Source of the DNA: an uncultured Chitinophagaceae bacterium
GTDB taxonomy: Bacteria; Bacteroidota; Ignavibacteria; UBA10030; UBA8401
Length of the DNA stretch: 64,000 bases
Direction: 5' to 3'
NCBI GenBank assembly: GCA_964596155.1
Contig: CAZQSI010000005.1
Coordinates: 2,275 to 66,274 of the forward strand
A program made the position numbers and the translations under genes. Shown here in pieces: positions 1 to 64,000 of this stretch (positions are counted from its first letter, which is position 1; each line of letters begins with the position of its first letter). Below the pieces are notes generated by a model. That model was given only the letters and a program-made list of their open reading frames with translations. It was not told the DNA's origin and made no database searches.

Positions 1-452
1 ATCATACGATGATGCATCATATTCATCCGAATTGTCCGAGTCATGAATTGTTCAAAGGGATTTTGATGGACAATGCGCGTGCCGTATTCAATGGAAAAGT
101 GTACGTGGAACCGGAAGCGCAGAAGACCGATTCAAAACAAACGAACCGCAACTTGCTTCTGTCGGACACGGCTGTTGTTGATACGAAACCTGAACTGGAA
201 ATATTTGCCGATGATGTAAAGTGCACTCATGGTGCAACGGTCGGCGGAATGAATGAAACGCATTCGCTCTATCTTAAAACCCGCGGTATTACCGAAGAAA
301 GCGCACGGGGCATTCTGACAGTCGGATTTGCAGCGGAAGCAACGGAAAAAATTAAACATCCGGGATTGCGCCGTCATGTTGATCTGATTGTGGTTGATCA
401 TCTCAGAAAGAAATTCGGGACAGGAAATCTACCCGACATTGTTCATGCATAA
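1..452 (+). CDS. sufD: Fe-S cluster assembly protein SufD, C-terminal part (5' end outside window)
   Basis: ORF is truncated by the window edge. The segment AQKTDSKQTNRNLLLSDTAVVDTKPELEIFADDVKCTHGATVG is the conserved SufB/SufD C-terminal signature. Its position directly upstream of sufS favours SufD. Confidence 0.8.
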   Translation, partial: HTMMHHIHPNCPSHELFKGILMDNARAVFNGKVYVEPEAQKTDSKQTNRNLLLSDTAVVDTKPELEIFADDVKCTHGATVGGMNETHSLYLKTRGITEESARGILTVGFAAEATEKIKHPGLRRHVDLIVVDHLRKKFGTGNLPDIVHA

Positions 453-493
453 TACGGACCATGCGGTCAACGGCCGCATGAGATGAGAAAGTT

Positions 494-1735
494 ATGATGT
501 TGACAGAAACCGAATTAAAGTTCCCCGTTGAAGCTCTCAGAAAGGAATTTCCAATCCTTTCCACGCATGTGCACGGCAAGCCGCTCGTCTATCTGGATAA
601 TGCTGCTACCACTCAAAAACCGAACGCAGTGCTGCATGCGCAGGATCTCTATTATCGACAGCAGAATGCAAACATTCACCGCGGGGTCCATCATTTAAGC
701 GAGACAGCGACATTTGAATACGAAAAATCGCGCGGAAAAATAAAAAACTTCATCAACGCGGCAGAAAACAAAGAAATTATCTTCACAGCCGGTACAACGG
801 GGGGAATCAATCTGGTAACCGCCAGCTGGGGCCGAACGTTTCTTGAAGAAGGGGATGAAGTGCTGATCTCCGCCATGGAGCACCATTCCAACATTGTGCC
901 GTGGCAGATGATTTGCGATGAGCGGAAGGCGGTATTGCGCGTTATCCCGATGAACGACAGCGGTGAATTGTTGTTTGATGAATTTGAGAAGCTGTTAAAC
1001 AAAAAGACGAAAATTGTCTCGGTTGTTCATGTCTCAAATTCACTCGGGACGGTCAACCCAGTCAAAGAGATTATTGAACGTTCCCATCGGAACGGATCCC
1101 TCGTTTTAATCGACGGAGCGCAGGCAGTTGCGCATCACAAAGTCGATGTCCGTAACCTTGATTGTGATTTTTATGTTTTTTCCGGACACAAAATGTTCGG
1201 TCCGACCGGCGTCGGTGTCCTGTACGGAAAAGCTACGCTGCTGGAACAGATGAAGCCGTATCAGGGAGGCGGAGACATGATCCGTTCCGTAACATTCGAG
1301 AAAACGACATTCAACGATCTGCCGTACAAATTTGAAGCCGGCACGCCGAACATCGTCGGCGGTATCGGACTCGGCGCAGCCGTTGATTTCATTCAGTCAA
1401 TCGGACTCGAATCAATTGCGTCATATGAACAGGAATTACTCCTGTATGGAACTGAATTGCTTCGTTCGATCCAAGGAGTGACGTTGATTGGAACTGCTGA
1501 AAATAAAGCAGGTGTTTTATCATTTACAATGGACGCAGCGCATCCGCATGATATCGGGACGATTCTGGACAGAGAAGGTATCGCAATACGGACGGGACAT
1601 CACTGCACCCAGCCGGTGATGAAGCGTCTCGGCATTCCTGCAACCGCACGTGCATCAATCGCATGTTATAACACACGAAATGATCTGGACGCACTGAAGC
1701 GCGGAATTGAAAAAGTGAGGGAGATTTTCGGATGA
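494..1735 (+). CDS. sufS: cysteine desulfurase SufS (class V aminotransferase)
   Basis: 413 aa. Motifs are HHSNIVPW, SGHKMFGPTGVGVLYG (PLP-lysine region) and RTGHHCTQP (catalytic Cys loop). Lies in a suf operon context. Confidence 0.95.
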   Translation: MMLTETELKFPVEALRKEFPILSTHVHGKPLVYLDNAATTQKPNAVLHAQDLYYRQQNANIHRGVHHLSETATFEYEKSRGKIKNFINAAENKEIIFTAGTTGGINLVTASWGRTFLEEGDEVLISAMEHHSNIVPWQMICDERKAVLRVIPMNDSGELLFDEFEKLLNKKTKIVSVVHVSNSLGTVNPVKEIIERSHRNGSLVLIDGAQAVAHHKVDVRNLDCDFYVFSGHKMFGPTGVGVLYGKATLLEQMKPYQGGGDMIRSVTFEKTTFNDLPYKFEAGTPNIVGGIGLGAAVDFIQSIGLESIASYEQELLLYGTELLRSIQGVTLIGTAENKAGVLSFTMDAAHPHDIGTILDREGIAIRTGHHCTQPVMKRLGIPATARASIACYNTRNDLDALKRGIEKVREIFG

Positions 1736-2205
1736 GCGAGTTGAATGAACTTTATCAGCAGTTGATTCTCGAACATAATAAATCCCCGCGAAATTTCAGG
1801 CAGCCAGAAAATTATACGCATGATGCCGACGGATACAACCCTTTATGCGGCGATCATTATCACGTCTGGCTGACGTTGGACGGTGAGAAAATCTCCGACA
1901 TCGGATTTAAGGGAAGCGGCTGTGCAATTTCAAAATCTTCCGCTTCAATGATGACCTCCGCCGTGAAAGGAGCCACTATTACGGAAGCAAAGGAATTGTT
2001 CGAGAAATTTCACGATACGATCATGACGAAAATCGGCGACGAGATTCCTGAAGAAAAAATCGAGGCGCTCGGAAGTCTCGGCGCGCTGGCAGGTGTTCGG
2101 GAGTTTCCCGCAAGAATTAAATGTGCAAGTCTCGCATGGCATGCAATGCTCGCAGCCTTAACAAATGCACGGTCGGTCGTTTCAACTGAATCAGAAAAGA
2201 AATAA
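1732..2205 (+). CDS. sufU: SUF-system Fe-S scaffold/sulfur acceptor SufU (NifU/IscU-like)
   Basis: 157 aa. Motifs are PLCGDHYHVWL, GSGCAISKSSASMM and a C-terminal KCASLAW Cys ligand. Overlaps the sufS stop by 4 nt. Confidence 0.85.
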   Translation: MSELNELYQQLILEHNKSPRNFRQPENYTHDADGYNPLCGDHYHVWLTLDGEKISDIGFKGSGCAISKSSASMMTSAVKGATITEAKELFEKFHDTIMTKIGDEIPEEKIEALGSLGALAGVREFPARIKCASLAWHAMLAALTNARSVVSTESEKK

Positions 2206-2208
2206 TCT

Positions 2209-2559
2209 ATGGAAACAAATCAACAGCCGGAAGAACAGCAGATCAGCTCGCTTGAGAAAATGATCATAAAAGAACAGGTGACGGAACAGATACGCACTGT
2301 GTATGATCCGGAAATCCCCGTCAATATCTACGAACTCGGTCTCGTCTATAATATAGAAGTCAACGACCGCGGTTTGGTGGATATTACAATGACGTTGACC
2401 TCGCCGGCATGCCCCGCAGCACAATCCATTCCGGTGGAAGTAAAACAAAAATCGGAATTGGTGAAAGGGGTCACCGAAGCAAACGTCAACATCGTCTGGG
2501 AACCGCGGTGGGAAACAAGCATGATGTCTGAAGAAGCGAGATTAACACTCGGGATGTAA
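2209..2559 (+). CDS. sufT: DUF59/MIP18-family Fe-S assembly protein (SufT/PaaD-like)
   Basis: 116 aa. Motifs are [15 protein letters not shown] and TLTSPACP, typical of DUF59. Last gene of the suf block. Confidence 0.75.
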
Positions 2560-2563
2560 ACTC

Positions 2564-3307
2564 ATGGAAACGAACAGAAGGACATTTTTACACTCTGTTG
2601 CTTCACTCATTGCCAGTACTGTTTCTGCGTTCGCTGTTCCCGCTCCCTTCGGCTCAAAAAAATATCTTTCATCACTCATAAAGGAGAAACCGCCCATGAC
2701 ACATGAACTCGCAAAGTTACCGTATGCCTATGATGCTCTCGAACCATACATTGATGCAAAGACGATGGAAATCCATCATGGCAAACATCACGCAGCCTAT
2801 GTGACAAATTTAAATAATGCTTTAAAAGATCATGCCGATCTTCAGACGAAAAGTGCCGTTGAATTGATTTCAAATCTTAACGGAATTCCCGAAGCAATTC
2901 GCGGAGCAGTCAGAAACAACGGCGGCGGACATGTGAATCACACGATGTTTTGGGAACAGTTGAAAAAGGATGTTTCATTTCCCGAAGCAAGTCCGTTCGG
3001 CAAGGCATTAGTCGCAGCGTTCGGTTCCCTCGATTCATTTAAAGAACAATTTGCAAAGGCCGGTCTTAGCCGATTTGGTTCCGGATGGGCATGGCTGGTT
3101 GTTGACGGCGGAAAACTTGCCATCACTTCCACGGCAAATCAGGACAATCCGATTTCTGAAGGAAAGACACCGCTGTTGGGTGTTGATGTATGGGAACATG
3201 CATATTATCTGAAGTATCAAAACCGGCGTGCTGATTATCTCGGTGCGATCTGGAGTGTTGTGAATTGGAATGATGTTGCCGCCCGGTACGATAAAGCGGT
3301 AAAATAA
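2564..3307 (+). CDS. Fe/Mn superoxide dismutase with an N-terminal twin-arginine-like signal peptide
   Basis: 247 aa. SOD signatures are [19 protein letters not shown] and [15 protein letters not shown]. The N-terminus [24 protein letters not shown] looks like a Tat signal with an AxA cleavage site. An internal ATG at 2696 has AAGGAG 9 nt upstream (see findings). Confidence 0.9.
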
Positions 3308-3351
3308 TCGCATCACGATAATTCTCATCATGATCATTCTGCGCAGCACGA

Positions 3352-3384
3352 CATCCCCTGCTGGTATGGCAGGGGATGCTGTTT
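3352..3384 (+). terminator. hairpin downstream of sod (possible intrinsic terminator)
   Basis: CATCCCCTGC, a 6-nt loop, then GCAGGGGATG: a perfect 10-bp stem followed by CTGTTTCG. The T tract is weak. Confidence 0.45.
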
Positions 3385-3426
3385 CGCCAATTCCGGAACA
3401 ATCAATTCGGCGCTGACTGCAGCGCT

Positions 3427-4074
3427 ATGCATATGTCTCATTCCGACACACCGACGGAAATATTGCCCCTCTTCCCGCTGAATGTCGTTCTCTTTCCGCA
3501 TTCACAGCTTCACCTTCATATTTTTGAAGATCGGTATAAAACTTTGATCAGCGAATGTATTTCGTACGACACGGTCTTCGGCATCACTCTCGTTCATGAT
3601 CAGGAAATCCGGACGATCGGATGCACTGCATCGGTTGCAGAAATTGTGAAACGATACGATGACGGCAGGATGGATATTGTGGTGGAAGGACGCCGAAGAT
3701 TTCATCTTCACAATTTCGTGGAAGCACCGCATCCGTACTATTCGGGACGAATATCATGGTATGATGATGTTACCGAGAATGAGGATGAACGACTCAGAAA
3801 TCGAGCCGTGGAATTGTATAACGAATTTGTTAAAACGGTGTTTTCCGGCATCGTCAGCACCGTTTCGCAGAACGATGTGAGAAAATCTAGGTCTTTCCAT
3901 CTTGTCCAAAAGTCGGGAATGGAACTGCTGCAACGTCAGGCATTTCTGGCGATGAATTCGGAAACTATGAGGCTGGAATTGCTTGTCCGGCATTTTGAGT
4001 CGCTGCTTCCTCTGTTAGTGTCCAAACGGACGGTCGAAGAGCTTGCAAAGAATGACGGATACATACAAACGTGA
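3427..4074 (+). CDS. LON substrate-binding (Lon N-terminal) domain protein
   Basis: LPLFPLNVVLFPHSQLHLHIFEDRYK is the hallmark Lon N-domain start. ATG 3427 was chosen over the track start at 3376 because 3376 sits inside the sod hairpin. Start is uncertain (3427 or 3433). Confidence 0.7.
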   Translation: MHMSHSDTPTEILPLFPLNVVLFPHSQLHLHIFEDRYKTLISECISYDTVFGITLVHDQEIRTIGCTASVAEIVKRYDDGRMDIVVEGRRRFHLHNFVEAPHPYYSGRISWYDDVTENEDERLRNRAVELYNEFVKTVFSGIVSTVSQNDVRKSRSFHLVQKSGMELLQRQAFLAMNSETMRLELLVRHFESLLPLLVSKRTVEELAKNDGYIQT

Positions 4075-4134
4075 CAGGTGCGGGCGAATAATCTTGTTGC
4101 ATTCCTGTTTTCCCTTTGTTAAGTTAGATGCGCA

Positions 4135-4332
4135 ATGAAGAACGAACCGGTTCATATCAGGAAGATTCCTTCGCTCCTGTCATTTGACATTGACGAATTG
4201 GATACCTCCGAAGGAACTCCGGATCAACACTTCTGGAATTATTGCGTGAATTGCGGAACGAAGCTGGACAGCCGAAAATGCAAACTGTTTTGTCCGAAAT
4301 GCGGATTTTACCATAATTGCAGTGAACCATAA
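4135..4332 (+). CDS. small zinc-ribbon protein (hypothetical)
   Basis: 65 aa. Two CxxC pairs (CVNC ... CPKC) plus extra Cys residues. I recognise no family. Confidence 0.5.
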   Translation: MKNEPVHIRKIPSLLSFDIDELDTSEGTPDQHFWNYCVNCGTKLDSRKCKLFCPKCGFYHNCSEP

Positions 4333-4353
4333 TCAAATCATAGAGGAGTTGTT

Positions 4354-4455
4354 GTGAATAAAAAAGGTTATCGTGTTACAAGGAAACACAGAAAGAAACG
4401 TGTGAAGATGAAAGAAAAGGCAAAAGCATTGCGAGCAAACAAAAAGCCGCAGTAA
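4354..4455 (+). CDS. unannotated 33-aa highly basic peptide (VNKKGYRVTRKHRKKRVKMKEKAKALRANKKPQ)
   Basis: GTG start lies 6 nt after AGGAG (4343-4347), with an in-frame stop at 4330-4332. About 45 percent Lys/Arg. A strong terminator follows immediately. It is below the 60-aa cutoff of the ORF track. Confidence 0.5.
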   Translation: MNKKGYRVTRKHRKKRVKMKEKAKALRANKKPQ

Positions 4456-4463
4456 CTGAAAAA

Positions 4464-4487
4464 CCCGCACTGATTGCGGGTTTTTTT
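4464..4487 (+). terminator. rho-independent terminator
   Basis: CCCGCA, loop CTGAT, TGCGGG, then T7. Confidence 0.8.
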
Positions 4488-4500
4488 ATAATAAGAGGAA

Positions 4501-5964
4501 TTGCTTTTACGGAATGCGGTTCCTATATTTTCACACAATTTTTTGAATCAGATTTTAAACAGGATGTATTTCATGGACAACGTTATCTCATATATTGAAT
4601 CTAACAAAGAGCGGTATCTTTCAGAACTTAAAACCTTTCTTGCCATTCCCAGTGTCAGTTCCCAATCGAACCATGACGGAGATATGCAGGTGTGTGCACA
4701 ATGGGTTGCCGAGCATATGAAATCGATCGGCATGAACAACATCTCCATTATGCCGACCGGAGGCCACCCTGTAGTCTACAGCGAGTGGCTCGATGCTCCG
4801 GGAGCACCGACGGTATTATTGTACGGACATTATGATGTTCAGCCGGTCGATCCGCTGAATCTCTGGACGTCGCCTCCGTTTGATATGACCATCCGCGGCG
4901 AAAATATTTACGCGCGCGGTTCCGCTGATGATAAAGGACAGGTGTTCATTCACTTTAAAGGAATTGAAGCGCTGATGAAGCATCACGGCGCACTTCCGGT
5001 GAATGTAAAGATGATAATCGAAGGAGAAGAGGAAATCGGCAGCCGCAATCTGGAAGATTTTGTGAAGAAGAATAAGGAACTGTTGAAAGCGGATCTTGTC
5101 TTGATTTCGGATTCATCCATGTATGCAAAAGGTGTTCCTTCCATTGCATATGGTTTGAGAGGTCTTTCATATCTGGAAGTAGAAGTAACAGGACCGAACC
5201 GCGACCTGCATTCAGGTACGTTCGGAGGTGCAGTGCACAATCCGGCACAGGCGCTTGCGGAGATTATTACATCGCTTCATGATAAAAAGAACAGGGTGAA
5301 TATTCCCGGATTTTATGCTGATGTGCGTCCATTAACAAAAGTGGAACGGGCGGCATATAAAAAATTGCCTCACAGCGATAAGGCCTATGCAAAAGATTTG
5401 GGGGTTCAAAAACTGTGGGGTGAGGAAGGGTTTACCACTCTTGAGCGAACATGGGCGCGGCCGACGTTGGAGGTGAATGGTATCTGGGGCGGATATATCG
5501 GCGAAGGAGCGAAAACGGTGTTGCCGTCCAAAGCATCTGCTAAGATTTCATGCCGGCTTGTTCCGGATCAGTCCTCGGCAAAGATTTCAAAACTTGTTGT
5601 TCAGCACATCAAAAAGATTGCGCCAAAATCGGTGTCGGTAAAAGTGCAGATGCATCATGGCGGGGAGGCAGCCATCACGCCGATAGATTCTCCGGGTGTT
5701 CAGGCTGCAGTAGCTGCCCTGGAAAAGGGATTCGGGAAAAAGCCGTTGTATCAGCGGGAAGGGGGATCGATTCCGATTGTTGTTCAATTTAAGAAACTGC
5801 TCGGACTGGATACCGTTCTGCTCGGTTTCGGCTTGCCGGATGAAAATGCACATTCACCTGACGAACATTTAAATATTGATAATTTTTACGGAGGTATTCG
5901 AACCTCAGTCCATTTTTTCCATGAGCTGCCGGCATATTGGAACTCTCGCCGGAAGAAAAAATAA
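4501..5964 (+). CDS. M20-family dipeptidase/metallopeptidase
   Basis: Motifs are LLYGHYDVQP, ARGSADDKG and IEGEEEIGS, typical of the M20/ArgE/DapE/CPG2 family. The start could be TTG 4501 or ATG 4573. Confidence 0.85.
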   Translation: MLLRNAVPIFSHNFLNQILNRMYFMDNVISYIESNKERYLSELKTFLAIPSVSSQSNHDGDMQVCAQWVAEHMKSIGMNNISIMPTGGHPVVYSEWLDAPGAPTVLLYGHYDVQPVDPLNLWTSPPFDMTIRGENIYARGSADDKGQVFIHFKGIEALMKHHGALPVNVKMIIEGEEEIGSRNLEDFVKKNKELLKADLVLISDSSMYAKGVPSIAYGLRGLSYLEVEVTGPNRDLHSGTFGGAVHNPAQALAEIITSLHDKKNRVNIPGFYADVRPLTKVERAAYKKLPHSDKAYAKDLGVQKLWGEEGFTTLERTWARPTLEVNGIWGGYIGEGAKTVLPSKASAKISCRLVPDQSSAKISKLVVQHIKKIAPKSVSVKVQMHHGGEAAITPIDSPGVQAAVAALEKGFGKKPLYQREGGSIPIVVQFKKLLGLDTVLLGFGLPDENAHSPDEHLNIDNFYGGIRTSVHFFHELPAYWNSRRKKK

Positions 5965-5970
5965 TCGAAA

Positions 5971-5998
5971 GGCAATGCGAAAGCATTGCCTTTTTTTT
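5971..5998 (+). terminator. rho-independent terminator
   Basis: GGCAATGC, loop GAAA, GCATTGCC, then T8. Confidence 0.85.
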
Positions 5999-6107
5999 GT
6001 AACAATGTTGAGCTACATCTGTCTGCCGTTTTTCGATGTAAGGAAGACAGCGTTGCTGCTGTTCATAATCCACTACATTCATCCACAATAAACCACACGA
6101 GGTTTAT

Positions 6108-9044
6108 ATGAAATTTGCGATTCGTTTTTTGCTGCTGACCGGCATGCTATCGGCAGCAATGTTCGCACAATCCACAATCCGCGGAAAGGTAAGCGATGCA
6201 GCGACGCGTCAGCCGATTCCTTCCGTGAATATCTCCGTTGTCGGAACGACAATGGGAACTGTCACAGACGAAAACGGGGAATATTCGTTGAGTGTTCAGG
6301 CAGGTTCGTATACAGTTAAAGCGTCGGCATTGGGATATACGGCGCGTCAACGTCAGGTTACGGTTTCGGGCGGGACGGCAACCGTCGATTTTTCTTTATC
6401 GGAAAGTGCTATTCAGGTGGGCGAGGTTCTTGTTGAGGTGAACCGTGCGAGAGAACGAGAAACTCCGGTTGCATTCACCGATATTACCAAAGAACAAATT
6501 GAAGAAAAAATTTACGGACAAGATGCGCCGTTGCTGTTGAAGGGGACTCCCGGATTATATGCGTTTTCGACTGACGGTGTCGGTAACGGAGAAGCGAAAT
6601 TATTCGTCCGTGGGTTTAACCAGAATTATGTGCAGGTTCTGATAAACGGTATCCCGACGAATGATCCGGAATCCAATTCGGTGTATTGGTCCAACTGGGG
6701 ATCTGTATCGTCCGCTGCTTCATCGGTACAGGTTCAGCGAGGCGCAGGTTCTTCCTTATACGGTGCAGGATCATTCGGAGGTTCTTTCAACATCGTCACG
6801 GGAGAAGCGAAACCTCGTTCTGCGTACGGAGCGAATTTCTCGTTAGGCGATCCGGTGAATACAATGTACGGCGTTGATCTTAATACAGGATTGATCGACG
6901 ACTTGTACGCATTGTCATTCCGGTTCGACAGAAAAGTCGGAGAGGGCAACCGGCTTGGAGCCCGGTATGAAGGATACAATTATTACTTCTCCGGTTCGCT
7001 CTTCTTGAATGAACAGCAATCAGTGAAAGTAGTACTGCACGGTGCACCGCAGGAACATGGATATTCATTCTCAAACGACATCTCTTATTTCAAATACTTT
7101 AATTTCAAAGCCAATTCCGCACCGTGGCTTCCTGTTTCGGCGATCAACGGCCTGCCTGCAAATGCAACGGACGGGAAACCCAACTACGGCTTAAAAGACG
7201 GACGGCGGGAACTGGTGACGGATGAATATTCCACGCTTGCTCATAACCATTTCCACAAACCGCAGGCGGAAGTGCATTACAACCATGAATTTGACAAACA
7301 AACTGCATTGAGAGCAACATTCTTCTATTCAATGGGTAGAGGCGGAGGATCAAGTTTGAACAGCAGCGGAAGCTTCACTGCGTCGTCATCAAATCTCACA
7401 GCATCGAATCATCGCTTCAATCTTCTCGCATCGGACGGATCGGTTGCCAATCCTGCGGTTGCCGATACGTTTTATTTGAAAAATGCATATCAGCGTGACA
7501 GTTATTCCCTACATCAGCAATGGGGTCTGTTGTCTAATTATGAATTTCGTCCGGTCGAAAATCTGACGATGACAACCGGTATTGAATTCCGGTCATGGAC
7601 CGCCGACCATCCGGGTCATTTCGTTAACTTATATGGGAAAACGAATATCAATGCTCAATCGTACGGATTTGTTGACAGCACCGGCGGAACTGCAGCAGCC
7701 AGTGCTTCATTTACCAGACGGAATTATCAGGGAGACTTATCTCAGGAAAGCGACGTTGCCATTTTCGGATGGAATCTTTCCAGCACGGATCCGACGTATC
7801 GGACGCAATACAGAAATTATCTTGGAGAAACTCCGCAATATACATTATTCTTGAACGCAACGTATAATGTCCTGTATAATCTCTCCGTTACAGGAACATT
7901 ACAATATGTTTGGTATAAATATACGCTGAAAGAAAATATGCCGAGCGAAAATGCGATCGGCAAACGATTGACGGCAGCGGAAAAAGCCGCGCGGGGACTC
8001 GGCCAGGATGCTTCTAAAGAAGGTCCGACCGGAAACGGTAAATTCCTGATGGCTCAGTATCAAACGTCAACAAGTTCAACAATTACCAATTGGTATGAAT
8101 TCGATCTGATCAACGCAGAACGTTCGAGAGGATTCATTCAGCCGAAGTTCGGTGCGAATTATAATCTGAATGACAACATCAACCTGTTCGGAAACTATTC
8201 TCATGTTGAACGGTTTGTCGATCTCGGCGTCTATTATAATCAGGGACGTTTGAATCCTGATGCGAAAGACGAAACATCCAATCAATACGAAATCGGTGTC
8301 GGTTGGTCGTCCGATGAGTTCATTGCAAAATTAAATGCGTATTCGATGACGTGGGAAAACAAATCAGCCCGCATCAACGATCAAAGTCAGGCCGGTCAGC
8401 CGGGCTATGATCGAAACGGCAACAAGACCATCCTTGTCGGAACTGCCGATTATCAAGGAATTGAATTCGAATTTAGTTCAAAACTCGGAAATATTATTGA
8501 TCTTCTGACCGGATTTGAATTGCGCGGATCTGCGACACTTTCTTCCAATAAATGGACTTCCGTTCTCAGCGAAGCGAAAGTGTTGGGTGGAAAACGTGCT
8601 GTCTTTAATGCAAGCGCCCGAGGTGCGGCAGGATCGACGGATACATTATTCGTGGATGAATTGACAAACACCCATGTCGGGGGACCGCCGCAAACGATGG
8701 CATCGCTCGGATTTACTTATCGGTGGAGCGATTTCTTCGTAGGAATGGATATGGGATATTTCGACGATCATTATGGACTTGACGGAGACACCTATGTCCG
8801 CGTCGACGGTGAATGGAATGCAAATAAAACTGCATTTACCTACGTTCTTGATCAGAAACTTCCTTCCAGAACCGTCTTTGATGCTCAGGCCGGTTATAAG
8901 TTTGCATTCGCAGGAGTCAAAGGGATGCTTTCTGCTCAGATTCTGAATCTGTTCGACAAAGAATATCTTGCTGATGTCGACAATTTCGGAGTGATTCCCG
9001 GCGGTTCTCGGTCATATCGCTTGAATGTAGGAATTGGTCTGTAA
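6108..9044 (+). CDS. TonB-dependent outer-membrane receptor with N-terminal CarboxypepD_reg domain
   Basis: 978 aa. Has a signal peptide, a CarboxypepD_reg-like segment (IRGKVSDAATRQPIPSVNISVVGT ... ENGEYSL), plug motifs (LLKGTPGL, VLINGIPTND) and a C-terminal beta-barrel ending in an aromatic-rich strand. Confidence 0.9.
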   Translation: MKFAIRFLLLTGMLSAAMFAQSTIRGKVSDAATRQPIPSVNISVVGTTMGTVTDENGEYSLSVQAGSYTVKASALGYTARQRQVTVSGGTATVDFSLSESAIQVGEVLVEVNRARERETPVAFTDITKEQIEEKIYGQDAPLLLKGTPGLYAFSTDGVGNGEAKLFVRGFNQNYVQVLINGIPTNDPESNSVYWSNWGSVSSAASSVQVQRGAGSSLYGAGSFGGSFNIVTGEAKPRSAYGANFSLGDPVNTMYGVDLNTGLIDDLYALSFRFDRKVGEGNRLGARYEGYNYYFSGSLFLNEQQSVKVVLHGAPQEHGYSFSNDISYFKYFNFKANSAPWLPVSAINGLPANATDGKPNYGLKDGRRELVTDEYSTLAHNHFHKPQAEVHYNHEFDKQTALRATFFYSMGRGGGSSLNSSGSFTASSSNLTASNHRFNLLASDGSVANPAVADTFYLKNAYQRDSYSLHQQWGLLSNYEFRPVENLTMTTGIEFRSWTADHPGHFVNLYGKTNINAQSYGFVDSTGGTAAASASFTRRNYQGDLSQESDVAIFGWNLSSTDPTYRTQYRNYLGETPQYTLFLNATYNVLYNLSVTGTLQYVWYKYTLKENMPSENAIGKRLTAAEKAARGLGQDASKEGPTGNGKFLMAQYQTSTSSTITNWYEFDLINAERSRGFIQPKFGANYNLNDNINLFGNYSHVERFVDLGVYYNQGRLNPDAKDETSNQYEIGVGWSSDEFIAKLNAYSMTWENKSARINDQSQAGQPGYDRNGNKTILVGTADYQGIEFEFSSKLGNIIDLLTGFELRGSATLSSNKWTSVLSEAKVLGGKRAVFNASARGAAGSTDTLFVDELTNTHVGGPPQTMASLGFTYRWSDFFVGMDMGYFDDHYGLDGDTYVRVDGEWNANKTAFTYVLDQKLPSRTVFDAQAGYKFAFAGVKGMLSAQILNLFDKEYLADVDNFGVIPGGSRSYRLNVGIGL

Positions 9045-9074
9045 AGAAACGAAGTCATCAGACTTTAATAAAAA

Positions 9075-9096
9075 CCCCGCGAATGCGGGGTTTTTT
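9075..9096 (+). terminator. rho-independent terminator
   Basis: CCCCGC, loop GAAT, GCGGGG, then T6. Confidence 0.85.
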
Positions 9097-9178
9097 ATTT
9101 TTGGATATGGCGTAAAGATATGGTAATTTTACTCGATGAAATGTTGAATCGCAGTTTTTGTATCTGTCCGAAAACAAT

Positions 9179-9736
9179 ATGAAAATTTATACCAAAACAG
9201 GAGATGAAGGGGAGACGGCACTTTTCGGCGGTGAACGCGTTCCGAAAAACGCGCTCCGCATCGAAGCCTATGGCTCTGTTGACGAGTTAAATTCCCTGTT
9301 AGGAATCATCAGATCGTTGAATCATCATAAAGCACTGGAATCCATTCTCAACAATCTTCAGAATCAACTTTTCGAAGTTGGTGCAGATTTAGCAACTCCT
9401 GCAGGTCACCGTACGACGTATATTCCCCGGATAAAAAAATCCCATGCATCGGCATTAGAGAGGATCATTGATAGACTTGAATCCAATCTGCAGCCGCTGA
9501 AATCATTTATCTTGCCCGGAGGATCGCCAGTTGCTTCGCACCTTCACTTTGCTCGAACGGTCTGCAGAAGGGCGGAGCGGAATGTTGTGCGGCTTTCCCG
9601 GGAGGAGCAGACGGGTAATGCGGTGATCGTCTATTTAAATAGACTTTCTGACCTCCTCTTCGTTATGGCGCGTTATGCAAACGTTCTTGAGAACCGCGAA
9701 GAAAAGAAGTGGGTCAGCGGAAAGCGAAAGGTTTGA
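9179..9736 (+). CDS. PduO-type ATP:cob(I)alamin adenosyltransferase
   Basis: MKIYTKTGDEGETALFGGERVPKN and YGSVDELNS are typical of the PduO/MMAB family. ATG 9179 is preferred over the TTG at 9158. Confidence 0.85.
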   Translation: MKIYTKTGDEGETALFGGERVPKNALRIEAYGSVDELNSLLGIIRSLNHHKALESILNNLQNQLFEVGADLATPAGHRTTYIPRIKKSHASALERIIDRLESNLQPLKSFILPGGSPVASHLHFARTVCRRAERNVVRLSREEQTGNAVIVYLNRLSDLLFVMARYANVLENREEKKWVSGKRKV

Positions 9737-9879
9737 TCTGATGGTGTTTGATAAACCGCATTCCGGAGAGGAAGACACTGTCGGGAAAAACTCCCCGGCC
9801 GAATAGAAAGACTATTTTTATCACCCGCCAAAATTTAGTATATTAGACAAATTTGTTCAGTATTTAACGAAGGAATACA

Positions 9880-12800
9880 ATGTTAAAGTTTTTCAGCAAT
9901 CTGTTTGGAAGTAAAAAAGAAAAAGATGTCAGTGTATTGCTGCCGCTCGTTGACGAAATCAATAATCATTTTGCTCAGTTGAGTGCATTGAGCGACGATG
10001 AATTGAGAGGAAAAACCCAGGAATTTAAACATCGAATCGCCGAAGCGCTGAAAGAAACGAAGGACGGTATTGCGGAAACATTAACGCAGCTTGAAACTGA
10101 AAAGGATCCGGCAAAAAGGGAAGAACTGTTTGATGTATTAGAACAACTCGAAAAAGATGAAATTCAGATCGTGAAGGATACGCTTGACGAATTGCTCCCG
10201 GAAGCATTTGCCGTCATCAAAGAAACCTGCCGCAGAATGGTTGGACAGGATTTTGATGTTGTCGGACATAAGTTGAAGTGGGAAATGGTCCCGTACGATG
10301 TTCAGTTGATGGGCGGAATCGTTCTGCACCAGGGGAAGATCGCCGAAATGGCTACCGGTGAAGGAAAAACTTTGGTGGCAGTTGCGCCGATGTATTTGAA
10401 TGCGCTTGCGGGTAAAGGTGTGCATCTCGTTACGGTGAACGACTATCTCGCCCGCCGCGACAGCGAGTGGATGGGGAAAGTGTTTCAATTTCACGGCATG
10501 ACAGTCGGCTGCATCGTTTCCAATCAAAATCCCTTTGTCCGCCGCGAGCAGTATAACTGCGATATTACCTACGGAACGAACAACGAATTCGGCTTTGATT
10601 ATCTCCGCGATAACATGGTGCACACTCCCGACGAAATGGTGCAGCGCGGACATTACTATGCCATCGTCGACGAAGTTGATTCTGTGCTGATCGACGAAGC
10701 CCGAACGCCGCTGATTATCAGCGGTCCCGTCGAAGTGGACGATCACAAATACAACGAGATGAAACCGCGCGTTGAACGGATTGTCAGCACGCAAAAAAAT
10801 ATGATTGCCCGCATGGTGTCCGAAGCCGAAAAATTGCTGAATGAAGGGAAAACAAAGGAAGCGGGTGTACTTTTATTCCGCGCATACCGGGGAGATCCAA
10901 AAAATAAAAAACTGACAAAATTGTTTTCCGAAGGACCTCCGAAAAAATTGATGCTCGAGACCGAATCAGTCTACATCGCTGAACAGAACAAACGTCTGCA
11001 TGAGATTGATGACGAACTCTATTACGCCATCGAAGAAAAAAATCACTCGATTGATCTCACGGAAAAGGGAAGAGAATTTCTAGCCAGCGGAATGGACAAG
11101 GATATGTTTGTCCTTCCCGATGTCGGAACAGAGATGAGCATCATCGAAAATGATACGTCATTGTCTTTCGATCAGAAACAGATAAAGAAGGACGAAGTGA
11201 ACAAGGTGTATTCGGAACGGAGCGACCGCGTCCATACCGTGCGGCAATTGCTCCGTGCCTATTCGCTGTATGAAAAGGATGACGAATATGTCGTGACGGA
11301 CGACGGCAAGGTGCAGATCGTCGATGAATTTACCGGACGTATCCTTCACGGCAGACGATATTCCGACGGATTACATCAAGCAATAGAAGCGAAAGAAGGA
11401 GTGCACGTCGAACGTGACACGCAGACGCTGGCGACCGTAACGCTGCAGAACTATTTCCGTCTTTACAAAAAGCTGGCCGGAATGACCGGTACCGCGGAAA
11501 CGGAAGCTGCTGAATTCTTCGACATCTATAAATTGGATGTTGTTGTCATTCCGACAAACAAGGAAATTATCAGACAGGATCTGAACGACCTTGTGTACCG
11601 TACAAAACGGGAAAAATACAATGCGCTGATTGCGTTGATAAAAGAACTCCGCGAGAAAAAACAACCGGTCCTGGTCGGTACGACAAGCGTTGAAGTATCG
11701 GAGACGCTCAGCCGAATGATGTCGCGTGAAAAGATTCCGCACAACGTGTTGAATGCCAAACAGCATCAGCGGGAGGCGGAAATCGTTGCAAACGCCGGAT
11801 TGCCCGGAGCGGTGACAATCGCCACGAATATGGCCGGACGCGGTACGGATATCAAACTCGGACCGGGAGTCGTCGACGTCGGCGGTCTTTCCATCGTCGG
11901 AACGGAACGGCATGAAGCACGCCGAATCGACCGGCAGCTGCGCGGCCGCGCCGGCCGGCAGGGTGATCCGGGAATGACGAAGTTTTTCCTTTCGCTTGAG
12001 GACGACCTGATGCGACTCTTCGGCAGCGACAGAATCGCTTCTGTGATGACAAAATTAGGCGCCGAGGAAGGGGAAGTCATCGAACATTCGATGATCACGC
12101 GGATGATCGAACGGGCGCAGAAAAAAGTGGAAGAGAATAATTTCGGAATTCGAAAACGCCTGCTGGAATATGATAACGTAATGAATCAGCAGCGCGAAGT
12201 GATATACTCCAAACGCAGGCACGCACTGCTGGGTGAACATCTTGAGGACGACATTTACCAGATGCTCGAGGATTACGTTGATGATGTGGTTGAACGTCAC
12301 TATGAACCGGGAACGATCGATGAGATGAGGGATGAACTCCGGTCGAATATTCTGATTGATTTCCAGATCACTCCGGATGAGTTTCAGTCGCTGGGTGCTC
12401 AGGGGGTGAAAGAAAAAGTGATGGAAACGGCAACTCAGTTCCTTGCTCGGAAACGCGAACTGGTCGGATCTGAAGCAATGGAGTTCATCCAAAAAATATC
12501 CTTGCTGCAGATTATCGACAGCCGTTGGAAAGAACATCTGAGAGAAATGGATGATCTAAAGGAGGGAATCTATCTCCGGGCATACGGGCAAAAGGATCCG
12601 ATCCTTGAATACAAAGGGGAAGCGTACAAGATGTTCGTTGAACTCATCGGCTTAATCAATCGTGAAGCGCTCAATATGGTTTTCAAACTCTATCCGGAGA
12701 ATCAAGCTCAGCTTGAAGCTCAGCAGCAGCGTCGCGGATTCCAGCGGGAGAGAATGACGCTCACCCATTCGGCATCAACCGGTATGGGACTGCAGGGAAC

Positions 12801-12951
12801 CATCGACTCGGAATCGGGTGAACCCAAACAACAGCAGCAACAGGCGCCGAAGGTCCAGCAACTTATATCCGGCGAAAAAGTCGGAAGAAACGACCCCTGC
12901 CCGTGCGGCAGCGGAAAAAAATATAAAAACTGTCACGGCAAGAATGCATAA
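9880..12951 (+). CDS. secA: preprotein translocase ATPase SecA
   Basis: 1023 aa. Motifs are MATGEGKT (Walker A), DEVDSVLIDEARTPLIISG, TNMAGRGTDIKLG and the C-terminal zinc motif CPCGSGKKYKNCHG. Confidence 0.97.
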   Translation: MLKFFSNLFGSKKEKDVSVLLPLVDEINNHFAQLSALSDDELRGKTQEFKHRIAEALKETKDGIAETLTQLETEKDPAKREELFDVLEQLEKDEIQIVKDTLDELLPEAFAVIKETCRRMVGQDFDVVGHKLKWEMVPYDVQLMGGIVLHQGKIAEMATGEGKTLVAVAPMYLNALAGKGVHLVTVNDYLARRDSEWMGKVFQFHGMTVGCIVSNQNPFVRREQYNCDITYGTNNEFGFDYLRDNMVHTPDEMVQRGHYYAIVDEVDSVLIDEARTPLIISGPVEVDDHKYNEMKPRVERIVSTQKNMIARMVSEAEKLLNEGKTKEAGVLLFRAYRGDPKNKKLTKLFSEGPPKKLMLETESVYIAEQNKRLHEIDDELYYAIEEKNHSIDLTEKGREFLASGMDKDMFVLPDVGTEMSIIENDTSLSFDQKQIKKDEVNKVYSERSDRVHTVRQLLRAYSLYEKDDEYVVTDDGKVQIVDEFTGRILHGRRYSDGLHQAIEAKEGVHVERDTQTLATVTLQNYFRLYKKLAGMTGTAETEAAEFFDIYKLDVVVIPTNKEIIRQDLNDLVYRTKREKYNALIALIKELREKKQPVLVGTTSVEVSETLSRMMSREKIPHNVLNAKQHQREAEIVANAGLPGAVTIATNMAGRGTDIKLGPGVVDVGGLSIVGTERHEARRIDRQLRGRAGRQGDPGMTKFFLSLEDDLMRLFGSDRIASVMTKLGAEEGEVIEHSMITRMIERAQKKVEENNFGIRKRLLEYDNVMNQQREVIYSKRRHALLGEHLEDDIYQMLEDYVDDVVERHYEPGTIDEMRDELRSNILIDFQITPDEFQSLGAQGVKEKVMETATQFLARKRELVGSEAMEFIQKISLLQIIDSRWKEHLREMDDLKEGIYLRAYGQKDPILEYKGEAYKMFVELIGLINREALNMVFKLYPENQAQLEAQQQRRGFQRERMTLTHSASTGMGLQGTIDSESGEPKQQQQQAPKVQQLISGEKVGRNDPCPCGSGKKYKNCHGKNA

Positions 12952-13065
12952 CTGACGGAAAAACTTCCGTTGTGTGCGTGCCATCATTTGAAATGCGACA
13001 ATGCACACTTATTATCATCTGACGACATTCATTCGTTTATTTCATTCATCCATTACGAGGTCTCT

Positions 13066-13638
13066 ATGAAGCGTTTCATCACACACTGTGCCATGCTGCT
13101 GTTGGTAAGTGTCGGCTATTCACAGCGAACCATTCCGCTGAATCTCGAACAATTGGTTCGGGAAGCAGGTGTAATCGTCGATGCGGAAGTGGTCAATGTC
13201 GAAAGCGGCAGGGATCAAGAATCCGGATTGATCGTCACCTGGGTGACACTGAATGTTCATGAAAATTTTTACGGATCGCAAGGCAAACGGATAACCTTCA
13301 AGCAATATGGCGGTGATGCCGAAGGTCTGGCGAATTACCCGGTTCACCTTCCCAGATATTCAAAGGGGGAAAGGACGATTCTCTTTCTCTACAAACCGAG
13401 CAAGGTTGGCATGCAGAGTCCTGTCGGAATGCAGCAGGGAAAATTTATCGTCCAAAAAACAGGAACGTCCAAAACCAGAATTAAAAATTTGACGCTAAAT
13501 CCCAGCCTGTTCAAAGGTCTTTCCGATGCCAGTATTAGTGACGGACGCATATCATCGCTGAATGAAACAGACGGGTCGTTGGATTTTGAAGAGTTCACCG
13601 GTCTCATTCGTTCGTTTGTTTCCACCATTAAACAATAG
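13066..13638 (+). CDS. hypothetical secreted protein
   Basis: ATG 13066 gives the signal peptide MKRFITHCAMLLLVSVGYSQ. No recognisable domain. Ends 8 nt before the metzincin gene. Confidence 0.55.
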   Translation: MKRFITHCAMLLLVSVGYSQRTIPLNLEQLVREAGVIVDAEVVNVESGRDQESGLIVTWVTLNVHENFYGSQGKRITFKQYGGDAEGLANYPVHLPRYSKGERTILFLYKPSKVGMQSPVGMQQGKFIVQKTGTSKTRIKNLTLNPSLFKGLSDASISDGRISSLNETDGSLDFEEFTGLIRSFVSTIKQ

Positions 13639-13646
13639 GGCCAATT

Positions 13647-15602
13647 ATGAAAATAATATTCAGATCATTCGATGCAATACTTTTGACGGTCGTTGGCCTT
13701 TTTTCGGTTGTTCTGGCAGGCGGTCCGACAGCAACGCGTAACGGGGCTCCCGTCCGTTACAACAATGCTTCTCCAATTACATACAAAACCGATCAGGGCC
13801 CAATGGGCAGTTTTACCAACACGGTTGCAACAAACCTCACGATAAACAGTTTTCAGACATGGCAGAATGTTTCGACCGCTCAGATTTCTTTTACAAACGG
13901 CGGACAGCTTCCGGTGGATGTCACAAGCGCTAATTATACCACGTACATTGACAATTTTACGGACGGTATCAATCCGATGATATTCGATTCGGACGGTTCG
14001 CTGGTTGAAGCGATGCTTGGTTCCGGTTCATCGAATACCGTTATCGGATTTGCCGGTTCGTCGTATTTTACATCAGGACCGAATGAAGGAAAGTATGCCG
14101 AAGGTCAGGCAGTGATGAACGGAAAATTTGCGAATAATCCGTTCACGGAGGCACAATTTAAATCAACATTTGTACATGAATTCGGTCACTTTATCGGTCT
14201 TGATCACTCGCAGATCAACTCCCACATGGCGAATGATAACAACAAAAGTAACGAGATCTATATTCCGACCATGTATCCGACATCGACGGACGACGACGTT
14301 CCGCTCGGTGATCTGAATCCCGATGATATTGCGGCCGTCTCATTGCTCTATCCCGCATCGAACTTTGCAACGAGCACCGGTAAAATATCTGGAACGGTGA
14401 CGAGATTCGACAATTCCGCTGCGCTGGGTGTAAATGTCGTTGCATTCAGTACAGGATCGGATTCACTGATGAACCGCATCTCCACCGTGACAGACTATTA
14501 TAAACAAAACAGCGGAGCATTCACGCTGGTCGGACTGGCGCCGGGAAATTATTATGTTTTTATTGAACCGATTAAAACTTCATTTATCGAAGGCTCCAGT
14601 GTCGGTCCGTACGCCGGCTCCGCATCGGATTTGTCGTTTGTCAACCCGGTATCCATGGAATATTGGAATGCGGGAAATGAATCGTGGGATCCTTCGGTTG
14701 ATGATGCTTCCGCTAAAACCGCTGTTGCCGTATCGGCAAATGCAACTACGTCTAACATTAATATTGTGGCCAATAAAATCGGCAATGCACCGCAGACATC
14801 GATTTTACAATATCATTTTGGACTCAGCGGTGTATTTAAGCTTCCTTCGCAGTATGCCGATTCCCGGTACGCGGTACGGTTTACTCCCGCGTCGAATGCA
14901 AAGTTTCTCAGGACGGAATTTTATATCAACGGTTCGAACAATGCGATTTCCGGCAATGGAACATTAAAGGTATCGATGCATCAAAATACTGCTGGAAGCC
15001 TCGGCGGAATTCCGGGAGCCCAAATAGGAACGGCCGTGAATATTCCATTTGCACAAATTACAAAAGGAACCTACAACACTGTTAATTTTTCATCTCAAAA
15101 TTTGCCGGTGACCGCCAATACGAATTTTCATATGGTGTTCGAAGTTGTCGGCGGTGCGGGCGACACGCTGCAGTTTGTGACTGATGACGGTTCAAATTCC
15201 AGCGATCGGTCTTCATCCTATTTTAATAATGCATGGGTGAATATTAAGCACCCGACAAATTACGGCATCGGATACAATCTTGCGATCAGGGCGGTGGTGG
15301 AAGTGCCTGCATCCGTAAAAGAAGAAGCATTGTTTGCGGAAACATTTTCACTTTCGCAAAATTATCCAAATCCGTTCAATCCTTCCACAACGATCGCATT
15401 TTCAATTCCTGTTGAAGGTCTGGTAACGGTGAAAGTGTTCACACTGCTCGGCGAGGAAGTGACGACACTTGTACAGGAACATTTGATGTCCGGAGCGTAT
15501 TCGACATCGTTTGATGGATCAAAACTTTCCAGCGGTATGTATTTCTACACCATTACGGCAGGGGAGTTTTCCCAAACAAAGAAGATGCTTTTGCTTAAAT
15601 AA
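13647..15602 (+). CDS. secreted metzincin (matrixin-like zinc metalloprotease) with T9SS C-terminal sorting domain
   Basis: 651 aa with a signal peptide. Has the HEFGHFIGLDH zinc motif (HExxHxxGxxH) and the downstream Met-turn IPTMYP. A CarboxypepD_reg-like segment follows. The C-terminal 75 aa (NYPNPFNPSTTIAF ... GMYFYTI) match the T9SS CTD pattern. Confidence 0.8.
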   Translation: MKIIFRSFDAILLTVVGLFSVVLAGGPTATRNGAPVRYNNASPITYKTDQGPMGSFTNTVATNLTINSFQTWQNVSTAQISFTNGGQLPVDVTSANYTTYIDNFTDGINPMIFDSDGSLVEAMLGSGSSNTVIGFAGSSYFTSGPNEGKYAEGQAVMNGKFANNPFTEAQFKSTFVHEFGHFIGLDHSQINSHMANDNNKSNEIYIPTMYPTSTDDDVPLGDLNPDDIAAVSLLYPASNFATSTGKISGTVTRFDNSAALGVNVVAFSTGSDSLMNRISTVTDYYKQNSGAFTLVGLAPGNYYVFIEPIKTSFIEGSSVGPYAGSASDLSFVNPVSMEYWNAGNESWDPSVDDASAKTAVAVSANATTSNINIVANKIGNAPQTSILQYHFGLSGVFKLPSQYADSRYAVRFTPASNAKFLRTEFYINGSNNAISGNGTLKVSMHQNTAGSLGGIPGAQIGTAVNIPFAQITKGTYNTVNFSSQNLPVTANTNFHMVFEVVGGAGDTLQFVTDDGSNSSDRSSSYFNNAWVNIKHPTNYGIGYNLAIRAVVEVPASVKEEALFAETFSLSQNYPNPFNPSTTIAFSIPVEGLVTVKVFTLLGEEVTTLVQEHLMSGAYSTSFDGSKLSSGMYFYTITAGEFSQTKKMLLLK

Positions 15603-15711
15603 GAAACGAAAATATTTTCAGTACATTTGAAAAATCCGATTAATTCTCTATGTTGAGTGACATATCACCGACGGAGACTAGTCGGATTTTTTTATCTGGT
15701 GCTGACCAATA

Positions 15712-18201
15712 TTGACAATGGCTTTTTTCAAGCAAACTTTTTTGTCGCTCTACGCTCTCAGGTTTCCTGAAATCTATATCGTCGCTCTTTTTTTTGCTGG
15801 TGCGGGCTGGTATTCGATGTCCGATTATCTGTTCTATACGCCAGATAGTGCTCGGTATGTCATTTGGTCAAACTCTCTGGCATCGGGTGACGGATTTTCT
15901 GATTATACCTCTCCGGAACCAAAAAAATATGTCATCCATGCGCCGTTATACTCGGTTGTCATGGCGCCGGCAGCATTCTTTTTTGAAAATAACATCATCG
16001 CAATAAAAGCCGGAACGGTCATTCTTGCTGTTATTCTGCTGTTCGTCTTTCATGGTTACATGCTCAGCCGTTCCGGAAGGTGGGCTGCGTTATTCGCTGC
16101 TGCCGTCTTGGCGTTTCACCCGTTGACGCTGGTCTATTCCACCCAGCCGCTGTCCGAAATTCTCTTTGCACTGTCGTTTATTGCGCTGTTGGCGGTATTG
16201 GACAAGTGGGTAAGCACCGGATATGTCCGCAACAGACTGCTTGCCGGAGTTGTTATTTCGCTGCTTGCATGTATCCTTTCGAGGGAAATCGGAATGATAT
16301 TGCTTCTTGCCGTCGTTCTTTATGTGGCAATGCAAAAACAGTATGAAAAAGCAGCAATTATTTTCATGTCTGTCATCATCGTCTACTCTCTCTGGCTGTT
16401 TAGAAACGAATTGCTGATCGCTGGTCAGGAGCAGCCGGAATTGCGAAATATGACTCTGATCGTTTCTCACATTCTGACGTCGCATGAGCAGTCGTTATTT
16501 CTCGAATTTTACACCCGCATGATGGTAAACGGTGAATTTTATATTCAACAGCTTCACTCACTCATTTTTTATTCTCAGTTTACTCCGTCCGGAGCGTACG
16601 AATCATCCATCATGCCTGTTGTTGACAGAACGTCCGTTTATATCGTTGCAGCACAACAAGCGGTTTCCATCATCTTTCCTCTGCTCGCGGCATTTCCGTT
16701 GGTGCTTCTTGCCGCCGGAATCATCAAAGAACGAACAAATAAACACTTTCTTTTTATCTACATTTTTTTCCTTCCGCTGTATCTCTGCCTTCTGATGATC
16801 TATCCGGTGTATGATATTCGATTTCTCTATCCGCTTCTGCTGATGCTGATTCTGCTAGCGGGAATCGGATTCGGAGAATTGCTGCTCAGAAAAAACTCAT
16901 ACATAACGGCAGCACTGATCATTTGTTCATTGGCTGCATTGATACCGAATGTTCTGTGGGGTTTAAGCTACATTGAAGAAGGAAATACGTATCATTCGGA
17001 TCAACTGGAATATTTCAACGAATTAAAGAAGCATCCCGAAAAATTGACATCGTTGAACAAACCGTTTGGAAAAGCCGCAGAGTGGATTACAAGCAGGAAC
17101 GATTCATCAGAAGTGATCATTTCCCGATGGAAGGAGCTGGGACTTTATCTGCAGAACAAAAAAATTTTTCTGATGGAATCATTCACTCCCATTGCATCAT
17201 TTGAACAGACGATTCGGGATTATGGCGTGCGGTATATCGTGACGACGAAAAATGATTATGACTGGCATGAATATGAATTTCAGATGAATCTTTCTCGTCG
17301 GTATTCGTTTGTCCTGGTGCACTCTGTTGCGGATTTTGATATTTATGAAGTAAAAAATGTCACAAAAGAAAATCCCAAACGTGTTGATACACATCAGGCA
17401 TATCAATTCCTTTTTTATCATCTTGGCCGCGGTAATTATGATACACTGATGACGTTCTTCAGGAGCAATGAAGAAATTGTCAATGCCAATCCTTCGCTGC
17501 GATTTTACCGGGGGGTGACAAGGGAATGTGCCGGAGATCTCGACACCGCTCTCATTGAATTCGAGGAATTATACCGGCTGCCGCAAGGTATTTCCATGTC
17601 CCAGCAGATCGGATTTCACAAAAATGTTATTGACAAGCGAAAAGCTGCCTTAAGAAGTTTGAATGCTCAGGAACGGTCGGCGTTGACGTTTAATGTTGCG
17701 CTGAATTATTGGGAGCTTGATTTGAGGCAGAGTGCGTTCGATTTTCTCGAACGGACGCTGGTCATAGACAGCATGTATATGCCAGCATATAGTTTGAAGA
17801 TCTATTTTTCACTTGTGAATCAGGACACGGCAAGTGCCAAGACGACATTCACCTATGCAGCAAAGCAATTCCCTTCGGAACCGGTGATATTCGTATTTTC
17901 AGAACTATTTTCGCGGTTCGATTCATTGACAAAGGCAGGAACATATAAAAGAACTGCTGAACTCTATCGGAGAGCGGCAAATGATTACCAGTTGTTAGGG
18001 TTATCGGAAAGTTCGCTGGAAGGGTTGTGGTATGCACATATGTTGGACCGGAGCAATATCGTATATTCAATTGCATTAGCTTCCTTGTTTGAGAAAAAAT
18101 CCAAGTATTATCCCGCCTTAAAAATATTAGAATATACTAATTCAGTGAATTCTGACAAAAACATTCAAAAACGGATTGAAGAACTCAAACGGAGGTATTG
18201 A
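15712..18201 (+). CDS. polytopic GT-C-type (ArnT/PMT-like) glycosyltransferase with C-terminal TPR-like domain
   Basis: 829 aa. About 11-13 hydrophobic helices span the first 420 aa, with an acidic first loop (TPDSARY ... SGDGFSD), as in GT-C enzymes. The C-terminal 300 aa are helical-repeat/TPR-like. The call rests on architecture, not a search. Start is TTG 15712 or ATG 15718. Confidence 0.55.
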   Translation: MTMAFFKQTFLSLYALRFPEIYIVALFFAGAGWYSMSDYLFYTPDSARYVIWSNSLASGDGFSDYTSPEPKKYVIHAPLYSVVMAPAAFFFENNIIAIKAGTVILAVILLFVFHGYMLSRSGRWAALFAAAVLAFHPLTLVYSTQPLSEILFALSFIALLAVLDKWVSTGYVRNRLLAGVVISLLACILSREIGMILLLAVVLYVAMQKQYEKAAIIFMSVIIVYSLWLFRNELLIAGQEQPELRNMTLIVSHILTSHEQSLFLEFYTRMMVNGEFYIQQLHSLIFYSQFTPSGAYESSIMPVVDRTSVYIVAAQQAVSIIFPLLAAFPLVLLAAGIIKERTNKHFLFIYIFFLPLYLCLLMIYPVYDIRFLYPLLLMLILLAGIGFGELLLRKNSYITAALIICSLAALIPNVLWGLSYIEEGNTYHSDQLEYFNELKKHPEKLTSLNKPFGKAAEWITSRNDSSEVIISRWKELGLYLQNKKIFLMESFTPIASFEQTIRDYGVRYIVTTKNDYDWHEYEFQMNLSRRYSFVLVHSVADFDIYEVKNVTKENPKRVDTHQAYQFLFYHLGRGNYDTLMTFFRSNEEIVNANPSLRFYRGVTRECAGDLDTALIEFEELYRLPQGISMSQQIGFHKNVIDKRKAALRSLNAQERSALTFNVALNYWELDLRQSAFDFLERTLVIDSMYMPAYSLKIYFSLVNQDTASAKTTFTYAAKQFPSEPVIFVFSELFSRFDSLTKAGTYKRTAELYRRAANDYQLLGLSESSLEGLWYAHMLDRSNIVYSIALASLFEKKSKYYPALKILEYTNSVNSDKNIQKRIEELKRRY

Positions 18202-18290
18202 CAATATTGCTTTTTTAAGCGAAATTTGAATCAGCAAATAGTGTCAAAATAAGGATATGATTATTTGATGGGAAATAAATACTCTCAGAT

Positions 18291-18319
18291 CGGAAAAAAT
18301 TTCCGCTAGCAATATTGCT
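18291..18319. promoter_or_regulatory. cluster of palindromes upstream of the first pilin-like gene
   Basis: CGGAAA-AAA-TTTCCG at 18291-18305 and the perfect 12-bp palindrome AGCAATATTGCT at 18308-18319. The core CAATATTGCTT recurs at 18202-18212. Confidence 0.3.
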
Positions 18320-18354
18320 TCCCCATAATTTTATGAATTTCATTAAAAATATTT

Positions 18355-18370
18355 TGGCACAACATCTGTA
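18355..18370 (+). promoter_or_regulatory. possible sigma-54 promoter (good -24 element, degenerate -12 element)
   Basis: TGGCAC-aacat-CTGTA compared with the consensus TGGCAC-N5-TTGCW. Lies 60 nt upstream of ATG 18430. The conserved -12 GC dinucleotide is GT here. Confidence 0.3.
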
Positions 18371-18429
18371 GAACTTTCATCAGCCAGTTAATTCACTAAT
18401 CTAAATCACCATAATAAAAGGAGTTCCAT

Positions 18430-18867
18430 ATGGGACAACAACAATTGCTCTTAATCATTCTCGGTGTTATCATCGTTGGTATCGCCGTAGCAGTTGGAAT
18501 CACAATGTTTCAGGACAACGCTGTCAGTGCTAACAAAGATGCAGTGACAAACGACCTGGTTCAATTGGCTGCAAAAGCTCAGCAATATTACCGCAAACCA
18601 GCTTCATTGGGCGGCGGCGGCAATTCATTTGCAGCTTTGACAGCAAATGCCGCTGGTATGGCATTGTTGGTTTCAACAAACTTTTCGGATAATGATAACG
18701 GTCTGTACACGATTTCTACCGCAGGAACAGCTTCATCGGTCATTTTTACCGGCGTTGGAAAAACTGCTCTTGCTGACGGAACATCGTGGCCTTCAGTTAC
18801 CATGACAGTAACCTCTTCTGGTTACCAGCTTGGTGCCTGGGGTACAACAACAACGGATCCGAACTAA
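18430..18867 (+). CDS. type IV pilin-like major subunit candidate 1 (non-canonical N-terminus MGQQQLLLIILG)
   Basis: 145 aa. AAAGGAG lies 6 nt upstream and an in-frame stop at 18415-18417 fixes the start. A 25-residue N-terminal hydrophobic helix is followed by the amphipathic segment MFQDNAVSANKDAVTNDLVQLAAKAQQYY. Adjacent to pilC/pilB. Lacks the G|FTLIE site. Confidence 0.65.
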   Translation: MGQQQLLLIILGVIIVGIAVAVGITMFQDNAVSANKDAVTNDLVQLAAKAQQYYRKPASLGGGGNSFAALTANAAGMALLVSTNFSDNDNGLYTISTAGTASSVIFTGVGKTALADGTSWPSVTMTVTSSGYQLGAWGTTTTDPN

Positions 18868-18895
18868 CGTCTGTTGATGGTTTTTTTTTTGAACT

Positions 18896-18929
18896 CCCCA
18901 TTCAGTATATTATTTCATACTGAATGGGG
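18896..18929. other. perfect 13-bp stem-loop between the two pilin-like paralogs
   Basis: CCCCATTCAGTAT, an 8-nt loop, then ATACTGAATGGGG. A T10 run (18881-18890) comes before the stem rather than after it. Confidence 0.6.
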
Positions 18930-18993
18930 GAAGGTTCAAAGATCAGGGGAAAAATCACAATGGTTTGCACACAAATAATTCGTAGACGTTGAT

Positions 18994-19410
18994 ATGGGAC
19001 AGCAACAACTGCTATTGATCATACTTGGGGTAATTATCGTTGCAATTGCGGTAGCTGTCGGTATTGCAATGTTTCAGGATAACTCCGTAAGTACAAATCG
19101 GGATGCGATATCCAATGATCTCATGCATCTTGCCGCTAAAGCAAAACATTACTACAAACGTCCCACATCAATGGGCGGCGGAAGTTATTCTTTTGCAGGT
19201 CTTTCCGGTACGACCGGAATGGCAATGTTGGTAAACACGAATTTTTCAAATAATCAAAACGCAACATATTCTATTTTAGTAGACGGAGATGCGGATGGCA
19301 TCACGTTTAGGGGAATTGGCAAAGTGCCATTGGATGATTCAGGAACACGATTTCCGATTTTGGATATTGTCGTTACAAAAGGAAGCCAGCAAATTACTAT
19401 TGTTCAATAA
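18994..19410 (+). CDS. type IV pilin-like major subunit candidate 2 (paralog of 18430..18867)
   Basis: 138 aa. An in-frame stop at 18976-18978 fixes the start. The first 30 aa are 28/30 identical to paralog 1 and the C-terminal half is divergent. Confidence 0.65.
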   Translation: MGQQQLLLIILGVIIVAIAVAVGIAMFQDNSVSTNRDAISNDLMHLAAKAKHYYKRPTSMGGGSYSFAGLSGTTGMAMLVNTNFSNNQNATYSILVDGDADGITFRGIGKVPLDDSGTRFPILDIVVTKGSQQITIVQ

Positions 19411-19435
19411 TAGATCGTATTCGGTCATACATGCT

Positions 19436-19477
19436 GAAGCAGGTGTCAACAGGGTTGATATCTGCTTTTGTGTTTTT
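19436..19477 (+). terminator. probable rho-independent terminator after pilin-like gene 2
   Basis: GAAGCAGGTGTCAAC ... GTTGATATCTGCTT forms an imperfect hairpin followed by TTGTGTTTTT. Confidence 0.55.
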
Positions 19478-19564
19478 ATGATGTCAACCTATGAGAATAG
19501 ATTAAGTTGATTTTCACTTGTTGCGATTGTATCTTTCGGTACTTCTAATTGGAAAAGGACTGTC

Positions 19565-20938
19565 ATGCCTGAATTTCGAATTGATGGAGTGTCTCTCAGC
19601 GGGAAACCAGTTCAGGGAGTCATCAATGCAGATAACGCCAAACTTGCCAAAGAACGCGCTGCCCAAATGGCGCGTGAGCGCAAATTTAAGGTCACGAACG
19701 TTCATGCACGCTCGACATTTATTTATAGAGTAAAAAAGGGGGACGAGAAGCCGATCGACGGAGAGCAAAAGGCATTCACGAAACAGGAGGTGATTGATGC
19801 TCTTACGAAGATGGGATATTCCGTTGTCTACGTACGGAAACAGTTATTCGCCGGACGCGGCAAAGTCCCGGAGATAGAAGTTGTCTCGTTTGTGAGAGTC
19901 AGTGCGGACTTGATCCGGCAAAAACTTCCGTTTAATGATATGATGTCGATGCTCATCAACGACATTCAAAACAAAACGCTCCGTGAAGCTATACGGGACA
20001 TCAACCAGGAATTGAAACAAGGGAAAGACAGCGAAAAAGCATTCCAAAAGCATGAAAAGGCATTAGGAAAATTTGCCTCTCATATGCTTGGGTTAGCATC
20101 CAAAAGCGGTAATATGGGTGAAATCTTCGAAAGCACGGCAAAATTTCTGGAGCGTAACGCTCAATTTAAAAAGGATTTGAAAAGTGCCCTCATCATGCCG
20201 ATCGTGACATTGGTCATTCTGTTTGGTGCGGTGGGGTATTATGTTGCATATATATTTCCGGAAACTGCGAACCTGTTCCAAAAGTTTAAGATTGAATTGC
20301 CCCCCATGACCAGGGCGACATTAAAGCTCAGTGACTTTATTACATCAAATATACTTTGGATAACACTTTCGTTCGTCATCCCCGCAATCGCCTTCGGACG
20401 ATTTGCATTGACTGAACGGGGACGATATTTAATCGACAAATATACCTGGAAAATTCCGGCAATCGGCGACCTGATGCACAAGACGAGTATAGAAATTTTT
20501 TGCCGGGTTTTTTATGCGCTCTATTCCGGTTCGGGTGAAAATATTGAAGTTATTAAAATGTCTGCAGAGGCCTGCGGCAATAAGTACATGGAACATCAGA
20601 TCAAAACCATTGCATTGCCGATGATGGTCGAAAAAGGAGCAGGCATCACAGAGGCCTTTGAAGCGACGGGTGTATTTACCAAGACCGCTCTTTCGAGATT
20701 TCATTCCGGTTCCGAGACGGGAAATGTGAAACATACGGCATTGCAATTAGCGGAGTATTACGAAAAAGAGACAGGGTATCGGATGAGAAACGCGATTGAC
20801 ATGATTCAGTTGGTCATCTCAATGATTATCATGGTTGTTCTGACCGGCCTGACGCTCGTCTCTTCGGAAACAGCTACCATTAAACCGAAACCGCCCGGCG
20901 CCCGCGGTTGGTTGACGACGTTTACAGGATATTTTTAA
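19565..20938 (+). CDS. pilC: type IV pilus/T2SS platform protein (PilC/GspF family)
   Basis: 457 aa. Two GspF-type repeats each end in a TM helix, with the segments LGLASKSGNMGEIFESTAKFLE and SGSETGNVKHTALQLAEYYEKE. The N-terminal cytoplasmic domain is typical of PilC. Confidence 0.9.
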   Translation: MPEFRIDGVSLSGKPVQGVINADNAKLAKERAAQMARERKFKVTNVHARSTFIYRVKKGDEKPIDGEQKAFTKQEVIDALTKMGYSVVYVRKQLFAGRGKVPEIEVVSFVRVSADLIRQKLPFNDMMSMLINDIQNKTLREAIRDINQELKQGKDSEKAFQKHEKALGKFASHMLGLASKSGNMGEIFESTAKFLERNAQFKKDLKSALIMPIVTLVILFGAVGYYVAYIFPETANLFQKFKIELPPMTRATLKLSDFITSNILWITLSFVIPAIAFGRFALTERGRYLIDKYTWKIPAIGDLMHKTSIEIFCRVFYALYSGSGENIEVIKMSAEACGNKYMEHQIKTIALPMMVEKGAGITEAFEATGVFTKTALSRFHSGSETGNVKHTALQLAEYYEKETGYRMRNAIDMIQLVISMIIMVVLTGLTLVSSETATIKPKPPGARGWLTTFTGYF

Positions 20939-20962
20939 TTTTCCCGTACAAGGAAAGATCGT

Positions 20963-22750
20963 ATGGCAGACATAGATATTACCGATAAGATCGGATATAC
21001 TCTTCTGAAGAAGGGGATAATCGATTACGAGACGCTGGAAAAATCTCTGCGGATCAAAGAGGCGGAAGCGTCAAAAAAGGAACGGCGAAATCTCGGTCAA
21101 ATTCTTGTCAATGAATTCAATGCCGATCATGACGCCGTCTTCCGTGAAGTGGCGAATCTCTACGCTTTTCGAGAAATTTATATCGCCGATGAAAATATCG
21201 AAAAAGGGCGAATTGATTTTATCCGGAAACTCGTTGACGGAATGCCCGACGGCAGCAGAGAAATGTTGATTCAAACGAAGATGATGCCTCTCAAGTTTGA
21301 TGAAAAGCAGCCGGATAAATTAATCATCGTTTCAGCCGATCCGACCGATAGAAACATCCCCCAGTTGGCAAGAAATTTCAACGTAAAGAAATATGAAGTG
21401 ACCTACTGTCGGTTGAAGGACCTTCAGACGCTGATCGAACAGGTGATTCCTCCTCAAAATGAATTCCTGAAACTTCTCGAAGACAATCATATCAGCGTCG
21501 AGTCTGGAGAAGACGAATCGAACGTCGACGAAGAAGAACTTAACGCCGAAATTAATAAGAGCGCTCTCGCCAATCTTTTCGAAGGCGCTTTGGTTGAAGC
21601 AGTTCGGACCGGAGTCAGCGACGTTCACATTGTTGCTGCCGAGGGAAGAAAAACAAATTTTATGTTTCGGGTGGACGGCAATCTGAAAATATGGCATTGT
21701 CAGGAAAATACGATGCCGGAAGCCGTCATGGCGGTGATCAAGGATCGAACGAAAAATGTTGACCGGTTTGAACGAGAGATGTCGCAGGACGGATTTATTC
21801 AGCGGGTGATTGACGGTCACCAGCTTCGGTTTCGCGTGTCGATTATGCCGATCGTTACGACTGAATTTAAAAACAAATTTGAATCGGTCGTAATTCGTGT
21901 TCTTGATGACCGAAAGGTGATCACCGATCTGAACAAACTTGGTTTGCAGGGACCGGCAAAAGCATTCTTTTATAAGGCAATTGAAAAACCGCAGGGCATT
22001 GTTATCCTCACAGGACCCACCGGATCGGGAAAATCGACAACGCTGATTGCAGCACTCTATCAAGTGATTGATCCAACGGTGAACGTGCTCACGATTGAAG
22101 AGCCGGTTGAGTACATCATCAAAGGGGCCCGCCAGCTGAAGATTGGTCCGAAAATGACGTTCGAACAATCCATTCGCGGTATTTTGCGTCACGATCCGGA
22201 CATTGTGCTGGTGGGAGAAATGCGCGATAAGATTACGGCGGATACTGCCATTAAATTAGCAAACACAGGACATCTAGTCTTTTCAACGCTTCATACGAAC
22301 GATGCACCGAGTGCCGTTGCCCGTCTCTATAAGATGGGAATCGAACCGTTCCTAATTGCCTATGCAATCAACATCATTGTCGCTCAGCGGCTGATCAGAA
22401 CCCTTTGCAAGATTTGCAAAACACCCGTTGATGACAGCGAAAAGCCCGCATTGCTGAAATTCGGATTTACCGAAGAGGATTTAAAGAATCACACCATCTA
22501 CAAAGCAGTCGGTTGCGACAAATGCGCCGGCGGATACAAAGGCCGTGCTGCTATTCATGAAGCGCTCTTTTTCACAAAAGCGATTAAAGATATCGTACTC
22601 AATGCAGGCGACAAAGTGGATGAAAACGCAATCCGCGATCAGGCATCCAAAGACGGGATGTGGACATTACGGCGGTCCGGTATGGAGCGGATGAAGGAGG
22701 GAATGGCCTCCCTTGAAGAAGTCATTGCATCCACCGTTGAGGATGAATAA
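20963..22750 (+). CDS. pilB: type IV pilus extension ATPase (PilB/GspE family)
   Basis: 595 aa with a T2SSE_N-like N-terminus. Motifs are Walker A GPTGSGKST, Asp box LTIEEPVEY, Walker B DPDIVLVGEMRD, His box GHLVFSTLHTNDA and the tetracysteine motif CKICK ... CDKCAGGYKGR. Confidence 0.93.
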   Translation: MADIDITDKIGYTLLKKGIIDYETLEKSLRIKEAEASKKERRNLGQILVNEFNADHDAVFREVANLYAFREIYIADENIEKGRIDFIRKLVDGMPDGSREMLIQTKMMPLKFDEKQPDKLIIVSADPTDRNIPQLARNFNVKKYEVTYCRLKDLQTLIEQVIPPQNEFLKLLEDNHISVESGEDESNVDEEELNAEINKSALANLFEGALVEAVRTGVSDVHIVAAEGRKTNFMFRVDGNLKIWHCQENTMPEAVMAVIKDRTKNVDRFEREMSQDGFIQRVIDGHQLRFRVSIMPIVTTEFKNKFESVVIRVLDDRKVITDLNKLGLQGPAKAFFYKAIEKPQGIVILTGPTGSGKSTTLIAALYQVIDPTVNVLTIEEPVEYIIKGARQLKIGPKMTFEQSIRGILRHDPDIVLVGEMRDKITADTAIKLANTGHLVFSTLHTNDAPSAVARLYKMGIEPFLIAYAINIIVAQRLIRTLCKICKTPVDDSEKPALLKFGFTEEDLKNHTIYKAVGCDKCAGGYKGRAAIHEALFFTKAIKDIVLNAGDKVDENAIRDQASKDGMWTLRRSGMERMKEGMASLEEVIASTVEDE

Positions 22751-22819
22751 GCTTTGTGGAAATTTCATTCTTAGTTTTTTCGTATGTGCAATTTCAATTC
22801 ATAAACACGCAACTCACTT

Positions 22820-22835
22820 TGGAACAATTGTTGCT
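22820..22835 (+). promoter_or_regulatory. sigma-54 (RpoN) type promoter candidate
   Basis: TGGAAC-aattg-TTGCT matches TGGCAC-N5-TTGCW at 10 of 11 specified positions with correct spacing. Sits in the 150-nt gap after pilB, 66 nt upstream of ATG 22901. Confidence 0.55.
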
Positions 22836-22900
22836 GAAAATAATTGATTGAGGGTAAAACAATTTCAGAGTAATGCAAGAAGTGACAGTGCAGAGTATTT

Positions 22901-23443
22901 ATGGGATTAGGTCAAACATTATTGACGATACTAGCCCTCCTATTGATGGGAAGATTAATATTAACGGTAAACAGAACTACGCTTGAGACCGGATCAACGA
23001 AGGATGTTGCAGAGTATCGAATTACCGCCACCTCGCTCGGCACATCGCTGCTCGAAAGGGCGCAGGATCTTGCGTTCGACGAAGCGACAGTTGATACATT
23101 TTTAACAGCGGCACAAATTTCCTCATTGACTGCCGCCGCCAATTTCGGAGCCGACGCCGGTGAGACAAGTTATAACCTGTTCGACGATATAGATGATTTT
23201 CATAATTATATTCGAGTAGATACCATCCCGAATTCTGCCATTTTTGTTTCCACCGCAAAAGTGCAATATCTCAATGTTACGCCTCCGTCCACGATGACGG
23301 TCACAACATCCAAAACGTTTAATAAAGTCATTACCGTATTTGTGACAAGTCCTTACATGGTTGACTACTCAGTTAATCCGACAAATCCGGTTCAGGATAC
23401 GTTAAAGTTCCAATCAGTTTTCAGTTATTGGTACTTTCGATAG
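22901..23443 (+). CDS. minor pilin/pseudopilin-like protein (N-terminus MGLGQTLLTILALLLMG)
   Basis: 180 aa. An in-frame stop at 22883-22885 fixes the start. Has a single N-terminal hydrophobic helix and lies between pilB and pilT. Confidence 0.5.
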   Translation: MGLGQTLLTILALLLMGRLILTVNRTTLETGSTKDVAEYRITATSLGTSLLERAQDLAFDEATVDTFLTAAQISSLTAAANFGADAGETSYNLFDDIDDFHNYIRVDTIPNSAIFVSTAKVQYLNVTPPSTMTVTTSKTFNKVITVFVTSPYMVDYSVNPTNPVQDTLKFQSVFSYWYFR

Positions 23444-23455
23444 AGGAGGAGTGCT

Positions 23456-24100
23456 ATGGGATCGCAAACTATTTTGGATTTGATTTCATCAACAATCGTT
23501 TTCGGAACGTTGATGCTGATTGCGCTGCGATTAAACGGCGGGACAATGGAAAACTTGCAGGCATTCCGCGAGGATATTTTGGTGCAGCAAAACCTTGTGG
23601 CCGTTTCCGAATTGCTTGAATACGATTTTCGAAAAATAGCATATTGCAAGGATTTTACAAAAATTCCGAATCCCACAATGGCAATCCGTTATGCAGATAC
23701 TTCTCGAATACGATTTTGGACCGATCTTGGTACGATTGCAAATCCATACGGTGACGGGAATATTGATTCGTTAACGTACTATATTGGTCCGACCTCCGAA
23801 CTTTCCGTCACTCCCAATCCGTACGATCGTTTGCTCTATAGAGTAGAAAATAACGATTCTCCCATCGGAGTCAATATGGGTGTTACTGTTTTCAAGTTTC
23901 AATATTATGATGCCTTGCACAATAAATTGTCAACACCTGTGGACAGTTGTCAACTGATACAGTACATGGAAATTACGATCCAGGTGGAGCATCCGGTGAA
24001 ATGGACAAAATATTACAACACGGCAACATACGACACGGTGTATCAAAGCGCCTTTTGGAGACAGGTCCGATTGGTTGCAAAAAACTTTAATAATAGATAG
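23456..24100 (+). CDS. minor pilin/pseudopilin-like protein (N-terminus MGSQTILDLISSTIVFG)
   Basis: 214 aa. AGGAGGA lies upstream and an in-frame stop at 23441-23443 fixes the start. QTILDLI resembles the pilin FTLIELM segment, with Asp at the +5-equivalent position. Confidence 0.5.
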   Translation: MGSQTILDLISSTIVFGTLMLIALRLNGGTMENLQAFREDILVQQNLVAVSELLEYDFRKIAYCKDFTKIPNPTMAIRYADTSRIRFWTDLGTIANPYGDGNIDSLTYYIGPTSELSVTPNPYDRLLYRVENNDSPIGVNMGVTVFKFQYYDALHNKLSTPVDSCQLIQYMEITIQVEHPVKWTKYYNTATYDTVYQSAFWRQVRLVAKNFNNR

Positions 24101-24107
24101 GTGAATT

Positions 24108-25340
24108 ATGGGACGGACGGCGATTTATATGGTGATGGGTATGACGTTCATTTTCCTCTTTTTTGGAAGAACAATGAATGACAGCGGAACGGAAGCGTTC
24201 AGCAATGCGATCGATTATTTTGAGAAAACGCAGGTGCATAATATTGCCGTTGCCGGTGCTAATCTCGCATGCAATCAGTTGTTTCTCGACAATAACTGGC
24301 GAACCGGATTTTCGAACGTGGCCATGAACAACGGAAGTTTTACCGTTACCATCGATAGCACGACGTTTGCCGGAAAACTATTGTTGACCTCAAAAGGGGT
24401 TTTTCAATCGGACACTCAAATTGTTCGAGTTGTTTTAAGTCCCAGTGCGATTTCCAAGTTTGCAATATACAGCGGGAATGTTTCTTCTGCGGCAAAAATT
24501 CGAGCCGGAGATACGATTGATGGACCAATGCATGTGAATAATAAATTGGTGACTCAAGGAAATCCTGTGTTTAAACAAAAGGTGACGATGGGATCGTTAC
24601 AAACTACTGCCGGAGCTCCCACATTCCTCGGGGGATACGAAACCGGGGTAAACATCGGATTTCCATCATATACATCTAATGCGGCGTCCATTGTAACCAA
24701 AGCCTCAACGGACGGAGGAACAAATAATTATAAAGTAGGGGGCCAAATGTGGCTGAGGTTTTCTGTGGTTGGAGGAGTGACGAAAGTGGAATATAAAACA
24801 AGTTCCGGTGCGGCATGGGGTGCCCCTGTCGATTTATCAACGTTTGCCCCGTCGGGTAATATTGCCATGGTAAATGGCGAGGTTCATGTTGAAGGAACGC
24901 TTAAAGGAAAAGTATCTATTACATCCACAGTGGTTCCAAGTACTACAACACCGACGGCATCAGTAGGAGCATCATATATTGAAGGAAACTTACGATATAA
25001 TACAGATCCAACCGTAACACCATCTTCGACCGATATGCTGGGGTTAGTAAGCGCTGGTGATATCACAATTAATCAATTACCAATGAGAATGGATGGTGCC
25101 TTTTTTACAAATACGAGTGCAAAACTGGGCGGTACGCTAAACAACACAAATCCTGCAAAACAGCTGAAAATTGTAGGGTCACTCATATCAAACGTAATTG
25201 GTCCCACTGATTTTGGCACAGGCGCTTCAAAAGGTGCCAATTTTTACATGAAATACGATACACGGATGAATGATACACCTCCTGATGATTTCCCATTTCC
25301 TTCTACAAATTCATTTGAGGTATTATCTTGGTATGAATAA
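24108..25340 (+). CDS. large minor-pilin-like protein (PilX_N-like N-terminus, beta-rich body)
   Basis: 410 aa. Begins MGRTAIYMVMGMTFIFLFFG, then ...HNIAVAGANLACNQL, reminiscent of the PilX N-terminal domain. The remainder is Gly/Thr/Ser-rich and repetitive. An in-frame stop lies at 24102-24104. Confidence 0.45.
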   Translation: MGRTAIYMVMGMTFIFLFFGRTMNDSGTEAFSNAIDYFEKTQVHNIAVAGANLACNQLFLDNNWRTGFSNVAMNNGSFTVTIDSTTFAGKLLLTSKGVFQSDTQIVRVVLSPSAISKFAIYSGNVSSAAKIRAGDTIDGPMHVNNKLVTQGNPVFKQKVTMGSLQTTAGAPTFLGGYETGVNIGFPSYTSNAASIVTKASTDGGTNNYKVGGQMWLRFSVVGGVTKVEYKTSSGAAWGAPVDLSTFAPSGNIAMVNGEVHVEGTLKGKVSITSTVVPSTTTPTASVGASYIEGNLRYNTDPTVTPSSTDMLGLVSAGDITINQLPMRMDGAFFTNTSAKLGGTLNNTNPAKQLKIVGSLISNVIGPTDFGTGASKGANFYMKYDTRMNDTPPDDFPFPSTNSFEVLSWYE

Positions 25341-25354
25341 ATACCCGGTAGTGT

Positions 25355-25383
25355 TGACATTCATTAAGCCTTTCAATATATTC
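25355..25383 (+). promoter_or_regulatory. sigma-70-type promoter candidate for pilT
   Basis: TTGACA-N17-TATATT, about 100 nt upstream of ATG 25481. Confidence 0.5.
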
Positions 25384-25480
25384 ACTCCAACATTTAATGT
25401 TTTACTTGAGAAGTAAATCTAAACCCATTATTTCTAGAACATTATACTTTTTAACTAGAACAACAAGAGATTAGCGTACT

Positions 25481-26740
25481 ATGCAAGCAACGCCTACTGC
25501 ATCGTTGGTAATTCCACCGGAAATTATTGAGAAGGCGAAGACCATTCTCAATCATGTGGTAGAGCAAATCCCAACGTCAACATTTGGACTTGAGCGGCAA
25601 ATCTTCATTGGTGATTTTGTCGAAAAACTGCCGCTCGAGCATAAACAAATGCTGAAAGATTTGGTAGAACGGTTGCTGCTGAGAATGTCCATTATCAACG
25701 CATCGGATATTGATATTGGCGGGCATGGGGGACATGGGAAAGTGTGGTATAGAATTTTCGGAGCCAAGAAACCAGATCCGACGCTAGATGCATTTACGGT
25801 TGATGAAACAAACGTTTTAATCCAGTCCTTGATCTCGGCGCGGCAAAGGCAATTCCTGTATGAAATGAAAAATCTCGATTTTTCATACATGATTGTCGAA
25901 GGCGAAAAAATGCACAGGTATCGCGCCGATGCATACATGGATCTTGATCAGCTTGCAATGAATATGAGGGCGATCAACGCAGTTGTTCGTCCATACAAAT
26001 CACTCGAACTTCATCCAAATGTTACGAAGATTGTCAGTCTTGCTCATACAAAAGAAGGACTGATTCTTATTACCGGTATCACCGGGTCGGGAAAAAGCAC
26101 AACGCTGGATGCGATGATTGATCTGAACAATCATTCGGTTGACGGACACATTTGTATTGTTGCATCGCCTGTTGAATATGTGCATAAATCCGATCGCTGC
26201 ATCGTGCGTCATAGAGAAGTCGGCAGAGACGTGCTGTCATTTAAAGACGGAGCAATTCAGGCGCTTCGTCAGGATCCCGATATTATTATGATCGGTGAAA
26301 TGCGCGATCCGGAAACGATTATGACCGGTTTGGAAATTACGGACAGCGGTCATAAGGTGTTTTCAACGCTTCACACCGCTTCTGCCGTTGAAAGTATTGA
26401 CCGTATCATCGGCGAAGTTCCTCATGTGGAGCAGGACAGGGTCAGGATGCGCTTTGCCGATGTTTGTAAACTTGTGATTTCGCAAAAACTGATTCCCTCG
26501 CTCGACGGCAAGCGTGTCGCCGCACGCGAGATTATGATTATGAATCCTTCAGTCCGGGCAGCAATCAAGAACGGCAATACGAGCGAAATTTATCAGATGA
26601 TTCAGGAATCGGGGGAGATCGGAATGCAGACGATGGAGCAGGACCTTAAGCGGCTTTTCCAGACAAAGAAGATTTCGATGGAAAGCGCGATGAACTATGC
26701 GAACAACAAAAAACGGCTGCAACAAATTATTAATACGTAG
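25481..26740 (+). CDS. pilT: PilT-family (retraction-type) hexameric ATPase, divergent
   Basis: 419 aa. Motifs are Walker A GITGSGKST, Walker B DPDIIMIGEMRD, His box GHKVFSTLHTASA and the C-terminal AIKNGNTSEIYQMIQ (compare the PilT AIRNLIRE region). The Asp box reads IVASPVEY rather than TIEDPIEF. Confidence 0.85.
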   Translation: MQATPTASLVIPPEIIEKAKTILNHVVEQIPTSTFGLERQIFIGDFVEKLPLEHKQMLKDLVERLLLRMSIINASDIDIGGHGGHGKVWYRIFGAKKPDPTLDAFTVDETNVLIQSLISARQRQFLYEMKNLDFSYMIVEGEKMHRYRADAYMDLDQLAMNMRAINAVVRPYKSLELHPNVTKIVSLAHTKEGLILITGITGSGKSTTLDAMIDLNNHSVDGHICIVASPVEYVHKSDRCIVRHREVGRDVLSFKDGAIQALRQDPDIIMIGEMRDPETIMTGLEITDSGHKVFSTLHTASAVESIDRIIGEVPHVEQDRVRMRFADVCKLVISQKLIPSLDGKRVAAREIMIMNPSVRAAIKNGNTSEIYQMIQESGEIGMQTMEQDLKRLFQTKKISMESAMNYANNKKRLQQIINT

Positions 26741-26745
26741 AAATC

Positions 26746-28311
26746 ATGCCATACATTAAAGGCGAAGGCAAAACAGTTCTCGGAATTTTTGTGGATGGCC
26801 TCGATGTCAAATTTGTTCATTTGGCCTTGAAGGACAAGCGCATTATTCTGCATGATGTAAAGACGGTAAATCTCGTCAAGCGTCTCGAAGAACGAATCGC
26901 CGGAGCGGAACCATCCGGCGGTTCGGACGGTTTCGACATGATTGACTCCCTCGAAGCAGGAGGTGTAAAAGATGAATTTGCGGAAGGTACGGGGGGTGAA
27001 TCTAACAGTGAAGTAATTATCGGCTTGCTTTCCGAATATCCCACCAATGCCTATCAAATTGTCTATTCCATTTCCGAACCGAGCATCTATTATCAGCAGT
27101 TTGAAGATAATTTTGGACTCTCGGGGAATAAATTAAAACGAAAATTAATCGATGAACTTTCTGCCACCCGGTCGGTAAAACCGACGATGGATTCGCTGTC
27201 GTTTGTCGCTGCAGCGGAAGGTCAGATTCTTTCCGTGATCCGCGAAGACGGGCTCGGATTGCTTGATTTGATGGAAAGCGTCAAAGACTTTCTCGGTAAC
27301 CGCTCTCCGAAAGTGCAGTTTATTGAGACATCCGACCTTTCGTTGATGAATCTCGTGCGGGCCAACTATGAACTCGGCGAAGAGGAAATATCAATTATCG
27401 TCTATGTTGGAACGGAATTCAGCCGGCTGATCTTCATGAAGGGGGAATATTTCTTCCATTTCGCTCCCGTCATCAGCGAAGGCAGGCTGACGCCCAACAT
27501 TGAGAACACGATTTATTCAAGAATTTTGCTGGAACAGGACAGTGCGGGAATTCTCCGCATCGACAGAATCTTTCTAGCCGGTGAAGCGATTAAAATCGAC
27601 CTGAAACAGTTTCTGGCGCCGCAATTTGCCGAAGCTCCGATCGAATATATCGTTTCTTCAATGCTAGACACAACGGAATTTCAAGATAATCCTGAAACAT
27701 TAATTTCAGAGTATGCAATTCCGATTGCCGCTGCCATGCGCGCCCTTGAACCGAAGAATAAACGCTATTACGACGTTGACCTTCTTCCGACAAGTTATCG
27801 CGAAGGCCAAAAAGTTTTTAAGCTTGCGTGGCACGGTTATCTATTGTTGGTGCTGATTTTCGTGACTACATTTTTCTTTACTTCTCGATATGTAGATTTA
27901 AATGAAGAGGTCCGCACAACGAGAAGTGAATTGAATATGAAACAAAATCAATTGGCTGAAAATCAGCGGCTGCAATCGATTCTTGACAGTCTTACCAATC
28001 AAAACTCTCAGTACGAAACTGCATTGCAGGTGTATGACCAATTGATGCCGAACTACAATCGTTGGAGTAAAATATTCAACCATTTGACAAGCAGTGTGGA
28101 GGGTGTCAATTCGGTCTGGATCAAGGATATTTCTGCGCGGGGAGATTCAGCCATGGAATTGACCGGCTATACGATGTACCGTCAGAGAATTCCGAGAATT
28201 TCCAATATGTTCGAGAATGCGGTGCTGAGTTCAGTGGATATGGAATCGATCAGAGGAAAAGATGTCTATCGATTCGTGCTGCTCGTCCGGACGACCGTTG
28301 CAGAACAATAA
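26746..28311 (+). CDS. fused PilM-PilN-like alignment protein
   Basis: 521 aa. Residues 1-335 are actin-like and PilM-like (LGIFVDGLDVKFVHLA start). DVDLLPTSYRE (the PilN INLLP motif) follows, then a TM helix LLLVLIFVTTFFFT and a coiled-coil/periplasmic region. Confidence 0.7.
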   Translation: MPYIKGEGKTVLGIFVDGLDVKFVHLALKDKRIILHDVKTVNLVKRLEERIAGAEPSGGSDGFDMIDSLEAGGVKDEFAEGTGGESNSEVIIGLLSEYPTNAYQIVYSISEPSIYYQQFEDNFGLSGNKLKRKLIDELSATRSVKPTMDSLSFVAAAEGQILSVIREDGLGLLDLMESVKDFLGNRSPKVQFIETSDLSLMNLVRANYELGEEEISIIVYVGTEFSRLIFMKGEYFFHFAPVISEGRLTPNIENTIYSRILLEQDSAGILRIDRIFLAGEAIKIDLKQFLAPQFAEAPIEYIVSSMLDTTEFQDNPETLISEYAIPIAAAMRALEPKNKRYYDVDLLPTSYREGQKVFKLAWHGYLLLVLIFVTTFFFTSRYVDLNEEVRTTRSELNMKQNQLAENQRLQSILDSLTNQNSQYETALQVYDQLMPNYNRWSKIFNHLTSSVEGVNSVWIKDISARGDSAMELTGYTMYRQRIPRISNMFENAVLSSVDMESIRGKDVYRFVLLVRTTVAEQ

Positions 28312-28319
28312 GGTGACAC

Positions 28320-29222
28320 GTGTCATATAAAATACGAAATACAATTGTTCTTGCTGTTCTGATTCTGCTGGTGACCATTATCGGCGGATACGTCACGATT
28401 TTTTTCCAGCCGAAAAAAATCGATCAGAACAAAAAGGAAGCGGCAAAGATCACGTCGCAGCTTCAGGATAATACCGAACAGCTTGCAGCGATTGATGCAG
28501 GACAGAAACGGCTTCGTGAAACCCTGCACCGCTGGAACAACCGCGTGAAGGAAATCTCCGCGTCGGATGTCTCCTCCCAGACATACGGTTACCTAAGCGA
28601 CATCATTGACGAAAGCGGCGCACAACAGCTGAAGATGAACCTCTCCCTGACCGGTTCGAAGAACGAAGGAACAGTCGGATATAATACATACAAAATTACC
28701 GGAACATCGGAATTTCCGAATATTTTCAGATTTATTTGGCTGCTGGAAAACGGACGCAAACTCTATAAAATATCAAGTCTTGTGCTTCGCAGCGATGAAG
28801 TTGCGTTTGATTCTCTTGAGTATCCTAAAATCGCCATCTCGTACGACATGGAGATCAATGCCTTTTTCACTCAGGAAGCAACGCTGGGAATGCCGGTGAT
28901 GAAACCAGATTCCACGCCGCAGCCGATCACCTCAAATCCGTTCCAGCCGAGCATTTTGCGGAAGACGCCGTCAAACGTCCGCAATCTTGTTGATGTGGAC
29001 AGAGTCTCGGTCAAAGCAACCGCGAACGGAAAAGCATTGGTAATGAACGAAGCAGGAAAACTGGTAACGCTGCAGGTCGGCGACGAGGTTTATTTGGGCA
29101 AAGTGTCGAACATCATTCCGAGAGAAGGCGCGGTGGAATTCGTATTAAATGACGGCGGCATCGTGAAAACGAAACGGATCCAAATTCAATTTGAGAATAA
29201 AGATAAGGACGCAATGCAATGA
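28320..29222 (+). CDS. PilO-like protein with PilP-like C-terminal beta domain
   Basis: 300 aa with a GTG start. Has an N-terminal TM helix and coiled coil like PilO. The C-terminal segment VSVKATANGKALVMNEAGKLVTLQVGDEVYLGKV resembles the PilP beta-sandwich. Assignment is by architecture. Confidence 0.5.
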   Translation: MSYKIRNTIVLAVLILLVTIIGGYVTIFFQPKKIDQNKKEAAKITSQLQDNTEQLAAIDAGQKRLRETLHRWNNRVKEISASDVSSQTYGYLSDIIDESGAQQLKMNLSLTGSKNEGTVGYNTYKITGTSEFPNIFRFIWLLENGRKLYKISSLVLRSDEVAFDSLEYPKIAISYDMEINAFFTQEATLGMPVMKPDSTPQPITSNPFQPSILRKTPSNVRNLVDVDRVSVKATANGKALVMNEAGKLVTLQVGDEVYLGKVSNIIPREGAVEFVLNDGGIVKTKRIQIQFENKDKDAMQ

Positions 29223-30511
29223 AACGACTGATCGTTCTTTCCACATGTCTGATGATGCTGGGCGTCTTTCTGCCTGCACAAAATAACAGAGAAAAGAGAA
29301 TGTTCCTGAACGAATATGTCTCTCCCGAAGAACTCGTTTCCATGTCCAAAAGCCTGACGTTCGATAAAGCAATCCTGTTGTTCAGCGATTTCAGCAAGAA
29401 ATACATGAACAAGATCATCGTTGACGTAAGCAACAACAAGAAGCCGATCGGCATTGACATTGAGAACACATATTGGTATCAGGCGTTTGAAAATGTTCTG
29501 AGAGAAAACGGTCAATGGTACGATGAGCGGGAAGAATTTTTTTATGTCTATTCTGTCCTCGATTCCCAGCGTGCCGTGGTATCGAACGGAGGAGCACGTG
29601 CGGCAGCGGCGGCGGTCGACTCCACGTCCAAAATGTTGATGCGTCAACGCGACATCAGAATTTCATCCGTTTTCTTTACCGTTGATGTTGTAAAATCATT
29701 GGAAGCGGGAATCAACTGGAGTTTCTTCTACTCCGGTGATACGACGCAGGCAGGTGCTCGTCCCACACAGTTCGGAACCGAATTCTACGGAGGTCTTGCC
29801 GATCCCAAAGCGTCTGCAGGCGGATCGACCGGCGGCGGTGCAACGACCACCACAGGATTTTTCGGACGGTTTATTCCTGCAATTTCATTCACGAATATTT
29901 CCGCACTTATTTCTTTCTTCTCGGGTAACCAGTTGGGTGATGTGCTTTCGGGTCCGTCCATCGTTGTCTCTTCCGGAAAACCGGGGAGAATTCAGGTTGG
30001 TCAGGACTTTTATATAACGACAAAAGATTTCGCCGGCAATACCGTTCAGTCCGTACAGTCTGCCGGTATCATCATCAACGTCAAGCCGACGCTCTATGAA
30101 GAAAACGGAATCAAATTCATCAATATGGAAATTGAAGCGGAGCGGAGCACGGTGTCGGGTGCCGGAGCAAATCCCATTGTCAACAAGTCTCAGGCAAAAA
30201 CATTTTCGGTGTTGTTCGACGGCGAAGAAACGGTGATCGGCGGTCTTTATACGACTTCCGAAGTTGTCGACCGCGGCGGTGTCCCGTTTTTGAAAGATCT
30301 CCCATGGTGGGTTCTCGGATTGAAATATATTTTCGGGTATGACAAAGTAACGACTTCGACTCAGGAGCTGATTATTCTGATGAAAGCGGAAGTTATCCCG
30401 ACGATTGAAGAACGCGTGGCTGCTGCTGCCCAGAAAAAAGGTGTTAATCCGATTGAGCAGACACGGCTGCAGAATGCCTCAGAGATGGAGCGGTTGAAAC
30501 CGAAGAAATAA
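29219..30511 (+). CDS. pilQ: short secretin (PilQ/GspD family)
   Basis: 430 aa. ATGA overlap with the upstream gene. Has a signal peptide, one N0-like domain, and a secretin core ending GGVPFLKDLPWWVLGLKYIFG ... ELIILMKAEVI. Confidence 0.85.
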   Translation: MKRLIVLSTCLMMLGVFLPAQNNREKRMFLNEYVSPEELVSMSKSLTFDKAILLFSDFSKKYMNKIIVDVSNNKKPIGIDIENTYWYQAFENVLRENGQWYDEREEFFYVYSVLDSQRAVVSNGGARAAAAAVDSTSKMLMRQRDIRISSVFFTVDVVKSLEAGINWSFFYSGDTTQAGARPTQFGTEFYGGLADPKASAGGSTGGGATTTTGFFGRFIPAISFTNISALISFFSGNQLGDVLSGPSIVVSSGKPGRIQVGQDFYITTKDFAGNTVQSVQSAGIIINVKPTLYEENGIKFINMEIEAERSTVSGAGANPIVNKSQAKTFSVLFDGEETVIGGLYTTSEVVDRGGVPFLKDLPWWVLGLKYIFGYDKVTTSTQELIILMKAEVIPTIEERVAAAAQKKGVNPIEQTRLQNASEMERLKPKK

Positions 30512-30533
30512 CCGTCGTGTTGCCTGTCATTGT

Positions 30534-30577
30534 TTTCGTCATGGCGATTTAATACGTTATGACGAAATCCTATTTTT
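30534..30577 (+). other. stem-loop between secretin and Ig-repeat gene (possible attenuator or partial terminator)
   Basis: TTTCGTCAT, a 16-nt loop, then ATGACGAAA, followed by TCCTATTTTTA. Confidence 0.3.
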
Positions 30578-30601
30578 ACGTTACTCTTTTGAAGGTGTCC
30601 C

Positions 30602-33600
30602 ATGAATATTGTGAAACGAATCTCCGCCGGACTGCTGCTGATTGTAGTGCTAGGAATTTTTTCGTGTCAGGATCCAACCTCGGCAACGTCCGATGTTACG
30701 ATAATCGTCAGCGGTCAGGTGTTGAATCTTTCCAATGCTCCTCAGGACAGCGTTGTGATCACGCTGGGAAATCCGTTCCGGCGTGATACGACAAAAACGG
30801 ACGGTACGTTTTCCTATTCATTCGTAACAAGTTCCAAAGAAGAAGTTTCCACAACAATGTCGTTCCGGCACATCAATCTTTCATTCCGCGATACATCCCT
30901 TTCCGTTTCCTATGGTCCTGCGAAAAAAACCATTGCGGTCGGAGAGATGAAAATGAAGGGAGTCTCGGCCGCTCAAGACAGTATTCCCCCAACGAAAGCA
31001 TCGACACGTCCCGTTGTGATTACGTTCGTCCGTTCGACTTCACCGTTAATTTCAATACGGGGAGCGGGCAATGATGCAACAAATCTGACGTTTGAAGTAA
31101 GAGACTCACTCGGAATTCCTGTTGACCAGAAAAATCAGGTCACCGTATTCTTTAAAATTGTTGCAGAACCGGATAATCTTGTGGAACTCGGTCGTCCTTC
31201 TGCTCCGACGAATTCTGTCGGTCAGGTTACGGTCCGCCTTTCGTCAGGTCAAAAAGCCGGAATTGCTCAAGTGCAAGCAACGAGTATCGTAAAGAATGTG
31301 GCAGATACCACGAAGATGGATACGCTGAAATCTCCAATTGTCTCCGTAACCATTGCCGGAGGATTGCCGGTAGAGAGCAGGTTTACGATCGGTTCGCAAA
31401 AAGTGAATGTTCCCGGTTTGGTGAAATATGATTTAAGGAATACTATTACGGCAGTTGTCGGCGATACGTTTGGAAATCCCGTGCAAAAGGGAACTGTTGT
31501 TTATTTTTCAACGACCGGCGGTATTATTAAACCGTATGCAACGACGACAGAGGATGGAACAGTTGGAATAGATCTGATTACCGGTAATCCTGCGCCTTCC
31601 AACGGCATCGCAGTTGTTACGGCTCAGGTTGGTACTCCGGGCAGTGCAACACCGGGAAATAATGTTGTAATGAACGAGAGCGTCGTGATTAAGGGGTTGA
31701 AATCGAAGAAAACACAAAAAGAAAGTGACGCTGCTCTGCTTTCCAAGAGCAACAAGAGTTCAAGCGGTTTCACAAAGCAATTAAACATTCTTTTCTCCGG
31801 TGCACCGCTGATTACCTCCAACGATTCCGCCTATTTCAGTGTTCCACCGCTCGGAACGAAGCAGATTCAAGTTCGCGTGGCTGATTTCAACGGCAATCCA
31901 ATGGCGGAAGGAACGACAGTAAAAATCAGCGGCATCGGACTTGATACTTCCGGAGCCGTTCTCTCCGGCGATCTCGATAAAGTACTGCCGGATACGTATG
32001 ATAAGTCCTACACATTGTATAATATCAGTGTTGCAGATAAGAGAACAAAAAATCTGAGCTCACGCGTCCCGATTTCGATTATTGTAGAGGTGAACGGCCC
32101 GAACGGAAACGTAAAGAGAACATTATTCGGTGAATTGGCATCGGGTGTTTCCGACAGCGGCAAAGTTGGCTCAATTAATTTAGTAAGCAGTTCGATCGAT
32201 TCAATTGTCGTGTCCGGCGCAGGATCTCCTAATGCAATTAATATTCAAGCTCGAGTCCTGACGTCAACCGGAGGTCCCTCATCGAATATTCCTGTCAACT
32301 TTTCGATTGTAAAAAGCGTAAACGGCGGTGAGTATATCTCCAATTCGATTGCTTATACCAACGCCAGCGGTGTTGCAACAACAACACTCAACGCAGGAGT
32401 TCGCTCCGGACTCGTTCAGGTGCAAGCTTCCGTCCGAAGAGATTCGTTGTCAATGAATGCCGAATTAAAAAGCGTCTACATCAGAACGGGTAAGACGGCT
32501 GCAATCACGGTTGTCGGACTTTCTTCAACGAGTCTTTCTGTGAAAGGCGGCGGAGGAAATGAAAATGCAATTATAGTGTATGAAGCACAGGATTCACTCG
32601 GCAACCCGGTAGATATTTCCAATCAGTCAACTATTTCATTTTCAATGGTTGGAGATACTGCAGGTGCAAAAATTTCGCCAGCGTCGGCAAAAACCGATCC
32701 GAATTCAGGCAGGGTCACTGCTTCATTCTCATCAGGAACCAAAGCGGGTATTGTCCAGATCAAAGCAAGCACAGGATCCATCGTTTCTCCTCCTGCAACG
32801 ATCACAATTTCGGGCGGGTTTGCGGTCGATTCGCTCTTTAACTTCACAGGTTTGAAAAAGAATTACTCGATCTATCAAGCGAGCAATATTCTTATTGATG
32901 TGCTGGCAGGAGATAAATCCGGGAATCCGGTAAAACCGAGTACACCGATATATTTCACGACAGATGCGGGAGTAATCTCTGCTACGTCGCTTACGGATAA
33001 CGCAGGAAGAGCGACGGCAACACTGCAGATCGTGAACGACAAGAAACTGATGGGCAGACGATTTGTCACCGCAAAAACTGTCGGTGAAGGAAATGCAGAA
33101 ATAAAGAAAACAAAAACATTTATCCTCTCGGGTACACCTACGATCACAACAAGTGTTCCCAATGATTCCATTACGTTGTTTGACGGGACGTCAACGACGG
33201 TGAATTTCTTGATTGCCGATTCGCTCGGGAACCCTATTTCTTCCGGTCATACCTATCTTGTGTTTGTCGATGGTTCGGTGTCGTCTCAAATCGGCATTAC
33301 TGGAGATAGAACAGGAACGGTTGAAGACTCGGATGATAACCTCAACGGCGTCCAATACAGCGTTGTGATCAGCGATCTGCTTGAAAATGCAGGCACCGGC
33401 GGAACGTTTAAGCTGCGGATTCAAACAAACGGTCCGACCGGCACAACGACAAAGACGATCAACGGCAGGCTGCTTGCACCGGCTAATATCATCGTTCCTC
33501 CGTCTGCCAGAGTCCCTGCATCAATTGCATTGACAGGTGTTTCTTCCAATGACATTTCGATTGCAGGTGTCGGCGGAACGGAAAATTCTACATTGACATT

Positions 33601-34570
33601 TGAAGTACGGGATTCGGTTGGTTCCCCGATCACAATCGAGAACCGGGCACGCGTTTCCTTTAAAACTAATTTTTCACCAAATACATTCACTCTCGGCGGT
33701 ACCAATCCGGTGATTTTACCGACATTGGACAGCACAGACGAGAACGGAAAAGTAAGAGTCTCTATCACTAGCGGTACACAGGCGGGTGTATTGCAGCTTG
33801 AAGCTGTTATCAATCTGACGAATCCAGTGAGAACAATAAAATCTCAGCCTGTGATCATTTCCGTTAGTTCCGGATTTGCAGATCAAGGCCACTTTACCAT
33901 CGCGCCGAGTCAGTATAATTTCCCCGGTTTGCAAAAGGCATTCCTCAGCATGAACATTTCTGTTCAGGTCGGGGATCGATACAGCAATCCGGTAAAGCAG
34001 GGGACTTCAGTGTATTTTAACTCGGCGAACGGAATTATACAAACACAAAAGGGTCTGACAGACATCAATGGATTTGTCACGATGACGCTTTTCTCGGGAA
34101 ATCCATACCCACTGTCACCAAATCTTGCCTCCGGCTTGTCAAACGGCTTCTCACGGTTATATGCGCGGACAATCGGCAAGGACAGCGCGTTTGTGACGGA
34201 TTCTGTTGAGATTCTCTGGTCAGGAAGTCCTATCATCACGAAAACCGATACTATCAATTCGTTTACAATTCCGAATGCCGGCAGTGCGGGACCGTTTACA
34301 TTCACGGTGCAGGATTATCTCGGACACCCGATGTCTCAGGGAACAACAATAGAAATTGAGGCAAATGGATTGTCGATATCAGGAAATTCCAATGTGACAA
34401 TGCCTGATACAAAATCTTCCGGACCGGGATTAACATCGTTTACATTTGCCGTCACCGATGCCAATACAACGGATTCTGATCCGCCGTCACCGACACTTAT
34501 AACAATCGTTGTTCGACATCCGGTTTATGGTGTCTACAAACTGGTAACGGCGTCAGGCACGGTTGATTAA
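30602..34570 (+). CDS. giant lipoprotein with bacterial Ig-like (Big_1/invasin-type) repeats
   Basis: 1322 aa. Lipobox LGIFSC with Cys22. Has an N-terminal CarboxypepD_reg-like domain. Repeated Big_1-like units follow, for example AVVGDTFGNPVQKGTVVYFSTTGG, LAGDKSGNPVKPSTPIYFTTDAG and VQVGDRYSNPVKQGTSVYFNSANG. Confidence 0.8.
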   Translation: MNIVKRISAGLLLIVVLGIFSCQDPTSATSDVTIIVSGQVLNLSNAPQDSVVITLGNPFRRDTTKTDGTFSYSFVTSSKEEVSTTMSFRHINLSFRDTSLSVSYGPAKKTIAVGEMKMKGVSAAQDSIPPTKASTRPVVITFVRSTSPLISIRGAGNDATNLTFEVRDSLGIPVDQKNQVTVFFKIVAEPDNLVELGRPSAPTNSVGQVTVRLSSGQKAGIAQVQATSIVKNVADTTKMDTLKSPIVSVTIAGGLPVESRFTIGSQKVNVPGLVKYDLRNTITAVVGDTFGNPVQKGTVVYFSTTGGIIKPYATTTEDGTVGIDLITGNPAPSNGIAVVTAQVGTPGSATPGNNVVMNESVVIKGLKSKKTQKESDAALLSKSNKSSSGFTKQLNILFSGAPLITSNDSAYFSVPPLGTKQIQVRVADFNGNPMAEGTTVKISGIGLDTSGAVLSGDLDKVLPDTYDKSYTLYNISVADKRTKNLSSRVPISIIVEVNGPNGNVKRTLFGELASGVSDSGKVGSINLVSSSIDSIVVSGAGSPNAINIQARVLTSTGGPSSNIPVNFSIVKSVNGGEYISNSIAYTNASGVATTTLNAGVRSGLVQVQASVRRDSLSMNAELKSVYIRTGKTAAITVVGLSSTSLSVKGGGGNENAIIVYEAQDSLGNPVDISNQSTISFSMVGDTAGAKISPASAKTDPNSGRVTASFSSGTKAGIVQIKASTGSIVSPPATITISGGFAVDSLFNFTGLKKNYSIYQASNILIDVLAGDKSGNPVKPSTPIYFTTDAGVISATSLTDNAGRATATLQIVNDKKLMGRRFVTAKTVGEGNAEIKKTKTFILSGTPTITTSVPNDSITLFDGTSTTVNFLIADSLGNPISSGHTYLVFVDGSVSSQIGITGDRTGTVEDSDDNLNGVQYSVVISDLLENAGTGGTFKLRIQTNGPTGTTTKTINGRLLAPANIIVPPSARVPASIALTGVSSNDISIAGVGGTENSTLTFEVRDSVGSPITIENRARVSFKTNFSPNTFTLGGTNPVILPTLDSTDENGKVRVSITSGTQAGVLQLEAVINLTNPVRTIKSQPVIISVSSGFADQGHFTIAPSQYNFPGLQKAFLSMNISVQVGDRYSNPVKQGTSVYFNSANGIIQTQKGLTDINGFVTMTLFSGNPYPLSPNLASGLSNGFSRLYARTIGKDSAFVTDSVEILWSGSPIITKTDTINSFTIPNAGSAGPFTFTVQDYLGHPMSQGTTIEIEANGLSISGNSNVTMPDTKSSGPGLTSFTFAVTDANTTDSDPPSPTLITIVVRHPVYGVYKLVTASGTVD

Positions 34571-34595
34571 ATGACGTTGTAGTTAAGAATGAATA

Positions 34596-34628
34596 CTGCG
34601 TCCCGCAAAAGCGGGACGCAGTTGTTTT
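34596..34628. terminator. bidirectional rho-independent terminator
   Basis: CTGCGTCCCGC, loop AAAA, GCGGGACGCAG, then TTGTTTT. Sits between convergent genes. Confidence 0.85.
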
Positions 34629-35307
34629 AAAGAAGCCGTTTGGCGGCGGTAAATATCGAATCGAACATCGGCCGGGTGAGAGTTCCGGTGAAAGTGTTTT
34701 GCTGGCTCGGGTGATAGCTTCCAATCAAATGGAGAGAATCATTTACGGCGATCATCGTTCCATGAGAAAATTTTGGTCTGATCTTTAACGATGTTTTTTT
34801 TGCCTCCCTTAAAGAATCGAACGCAGCATCAAATCCGACTTTCCCCAATCCGATCACGACACGAAGGTGTTTCAACAGGAGGAACTCATTCACAATGAAC
34901 GGTCGGCAGTTACTGAGTTCAGATGGGAACGGTTTGTTGTTCGGGGGTGCGCAACGGCAGGCGGCTGTGATGTAACAATTATTCAGGGTCATCCCGTCAG
35001 TTCTGGAAAAAGATTCCGGGCGGTCGGCAAATCCTGCTTTGTGGAGCGCTCTGTAGAGCCATTTACCGCTTTCATCGCCGGTAAACATCCGGCCGGTTCG
35101 GTTTGCTCCATGGGCTGCAGGTGCGAGTCCCACCAGCAACAGTTCTGCTTTCGGATCGCCGAACCCGGGGACCGGTTTGCCCCAGTATTCCCAATCCATA
35201 AAACGTTTCGTTTTGGTTTGTGCAACGTCGGTACGCCACTCAACAAGGCGAGGACATCGTTCGCACGAAATAATTTTCCGGTGAAGGGATGGAATGGTGG
35301 AAGCCAT
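34627..35307 (-). CDS. uracil-DNA glycosylase, family 4/5 (UdgB-like)
   Basis: 226 aa. Has the Fe-S Cys motif CERCPRLV. GLAPAAHGANRTGRMFTGD (GLAPA rather than GEAPG) suggests family 5. HPS lies near the C-terminus. Confidence 0.8.
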   Translation of the reverse strand: MASTIPSLHRKIISCERCPRLVEWRTDVAQTKTKRFMDWEYWGKPVPGFGDPKAELLLVGLAPAAHGANRTGRMFTGDESGKWLYRALHKAGFADRPESFSRTDGMTLNNCYITAACRCAPPNNKPFPSELSNCRPFIVNEFLLLKHLRVVIGLGKVGFDAAFDSLREAKKTSLKIRPKFSHGTMIAVNDSLHLIGSYHPSQQNTFTGTLTRPMFDSIFTAAKRLL

Positions 35308-35352
35308 GTTATAACATAACTGTCGGCAGTATTCCGTGTATGCGCATCAAAC

Positions 35353-36174
35353 TTAGGCCACCGACTTTATTTTTGTCACAAATGGGACGAGGTGCTTGTT
35401 GAACTCGGCAGGATTTTCCATGTTGCTGACGTGACCTGCCTGAGGAATGACAAACATTTCAGAGCCGGGGATGGCATCGTTCATAGCTTTAGACGCAGCA
35501 ACGGGAGTCACCGAGTCTTTTTCTCCGACAAGAATCAATGTCGGACATTTTATGTTCGGCAGATGTGCAGTTGTGTCTGTTCGTGATGCCAGTGCCAGAA
35601 GTGTTCCAAAAATGGAAATCGGAGCCGTCCGTTCCACAATACTTTGAATAGATTTTACCGCCTCGGGGTGAGTATCGAAGGACGAATGGGCAAAGACAAT
35701 TTTCACATAATCCTGTGCATAAAATTTCATGCCGTTGGCCTGAACAAATTTGATTCCGTTGGCGCGTTTGATCTTTGCTTCATTACTGTCCGCTTCGCTT
35801 TTGGTATCGCAAAGCACGAGTCCCAGAACCCGTTCGGGATTTCGTTCTACAGCCCGCAGGGCAATATATCCTCCCATCGACAGTCCGCACAACACTGCTT
35901 TCGGTATGGAAAGATGGTCCATTAACGCGTAAAGATCATCCACGAACAGTTCAATGGAATAATGTCCGGTGCCGACTTCGCTTTCGCCATGTCCGCGCAG
36001 ATCGAAAGCCACAACCCGGTTTGTGGCGCTTAAAGCTTCAATTTGTCCGCCGGGAAAATTCCACATCTTGTGGCTGAATGGAAATCCATGAATGAAAATG
36101 ACGGGAACGGCGTTCGGTGAACCGACATCGATATACCGCAACAGTGTATTGTTAATGGTCGCTTTCATATTCAT
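35353..36174 (-). CDS. alpha/beta-fold hydrolase
   Basis: 273 aa. Has the oxyanion motif IHGFPFS, the nucleophile elbow GLSMGG, and a C-terminal AGHVSN catalytic His. Confidence 0.8.
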   Translation of the reverse strand: MNMKATINNTLLRYIDVGSPNAVPVIFIHGFPFSHKMWNFPGGQIEALSATNRVVAFDLRGHGESEVGTGHYSIELFVDDLYALMDHLSIPKAVLCGLSMGGYIALRAVERNPERVLGLVLCDTKSEADSNEAKIKRANGIKFVQANGMKFYAQDYVKIVFAHSSFDTHPEAVKSIQSIVERTAPISIFGTLLALASRTDTTAHLPNIKCPTLILVGEKDSVTPVAASKAMNDAIPGSEMFVIPQAGHVSNMENPAEFNKHLVPFVTKIKSVA

Positions 36175-36224
36175 TCTCCCTAATTAAAAAAACGGCGGGC
36201 AAAATCTCTGTTACACTCAGTCAG

Positions 36225-36254
36225 AAAAAAAAGGTCTCCGCAATTGCGGAGACC
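36225..36254 (-). terminator. rho-independent terminator of gltA
   Basis: On the minus strand: GGTCTCCGC, loop AATT, GCGGAGACC, then T8. Confidence 0.85.
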
Positions 36255-36273
36255 GGTCGATCTGGACGTATGC

Positions 36274-37563
36274 TTACTTTCGTTTTTCGATGGAGACGTA
36301 ATCCCGGCTGTCATGTCCCAGGTAGATTTGCCGAGGCCGTGCGATCTTTTGTTCCTCGTCCTGAACCATTTCCTGCCAGTGAGTAATCCATCCGGATGTA
36401 CGCGGAATTGCGAACAACACTGGGAAAAATTCCATCGGGAAATCCATCGCTTTGTAGATTAATCCAGAGTAAAAATCAACGTTTGGATACAATTTCCGTT
36501 TGATGAAATATTCGTCATTCAAGGCGATCCGTTCCAGTTCGAGGGCGATTTCCAGTTTTGGATCAACGCCGGTCACCTTGAAAATATCATCGGCCAATTG
36601 TTTGATTACCTTGGCACGCGGATCATAGTTTTTATAGACTCTGTGACCGAATCCCATCAGCTTTCCTTCGCCGCTTTTCACTTTTTCGATAAATGCCGGC
36701 ACGTTTTTGATGGATCCGATCTGGTCAAGCATTCGCAACACCGCTTCGTTGGCACCACCGTGGAGCGGACCGTACAGAGCAGCGGCAGCGGCAGCAGTGG
36801 AGGAGTAGGGATCCACACGCGAACTGCCGACATTTCTCATAGCGCTGGTGCTGCAATTCTGTTCATGATCTGCATGAAGGATGAAGAGGATGTTCAGCGC
36901 CTTTTCAAAAATTTCCGGCACTTCATATCGAGGTGTTCCTATGCTGTACATCATGTTCAGAAAATTCTGTATGAATGTCAGATCGTTGTTGGGATAAATG
37001 TACGGCATCCCTTTAATGTGGCGGTATGAAAATGCCGCGATGGTCGGCACCTTTCCGATTAAACGGAGAATTTGTTTTTGACGAATGGCCGGATCGAGAA
37101 CTTTACCGGCTTCCGGATAGAAGGTGGAAAGAGCGGCAACGGTACTGATGAACATTCCCATCGGATGGGCATCGTACCGGAATCCTTCCATCAATTTTTT
37201 AACATTTTCATGAATATAGGTGTGGGATTTAATGTTGTTTTCCCAATCGGTTAACTGCTTTTTGTCCGGTAATTCTCCGTATAACAAAAGGTATGTTACT
37301 TCAAGATATGAACTCTTTTCTGCAAGTTGTTCAATCGGATAACCGCGATACCGAAGGATGCCCTTGTCGCCGTCGATGAATGTGACGGTGCTCTTGCAGG
37401 AAGCTGTGTTCATAAATGCAGGATCGTACGTCATCATGCCGAAATCGTCGTCATTAACCTTTATTTTCCGAAGATCCACGGCATTGATGGTTCCGTGCGA
37501 AATCGGCAGTTCGTAACTGCTGCCGGTGCGGTTGTCGGTGATTGTTAAGGTTTCTTTTGCCAT
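36274..37563 (-). CDS. gltA: citrate synthase (type II)
   Basis: 430 aa from ATG 37563 (MAKETLTITDNRTG...). Motifs are HADHEQNCSTS and GFGHRVYKNYDPRA. The longer track ORF would overlap the upstream fumarase gene. Confidence 0.93.
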   Translation of the reverse strand: MAKETLTITDNRTGSSYELPISHGTINAVDLRKIKVNDDDFGMMTYDPAFMNTASCKSTVTFIDGDKGILRYRGYPIEQLAEKSSYLEVTYLLLYGELPDKKQLTDWENNIKSHTYIHENVKKLMEGFRYDAHPMGMFISTVAALSTFYPEAGKVLDPAIRQKQILRLIGKVPTIAAFSYRHIKGMPYIYPNNDLTFIQNFLNMMYSIGTPRYEVPEIFEKALNILFILHADHEQNCSTSAMRNVGSSRVDPYSSTAAAAAALYGPLHGGANEAVLRMLDQIGSIKNVPAFIEKVKSGEGKLMGFGHRVYKNYDPRAKVIKQLADDIFKVTGVDPKLEIALELERIALNDEYFIKRKLYPNVDFYSGLIYKAMDFPMEFFPVLFAIPRTSGWITHWQEMVQDEEQKIARPRQIYLGHDSRDYVSIEKRK

Positions 37564-37582
37564 AATGCTCCCAAGGAAGTAA

Positions 37583-39106
37583 TTAGTAAACCGGTTGTGC
37601 AAAAGCCGAGAGCTCTTTTGCAGAAAGTGTTTCAACATCCGCATGCAGGCTGTTACCATGCGCATCCATCGTCACAATTGCAGGAAAATCTTTTACCGTG
37701 ATGTGCCAGAGCGCTTCCGGCAAACCGAATTGTTCGAGATCGACGCCGTCCACGGAGGTGATGCATTTGGCATAATATTGCGCCGCACCACCGATGGCAT
37801 TTAAATACACCGCTCCATGTTCTTTCAGTGCCGCGAGTGTGGTTTTTCCCATCCCGCCTTTTCCCATCACAGCCCGCAGGCCGTACTTTTTAATGATTGT
37901 TGCCTGATATGGTTCTTCCCGCATACTGGTGGTCGGACCGGCTGCAGTAATCTTCCATTTACCATCTTTTTTCAATGTCACCGGACCGCAGTGATACAGT
38001 ATTTGTCCATTTAAATCGACAGGCGGTTTGTTATTCATCAAATGGGCATGGATAGCATCCCGTCCGGTATACATTTTGCCGCTGACAAGAACGACATCGC
38101 CCACTTTCAGAGATTTTATTGTTTCTTCACTGATCGGTGTCGTTAATGTAATTTCATTGCCTGAAAGGGTAATCTCGCTGCTTTTTCCCATTGTGATCAC
38201 CGGTGCATCATCTTTATATAGCCATCGTTTAATGTCGCCTGTTTTCGCATCCAATACGACGCCTTGACGCCGGAATGCCCAGCAGTCATATGCGACAGAT
38301 ACAAAAAAGCTTGCCGGAAGCCGGTTTTGAGCTCCGATCTTGCATCCGATGAGTGTCGAGTTTCCGCCGAAGCCCATGGTGCCGATGTTGAGTTCGTTCG
38401 CATGTTTCATGATGTATTGTTCGAGTTCGGCTAGAGTGGGATTGGGATTGGTATCGTCGAGTGGGCGGAAGAGCTGCATTTTTGCATGATCATATCCGGA
38501 CGTCCTGTCGCCCCCGATACAGACGCCGATCGCTCCGATCGCACATCCGTGTCCCTGTGCCTGCCAGACGGCATGAAGAATACATTTACGAATTCCTTCT
38601 AAATTTCGTCCCGCTTTCCCGAGGTGTTCCAATTCCGTCGGCAATGAATATTGGATGTTTTTGTTTTCACATCCGCCGCCTTTAAGGATAAGTTTTACTT
38701 CGACTTCATCGTCATTCTTCCATTGTTCCCAATGCATGATCGGCGTTCCCTCGCCGAGATTATCGCCGCTGTTCTCTCCTGTCAGCGAATCAACGGAATT
38801 GGAACGGAGAATTCCTTCCTTGGTGCATTCCACAATTGCTTCCCTGATCCATGCCTTCATCTCGATCTGGTTTGCACCGACCGGCGTGTGGATGATGAAC
38901 GTCGGCATTCCGGTATCCTGACAGATTGGTCCTACAGCATCGCACGCCATGTCGATATTCGTGGCAATCGTTTCGAGCGCCATGGCGGAGCGTGTGCCCG
39001 CCTCTTCGCGTTTCTGTGCAGTTTGGATTGCTTTACGGACATCGGGTGGCAGGTTGCTGGACGCATCGGAGATCAGAGAGATGATGCTTTGTCGGAAATT
39101 CTTCAT
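37583..39106 (-). CDS. class I (Fe-S) fumarate hydratase, fused alpha/beta type
   Basis: 507 aa. The alpha region has CQDTGMPTF and the beta region has GKMYTGRDAIHAHL. An L-tartrate dehydratase activity cannot be excluded. The neighbouring gltA supports a TCA-cycle role. Confidence 0.88.
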   Translation of the reverse strand: MKNFRQSIISLISDASSNLPPDVRKAIQTAQKREEAGTRSAMALETIATNIDMACDAVGPICQDTGMPTFIIHTPVGANQIEMKAWIREAIVECTKEGILRSNSVDSLTGENSGDNLGEGTPIMHWEQWKNDDEVEVKLILKGGGCENKNIQYSLPTELEHLGKAGRNLEGIRKCILHAVWQAQGHGCAIGAIGVCIGGDRTSGYDHAKMQLFRPLDDTNPNPTLAELEQYIMKHANELNIGTMGFGGNSTLIGCKIGAQNRLPASFFVSVAYDCWAFRRQGVVLDAKTGDIKRWLYKDDAPVITMGKSSEITLSGNEITLTTPISEETIKSLKVGDVVLVSGKMYTGRDAIHAHLMNNKPPVDLNGQILYHCGPVTLKKDGKWKITAAGPTTSMREEPYQATIIKKYGLRAVMGKGGMGKTTLAALKEHGAVYLNAIGGAAQYYAKCITSVDGVDLEQFGLPEALWHITVKDFPAIVTMDAHGNSLHADVETLSAKELSAFAQPVY

Positions 39107-39114
39107 AACGTACC

Positions 39115-39813
39115 TCAGCGAATATCTTCACTCCAGTAGGTGAATTTTTCTCCCTGGTTCATGAGTGAAATTTTAGTCGGGATGATCTGCAAATCGATGA
39201 TGTCGGCGGCGTCATTGTAAATGATGTCAAACATGAACGACACTTTAAAAAAGATGTTGCTTTCGTTGCTTTTTGCCTCCTGGGCGGTCTGTTTGTTCAC
39301 AAACCAGGTGAACTCGGGATTGGTGTTCAAATGGATGTATGCTCTGCGGTATCCCTTGATATCCTTTTCAGTAATCGCCAGATATTTATTGGCAGGCACG
39401 GAAACGATGACATGCTTCTTTTTGGGCTGAATAAGAATTTCGGTGGTTGATTTAATGCCGTACGTTTGATTATCGGCATCGTATTTCACCAACGTTGCAT
39501 TCATCCAAACGGAAAAAGTCCGGGAATTAAGACGATTTTCGCTATAAAACTTTCTAATTTTTCCTATGTAATCGTCTTTACTCTTCTGAATACGCGCCTT
39601 ATATTCAGATGTAGATTCGAATTCATTCTTTTCGGCAACTTCAGCATGATATGCTTCGGATAGTTTTTTCAGTTCATCCCAAACTGTTTTAACGACATCG
39701 AAACATTGTTCTGCCGTTAATACCTCGTCTGCCTGATATGATTTGAAGATTGGTTGGGAGTACAGGAGTGAGGAACACAACAATGAGAGTACAACGAATG
39801 ACGAAACCTTCAT
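39115..39813 (-). CDS. hypothetical secreted protein
   Basis: ATG 39813 gives the signal peptide MKVSSFVVLSLLCSSLLYSQ. No recognisable domain. Confidence 0.5.
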   Translation of the reverse strand: MKVSSFVVLSLLCSSLLYSQPIFKSYQADEVLTAEQCFDVVKTVWDELKKLSEAYHAEVAEKNEFESTSEYKARIQKSKDDYIGKIRKFYSENRLNSRTFSVWMNATLVKYDADNQTYGIKSTTEILIQPKKKHVIVSVPANKYLAITEKDIKGYRRAYIHLNTNPEFTWFVNKQTAQEAKSNESNIFFKVSFMFDIIYNDAADIIDLQIIPTKISLMNQGEKFTYWSEDIR

Positions 39814-39885
39814 GGTGAAATCCTTTATTTTTCCTTTCGAAATATACAAATATTTTCGTGATTTTGTAATAAAATCTGTTCAAAT

Positions 39886-40407
39886 TTGCCCATGAATCGC
39901 ATAGTACGATCTATCGTCCTTGTTGTGGCAGGGATGCTCTGCATAGCCGGATGCGATGAGCAGGGATTGAATCCTCACGATGTCGTCGAACCCGGTTTCG
40001 GCGGGACGATCACATACATCAGCAAAAAACCCCCTGCCGACAGCATCAGGGACTTGCGCATCGTTGCCGTACCATATTTCCCCGTTGATACGTTATTCCA
40101 GCCGCTTATTCTTAAAGTCATCGAGGGTGTTATTCCGTTCAGTGATGATCTCCGTCAGACTGTTGATTCAGGAAAAACCGTTCACTATGATTTTTTTGTA
40201 AAACCAAAAACGTATTATTATGTCGCCATCGTTCAGCAATTCGGCATTGACGTTTTTTCACAATGGAAAGTGGTAGCGGTGTACAGTTCAACGGGAAATG
40301 ATTCGATCCCGACTCCGGTCATAATCACTGACGGTGTTTTCAAACGGAATATCAATTTCACTGTCGATTTTTACAACCTGCCTCCGCAACCATTCAGGGT
40401 TCCATGA
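39886..40407 (+). CDS. hypothetical lipoprotein
   Basis: 173 aa with lipobox LCIAGC. ATGA overlap with the downstream TonB-dependent receptor gene. Confidence 0.55.
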   Translation: MPMNRIVRSIVLVVAGMLCIAGCDEQGLNPHDVVEPGFGGTITYISKKPPADSIRDLRIVAVPYFPVDTLFQPLILKVIEGVIPFSDDLRQTVDSGKTVHYDFFVKPKTYYYVAIVQQFGIDVFSQWKVVAVYSSTGNDSIPTPVIITDGVFKRNINFTVDFYNLPPQPFRVP

Positions 40408-42668
40408 TGAGAATGTTGATGCGCATTAACATACTGAATAAACATACGGCAGCGTTCGGATTTTTGGTTCCGATGCAACGGAGTCTATTTATTCTGTTGT
40501 TGATTACTCCCGGAATTCTGTTTACTCAATCCGTCAACAGTCTGAAGGGAAGAGTAGTCTCAGCGGACGACGGCAGTCCGATCGTCGGAGCCTCGGTGAT
40601 GGTGAAGAATACAACATTAGGCGTGTCAACCGGTACCGACGGTTCATTTTCAATAACCAATGTTCCTGCTGCGCGGAGGGTGATATCGGTTTCTGCAATC
40701 GGATACAAATCCGTGTCGTATACGTTGAACGATGACCTCAGTCAGAATCTTATCATCGAACTGCCGACATCTCCCGTTCAGACTCAAACCGTGGTCGTTA
40801 CCGCAAGCAAACGGCCGCAATCGCTGGAAGAAATCCCGGTAAGCATGAATGTACTGGAAGCACGTTCGATTGAAGAACGGAATTCAATTTCCCTTGATGA
40901 AGCTCTCCGATATATTCCCGGTGTCAATTTCCAGCAGTCGCAGATAAATATCCGGGCTTCCAGCGGATACAGCAGAGGTGTGGGGAGCAGAATTTTGATG
41001 CTGGTGGATGGTGTCCCGCTTCTTACGGGCGATACGAAAGAGATTACGTTTGAATCAATTCCGGTGTTTCATATCGACAGAGTTGAAGTGGTGAAGGGAG
41101 CCGGTTCGGCATTGTACGGTTCGGGAGCCCTCGGAGGAGTCATTAATGTGTTGACGAAGGAAATCGGAGAGGAGACGGAACTCTGGTGGAGAACGTACGG
41201 CGGAATGTATTCCGATCCTCAGTACGACGAATGGAATTGGAGCGGCAAGACACGGTATGTAAACGGTCAGTCGGCGGGAATCTCCATGAAGGAAAGCGGA
41301 CTCGGCATCACTGCCTCATTGCAGCGGCTGTCCGATGACGGTTACCGTGAACAGGACTGGCTGCGTCGGTATAATGGATTTGTGAAATTAACGTACGACA
41401 TTTCTCCGTACCAATCGATGACGGCTACATCCAATTATTTTCAGCAATACCGAGGTGACTTTCTCTGGTGGAAGGATCTGAAGAATGCATTGATTCCCGC
41501 CGATGCGCAGCGGAATGTGACGACATCGTCGCTCCGGTTTAATACCGGAGTTCAATACAAGCATTTTATTAATGATAAATTTTTCTATGCTGTCCATGCC
41601 TCTCATTTCCGGGGGAATTGGCACAGAGACAGCGCCACCGGCGTACGGCTTGACGGATCGGTGTCCGATGCATTTGTATCGGAAATTCAGGGAAATCTGT
41701 CGCTGACGGAGAGGAATATTTTGACATTTGGTATCGTCGGTTCGTTCGAAGATGTTGATTCGGACATTTTCGGCATTCATGACGGCAACGGTGCCGCATT
41801 GTACGTTCAGAATGAATACGTATTATCGTCTGACCTATCCGTTTCGGCAGGTATTCGTCATGACGCTCAACAGATCAGCGGGGGATCCACGCATCAGCAG
41901 ACCAATCCGAAATTTGGAATACGGTACAGCGTTGACGAATATCATACCATCCGCGCATCAGCCGGCCGTGGATTTCGAGCACCGTCAATCGGGGAGTACT
42001 ACACCTCGACGGCAAATACCGGCAGCGCGGCAATCATTATTCCGAGTCCGAATCTGAAACCGGAGGTCAGTGCGACATATGAAATCAGCGGCACAAACAT
42101 ATTGTCTTCCGATGCAAGATTCGAATGGGCTCTCTTCCATTCTGATTTTTATGATCTTATTGAACCGAACGTTCAAAGCGATACGGTGCTGAAAGCAGTG
42201 ACGGTGAATTTCAAGAATATCACACAGGCACGCATCCAGGGTTTCGAATTGAGCATGTTTACTCATGCACTCGACCGGTCGCTTTCCATTGACGGACATT
42301 ATAATTATAACTGGGCGATCAATACCGTTTCAAACACATTCCTTCGATTTCGACCGAGGCATATCGCCGGGATCAATACGTTATACCGATTCCCGCCTGT
42401 ATCGATCGGACTTGATTACCGGTATGTCAGCAGAATTGAAACAATTGACGAAACACTCGTTGAATTGGCACCGATCAAGAACGGAAGCCGGCGTGTACCG
42501 ATCCACGTTGTAGATGCGCGTCTTCTGTCAGATCTCGCGATCAGCGGATATCCGTTGCGCTGTTCGTTTAACGTAAAAAACATATTCGGGTACAATTATA
42601 ATGAGTTGATCGGCAATGTTTCACCCCCGCGTTCTTATGTTCTGACATTCGAGGGAATAATTAAGTAA
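40404..42668 (+). CDS. TonB-dependent outer-membrane receptor with CarboxypepD_reg domain
   Basis: 754 aa. Motifs are LKGRVVSADDGSPIVGASVMV, the plug motifs LDEALRYIPGVN and MLVDGVPL, and VEVVKGAGSALYGSGALGGVINVLTK. Confidence 0.9.
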   Translation: MMRMLMRINILNKHTAAFGFLVPMQRSLFILLLITPGILFTQSVNSLKGRVVSADDGSPIVGASVMVKNTTLGVSTGTDGSFSITNVPAARRVISVSAIGYKSVSYTLNDDLSQNLIIELPTSPVQTQTVVVTASKRPQSLEEIPVSMNVLEARSIEERNSISLDEALRYIPGVNFQQSQINIRASSGYSRGVGSRILMLVDGVPLLTGDTKEITFESIPVFHIDRVEVVKGAGSALYGSGALGGVINVLTKEIGEETELWWRTYGGMYSDPQYDEWNWSGKTRYVNGQSAGISMKESGLGITASLQRLSDDGYREQDWLRRYNGFVKLTYDISPYQSMTATSNYFQQYRGDFLWWKDLKNALIPADAQRNVTTSSLRFNTGVQYKHFINDKFFYAVHASHFRGNWHRDSATGVRLDGSVSDAFVSEIQGNLSLTERNILTFGIVGSFEDVDSDIFGIHDGNGAALYVQNEYVLSSDLSVSAGIRHDAQQISGGSTHQQTNPKFGIRYSVDEYHTIRASAGRGFRAPSIGEYYTSTANTGSAAIIIPSPNLKPEVSATYEISGTNILSSDARFEWALFHSDFYDLIEPNVQSDTVLKAVTVNFKNITQARIQGFELSMFTHALDRSLSIDGHYNYNWAINTVSNTFLRFRPRHIAGINTLYRFPPVSIGLDYRYVSRIETIDETLVELAPIKNGSRRVPIHVVDARLLSDLAISGYPLRCSFNVKNIFGYNYNELIGNVSPPRSYVLTFEGIIK

Positions 42669-42692
42669 TCACGCTTCAATCTTTAGGATAGT

Positions 42693-43484
42693 ATGTTTAT
42701 TGATTCGCACTGCCATTTGTTTTATGAAGACTTCGCCCATGATCTGGATGCGGTGATTAACCGTGCACTGGAGTCGAATGTTACGTCGTTTATCGTTCCA
42801 GCCACAAATCCCGATACCGCCGAACAAGCGATTGCGATTGCAGAACAATACCAATCGGTATTCGCTGCCGTAGGATATCATCCTTTGGATCTGAAGACAT
42901 TTTCGGACGATGGAATGAGCCGTATCGAGGAAATGATCGGACACAAAAAAGTGGTGGCTGTCGGCGAAATCGGCATTGATTATTTTTACGATACGTCCCC
43001 GCGCGAATATCAGCAGGAGATATTCTCACGGCAGATTAATCTAGCCGTAACGCATGACTTACCCATTATCGTCCATACAAGGGATTCGGTGCAGGATGCG
43101 ATTGATCTCGTTGCGGCAACAGCAGTCGAACATCCGGAATGGAGAAACGGAATAAACAGAGGAGTGTTCCATTGTTTTACGGGCGATGCCGGTCAGGCGA
43201 ACAGATTATTCGATCTCGGATTCTATGTTTCATTTCCCGGTCCGGTAACATTCAAAAAAAATTCAATGCCCGATGTTGTGAGAGCCATCGGTCTCGACCG
43301 AATCATGGTTGAGACCGACTCGCCGTTTCTCACTCCGGTGCCGTTCAGAGGAAAAAGAAATGAACCGTCGTACATTCCCATCATCGCGAATCGAATTGCG
43401 GAAATTCTTGATGTATCTGTAGAGCATGTCGCCGAACGAACCACGGCAAATGCACGGACCCTTTTTAATCTGCCCGCACTCTAA
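42693..43484 (+). CDS. tatD: TatD-family metal-dependent hydrolase/DNase
   Basis: 263 aa. Motifs are MFIDSHCHL, GEIGIDY, IVHTRDS and ETDSPFL. Confidence 0.9.
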   Translation: MFIDSHCHLFYEDFAHDLDAVINRALESNVTSFIVPATNPDTAEQAIAIAEQYQSVFAAVGYHPLDLKTFSDDGMSRIEEMIGHKKVVAVGEIGIDYFYDTSPREYQQEIFSRQINLAVTHDLPIIVHTRDSVQDAIDLVAATAVEHPEWRNGINRGVFHCFTGDAGQANRLFDLGFYVSFPGPVTFKKNSMPDVVRAIGLDRIMVETDSPFLTPVPFRGKRNEPSYIPIIANRIAEILDVSVEHVAERTTANARTLFNLPAL

Positions 43485-43506
43485 CTTCATCCGAAAGAAG
43501 TCAACA

Positions 43507-45516
43507 ATGTCAGCAACCGCCTCTAATGTTCGAATCATACTGTATTTTCTTTTGACTGCATTCTGTGCATCATCTCTTGTCAGTCAGCCCTCAATCCGTG
43601 AGATTCGGATCCTTCAGGATAAACGGGATGGTAAATCGGAAGCGTTGCACTCATTTTTACGGTACCCCAACGCCGAAGAAAGGGAATGGGCGTTGTTGGC
43701 GGTTGCCAATATTCAGGATACTTCCGTCGTTCAGAATATTATTCCATTGCTGCGTGACAAATATCCAAGCGTACGTGCAATGGCGGCATTTGCTTTAGGA
43801 ATGACAGGAGGAAAGGGGAGTGCTGCAGCACTGTTTGAAAGAATCACCGGCGAAAATGATTCCACTGTTCTTGCTGCGCTGTATAACGGAATCGGCATGA
43901 CCGGAAACGCTGCGGATTTAATACGAATCACGAAACCGAATATACTGCGTCATTCCAATAGATATTTTACTCTCCGATCCATTATAAGATTTGCCAACAG
44001 AAAAATTATCGATTCATCTGCCACGGCCTTTGCCGGTTCACTCATGACGGATTCGCTGCTCAAACAAGACGCAGTGTATGCATTGATGAGAACCAATGAC
44101 ACTTCCGGAGTCAGAATGTTTGCTTTCGGCATCAAGGAAAATATGACTTCCGGTTCGCCGACGATAAGGATGTGGAGTGCATCGCTGCTCGGAATGCTGA
44201 AGGATTCTGCCTCCCGATCATTACTGCTTGAGCATGCAGCAGGTGACGTCGACTGGAGAGTCCGTGTCAATGCGATACGATCGTTACGGCGCACAGCGAG
44301 AGTTCAGCATGCGTTGCTCTCGTTGTTTCAGGACGAACATGAGCATATCGCACTGACAGCCGTCAGCACGTACCGAGAGGTGATTGCATACTCGAACGCA
44401 ATGCCCGACAGCATGCAGATCGTCAGATTCCTTCAATCAGAAAAAACTCACCGGACGGTGAAACATGAAATACGGAAATTACTTGCTTCTACTTATGGTT
44501 CTGCCGCAATACCGCTGATTGGCGAGTGGAAACAGGGGCAACCATACGATGCGGCAGAAATTCTGCGGGCACTCGGTGCAACAAAGGCGATGCAGGCAGC
44601 GCCGGAATTTGAAAAGGCAATCCAATCTTCTTCAAGATCTCCGGTCATTGCGGCAGCTATCGAAGCATATCACTCGCTGGCAAGAGTCTCAGATATTTCC
44701 GTTCAACGAAATTTCCTAAAGCTGGCAGCAGATCAATTCCAAAAGAGGGATGCCGGTATATCGTACTATGCCGCTCTGTCGTTTCAGGACAGTTTGTTTG
44801 ACAAAAATCTGCGAAAGGCATTTCTTCCTCAGTTGAACGACGCATTCATGGAAATGGAATCTCCCGCCGACACCGAACCGATGGTGGAACTGGTGAATCT
44901 TTTTTCCGACATCGGTGATTCGACAGTGCTATCCTCAGTAGAAAAAGGTTTGTCGAATCAGGAAGAAGTTATACGACGGGCATCGGAACGATCGTACCTC
45001 TCAATCACCGGAAAGAGTTCACCGGTTCGTTTTGTAAAAAAAACCGATTCGTATACTCCTTTTTATTTTCCCGAGCAGTTGAACGAATTGAAAAAGTATG
45101 AGGGAGCGGTGATCACAACAAGCAAGGGTGTGATTAACGTCCGTTTTGAAAAAAATGCCGCACCGTTTACAGTTCTCAACTTTATTCTTTTGGCAAAAAA
45201 AGGATTTTACGACGGACTGATATTTCACAGGGTAGTCAGCAATTTTGTCATTCAGGGAGGCGATCCGTTGGGAACCGGCAGCGGTGGTCCGAATTATGCC
45301 ATAAGGACGGAAGTACATCCTGCGTTCACATATTCCGAAGGTGCGGTTGGTATGGCAAGTGCGGGAAAAGATACGGAAGGATCACAATGGTTTGTGACTC
45401 ATTGTGCGACACCTCATCTGGATTACCGATACACGATATTCGGTTATACGAAAGAGAACGATGTTGTTGGAAAAATTATGGCGGGAGATACAATTATTTC
45501 GGTAACATTGAGATAA
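43507..45516 (+). CDS. exported HEAT-repeat protein fused to cyclophilin-type peptidyl-prolyl isomerase
   Basis: ATG 43507 gives a signal-like N-terminus. About 480 aa are HEAT/ARM-like repeats (repeated VR..AA.ALG segments). The C-terminal cyclophilin core reads GFYDGLIFHRVVSNFVIQGGDPLGTGSGGP. Confidence 0.8.
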   Translation: MSATASNVRIILYFLLTAFCASSLVSQPSIREIRILQDKRDGKSEALHSFLRYPNAEEREWALLAVANIQDTSVVQNIIPLLRDKYPSVRAMAAFALGMTGGKGSAAALFERITGENDSTVLAALYNGIGMTGNAADLIRITKPNILRHSNRYFTLRSIIRFANRKIIDSSATAFAGSLMTDSLLKQDAVYALMRTNDTSGVRMFAFGIKENMTSGSPTIRMWSASLLGMLKDSASRSLLLEHAAGDVDWRVRVNAIRSLRRTARVQHALLSLFQDEHEHIALTAVSTYREVIAYSNAMPDSMQIVRFLQSEKTHRTVKHEIRKLLASTYGSAAIPLIGEWKQGQPYDAAEILRALGATKAMQAAPEFEKAIQSSSRSPVIAAAIEAYHSLARVSDISVQRNFLKLAADQFQKRDAGISYYAALSFQDSLFDKNLRKAFLPQLNDAFMEMESPADTEPMVELVNLFSDIGDSTVLSSVEKGLSNQEEVIRRASERSYLSITGKSSPVRFVKKTDSYTPFYFPEQLNELKKYEGAVITTSKGVINVRFEKNAAPFTVLNFILLAKKGFYDGLIFHRVVSNFVIQGGDPLGTGSGGPNYAIRTEVHPAFTYSEGAVGMASAGKDTEGSQWFVTHCATPHLDYRYTIFGYTKENDVVGKIMAGDTIISVTLR

Positions 45517-45548
45517 AAAAAATGGACGGTAGACCGTCCATTTTTTTT
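45515..45548. terminator. bidirectional rho-independent terminator
   Basis: A8, then TGGACGG, loop TAGA, CCGTCCA, then T8, between convergent genes. Confidence 0.85.
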
Positions 45549-45569
45549 CATACGATGTCAACCGGACTG

Positions 45570-45908
45570 CTATTTGAAACTTTCCACGGCACTTTTTACC
45601 GTATCGTGGAGTTCAATAACGCCGGATACCTTTGTCATCTTGAAGACCTGGGCAACTTTTTCCGATGACGAAGCCACTTTCAGATTTCCTCCCGCATTGC
45701 GCATCGTTGTAACGGCGCCGATGAGCATACCGAGACCGGAGCTGTTCATCAATGAAACGCCGCTGAGATCGACCACAATGTGTTTTTTCTTGGCATCGAG
45801 AAGTTTGTGAAGCGCTCCGTTCAATTCTGATGCTTCGGGGCCGCCCAGCATGCTTCCTTCCATTTTGATCACGGTGACGGCGTTCAATTCTTTTGTTGAA
45901 AATTTCAT
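45570..45908 (-). CDS. STAS-domain anti-sigma-factor antagonist (SpoIIAA/RsbV-like)
   Basis: 112 aa. DLSGVSLMNSSGLGMLIG contains the conserved phosphorylatable Ser context (xxSSGL). Confidence 0.85.
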   Translation of the reverse strand: MKFSTKELNAVTVIKMEGSMLGGPEASELNGALHKLLDAKKKHIVVDLSGVSLMNSSGLGMLIGAVTTMRNAGGNLKVASSSEKVAQVFKMTKVSGVIELHDTVKSAVESFK

Positions 45909-46020
45909 AGTCGTCTGCTTCCGTTGTTTTTTGGACGAAGTCCGATTAAGCCGCTGTCTAAATTACTTCGACGGCTGTTAAAAAACACAAAGGTTCATCC
46001 GCAAGGTGACACCCGCAGGA

Positions 46021-46938
46021 TTATTTCTTTTTCTTTGCCTGCCGCTGGGTAAAATCAAGCACAAGCGCGCTTGCGACATAAATTGAAGAATACGTTCCGA
46101 GCACAGTGCCGATAAAGAATGTGGCGGCAAATGCTCTGTTCACTTCACCGCCGAAAATCATCAGTACGATCAGCACCAAAATGACCGTTCCTCCGGTGAT
46201 GACCGTCCGGCTGAGGGTTTCATTGATTGATCGGTTCATTATTTGGAACAGTGAATCGGCTTTGTGAATTTTCAGGTTTTCACGGATTCTGTCGAACACG
46301 ATAACCGTGTCATTGATGGAGAATCCGATCAAAGTAAGAAATGCCGCCATCACCGTTTGATTGATTTCCAGATTCAGGTGAGGGGAGACTCCGTTGAGAA
46401 GCACGATAATGCCGAGCGTTGCAATGAAATCGTGAAATATTGCTATGACACCGGCCAATCCATAAATGAACTGGAATCGGAATCCGACATAAATCATGAT
46501 GATCAACAGGGAGGCGCCCACTGCGTACATTGCGTTTCTCCGGAGTTCAGCACCGATCTTTGGTCCGATCTTATCTTCCCGCAAAACGGTAAACGTATTG
46601 TTCGGAAATTCTTCCTGGAGTTCCGTTCTGATCCGTTCCGCTACTGCAGCACCTTCTTCCTGCTCCGAAGTGAAGATCAAAATATCGTTCGGTGATCCGA
46701 ACGATTTAATTTCGCTTCCCTTGATACCGATATTATCCATCGCTTTTCTGATATCGGCGACTGCCGGCGGATTTTCGAAGCGCAGCAGCAGTTCTGTACC
46801 GCCGAGAAAATCTATTCCGAAGCTTAATCCTTTGCCGAAAATGCCGACAAGTCCGATGAGCAGTGTTCCAAGAGAAATATAATAGAAAATCTTTCTCTTG
46901 CCCATGAAATCAAAATTAGTTTTCTTGAAAAAATGCAT
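46021..46938 (-). CDS. secF: protein translocase subunit SecF
   Basis: 305 aa. Motifs are FGIDFLGGTEL and SINDTVIVFDRIRE. Six TM segments. Lies downstream of secD. Confidence 0.93.
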   Translation of the reverse strand: MHFFKKTNFDFMGKRKIFYYISLGTLLIGLVGIFGKGLSFGIDFLGGTELLLRFENPPAVADIRKAMDNIGIKGSEIKSFGSPNDILIFTSEQEEGAAVAERIRTELQEEFPNNTFTVLREDKIGPKIGAELRRNAMYAVGASLLIIMIYVGFRFQFIYGLAGVIAIFHDFIATLGIIVLLNGVSPHLNLEINQTVMAAFLTLIGFSINDTVIVFDRIRENLKIHKADSLFQIMNRSINETLSRTVITGGTVILVLIVLMIFGGEVNRAFAATFFIGTVLGTYSSIYVASALVLDFTQRQAKKKK

Positions 46939-46999
46939 TGAGTAAATTCTCCTCAGTCAAAAAATTCGTTACGATAATTGGAAAAGACGCTGTTCGGCA

Positions 47000-48889
47000 T
47001 CAGCCGAAGTTAATTGCTTTGGAACCCCGCTCAACCATCAGGTTAAAGACGACGCGTGTGATGACGATGGCGGTAAACAGATTCGCCGCAACACCCATCA
47101 TCAGAATCAATGCAAATCCCTGCACAGGACCGGTTCCGAACTGATAGAGCACAATGCCGGAGAAAAACGTGGTGACGTTGGAATCCAGAATTGCGCTGAA
47201 CGCTTTATCATACCCGGCATCAATCGCGGTCCTTAAGACTTTGTGTGTCAGCAATTCTTCGCGGATACGTTCATAGATCAGCACATTCGCGTCCACAGCC
47301 ATACCGATCGTCAATACAATGCCGGCGATTCCGGGGAGCGTCATTGTTCCGCCGAATGCCGCCAGGATGGCAAAGATGAAGAGGATATTGATCAGCAATG
47401 CAAAATTTGCAACCAGACCGCCTGTGCGGTAATACATAATCATAAACAGGACAATGATTGCCAGTGCATACATGAACGATTTGGTTCCTGCTAGAATCGA
47501 GTCTGTTCCAAGCGACGGTCCGACGCTTCGTTGTTCCATGATTTCAACCGGAGCAGGCAATGCACCTGCTTTCAGAATAATTTCCAGCAGCCGTGCTTCC
47601 TCAATATTTTCCATTCCTTCAATTTGAGAACGTCCGCCGGTGATTTTACCGCGAATGTTCGGAGCCGAGAATACGGCATCATCCAGCACGATGGCCATCC
47701 GTTTGTTGACGTTCGCACCGGTGATACGCGACCATTCACGGGAGCCTTCGTTATTCATTTCCATTGTTACAATCGGCTGATTGAAATTCGGGTCAATCGT
47801 GGCGCGGGCATCAACAATGACGCTTCCGGTTAATTCAGGCGATTTTTTTAATCCGAACAGACCGAAATATTTCACTCCTTCGCTGATGAACAGATGTTTT
47901 GACGAAAAATAAAAAGCCATGTCGGACGGAATAAGTTTTTTCACATCCGGACGTGCAAGAATTCTGAGCACTTTGTCTTTATCATTTTCGGAAACATATG
48001 CTTCGCCGGTTCCCTGCTGGTTAGGACGGGCAAGGAAGAGGAAGGGGTGTTCTTTGGCAAGTTGTTCCGGTGTTTTCTGTGCATCCGAAATGGCGCTTGC
48101 GCCCGTATCGGATTTATTGGTCAGAGCAGAAAGTGTATTCTGCTGCTGTGAAGCTTTTTTGGTGGTGTCGCCGCCGGCGGTCGAATCTACAAATCCTTTG
48201 CCTGCCAGATACTTATCCACCGCTTCCATCGTTTTGTAAATGATTTCCGGATCCTTCATCAATTTAAATTCAAGCAACGCCGTGCCCTGCAGGAGCTGCC
48301 GGACTTCTTCTTCCTTCGACACTCCGGGCAATTCTACAATGATGCGTCGGCCGCCTTGTTTTTGAATGGCCGGCTCCGAAACTCCGTACTGGTCAACGCG
48401 GTTTCGGATAATTTCCATCGCGCGATCGACCGCCTTATTTGTTTCGTCCTGAAGACGATTCAGAATTTCGTCGTTGTCTTCCCGTAAACTTCCGTAGTAT
48501 CTGCTCAGCCGTACCTGTTTTGCTTCGAATGCTTTCTGAAACAGTGAAATAATGTTCTCATCGCTGGTTCGGGCTTCCCGATCGATTTCGGCAATGAGAT
48601 CCTTGAACTGATCGTCTTTGTTTTTGGCAATCTGCTCAAGCATTTTCAGAACATTGACTTCCATGACGACGCGCATGCCGCCCTGAAGGTCCAATCCGAG
48701 CTTAATTCGTTTTCCCTTCGCTTCTCTCATCGACACTTCATTTTCGGCAACATATGAAAGACTGTCTTCTCCTGATAAGGAGGAAACTTCCTTCTCAAAG
48801 TAATACGATTGATAGGTGGGAAAAAGGAAATAGAGAGCCAGAATAAACGTCGCTATGATAAAGAACAGCTTACCGCGATTATTTTTCAC
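47000..48889 (-). CDS. secD: protein translocase subunit SecD
   Basis: 629 aa. Motifs are LGLDLQGG, GGRRIIVELPGV, and a C-terminal RND-like TM bundle with AVDANVLIYERIREE. Confidence 0.93.
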   Translation of the reverse strand: MKNNRGKLFFIIATFILALYFLFPTYQSYYFEKEVSSLSGEDSLSYVAENEVSMREAKGKRIKLGLDLQGGMRVVMEVNVLKMLEQIAKNKDDQFKDLIAEIDREARTSDENIISLFQKAFEAKQVRLSRYYGSLREDNDEILNRLQDETNKAVDRAMEIIRNRVDQYGVSEPAIQKQGGRRIIVELPGVSKEEEVRQLLQGTALLEFKLMKDPEIIYKTMEAVDKYLAGKGFVDSTAGGDTTKKASQQQNTLSALTNKSDTGASAISDAQKTPEQLAKEHPFLFLARPNQQGTGEAYVSENDKDKVLRILARPDVKKLIPSDMAFYFSSKHLFISEGVKYFGLFGLKKSPELTGSVIVDARATIDPNFNQPIVTMEMNNEGSREWSRITGANVNKRMAIVLDDAVFSAPNIRGKITGGRSQIEGMENIEEARLLEIILKAGALPAPVEIMEQRSVGPSLGTDSILAGTKSFMYALAIIVLFMIMYYRTGGLVANFALLINILFIFAILAAFGGTMTLPGIAGIVLTIGMAVDANVLIYERIREELLTHKVLRTAIDAGYDKAFSAILDSNVTTFFSGIVLYQFGTGPVQGFALILMMGVAANLFTAIVITRVVFNLMVERGSKAINFG

Positions 48890-49106
48890 AAATAAACCTC
48901 CACAAGTGCTCGTGTTGTTAGATTGAAAAGTAGTTCAAGGAGAAAAATATAATGGAAAAACGCTCTAAAATCAATGGAAAATTCATCATCGGGGTCACTG
49001 TCGCTTCGTTGTAATTCAAGCATTAATTCTCTACTTTGACAGCCGGACGTAACTTTTCACCGTAAAATCCGAACTAAATGAACACCATTTACTTCCCGAT
49101 GAATTC

Positions 49107-51176
49107 ATGCGCTTGAAAAAAATTCTGCTCCTGTCCGGAGCTTTTATTTTTTCCGCTGTCGTTTTTACGATCAATGCCGCTGCCAAGAACATTGATGTCG
49201 ACACCTCGCTGATTCTGCACGTCAGGACGCTCTGCATCATGTTGATCTTCGGCTTAATTTACCTCTATCTCAGGATAGTGAGAAGAGAGCGGCAGCGCGG
49301 CATCGTTCATGCCATCGGTTCCGTGGCGGCGTTTGCAGGACTTTTTTTGGGATTATATCTCCTCATCAGTTTTCTTCCTCTCAAAGGATTCGAGACGAGG
49401 GATTTGACTCTCTATCCGAGGGATTATCAAACTATCCTATTTTCTTCCTTATTCAGCACCGTAGCAGGTATTTTCGCCATTGCAACGCTGTTATACATAA
49501 AAGATCTAATCCTCTATAAAAGAAAACGAACCACGCTTAGAAATTTTGTCATTCTCACTTCAAGTATTCTTGTTGCATCGCTTTCGCAATTGCTGTATAA
49601 ACCTCTTGAAGAATCCGTGATCAGCGGATTGTTTATGGGAATTTCGATTCTCATGATCGTGGTAAATTCTTTCCGATTGGGATGGATCGCGTATCTGCCG
49701 AGGAGAGAAAAAATTTACGCTCTGCTCTATTCGCTTCTGTCGTTCTTCGGATTTCTCGTCATTCTCGTCCTGTTCTCGCAGGATGCGGGTTGGGCAGAAA
49801 AGGGACTCTATTATTTTAATGCGGGGTTGTTCACTTTTGTGCAGCTCACCTCGATATTGGGTGCGGTATATTTTGGCATGGCATTCAGCAGCACATTATT
49901 TCACCTGCCGACGGCCGATGCATTTGAACGAAAGCAGACGGAAATCAGTTCGCTGCATAATTTAAACCGTCTGATCAATCAAGTGTTCGATCTTAAGGAT
50001 CTTGCGGAAACGGCAACAAAAATGACGGCGGAAGTGGTCGATGCAACAAGCGTATGGATCGAGATCATTGCAGCGGATGGGAAGGACCGTGCGGGAGGAG
50101 TGATGGCCCGTAAAAATATCGACGAAGATGAAATAACCATGATCATCTCCGGAGGCGATTCGTCGTTACGGAACATTGTCTGTTTGACCAAAAAGGCCTT
50201 AATGATCGATGCCGTCGGTTCCGATAAACGAACAGGCCATCTTCCGAAAATTAAAAAAGCAGGTTCTCTGCTCATCGTGCCGCTGTTATCGCATCAGAGC
50301 GTGATCGGAATTATCTACGCCACCAAGGAGATCGAGTACGGGTTTGATCAGGATGATACGGAGATCCTTTCAGGGTTTGCCGATCAGGTCGCCATTGCCA
50401 TTGAGAATGCACGGCTGATTGAGCAGTCGTTTGAGAAGGAACGGCTGCAGAGAGAACTAATGCTTGCGCAGGAAATGCAGAAGAGGCTGCTTCCTCAGAC
50501 ACTTCCGGAATTTTCAACCGTCGATATGAAAGCAATCTCCACACCTGCGCTTGAGGTGGGAGGCGATTATTATGATATCATCCGCATTGACGAAGAGACA
50601 GTCGGCATCGTCGTTGGCGATGTGTCCGGCAAAGGGGTGGGAGCGGCGTTTTATATGGCCGAAGTGAAAGGCATCTTTCAGTCGCTGGCCAAAATATTCC
50701 GGTCGCCCAGGGAATTTATGATTCAGGCGAATGAATCTCTCGTGTCGAGTATTGACAAACGGTCGTTTATTAGCTTAATTTATTCGACTCTCAATGTCCG
50801 AACCGGAATACTGACTGTTTCCCGGGCAGGACATTGCCCGATTCTCTATCTCTCCTCATCGAAGCATGAATTTATTAAACCGAAGGGGATCGGTTTGGGG
50901 ATGCGGAACGGTCCGATTTTCAACGACACCATCGAAGAAAAAACCATTCAGATGAAGAGCGGCGATGTCTGCGTCTTTTATACGGATGGGGTGACGGAAT
51001 CGCGTTCTTCCGCAGACGAGGAATTCGGATATGAACGTTTGCTGGAGATCGTGAAGGCGCACCAATCCGGATCCGCGGAGGAAATTAAGGAATCGATCAT
51101 CCAATCGGTGTGGAAGTACACCGATGCCGCCGGATATCAGGATGATTTGACAATTTTCGTCATCAAATGGCAGTAA
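49107..51176 (+). CDS. membrane-bound GAF + PP2C (SpoIIE/RsbU-family) serine phosphatase
   Basis: 689 aa. About 8 N-terminal TM helices and a central GAF-like region. PP2C motifs are GGDYYD, GDVSGKGVGAAFYM, FYTDGVTE and QDDLTIFVIK. Confidence 0.85.
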   Translation: MRLKKILLLSGAFIFSAVVFTINAAAKNIDVDTSLILHVRTLCIMLIFGLIYLYLRIVRRERQRGIVHAIGSVAAFAGLFLGLYLLISFLPLKGFETRDLTLYPRDYQTILFSSLFSTVAGIFAIATLLYIKDLILYKRKRTTLRNFVILTSSILVASLSQLLYKPLEESVISGLFMGISILMIVVNSFRLGWIAYLPRREKIYALLYSLLSFFGFLVILVLFSQDAGWAEKGLYYFNAGLFTFVQLTSILGAVYFGMAFSSTLFHLPTADAFERKQTEISSLHNLNRLINQVFDLKDLAETATKMTAEVVDATSVWIEIIAADGKDRAGGVMARKNIDEDEITMIISGGDSSLRNIVCLTKKALMIDAVGSDKRTGHLPKIKKAGSLLIVPLLSHQSVIGIIYATKEIEYGFDQDDTEILSGFADQVAIAIENARLIEQSFEKERLQRELMLAQEMQKRLLPQTLPEFSTVDMKAISTPALEVGGDYYDIIRIDEETVGIVVGDVSGKGVGAAFYMAEVKGIFQSLAKIFRSPREFMIQANESLVSSIDKRSFISLIYSTLNVRTGILTVSRAGHCPILYLSSSKHEFIKPKGIGLGMRNGPIFNDTIEEKTIQMKSGDVCVFYTDGVTESRSSADEEFGYERLLEIVKAHQSGSAEEIKESIIQSVWKYTDAAGYQDDLTIFVIKWQ

Positions 51177-51247
51177 CATCCGGATATTTCGGATGATTGT
51201 CATGGAACTAAGTTGATTACACATCGTTTATTCTTTTAGGAGTATGT

Positions 51248-51604
51248 ATGAGCGAATTTAAAATTCAGATCCGATCGCGGGACAACAATATCCACGTCTT
51301 GGAGTTGAAAGGGTATTTGGATGCCCACACGACACCCGTGCTGGAAGATGCATTTCAAACGATGCTGAATGAAAAGAAATACCGGCTGATTGTGAATTGC
51401 AAGGAATTGTCGTACATCTCCAGCGCCGGACTGGGAGTCTTCATGGCATTTATAGAAGATGTCCGCTCCCACAACGGCGACATTAAACTATCGGACATGT
51501 CTCAGAAAGTATTCAATATTTTCGACCTGCTGGGTTTTCCGATGCTCTATGATATCCTGACAGCAGAAGAAGAGGCTGCCAAAAAATTTGACGAGAAGCA
51601 GTAA
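51248..51604 (+). CDS. STAS-domain anti-sigma-factor antagonist (RsbV-like)
   Basis: 118 aa. LSYISSAGLGVFM carries the conserved Ser motif. Confidence 0.85.
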   Translation: MSEFKIQIRSRDNNIHVLELKGYLDAHTTPVLEDAFQTMLNEKKYRLIVNCKELSYISSAGLGVFMAFIEDVRSHNGDIKLSDMSQKVFNIFDLLGFPMLYDILTAEEEAAKKFDEKQ

Positions 51605-51617
51605 TTATTAATTTCCA

Positions 51618-52046
51618 ATGGCGCGTCCGCAACCATATCATTCCTCAATGTCAATTCCGAGTCAGACCGAACGTCTGAGCGATGTCCGGAATTTTATTTC
51701 CACGCTCGCGCGGGATCATGGATTCGGCGACGACGAGATCAATAAGATCACGATTGCCGTCGATGAGGCATGTACGAACATCATTAAACACGGATATAAT
51801 TATGCACCCGATCAGTCCATTGATGTGGCCGTCTCCCGGAAGGGGAATGATTTTGAAATTATCATCACGGATACGGGAAGGCATTTTGATGCGGCGGATA
51901 TTAAGACTCCCGATATGAAGGATTATCTGCAGAAGTATAAGCGCGGCGGTCTCGGCGTATATTTGATGAAACGCATCATGGATAAGGTGGAATTTCATCC
52001 GCAGACGGATAAAAATGTGCTTCGAATGACCAAGACTCTCCAGTAA
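51618..52046 (+). CDS. anti-sigma factor / serine kinase (RsbW/SpoIIAB-like, HATPase_c)
   Basis: 142 aa. Has the N-box EACTNIIKH and the G-boxes DTGRHFD and GGLGVYLM. Confidence 0.8.
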   Translation: MARPQPYHSSMSIPSQTERLSDVRNFISTLARDHGFGDDEINKITIAVDEACTNIIKHGYNYAPDQSIDVAVSRKGNDFEIIITDTGRHFDAADIKTPDMKDYLQKYKRGGLGVYLMKRIMDKVEFHPQTDKNVLRMTKTLQ

Positions 52047-52050
52047 CGCT

Positions 52051-53748
52051 TTGACACGGCGATCCCACACATCACCCGACGATTCGGACCTGCGTTCTCT
52101 CTTTGAATTCAGTCAGGTGGTCAACTCTTCCCTCGAATTACCATTTATCCTGAATACGCTCCTGTTAACATTGATGGGAAAGCTGCTTGCGACAAAAGCT
52201 GTGATACTGATTCGCGGCGAAGGAAAATCATTCAGGTTGGCGACGGCAAAAGGAATTTCGAAAGGAAACCTGCCTCACGATGTGACTCTTTCCAGCGTTC
52301 GACAGGGGAAGCTACGGGTGGATAAAACAATTTCCCCCGCACTGCATTCCTGCGGTATTACGCTGTTGTTTCCCATCATTTCACAGCGAACCGTGGTGGG
52401 GTATTTCGGCGTAAGCGAACAACCGCTTCGGCCGTTGACAGCGGCGGCAAAAAAATTTACCGAGACGCTGCTCAGTGTTTCCGCAACGGCAATCGAAAAG
52501 GGAATTTCCTTTGATCATATAAAAACGATCAACCGTACGCTGGATGAAAAAGTCCATCAATTAAAAACGTTGTTTGAACTCGCAAAAGAATTCAGCGGTA
52601 TTCTCGATCAGCAACGTTTGTTGAAATTATTTTCTCTTACACTGATGGGTCAGGTAGGAACAAACCGGTTTGCAATAATATTCAAAGAAGGTAAGAGCAT
52701 TTATTCGAAAATATCGGGCGCGTTCCTGGAATCGGACGCTTCAAGTATTTTTCAATTGACCGTGTCGCCGATGCTGACAGTAAACATCCCTGCAAAGAAA
52801 CAATATCGATTGCTGAAGGAGCATCTCGCCAAAGAGCGTATCGTTGCTCTTGTTCCGCTGCAAATTCAGAATGAGGTTCGCGGCGTCTTATGTCTGGGAG
52901 ACCGCCTTCGGAAAGGATCATATTCGATCAGCGATCTTGAGTTTATTTATTCGCTGGCAAATCTTGCTTTCGTTTCGATCGAAAATTCCCGCCTGTTTGA
53001 AGAAACCATCGAAAAGAAGAGACTCGAGAGTGAATTACTCGTCGCACGCGAAATACAGCGCGCATTGCTGCCGCAGTCGTTGCCGGTCATTTCCGGTTAT
53101 GAAGTTGAAGGGATGAATATTTCTTCAGATCAAGTGGGAGGCGACTATTTTGACGTGATACCGTCGCCGCAAAACACCTATACGATGGTGATCGGCGATG
53201 TGTCCGGCAAAGGGACACCCGCTTCATTGCTGATGGCGAATCTGCAGGCAAGCGTTCACGCCCTGATACCTTTCAATCTCGATCTTCCGACCGCTACTGC
53301 AAGGATTAACGATTTGATTTTCAGAAATACGGGGACTGATAAGTTCATCACTTTTTTCTGGGGATCGCTCGATCCCGTCTCCCGTACGTTTCGCTATGTT
53401 AATGCCGGACATAATCCTCCGTTTCTCATCCGGGCTGACGGGAGGGTAGAACGATTGACTGAAGGTGGATTGATTCTCGGAGTGATGCACACCGTTATTC
53501 CGTATCAGGAAGGAAGTGTGACTCTTTCGTCCGGGGACAGCGTGATCATGTATACGGACGGCGTCAGTGAGGCTATGGATGTACAGGGAAACGATTATTC
53601 CGAAGAACGCCTTGAGTCCTTTGTCGGCACATTGACTGGTTTGTCCGCCCCCGCAATTGTCGAGGCGCTGAAAAAAGAGATAGGCGCATATACCGCCGGG
53701 GCAGCCCAGTCGGATGATTTTACGCTTGTCGTCTTTAAGGCGAAATAA
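52051..53748 (+). CDS. cytoplasmic GAF-GAF-PP2C (RsbU/SpoIIE-family) serine phosphatase
   Basis: 565 aa with a TTG start. Has two GAF-like regions. PP2C motifs are GGDYFD, GDVSGKGTPASLLM, MYTDGVSE and SDDFTLVVFK. Confidence 0.85.
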   Translation: MTRRSHTSPDDSDLRSLFEFSQVVNSSLELPFILNTLLLTLMGKLLATKAVILIRGEGKSFRLATAKGISKGNLPHDVTLSSVRQGKLRVDKTISPALHSCGITLLFPIISQRTVVGYFGVSEQPLRPLTAAAKKFTETLLSVSATAIEKGISFDHIKTINRTLDEKVHQLKTLFELAKEFSGILDQQRLLKLFSLTLMGQVGTNRFAIIFKEGKSIYSKISGAFLESDASSIFQLTVSPMLTVNIPAKKQYRLLKEHLAKERIVALVPLQIQNEVRGVLCLGDRLRKGSYSISDLEFIYSLANLAFVSIENSRLFEETIEKKRLESELLVAREIQRALLPQSLPVISGYEVEGMNISSDQVGGDYFDVIPSPQNTYTMVIGDVSGKGTPASLLMANLQASVHALIPFNLDLPTATARINDLIFRNTGTDKFITFFWGSLDPVSRTFRYVNAGHNPPFLIRADGRVERLTEGGLILGVMHTVIPYQEGSVTLSSGDSVIMYTDGVSEAMDVQGNDYSEERLESFVGTLTGLSAPAIVEALKKEIGAYTAGAAQSDDFTLVVFKAK

Positions 53749-53803
53749 TGCACGCCGCAATTCCTTCCTTTTGATTTCCACTCCCTCTTTTGTATTTTTG
53801 GCT

Positions 53804-54718
53804 ATGCAAAACAGAATCGAATTTTTTTTCTTCTCTCTTTTACTCTTCCTCATCAGATTATTCCCATTCCGCACCGTTCAGCGGATGGGCGGTGCGTTTG
53901 GTTCATTCATGTATTCGGTCATCGGCATTCGGAAGCAGCTGGTGCTGGATAATCTGATTCATGCATTTCCTGAAAAATCGCCGGAGGAAATCCATGACAT
54001 TGCGCTGGCGTCGTATAAGAATCTCTTCACAGCCTATTTTGAAATTCTTTATCTCGATAAACTTTCCGAGGCAACAATCCGTTCGATGATCTCTTTTCCC
54101 GATGCGGATAAAATGAAAGAAGTTATGAGCAGAGGGAAGGGGGTCATTATCCTTACGGGACATTACGGCAATTGGGAATTATGTGCGTTGTCGGTCCCCC
54201 TGTTTGTTCCTCAATCATACACCATTATTGTTCAGAACCAGAGAAATCCGTACGTCAACAATTTTATGACCTGCATGAGAACGAGGTTCGGCACAAAATT
54301 GCTCGTCATGGAACGGGCGCTCCGGGAATCCTTGAGGGCTTTGTCCAACAACGAAGGGGTTGCGCTCATCGCAGATCAAAGCGGTCCGGAAAGCGGTATT
54401 TATGTAGAATTTTTCGGACGACAGGCGTCGACTCATCAGGGACCGGCTGTATTTCAGGCGAGAACTGGAGCACCGATGATCATGTTGATGCTTGTCCGAG
54501 AAGGACCGGAGAAATTCAGAATTGATATGGAAGAGATTGACACGCAGCACCTCGGTGGGACAGATGCGGAAAAAATAGAACTGATTACGCGCCGGCATGT
54601 GAAAGCACTCGAACGATTTATCGTGAATCGCCCGGATCATTGGCTATGGATGCATAAACGATGGAAACACTCTCCGCTGAAAACCGGTAAGGGCGAAACG
54701 GGAAGGATCACACAATAG
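53804..54718 (+). CDS. lipid A biosynthesis (LpxL/HtrB-family) acyltransferase
   Basis: ATG 53804 gives an N-terminal membrane anchor. Has the HX4E motif in ILTGHYGNWELC and a WLWMHKRWK C-terminus typical of the family. Confidence 0.8.
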   Translation: MQNRIEFFFFSLLLFLIRLFPFRTVQRMGGAFGSFMYSVIGIRKQLVLDNLIHAFPEKSPEEIHDIALASYKNLFTAYFEILYLDKLSEATIRSMISFPDADKMKEVMSRGKGVIILTGHYGNWELCALSVPLFVPQSYTIIVQNQRNPYVNNFMTCMRTRFGTKLLVMERALRESLRALSNNEGVALIADQSGPESGIYVEFFGRQASTHQGPAVFQARTGAPMIMLMLVREGPEKFRIDMEEIDTQHLGGTDAEKIELITRRHVKALERFIVNRPDHWLWMHKRWKHSPLKTGKGETGRITQ

Positions 54719-55762
54719 ATGGAACATGATCGAATCCTGGTGATTCAAACCGCATTTTTGGGCGATGTCATTCTTACTCTGCCGATGATACGGAAGCTTA
54801 AAGAGAACTATCCCGGATCGGCAATCGATGTTGTGACGACTCCGAAAGCGGGCTCCTTGCTGACCGGACATCCGGATATCGCGAATGTGATTGCCTATGA
54901 CAAGCGAGGAGCAGAGAAGGGGATCAAAGGTATTTTTTCGATGGCACGGCGGCTGCGTCAAAATCATTACTCGCTTGCCGTTGTTCCTCACCGTTCATTT
55001 CGTTCCTCACTGGTTACTGCGCTGAGCAAAATACCCGTTACGATAGGATTTGCAAACGCCTCAGGGAAATTTCTTTATTCAAAAACGGCAGAGTACCTTC
55101 GCGACAATCATGAAATCGAACGGAATATACACCTCTTGTCACCCCTCGGCATCTCAAATGATAAAAAAATATTTCCCGCACTTTTTCCTTCGGCAGACGA
55201 TTCGAAAGCCGTTGATGCTCTTTTAAGAGATCTCACTTTACTCCATTCACGCCGATTGATTGCGATTGCCCCCGGTTCCGTATGGAATACAAAACGGTGG
55301 CCCGCGTCAAAATACGCTGAATTATCCAACCATCCGTCGCTGAAAGATTATCATATTATCATTATTGGCGGAAAAGAAGATACGGCGATTGGGAAAGAAA
55401 TTGCTGATGCGACCGGACACAATCGGATTCATGATGCTACCGGCAAATTATCTTTATTGGAATCCGCCGAATTGATTCGACGGTGCAGCGTACTCGTAAC
55501 AAACGACAGTGCACCGTTGCATATTGCAACCGCGACCGCCACACCGATTGTTGCAATCTTCGGAGCGACTGTGCCCGAGTTCGGATTCGGGCCGTATCGT
55601 CCGGAGGATATTGTCGTCGAAACAAAAGGGCTGGAATGCCGTCCCTGCGCGATCCATGGCGGAGATGAATGTCCGATCGGAACATTTATCTGCATGCACA
55701 ACATTAATGCGGATCAGGTGGCGGGAGCTGTCATCGACAGGATACAACGATTTGAAGCGTGA
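54719..55762 (+). CDS. glycosyltransferase family 9 (LPS heptosyltransferase-like)
   Basis: 347 aa. Motifs are ILVIQTAFLGDVILTLP, APGSVWNTKRWP and VTNDSAPLHIATA. Confidence 0.85.
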   Translation: MEHDRILVIQTAFLGDVILTLPMIRKLKENYPGSAIDVVTTPKAGSLLTGHPDIANVIAYDKRGAEKGIKGIFSMARRLRQNHYSLAVVPHRSFRSSLVTALSKIPVTIGFANASGKFLYSKTAEYLRDNHEIERNIHLLSPLGISNDKKIFPALFPSADDSKAVDALLRDLTLLHSRRLIAIAPGSVWNTKRWPASKYAELSNHPSLKDYHIIIIGGKEDTAIGKEIADATGHNRIHDATGKLSLLESAELIRRCSVLVTNDSAPLHIATATATPIVAIFGATVPEFGFGPYRPEDIVVETKGLECRPCAIHGGDECPIGTFICMHNINADQVAGAVIDRIQRFEA

Positions 55763-55769
55763 CCGGGAA

Positions 55770-58061
55770 TTAAAATTCCCGGATATTGCCGTTGTCGAGC
55801 GAATCGGAACTGACGTGCAGGTCGCAATACGTCGGCAAATATTTTGAATTGAAAATTTCGGTGATTTTCACCGGACAAAATTCAGTCGCAAGTTTTTTCG
55901 TATCCGCACAGATTGTATCCCGCTCTACGCCGTTCGGCATGATGAAATACGGTTTCGTCACAGGAATGGTTTTGTCCTCATACACATATTTCATAAACCG
56001 CCCCCAAAGAGGAGCAGCGGCCCTGCCGCCCTGACCGTCAGCCGAGTTGAACGTGATGGACTGATCGTCGAAACCCACCCAGACCCCGGCGGCAAGCTGT
56101 GGCGTGAAGCCCACAAACCATGCATCCGCATAATCCTGCGTTGTGCCGGTTTTTCCTGCAGCGGGAAAATGAAAAAAGTTTCTCACTCTGATTCCGGAGC
56201 CTCTGTTGATCACGTCTTCCATCATGTTCGTCATGATGTACGCCGTTTCCTTGCTTAGAACTTCTTTTTTCTCGGGGAAATTTTCCTCAATGACATTTCC
56301 GTCCTTATCTTCAATTTTGAGAATCGAATTCGGTTCTACATACACTCCTTCGTTCGAGTACACTCCGTACGCGGAGGTCATTTCAAGAGGAGTGACCTGA
56401 GCCGTTCCGAGCGCGATTGAATAGTAGGGAGGAACGGGTGATTTTATTCCGAGCCGTCCGGCATAATCGACCACCTGATCTCTTGTGACGATATCCATGA
56501 TCACGCGGATGGTCACAAGATTCAGCGACTGTACAAGTGCATTGCGGAGCGTAGATTTGCCTCCGACATCTCCTTCAAAATTTCCGGGACGCCATTCGGA
56601 TCCGTCTTCCATGATGACAGTGATCGGCTGGTTTAATAATTCATACGTGGGAGGATATCCATTGTCAATCGCTACCGTATAGACGAACGGTTTAAATGAC
56701 GATCCCGGCTGACGGCGAATCTGTGTGACGTGATTCAATCCTCTTCCGAATGTTCTGAAATTTCTTCCGCCGATCATTGCGCGGATTCCGCCCGTTTTCG
56801 GATCGAGGGCGACAAAGCCGACCTCGATGGATTGCGCGACCTGTTTGATTGAATCGATAAATCGTGCATTATTTTTCAGGTAGGAGATGACGCTGTCCTT
56901 ATTCGTGCTTGATTTATACGCGGCAGTCTGCCGGACGGAGCGGTCCAGAATTTTATGCAGCAAAGCTCCTTTGTTATTCCAGCTCCAAATTTTATTGAAC
57001 TGCTCCTGTTGTTCCGCCAGATGTTCATCCACCGCCTTGTTGGCGTACGACTGCATACGGCTGTCCAGCGTCGTGTAGATCGATAATCCTTCTTTGTAAA
57101 TATTGAATCCGTATTTATCCGCCTTATCACGAAGCTGTTGACGGATATATTCCACAAAGTGAGGGGCAAGTCCGAGCGGCGTATCGTCATTCGATGAAAA
57201 AACCAGAGGCTCCGATTTTACTTTTTCTGCCATTTCTTTCGAGAGTTTCCCTTCCTGAACCATTAATGCCAGAACCAAATCACGGCGTGCGTACGCCCGT
57301 TCAGGATGCCGCTGAGGATCGTAGTAGGCCGGTCCGTTCAGAATGGCGACAAGCATCGCCGATTCGCCCAGGGTCAGGTCTTCAACCTGTTTTCCGAAAT
57401 AGATGCCGGCAGCGGCGGAAATTCCGTACACACTCCTGCCGAAATAGATTTGATTGAGATACATTTCAAGAATTTCCCGCTTCGTAAAATTCTTTTCAAT
57501 TTCTACGGAAGAGAAGAATTCCCTCAATTTCCGAGTTGCTTTGTCGAATGCACTTTCATCCCGCTGTTGAAAACCGAACAGATTTTTCGCAAGCTGCTGG
57601 GTAATCGTGCTTGCACCTTCCTTCAGACGCAGCGCCATAAGGTTTTTAAAGAGTGCGCGGATGAACCTCCAGGGAGTGACTCCCCAATGGTGATAAAAAT
57701 TCTTATCCTCGGTGGATATCAGTGCATCAATAACGCTTTGGGGAATTTGATCGTAACTGACATAGGTTCTGTTCTTTGTGGAATAGAATGTTCCGAGCAC
57801 TTCACCGTCGATCGAATAAATTTTGGTCGCCAATTCCGGGCGGGGATTTTCCAATTCTTCAAGGGAAGGGAGACCGGAAACAACGTAATTGTAATACACA
57901 CCCATCAGTACCAGCATCACAATGAACAAACCGAAGAAATAGAACCGGTGCCGCCGGAAAAAACCCTTGCTGCGCGTCAACAGGCTCTCGCGGTATTTTG
58001 GATCGTTGAAATATTTTTTCATTTCTTCGGAACTGTATTTCGGTTTTTTCTTGTCAGCCAT
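55770..58061 (-). CDS. mrcA: class A penicillin-binding protein (PBP1A; glycosyltransferase + transpeptidase)
   Basis: 763 aa. GT51 motifs are EDKNFYHHWG, GASTITQQLAKN and RKLREF. Transpeptidase motifs are SSFKP, SLN and KTGTT. Confidence 0.93.
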   Translation of the reverse strand: MADKKKPKYSSEEMKKYFNDPKYRESLLTRSKGFFRRHRFYFFGLFIVMLVLMGVYYNYVVSGLPSLEELENPRPELATKIYSIDGEVLGTFYSTKNRTYVSYDQIPQSVIDALISTEDKNFYHHWGVTPWRFIRALFKNLMALRLKEGASTITQQLAKNLFGFQQRDESAFDKATRKLREFFSSVEIEKNFTKREILEMYLNQIYFGRSVYGISAAAGIYFGKQVEDLTLGESAMLVAILNGPAYYDPQRHPERAYARRDLVLALMVQEGKLSKEMAEKVKSEPLVFSSNDDTPLGLAPHFVEYIRQQLRDKADKYGFNIYKEGLSIYTTLDSRMQSYANKAVDEHLAEQQEQFNKIWSWNNKGALLHKILDRSVRQTAAYKSSTNKDSVISYLKNNARFIDSIKQVAQSIEVGFVALDPKTGGIRAMIGGRNFRTFGRGLNHVTQIRRQPGSSFKPFVYTVAIDNGYPPTYELLNQPITVIMEDGSEWRPGNFEGDVGGKSTLRNALVQSLNLVTIRVIMDIVTRDQVVDYAGRLGIKSPVPPYYSIALGTAQVTPLEMTSAYGVYSNEGVYVEPNSILKIEDKDGNVIEENFPEKKEVLSKETAYIMTNMMEDVINRGSGIRVRNFFHFPAAGKTGTTQDYADAWFVGFTPQLAAGVWVGFDDQSITFNSADGQGGRAAAPLWGRFMKYVYEDKTIPVTKPYFIMPNGVERDTICADTKKLATEFCPVKITEIFNSKYLPTYCDLHVSSDSLDNGNIREF

Positions 58062-58073
58062 AGGTGATCTTCG

Positions 58074-58892
58074 TCAGGCGGTTCTGTCCCCCTTTTTTTT
58101 GCGGGAGTGTGTGCGGGAAGCGGATGATTGTTTCTTCGAACGCCGGGTGTTGACTCTCTCTGCGTGTTGATGATCCCATGTTTTTAGTTCGACGCTTTTT
58201 CCGTCGAATTCAGCATAGGTGTGATAGGTGATCCAGTCTCCCAAATTAATATATAATCCACCGCCTGCGGGCTGTGCAAGCGGTTTGTGTCGATGTCCCA
58301 TCATAATCACGTCAAATCCATCCGTCATTTTTTGTTCTGCGAACCGGATCATGCCGTCCGTCTCGCCGTAGTCCTTGTGTCCCGTATATTTTCTGCTGGT
58401 TTTTGATGACCCGCGGGCGAGCGGTGCAGTCCAGTCGGGATGAAGCAGCGAGTAGAGGAAAATACTAACCGGATGTCTGAGAATTTTCTTCAGAATCAGA
58501 TATCCCGTATCGTTCAGCGCCAGCCCGTCGCCGTGATGGAAATAGAATTTTTTACCGTGCAACGTCCGGCTGAACGGTTCATGATAGACCGGTATTCCCA
58601 GTTCGTCCGGAAAATAATCCTTCAGCCAGAAATCGTGATTCCCCGCGAGATAATGTACGGGAATTCCCTTCTCGACAAGCGATGCAAGTTTCGAGAGAAT
58701 ATGATGGTAACCCCGCGGGATAACATTCTTATATTCAAACCAGTAATCAAACAGGTCGCCGAGAATATAGAGTTCCTCGCCCTGTTGTTCTACATGCGAG
58801 AGGAAAGAAAGAAGATGCTGTTCTTTTGTTCGTTCCGACTGCCGGTCCTGCAACCCCAGATGAACATCAGAAAAGAAGAAGATTTTTTTCAT
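58074..58892 (-). CDS. lpxH: UDP-2,3-diacylglucosamine hydrolase LpxH
   Basis: 272 aa. Calcineurin-like motifs are FFSDVHLG, LGDLFDYW, GNHDFW and GHRHKP. Has a basic C-terminal tail of about 30 aa. Confidence 0.85.
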   Translation of the reverse strand: MKKIFFFSDVHLGLQDRQSERTKEQHLLSFLSHVEQQGEELYILGDLFDYWFEYKNVIPRGYHHILSKLASLVEKGIPVHYLAGNHDFWLKDYFPDELGIPVYHEPFSRTLHGKKFYFHHGDGLALNDTGYLILKKILRHPVSIFLYSLLHPDWTAPLARGSSKTSRKYTGHKDYGETDGMIRFAEQKMTDGFDVIMMGHRHKPLAQPAGGGLYINLGDWITYHTYAEFDGKSVELKTWDHQHAERVNTRRSKKQSSASRTHSRKKKGDRTA

Positions 58893-59320
58893 TATTGTAT
58901 TACGACGGTTGCTTCAATCTTTTGCGAAAATCTGTTGCACCACCCTTCTTTATCCGAGCAGTAAAAATAATTGAGCGTTCCTTTTAATCGTTGTTTGCCC
59001 GGCGACATTCCTTTCTTTGCTTTGACGGTAAACTCGACGGGCTGTGAAATTTCAAGATACTCTTTGTCGTCTTTCTGGAACCGGGGCGAGCCGACAAGTT
59101 CAAACGGCGAGTCTTTTTCCAGACGCAATTCAACAACGGGTGTTGAGTTAATGTGAATGCCTTCAACGGGGGTCATCCAAAAAGCGAGCACGGCCGGTTT
59201 GGCCGCGGAGAGTGCGGTCGGAACGTGCATTTCGATATTCACATGTTCATTGCTCGACAGCGTCTGCTTCTCTGCCGGCAGCAGAAACATCATCAGTGAA
59301 ATGAGAGTTATCATCGTCAT
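58892..59320 (-). CDS. hypothetical exported protein
   Basis: 142 aa with an N-terminal hydrophobic signal and a beta-rich body. Has a C-terminal CxxxxxxC pair (CSDKEGWC). Tentatively resembles a DsbD-N-like fold, unverified. Confidence 0.45.
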   Translation of the reverse strand: MTMITLISLMMFLLPAEKQTLSSNEHVNIEMHVPTALSAAKPAVLAFWMTPVEGIHINSTPVVELRLEKDSPFELVGSPRFQKDDKEYLEISQPVEFTVKAKKGMSPGKQRLKGTLNYFYCSDKEGWCNRFSQKIEATVVIQ

Positions 59321-60594
59321 TGCGGAACCTCCTCCGTTAATCGAACATGTTCTTTATCGTTGACCCGTTCCAGAAGAATCAATCCTGCCACGAAAAACAG
59401 GCCTATGACCAGCAGGGAAATCCGCTGGTCACCAGTAATATACGAAATCAGTCCGAACAAAAAAGTACCGACCACCGCCGAGGCTTTGCCGCACAATCCG
59501 TCGTAAAATCCGAAAAATTCAGCTTCCCGTTCTTTGGGCGTCAATTGTGCCATGAGACTTCTGCTGGCCGCCTGCGAGGCGCCCATGGAACTTCCTGCCA
59601 CGGCGCCGATCAGATAAAACACTTCCTTTGAATCAGTGACGAAAGCGGCACAGACCACTCCTATCCACAGCACAAGATTGATGGCGATCGTCCGCTTTGC
59701 TCCGATTTTGTCCGTAATGATACCGAAGATCAACGATCCGACAATGCCGGAGGCCTGAACGACCGCAAAGAGCACGAGCACTTCTTTCAGGGTGAAATGG
59801 AGCGTCTGCGTGGCAAAGATCGATGCAAAGGAGATAACAGTAAGAATCCCGTCATTGTAGATAAAAAACGCAAGGAGGAATTTTGCAACATTGGAATACT
59901 GTTTGAGATGACTGACGGTATCACGGACTCTGCGGAATCCGGCCGCGACATAGGAAACTTTATATTCGAACGTCGTTTTATGATCGCGAAGAAAGACGAA
60001 CAGCGGAACCGAAAAAAGAAAAAAGATTCCGGCAGCTATGACAAAACTGAGTTTCACATTTCCGAGGTTCGACGCTTCGAATCCCTCCGCATAGAGCGGC
60101 ATAGCGATAAGAAGCGTGACAAGCGAACCGACATATCCCATCGCAAAACCGTAACCCGAGACCCGGCCGTAGCTTCGTTCTGTTGTGAGATTGGGAAGGA
60201 ACGCATCATAAAACACCAGGCCGCCTTCAAAGCCGATGTTCGCGAGAATGAATAACACCATGCCGGTGAAAATCATTCCAGCATCGACAAAGAAGAGGAG
60301 TGCGGTGGAGACAATACTGACAAGAGTGAATCCGAACAAAAACCGTTTTCTTCTGGATGAGAAATCTGCCGCGGCACCGAGGACCGGGGCGATGATCGCC
60401 GTCAGAAGCATCGAAACACTGACAGCGATGCCCCAGAGAAAATCTCCCCGGCCGCTTCCTCCGGCGACGATCTCCTTGAAATAGAGTGAATATCCGACGG
60501 CAACAATCATCACGGAAAATGATGTGTTGGCAAAGTCAAAGAGTGTCCAGACAAAGATTTGAAAGCGGTTTGATTGGGATGAGAAGTGGTTCAT
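59317..60594 (-). CDS. MFS transporter (UMF1/Atg22-like)
   Basis: 425 aa with about 12 TM helices. The N-terminus WTLFDFANTSFSVMI is typical of the UMF1 family. Confidence 0.75.
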   Translation of the reverse strand: MNHFSSQSNRFQIFVWTLFDFANTSFSVMIVAVGYSLYFKEIVAGGSGRGDFLWGIAVSVSMLLTAIIAPVLGAAADFSSRRKRFLFGFTLVSIVSTALLFFVDAGMIFTGMVLFILANIGFEGGLVFYDAFLPNLTTERSYGRVSGYGFAMGYVGSLVTLLIAMPLYAEGFEASNLGNVKLSFVIAAGIFFLFSVPLFVFLRDHKTTFEYKVSYVAAGFRRVRDTVSHLKQYSNVAKFLLAFFIYNDGILTVISFASIFATQTLHFTLKEVLVLFAVVQASGIVGSLIFGIITDKIGAKRTIAINLVLWIGVVCAAFVTDSKEVFYLIGAVAGSSMGASQAASRSLMAQLTPKEREAEFFGFYDGLCGKASAVVGTFLFGLISYITGDQRISLLVIGLFFVAGLILLERVNDKEHVRLTEEVPQ

Positions 60595-60604
60595 TGAATA
60601 GAAA

Positions 60605-61096
60605 TTAACCGCGGGTTCGTTTCCCGTGGGTTTCCAGTAATCCGCGTCCTGTCTTTTTCAGCAGTCCTTCGGATTTAAGATCGATTAACACGGCATCCAA
60701 AATTCCGTTAATGAATGTACCGCTGTTTTCGGTTGAAAAGTCCTTGGCAATTTCGATAGATTCGTTGATGGTCACTTTCGGAGGAATGTCGGGGAAGTAC
60801 AGCAGTTCACAGACGCTCATGCGAAGCAATATTTTATCGATCAGGGCAATTCTGTGGAATTCCCAATGTTCCGTCTTCACTTTCAGCCGTTTATCGATTT
60901 CCGTTTGGTGAGAGACGACACCGTTAAACAGCAAGCGGGTAAATTCAGAATCATTGCCGGACGACTCTTCATCGTGCAGGATTGTTGCGGCGACATGTTC
61001 CGGCGTGTCTTTTGATATTTCCAGTGCATAGAGTGCCTGCATCACTCGTTCTCGAATCTGCCTGCGTTTGGGTATGTTCGGTTCTTCCATGCCCAT
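60605..61096 (-). CDS. nusB: transcription antitermination factor NusB
   Basis: RRQIRERVMQALYALE ... FTNGILDAV-type C-terminus (FINGILDAV). The start is ambiguous among TTG 61126, ATG 61096 and ATG 61090. Confidence 0.85.
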   Translation of the reverse strand: MGMEEPNIPKRRQIRERVMQALYALEISKDTPEHVAATILHDEESSGNDSEFTRLLFNGVVSHQTEIDKRLKVKTEHWEFHRIALIDKILLRMSVCELLYFPDIPPKVTINESIEIAKDFSTENSGTFINGILDAVLIDLKSEGLLKKTGRGLLETHGKRTRG

Positions 61097-61179
61097 AAGA
61101 TACGGAAAATTGAAACGCTGTGCCAATGATTATCGCGGGGATAGTTCGCACCGTGATGCGGTGAGCCGGTGATTTCGAA

Positions 61180-62496
61180 ATGAAAATTTTGTATTTTGTC
61201 TGCCGTATGATCTCACGAATGTTTCCTCCTCCTGTTGATCTTCCGCATGACCAGGTTCCTGCGCTGCACGAAAATATCAGGTACCATTTATTGGACGGTT
61301 CGCTGTATGTGCTGGGGATGAGCCTCATCTCGGTGCAAACGATTCTGCCTGTCTTCATCCGGGAATTGGGGGGAAGTCCTCTTTCCATCGGTTCGGTGCA
61401 GGTTCTCTGGACACTTGGACAAAATATCCCTTCTATTTTTATTGCTTATTATCTCAGGCGCAGCGTTCTGTTTTCTCCGGCAATGGTCTCCTGGGGACTT
61501 GCGCACCGGATGATGCTGCTCGTCTGCGGGCTTTCCGTGCTGCTGCTCGTGGGTACGGTTTCGACTCAGTTTATAGTTCCGATATTTCTGTTTCTCATCT
61601 TTCTGATACCGACCATCGGGTCGGTGTCCGGTTTGCCGTGGTTTCAGGTATTCACCAAGACGGTTCCCGTTACACTGCGCGGGAGATTGATGGGATTCCG
61701 GCAGCTGCTCGGTTCACTCGGCGGAGTGATCGGCGGGTCAATTGTCGGAGTTATTCTGTACGCCGTGGCATTCCCGACGGATTTTGCTCTTCTGTTTATT
61801 CTGGCGTTCGTCTTCACCATGACGTCGTTTTTTTTTCTCACGCGGATCACAGAGGTTCCGTCGGTCCGGCGCGGAGATCTGTTTCCGGAGTCCGACATCA
61901 TCGCCGATGTGAAGAGAATACTGAAAGAGAATAACAATTTCAGATATTTTCTGACCGCCGACATCCTCACGGTGATGGCGCTCTCCGCTTCTTCGTTTTA
62001 TGCCGTGTATGCTCTCGAACAGTACAATCTCTCTTCGTCATATGCCGGAACATTTACCGGAGTGATGATGCTTTCGAATATTGCCGCCACCATCCTGTTC
62101 GGATACATTGCCGATGCGTACGGACACAAAGTGAACTTATTGGCATATGCAGGGTGCACTGCGCTCGGTGGGATGATAGCAATCATCTCGCCCAATGTTC
62201 TGGTGTATGGATTCGTATTTTTCTTTCTTGCATGCGGTTCCACCATTCAAATGATCTCGCGACTCTCATTCGTTGCTGAATTGAGCTCGGAGGAGGATCG
62301 GCCCGTCTATATCGGCATCGTCAACACATTTACGGCACCGTCGGCGTTTATGGGACTGCTCTTCGGTTGGCTTATTCCGAAGGTGGGGTACGAAATGATT
62401 TTTTTAATTGCGTCATTGATTGCCGGCCTTTCGTTTCTGATATTATACCGTTCAGTGACGGAACCAAGGAATATTATGACGAACGGAAACCAATGA
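61180..62496 (+). CDS. MFS transporter
   Basis: 438 aa with 12 predicted TM helices. Substrate unknown. Confidence 0.75.
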   Translation: MKILYFVCRMISRMFPPPVDLPHDQVPALHENIRYHLLDGSLYVLGMSLISVQTILPVFIRELGGSPLSIGSVQVLWTLGQNIPSIFIAYYLRRSVLFSPAMVSWGLAHRMMLLVCGLSVLLLVGTVSTQFIVPIFLFLIFLIPTIGSVSGLPWFQVFTKTVPVTLRGRLMGFRQLLGSLGGVIGGSIVGVILYAVAFPTDFALLFILAFVFTMTSFFFLTRITEVPSVRRGDLFPESDIIADVKRILKENNNFRYFLTADILTVMALSASSFYAVYALEQYNLSSSYAGTFTGVMMLSNIAATILFGYIADAYGHKVNLLAYAGCTALGGMIAIISPNVLVYGFVFFFLACGSTIQMISRLSFVAELSSEEDRPVYIGIVNTFTAPSAFMGLLFGWLIPKVGYEMIFLIASLIAGLSFLILYRSVTEPRNIMTNGNQ

Positions 62497-62798
62497 AACC
62501 ATTGTCCATCAAACAAACAGATCAGCAAACGATTACCATCACCTGGGATGATTCGCTGGTGACGCCGCTTCCTATCACACAGCTGCGGGATGAATGTCCG
62601 TGTGCAGAATGCAAAGGCGAAACGATATTAATGCAGCAGATTCTTCCTGTGTTGAAACCGCACCGGCCGGGGCATTATGATATTTCTTCTATTGTACCTG
62701 TGGGCAGCTACGCCGTCCAGATTACCTGGGGAGACGGGCATGCCACCGGATTATATTCCTGGGAGTATTTGCGTCAGCTGCATTTTAAAAACAAATAA
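62493..62798 (+). CDS. DUF971 (gamma-butyrobetaine hydroxylase N-terminal-like) zinc-binding protein
   Basis: ATG 62493 overlaps the MFS stop (ATGA). Motifs are LRDECPCAECKGE and GSYAVQITWGDGHATGLYSWEYL. Confidence 0.7.
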   Translation: MKPLSIKQTDQQTITITWDDSLVTPLPITQLRDECPCAECKGETILMQQILPVLKPHRPGHYDISSIVPVGSYAVQITWGDGHATGLYSWEYLRQLHFKNK

Positions 62799-62826
62799 CT
62801 GAACTTCACGACAATCCGGAAGCCCT

Positions 62827-63234
62827 ATGACAAAAAAGGAACGAGAGGAACTTATCAGCCTTGCCGTTGATGCAAAGCAATTCTCATATTCCCCCTATTC
62901 GAAGTTCAGAGTCGGTGCATCAATCCTGACCGATGACGGGAGAATGTTTTCCGGATGCAATGTTGAAAATGCTTCGTACGGACTCGCGATCTGTGCCGAG
63001 CGGAATGCAATCTTTCACGGTATCAGGGCGGGAATGAATAAAATCACCGCCGTTGTTGTGACATCCGATGAACGCGCGTTTATCACCCCGTGCGGTGCCT
63101 GCAGGCAGGTCATCGCCGAATTTTCGGACGGCGCCGCAGAGATTCTGCTTGTTACTTCGCAGGGAAAGACCCGGTCAGTGAAAATGAAGGATATTTTTCC
63201 TTCACCTCCTGCACTTGATTCATTAAAGAAATGA
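62827..63234 (+). CDS. cdd: cytidine deaminase
   Basis: 135 aa. Zinc motifs are CAERNAIF and PCGACRQ. Confidence 0.9.
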   Translation: MTKKEREELISLAVDAKQFSYSPYSKFRVGASILTDDGRMFSGCNVENASYGLAICAERNAIFHGIRAGMNKITAVVVTSDERAFITPCGACRQVIAEFSDGAAEILLVTSQGKTRSVKMKDIFPSPPALDSLKK

Positions 63235-63788
63235 TGCGCATCATTATCGCCAGTATGCGGACACCGAAGATCAACGGCGTCCGGAAAGCTTTTCAAGCCC
63301 TTTCAACCGTTCATGGATTCGATTTCTCCAATCTGAGCTTCGAGACGGCGGACGTTGCCAGCGGAGTGCCGGACACGCCGATGACAATCGCAGAGACGAT
63401 GACGGGAGCCCGGAACAGAGCCGAGCGATCCTTTCAAACAGATGGTAACAAGAGAGTGTTGAGTCTGGGGGTTGAAGGGGGATTGTTTACACACAACGAT
63501 AAAATATTTTTACAAAGCTGGGTCTGCGTGTTTACGGGAAAACTGTTTCATTTCGGCGGCTCCGGTGCCGTTGAACTTCCAATCCCTCTTGCGCAGGATG
63601 TCGTTGAACGCGGTATTGAGCTCGGTGTTGCCATCGATTCGTTTGCCAGGCGATCGAACGTCCGGAGCGGCGCGGGCACATTCGGGATTCTGACGAAAGA
63701 TATGATTTCCAGAGAAGATTCTTTCGAACAGGCGGCTATTTTTGCCCTGACGCCGTATTTTCATTCGGCGATGTACTCAATTCGGTAA
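63231..63788 (+). CDS. inosine/xanthosine triphosphatase (YjjX/DUF84 family)
   Basis: 185 aa. Motifs are IIIASMRTPKINGVRKAF and SGVPDTPMTIAETMTGARNRA. Overlaps cdd by 4 nt. Confidence 0.8.
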   Translation: MMRIIIASMRTPKINGVRKAFQALSTVHGFDFSNLSFETADVASGVPDTPMTIAETMTGARNRAERSFQTDGNKRVLSLGVEGGLFTHNDKIFLQSWVCVFTGKLFHFGGSGAVELPIPLAQDVVERGIELGVAIDSFARRSNVRSGAGTFGILTKDMISREDSFEQAAIFALTPYFHSAMYSIR

Positions 63789-63883
63789 TAATTTAGTAAC
63801 AATAGGTTGACATCAGCGAATTGTGATGATGCCAATTCTTGTCTATATTTGTTCCGGTGCAACGACACAAAGAAAAGGATGAG

Positions 63884-64000
63884 ATGAAACATACGATCCT
63901 CGTAGCCGATGATGAACGTGATATTGTAGACTTCCTGTCATACAATCTGAAAAAGGAAGGATATGATGTGCTGACGGCCCATAACGGAACAGAAGCAGTC
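63884..64000 (+). CDS. response regulator, receiver domain N-terminus (3' end outside window)
   Basis: MKHTILVADDERDIVDFLSYNLKKEGYDVLTAHNGTEAV is a typical REC-domain start with the acidic pocket DD. Confidence 0.75.
   Translation, partial: MKHTILVADDERDIVDFLSYNLKKEGYDVLTAHNGTEAV

Follow-up and report, generated by a model that had tools for sequence, protein, structure and literature searches.

An invasin-type Ig-repeat lipoprotein encoded next to the secretin of a type IV pilus locus: probably a surface adhesin or a partner of the pilus machine

The window analysed here, a stretch of 64,000 nucleotides from an uncultured Chitinophagaceae bacterium, contains a type IV pilus locus whose last co-oriented gene encodes an Ig-rod lipoprotein of 1322 aa (Table 1). 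A preliminary description of this DNA, made from the letters alone, had placed the gene 90 nt after the secretin gene and before a strong bidirectional terminator, and both points were borne out: the reading frame opens 90 nt past the secretin stop, with an AAGGTG Shine-Dalgarno motif 5 nt 5′ of its ATG, and the hairpin that closes the locus shows T-runs on both strands, with a convergent UDG gene beyond. The idea that this is probably the last gene of the operon holds with regard to gene order, but it has to be qualified by a second hairpin, which lies in the gap between the secretin and the Ig-rod gene, is unique in the window and is kept in loci L002, L003, L009, L014, L018 and L020. In the alignment of this motif 94.9% of the cells are paired, compensatory changes occur in 4 pairs, and the covariation score was matched by 0 of 500 shuffles. 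The conservation of the hairpin in the window's clade suggests that co-transcription of both genes is probably attenuated there. A look-up of sequencing runs containing the Ig-rod sequence returned DNA metagenomes only, and no RNA runs.

Table 1. Features of the Ig-rod gene and its surroundings (positions within the window)
Feature	Position	Strand	Details
Secretin gene, conserved upstream neighbour	29219..30511	+	430 aa; Pfam Secretin 5.5e-27
Terminator-like hairpin, secretin-Ig gap	30534..30567	+	13-bp stem, then TCCTATTTTT
Ig-rod lipoprotein gene	30602..34570	+	1322 aa plus stop; Pfam Big_1 2.2e-28, Invasin_D3 2e-23
Lipoprotein signal peptide and lipobox	30602..30667	+	aa 1-22, GIFS-C22
N-terminal seven-stranded beta-sandwich, CarboxypepD_reg-like	30668..31006	+	aa 23-135; AF2: 7 strands, pLDDT around 90
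Supermodule 1	31007..32140	+	aa 136-513; Ig A 136-240, B 241-346, C 387-513
Disordered Lys-rich insert, B/C junction of supermodule 1	31640..31759	+	aa 347-386; AF2 pLDDT <50 (model residues 326-365)
Extra single Big_1 domain, between supermodules 1 and 2	32159..32491	+	aa 520-630
Supermodule 2	32492..33478	+	aa 631-959; three Ig domains
Supermodule 3, conserved C-terminal "head"	33479..34567	+	aa 960-1322; 62-86% identity to orthologues
Bidirectional intrinsic-terminator-like hairpin closing the locus	34595..34622		12-bp stem, 9 GC pairs

The protein is composed of one CarboxypepD_reg-like beta-sandwich followed by ten Ig domains of the invasin/Big_1 type (eleven Ig-like domains altogether), the latter arranged as three supermodules of three domains each and one extra domain. 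Pfam searches with the whole protein gave Big_1 (98.6 bits) and Invasin_D3 (83.2 bits), both above the gathering score and each in 7 stretches, in agreement with the Big_1-like domains read earlier from the sequence, while an NCBIfam search yielded nothing meaningful. The CarboxypepD_reg-like assignment is weaker in the window protein itself, where PF13620 stays below the cut-off (E 0.007), and clearer in homologues (5e-7 in the one from locus L059, plus precomputed matches). According to the model, this would be the membrane-proximal domain; it is the least conserved part of the protein (35-55% identity to orthologues), and supermodule 3 the most conserved. AF2 models of the two halves (pLDDT 93.2 and 87.1) are all beta-sandwich, so that every supermodule domain adopts this fold. 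This includes the third domain of each unit, which Pfam barely detects and which the preliminary description had set apart from its two Big_1-like neighbours: the three-domain composition stands, but the third domain is likewise an Ig-like beta-sandwich and carries the D..GNP...GT motif of the others. The Lys-rich insert of supermodule 1 is poorly conserved and absent from units 2 and 3.

Self-comparison of the whole protein by BLASTP gave the diagonal only, and the internal repeats were taken from segment-versus-segment BLASTP, which aligned residues 136-512 with 631-957 (28% identity, E 4e-25), 137-500 with 972-1307 (31%, E 8e-38) and 633-910 with 973-1270 (32%, E 2e-32). Judged from these alignments, the threefold repeat can be regarded as far above chance. 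The earlier delimitation of the three copies needs one correction, since unit 2 starts at aa 631 and not at aa 520; aa 520-630, the best Big_1 stretch in Pfam, were matched by the supermodule HMM over the first third only. Only short and imperfect repeats are left in the DNA of the gene, which indicates that the copies are old.

The N-terminus agrees with the lipoprotein nature proposed from the start, with a lipobox Cys22 followed by QD: the signal peptide ends in LLLIVVLGIFS-C22, a lipobox of the form [LVI][ASTVI][GAS]-C, Cys22 is the only Cys of the protein, and practically every full-length homologue has a Cys at the equivalent position. The window protein is thus predicted to be a bacterial lipoprotein and a substrate of Lgt/LspA. 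The residues that follow show a family consensus, C-[QE]-[ND]-P-[TN]-x-P, with C-Q-D-P-T-S in the window. In lipoprotein cargo of type II secretion systems (T2SS), a sorting motif lies directly after the Cys, being GGG or ND(N/D) at P2'-P4' in Acinetobacter (PMC12802150); the window protein has neither, and only the Asn/Asp at +3 is alike. The lipoprotein export signal (LES) of Bacteroidota consists of a polar or basic residue and then a pair of neighbouring acidic ones, at about +3 to +5 (PMC5080379). The window sequence has a single acidic residue, and 30 of 148 family members have two D/E residues side by side within +2 to +6. The Por_Secre_tail domain of T9SS cargo (PF18962) was not found in the Ig-rod protein with Pfam. 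Elsewhere in the window, at 13647-15602, there is a protein with this domain, which points to a T9SS-type surface proteome.

A search against 50%-identity representatives gave 1305 matches, 245 of them at E <= 1e-30, and the names given to homologues include no functional one, indicating a large and undescribed family. Nothing specific was found in the literature on type IV pili (T4P) of Ignavibacteria or on secretin-linked Ig lipoproteins. The earlier statement that model T4P systems have no equivalent component is supported. In all 8 family members looked up (27-64% identity), the Ig gene lies directly 3′ of a secretin gene and in the same orientation. In a scan of 65 species-level loci anchored on the window secretin, where absence means absence at the secretin locus, the Ig gene was adjacent in 43, within 2 kb in 5 and absent in 17 (26%). 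The loci and MAGs involved are labelled Ignavibacteriota, Kryptoniota and Calditrichota. Absence of the gene from orthologous pilus loci, which the preliminary description held would speak against its link with the pilus, is therefore not the rule, although the 17 loci without it indicate that it is not a universal part of the machine. In 7 of these 17, checked by Pfam, the secretin is followed by two-component genes in 6 and by glutamate dehydrogenase in L070. Beyond the Ig-rod gene, the neighbours vary among loci (UDG, epimerase, aminotransferase).

The shortest members of the family, of ~470 aa, consist of a lipobox, the N-domain and one supermodule, and start ~0-40 nt from the secretin gene. 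From these, the family extends to ~12 supermodules in total (internal units, 0 to ~11), with 4 to >35 domains and lengths of 460 to 4280 aa, so that the length of the rod varies. The single unit of the minimal forms best matches supermodule 3 of the window in every case, the last units all fall in one clade of the tree, and for most of the top 150 representatives the best match of supermodule 3 lies right at the C-terminal end. Sequence comparison thus points to the C-terminal supermodule as the ancestral core, orthologous across the family, and to internal units that were added by lineage-specific duplication. The ancient triplication proposed earlier stands as regards the age and divergence of the copies, but has to be recast, with an ancestral C-terminal unit and internal ones gained by lineage. 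Genuine tandem paralogues occur in some genomes, where every copy has a lipobox of its own. Four apparent ones in L005 are overlapping ORFs and were left out of the count; P0093, the one examined, lacks a signal peptide, and assembly frameshifts have probably split a single gene of ~4400 aa. Three unrelated large proteins (P0108, P0109 and P0110), none of them adjoining a secretin, likewise terminate in the C-terminal supermodule, and a lipobox is present in P0109 and P0110.

A PDB sequence search with the window protein gave no match. With Foldseek, invasin (1cwv, E 2e-12) and the intimin D00-D0 region (6tqd) appeared among multi-domain matches that are mostly generic Ig/MG strings, such as complement, alpha-2-macroglobulin (A2M), axonemal proteins and contactins. 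Bacterial A2M is likewise a lipoprotein of many beta-sandwich domains, and a periplasmic protease trap of this kind was considered, as the E. coli and Salmonella proteins were among the top multi-domain matches and one domain gave a weak MG4 match in Pfam (E 0.0077). However, the thioester motif (CxEQ) is absent, the sole Cys being that of the lipobox, Pfam detected no thioester or A2M receptor-binding domain, and TM-scores of 0.14-0.2 with rmsd >40 A mark the matches as generic sandwich strings. The A2M reading was rejected and is effectively refuted. The rod shares its Big_1/Invasin_D3 domains with the inverse autotransporters invasin and intimin (type Ve), but Pfam detected no N-terminal 12-stranded beta-barrel or LysM domain, the signal peptide being followed in the AF2 model by a ~114-aa beta-sandwich. 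The anchor is predicted to be a lipid instead of a barrel, and a C-type-lectin-like tip is also missing, as Pfam gave no lectin match and the last ~115 residues are modelled as another all-beta sandwich. LigA and LigB of Leptospira, surface adhesins with 12-13 tandem bacterial Ig-like repeats, share both a lipobox and this general plan; their repeats, however, are single Big_2 domains, in contrast to the Big_1 domains and three-domain supermodules described here, and they are not known to be linked to a secretin.

As for the machine, the locus seems to encode an unusual type IV pilus system, which, with its PilT-type ATPase, resembles a retractile pilus more than a T2SS. Among the locus genes, Pfam revealed no GspN/AsmA-like gene, and neither a TPR lipoprotein nor any other pilotin candidate was found. 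The secretin is short and has no AMIN/TsaP-type anchors. Its charged C-terminal tail, a possible pilotin-binding S-domain, was considered as a pilotin-type correlate of the Ig gene and rejected, being present at loci with and without it.

Secretin pilotins and accessories (PilF/Tgl, PulS, TcpQ, BfpG, TsaP) are often lipoproteins that bind the secretin and are encoded beside it, the position of TcpQ, BfpG and RcpB/TadD being comparable to that of the Ig-rod gene. The latter lies directly 3′ of the secretin, with almost no gap in the minimal forms, and its product could thus be a pilotin, stabiliser or collar, whose C-terminal supermodule binds the secretin or pilus while the lipid tail sits in the outer membrane, standing in for the TPR pilotin (PilF/Tgl) and the AMIN/TsaP-type anchors. 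The lack of another pilotin candidate would fit this role, as would an identity to close orthologues (60-64%) near that of the secretin (66-69%) and the high conservation of the distal unit, expected for a partner within the cell. A fixed structural role is nevertheless hard to square with 4 to >35 domains and tandem paralogues. Further points against an accessory are the 26% of related secretin loci that do without the gene, a secretin tail kept regardless of it, and a hairpin that implies expression below that of the secretin in the window's clade. Known pilotins and accessories, among them BfpG (PMC12531336), have a fixed size and are either small or of the TPR/LysM type, and Ig supermodules or a variable repeat number are not known from them, whereas the window protein has no TPR or PulS-like domain in Pfam and belongs to a family of highly variable size. 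A secretin accessory is considered unlikely, though a serious candidate.

Somewhat less likely still, the Ig rod could be a lipoprotein of the surface or envelope with a task of its own (such as adhesion, an S-layer-like coat or nutrient binding), only co-transcribed or co-regulated with the pilus genes, which would travel for example by Lol and then by a Bacteroidota-type export pathway for surface lipoproteins. The reuse of the C-terminal supermodule away from any secretin, with a lipobox in two of the three proteins, is in line with this, as are the acidic residues after the Cys in part of the family, reminiscent of the LES (PMC5080379), the T9SS-type surface proteome and a hairpin that may partly uncouple transcription. 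Yet the Ig gene stays beside the secretin even at 27-35% identity and under three different phylum labels, with changing genes downstream, and such strict linkage usually reflects a functional tie. A more speculative and rather improbable scenario takes the Ig rod as an integral, unrecognised part of a distinct FCB-group T4P machine with leaderless pilins, in which the C-terminal supermodule, reused in P0108, P0109 and P0110, would be a docking or export module read by the secretin or a minor-pilin tip, and the machine would in addition serve to display lipid-anchored Ig rods whose length can be programmed.

The usual position of the family directly after the secretin gene in three related phyla suggests that the window protein is probably a surface adhesin or a partner of the pilus machine. 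The reading tentatively preferred, with a probability of about 0.45, takes it as a lipid-anchored adhesin brought to the surface by way of the pilus machine. Some type IV filament machines export cargo whose genes lie with or close to their own, for example PulA of Klebsiella and TcpF/CofJ of type IVb pili, but these are enzymes or soluble colonisation factors of unrelated folds, none of them an Ig-repeat rod directly after a secretin. PulA is a surface-anchored lipoprotein cargo of type II secretion (PMC12802150). The closest likeness is InvL of Acinetobacter baumannii, a 492-aa invasin-like lipoprotein without beta-barrel whose display at the cell surface relies on the T2SS secretin (PMC9245377); for lipoproteins of the InvL type, GspN is required as well. 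Both combine an N-terminal lipobox with an invasin-type Ig rod devoid of an inverse-autotransporter barrel, both are tied to a secretin-containing machine of the type IV filament family, and the minimal form (~470 aa, four beta-sandwich domains) has the size of InvL. Lipoprotein cargo of the T2SS bears its sorting motif right behind the Cys (PMC12802150), and the Ig-rod family has a conserved post-Cys motif as well, C-[QE]-[ND]-P in place of GGG or ND(N/D). There are also clear differences: the link of the window protein is a genetic one, through adjacency to the secretin, its machine is a PilT-containing pilus system with no GspN seen and not a T2SS, it lacks a C-terminal lectin-like cap, and the rod is extended to 11 domains, and to >35 in relatives.

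In the display pathway envisaged, the Ig-rod protein would be exported by Sec and acylated at Cys22, and its surface exposure would depend on the pilus/secretin machine, as that of InvL and PulA on type II secretion. The conserved C-terminal supermodule would act as the binding head and the lineage-specific internal supermodules as spacers setting its reach from the membrane. Variable unit number, variable length and tandem paralogues are typical of surface adhesins and not of machine parts of fixed stoichiometry, and the variable rod length also argues against the role of a fixed-length spanner of the periplasm. Against the adhesin reading, however, stand a C-Q-D-P that fits neither the Acinetobacter motif nor the LES, the lack of an evident GspN/AsmA-like gene, the PilT-type ATPase, the 17 of 65 loci without the gene and, in the window's clade, the conserved hairpin after the secretin. 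Moreover, the tips of adhesins are often their most variable part, and a distal head that is the most conserved region would fit a conserved partner of the cell itself no less well than a ligand from the environment.

The way in which type IV filament machines take lipid-anchored proteins across the outer membrane is still a matter of inquiry; it was not until late 2025 that the sorting motif and the role of GspN were described (PMC12802150). The Ig-rod family provides a naturally occurring case of wide phylogenetic spread, with genes for invasin-type lipoprotein rods beside a secretin in MAGs of three phylum labels and with natural lengths from a well-defined minimal form of ~470 aa up to ~4300 aa. 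Should the link be only transcriptional, this would be an ordinary gene for a surface Ig-repeat lipoprotein. If it is functional, the family would represent a new class of accessory or cargo for type IV pilus biology, its conserved C-terminal module may be a signal for docking or export, and it would provide a handle on adhesion and aggregation in the Ignavibacteriota-type organisms of sand filters, bioreactors, soils and groundwater.

The Ig gene, an ORF open over 1322 codons, codes for a lipobox-bearing rod of Ig domains. As proposed in a preliminary description of the locus, Cys22 sits in a lipoprotein signal and is followed by QD (LLLIVVLGIFS-C22-QD), and it is the sole cysteine of the protein. 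The whole protein lies above the Pfam gathering scores for both Big_1 (98.6 bits) and Invasin_D3 (83.2 bits), in seven stretches each. Segment BLASTP comparisons uphold the proposed threefold supermodule, with a unit of ~340 aa (136-512 with 631-957, E 4e-25; 137-500 with 972-1307, E 8e-38; 633-910 with 973-1270, E 2e-32), but the second unit starts at residue 631 and not at 520, residues 520-630 being an extra single Big_1 domain ahead of it. Identity between units is 28-32%, and at the DNA level only short imperfect repeats are left. The third domain of each unit, which starts with SG.P.IT and is barely detected by Pfam, is an Ig-like sandwich as well, with the D..GNP...GT motif. AlphaFold2 models from family alignments show six beta-sandwich domains in residues 631-1322 (pLDDT 93.2) and, in residues 22-630 (pLDDT 87.1), a seven-stranded N-domain, the three sandwiches of unit 1, the extra domain and a disordered Lys-rich insert (aa 347-386). 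The CarboxypepD_reg-like assignment of the N-domain is weak in the window protein (E 0.007), but supported in homologues, by a match at 5e-7 and by precomputed hits. Foldseek matches are mainly generic multi-Ig chains, together with invasin (1cwv, E 2e-12) and the D00-D0 domains of intimin (6tqd). An alpha-2-macroglobulin-like role was rejected, since the thioester Cys and any A2M domains are absent.

The gene closes a run of same-strand pilus genes in the way the preliminary description had it, starting 90 nt after the secretin stop and ending 24 nt before a bidirectional terminator-like hairpin, beyond which lies a convergent UDG-family gene. An AAGGTG ribosome-binding motif is found 5 nt upstream of its ATG, and the even GC content across the locus (0.455-0.478) indicates that the gene is native. 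Within the run, the last of the three genes between the PilB-like and PilT-like genes has a sub-threshold match to DUF4900. In every secretin of this type (last ~40 aa of the window secretin; all in loci L013-L087 of relatives) the secretin domain is followed by a charged C-terminal stretch of ~34-61 aa, found both with and without the Ig gene. Further upstream, the sorting domain of a predicted metalloprotease suggests that the organism has a type IX secretion system too. A polytopic protein of ~805-830 aa is syntenic with the pilus locus in the window and in three relatives' loci.

Coordinates of the Ig gene, its neighbourhood and related loci
Feature	Position	Description
Metalloprotease gene	13647-15602	651 aa, predicted; Peptidase_M10/M43 matches; CarboxypepD_reg and T9SS Por_Secre_tail sorting domain
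Polytopic protein, window	15712-18201	upstream of the pilins; no Pfam match at E <= 0.001
Upstream same-strand genes 1-2		two pilin-like genes, at 18430-19410
Upstream same-strand gene 3		PilC-like; T2SSF
Upstream same-strand gene 3		PilB-like; T2SSE
Upstream same-strand genes 5-7		three genes after the PilB-like gene, at 22901-25340; no significant Pfam match
Upstream same-strand gene 8		PilT-like gene
Upstream same-strand genes 9-10		521-aa and 300-aa genes; no significant Pfam match
Upstream same-strand gene 11	29219-30511	secretin, 430 aa; Pfam Secretin 5.5e-27; last before the Ig gene
Gap hairpin	30534-30567	TTTCGTC...GACGAAA, then T-run; one occurrence in the window
Ig gene	30602-34570 (+)	1322-aa Ig-rod lipoprotein
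Closing hairpin	34595-34622	12-bp stem, 9 GC; T-rich tails on both strands
Polytopic protein, relatives	L006:14709-17192; L008:17036-19516; L090:10988-13405	convergent, downstream of the Ig gene; weak PMT_2 matches (L006, L090), faint to weak TPR (L006, L008)
ORF after minimal Ig gene	L052:9476-9865; L059:12531-12926; L060:12273-12689	~130 aa, co-oriented; Kryptoniota-labelled loci
Overlapping Ig ORFs	L005:362-13462	four after the secretin; called products 1150, 1405, 711 and 1154 aa
Protein P0109	L091:8001-13031	supermodule at extreme C-terminus
Protein P0110	L092:2465-8236	supermodule at extreme C-terminus

The genetic tie of the Ig gene to one kind of secretin is strict and ancient. All eight family members whose contigs were examined, with identities of 27-64% to the query, immediately follow their own cluster's secretin, and the genes beyond them vary. 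In the reverse approach, a secretin profile was run against species-representative genomes, and the 65 loci that had 1.5 kb or more of downstream sequence were kept. The co-occurrence that the preliminary description proposed to test held for the most part: the Ig gene is adjacent to the secretin in 43 loci and not adjacent but within 2 kb in five, but no Ig gene appears within 10 kb downstream in the other 17. In three of the five (L055, L057 and L067) a single ORF of 129-144 aa intervenes, a size shared with ORFs identified elsewhere as response regulators. A Pfam check of the downstream genes covered seven of the 17 Ig-less loci. In six of them (L053, L062, L069, L076, L084 and L086), among them an Ignavibacterium album MAG (L053) and a Melioribacter sp. 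(L086), the secretin is followed by a single-domain response regulator and/or a hybrid histidine kinase of 900-1190 aa, and in the seventh (L070) by a glutamate dehydrogenase; the post-secretin ORFs of L063, L073-L075 and L087 match two-component genes in size only. Carriers of the Ig gene include MAGs labelled Kryptoniota (L052, L059, L060) and Calditrichota (L064, L071, L082, L085), where a minimal protein of ~460-500 aa, made of lipobox, N-domain and one supermodule, is encoded 0-40 nt past the secretin stop.

In the clade of the window, the secretin-Ig gap measures 70-240 nt and contains a conserved hairpin, present at the same place in six relatives' loci (L002, L003, L009, L014, L018 and L020). 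In its alignment 94.9% of the cells are paired, compensatory changes occur at four pairs, and the covariation score is attained by no shuffle; ahead of the hairpin lies a conserved direct motif of GTGTCA..TGTCA type. Between the hairpin and the ATG lie only ~34 nt, which makes a promoter at that place unlikely. The simplest reading would be a partial terminator/attenuator or a 3′-stabiliser of the secretin message, with the effect that the Ig gene would be expressed less strongly than the secretin. A search of sequencing runs recovered this sequence from DNA metagenomes and from no RNA data set.

A word-indexed search gave 113 homologues, the named ones all from Ignavibacteriota or 'Bacteroidota' MAGs and titled hypothetical or 'Ig-like domain-containing'. 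Exhaustive searching with the C-terminal unit as query recovered 1305 representative clusters at E <= 1e-3 (245 at E <= 1e-30), with lengths of 460-4280 aa. A supermodule HMM counted 2-6 units per protein in the first homologue set and 1-9 in those of the genome loci, so that the length of the rod is variable across the family. Two Ig genes follow the secretin in L007/L013 and in L018 as true tandem paralogues (~1200 aa, then ~860 aa), and the lipobox cysteine occurs in all three proteins examined at the N-terminus (P0038, P0058 and P0059). Four paralogues in L005 were rejected, because the ORFs overlap and the last product (P0093) lacks a signal peptide; they look like a single gene of ~4400 aa with long-read-assembly frameshifts.

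The distal end of the rod is conserved. Identity to orthologues climbs from the anchor outward (35-55% in the N-domain, 62-86% in unit 3), along with a charge gradient from basic near the anchor (pI 8-10) to acidic at the tip (pI 5.4). In most of the top 150 representatives the best match to unit 3 is at the C-terminal end, and the single unit of all 14 minimal proteins tested is closest to unit 3 of the window. In a midpoint-rooted tree of 83 units, the root divides all last units, together with most of the single units from minimal forms, from every first and middle unit save two from L041; the remaining single units (L059, L064, L082) cluster with both units of P0106. Inside sub-clades, first and middle units cluster according to their position, which indicates lineage-specific internal duplications. 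The suggested ancient triplication is old relative to relatives of the same architecture, where each window unit has orthologues at 50-86% identity, but unit number is still changing across the family. Three otherwise unrelated large proteins with no adjoining secretin (P0108, P0109 and P0110) likewise have a full supermodule at their extreme C-terminus, which hints at a portable C-terminal module; P0109 and P0110 bear a lipobox, and P0109 shows additional Kre9_KNH, Reelin-subrepeat and BNR matches.

Ig-repeat lipoprotein adhesins are already known, and one invasin-like lipoprotein is known as T2SS cargo. The literature search found no report of a large family whose genes are hard-wired to the secretin of a type IV pilus across MAGs with three FCB-group phylum labels, nor of its supermodule of three domains, in which the terminal unit is conserved, or of its natural length series. 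The earlier statement that model T4P systems have no equivalent component is upheld.

As to function, the position beside the secretin and the conserved head would fit an accessory of the secretin, but a range of 4 to 35 domains, the existence of paralogues and a secretin C-tail that does not track the Ig gene make this role rather unlikely. An independently exported surface lipoprotein, merely co-transcribed with the pilus genes, seems improbable. Display on the cell surface is favoured by analogy with InvL of Acinetobacter baumannii, the closest characterised analogue, a 492-aa invasin-like lipoprotein without beta-barrel whose surface exposure needs the T2SS secretin (PMC9245377), and with the second-closest class, T2SS surface lipoproteins like PulA, whose export employs GspN together with a sorting motif after the Cys (PMC12802150). 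Against it count the conserved post-Cys motif of the family (C-[QE]-[ND]-P-[TN]-x-P), unlike both the Acinetobacter motif and the Bacteroidota LES (PMC5080379), the lack of any GspN-like gene seen in the locus, the PilT-containing nature of the machine and the quarter of related loci without the Ig gene. Surface display remains our tentative preference, at a probability of roughly 45%: the lipoprotein would reach the cell surface by way of the pilus machine or together with it, its C-terminal unit serving as head and the internal ones as spacers.
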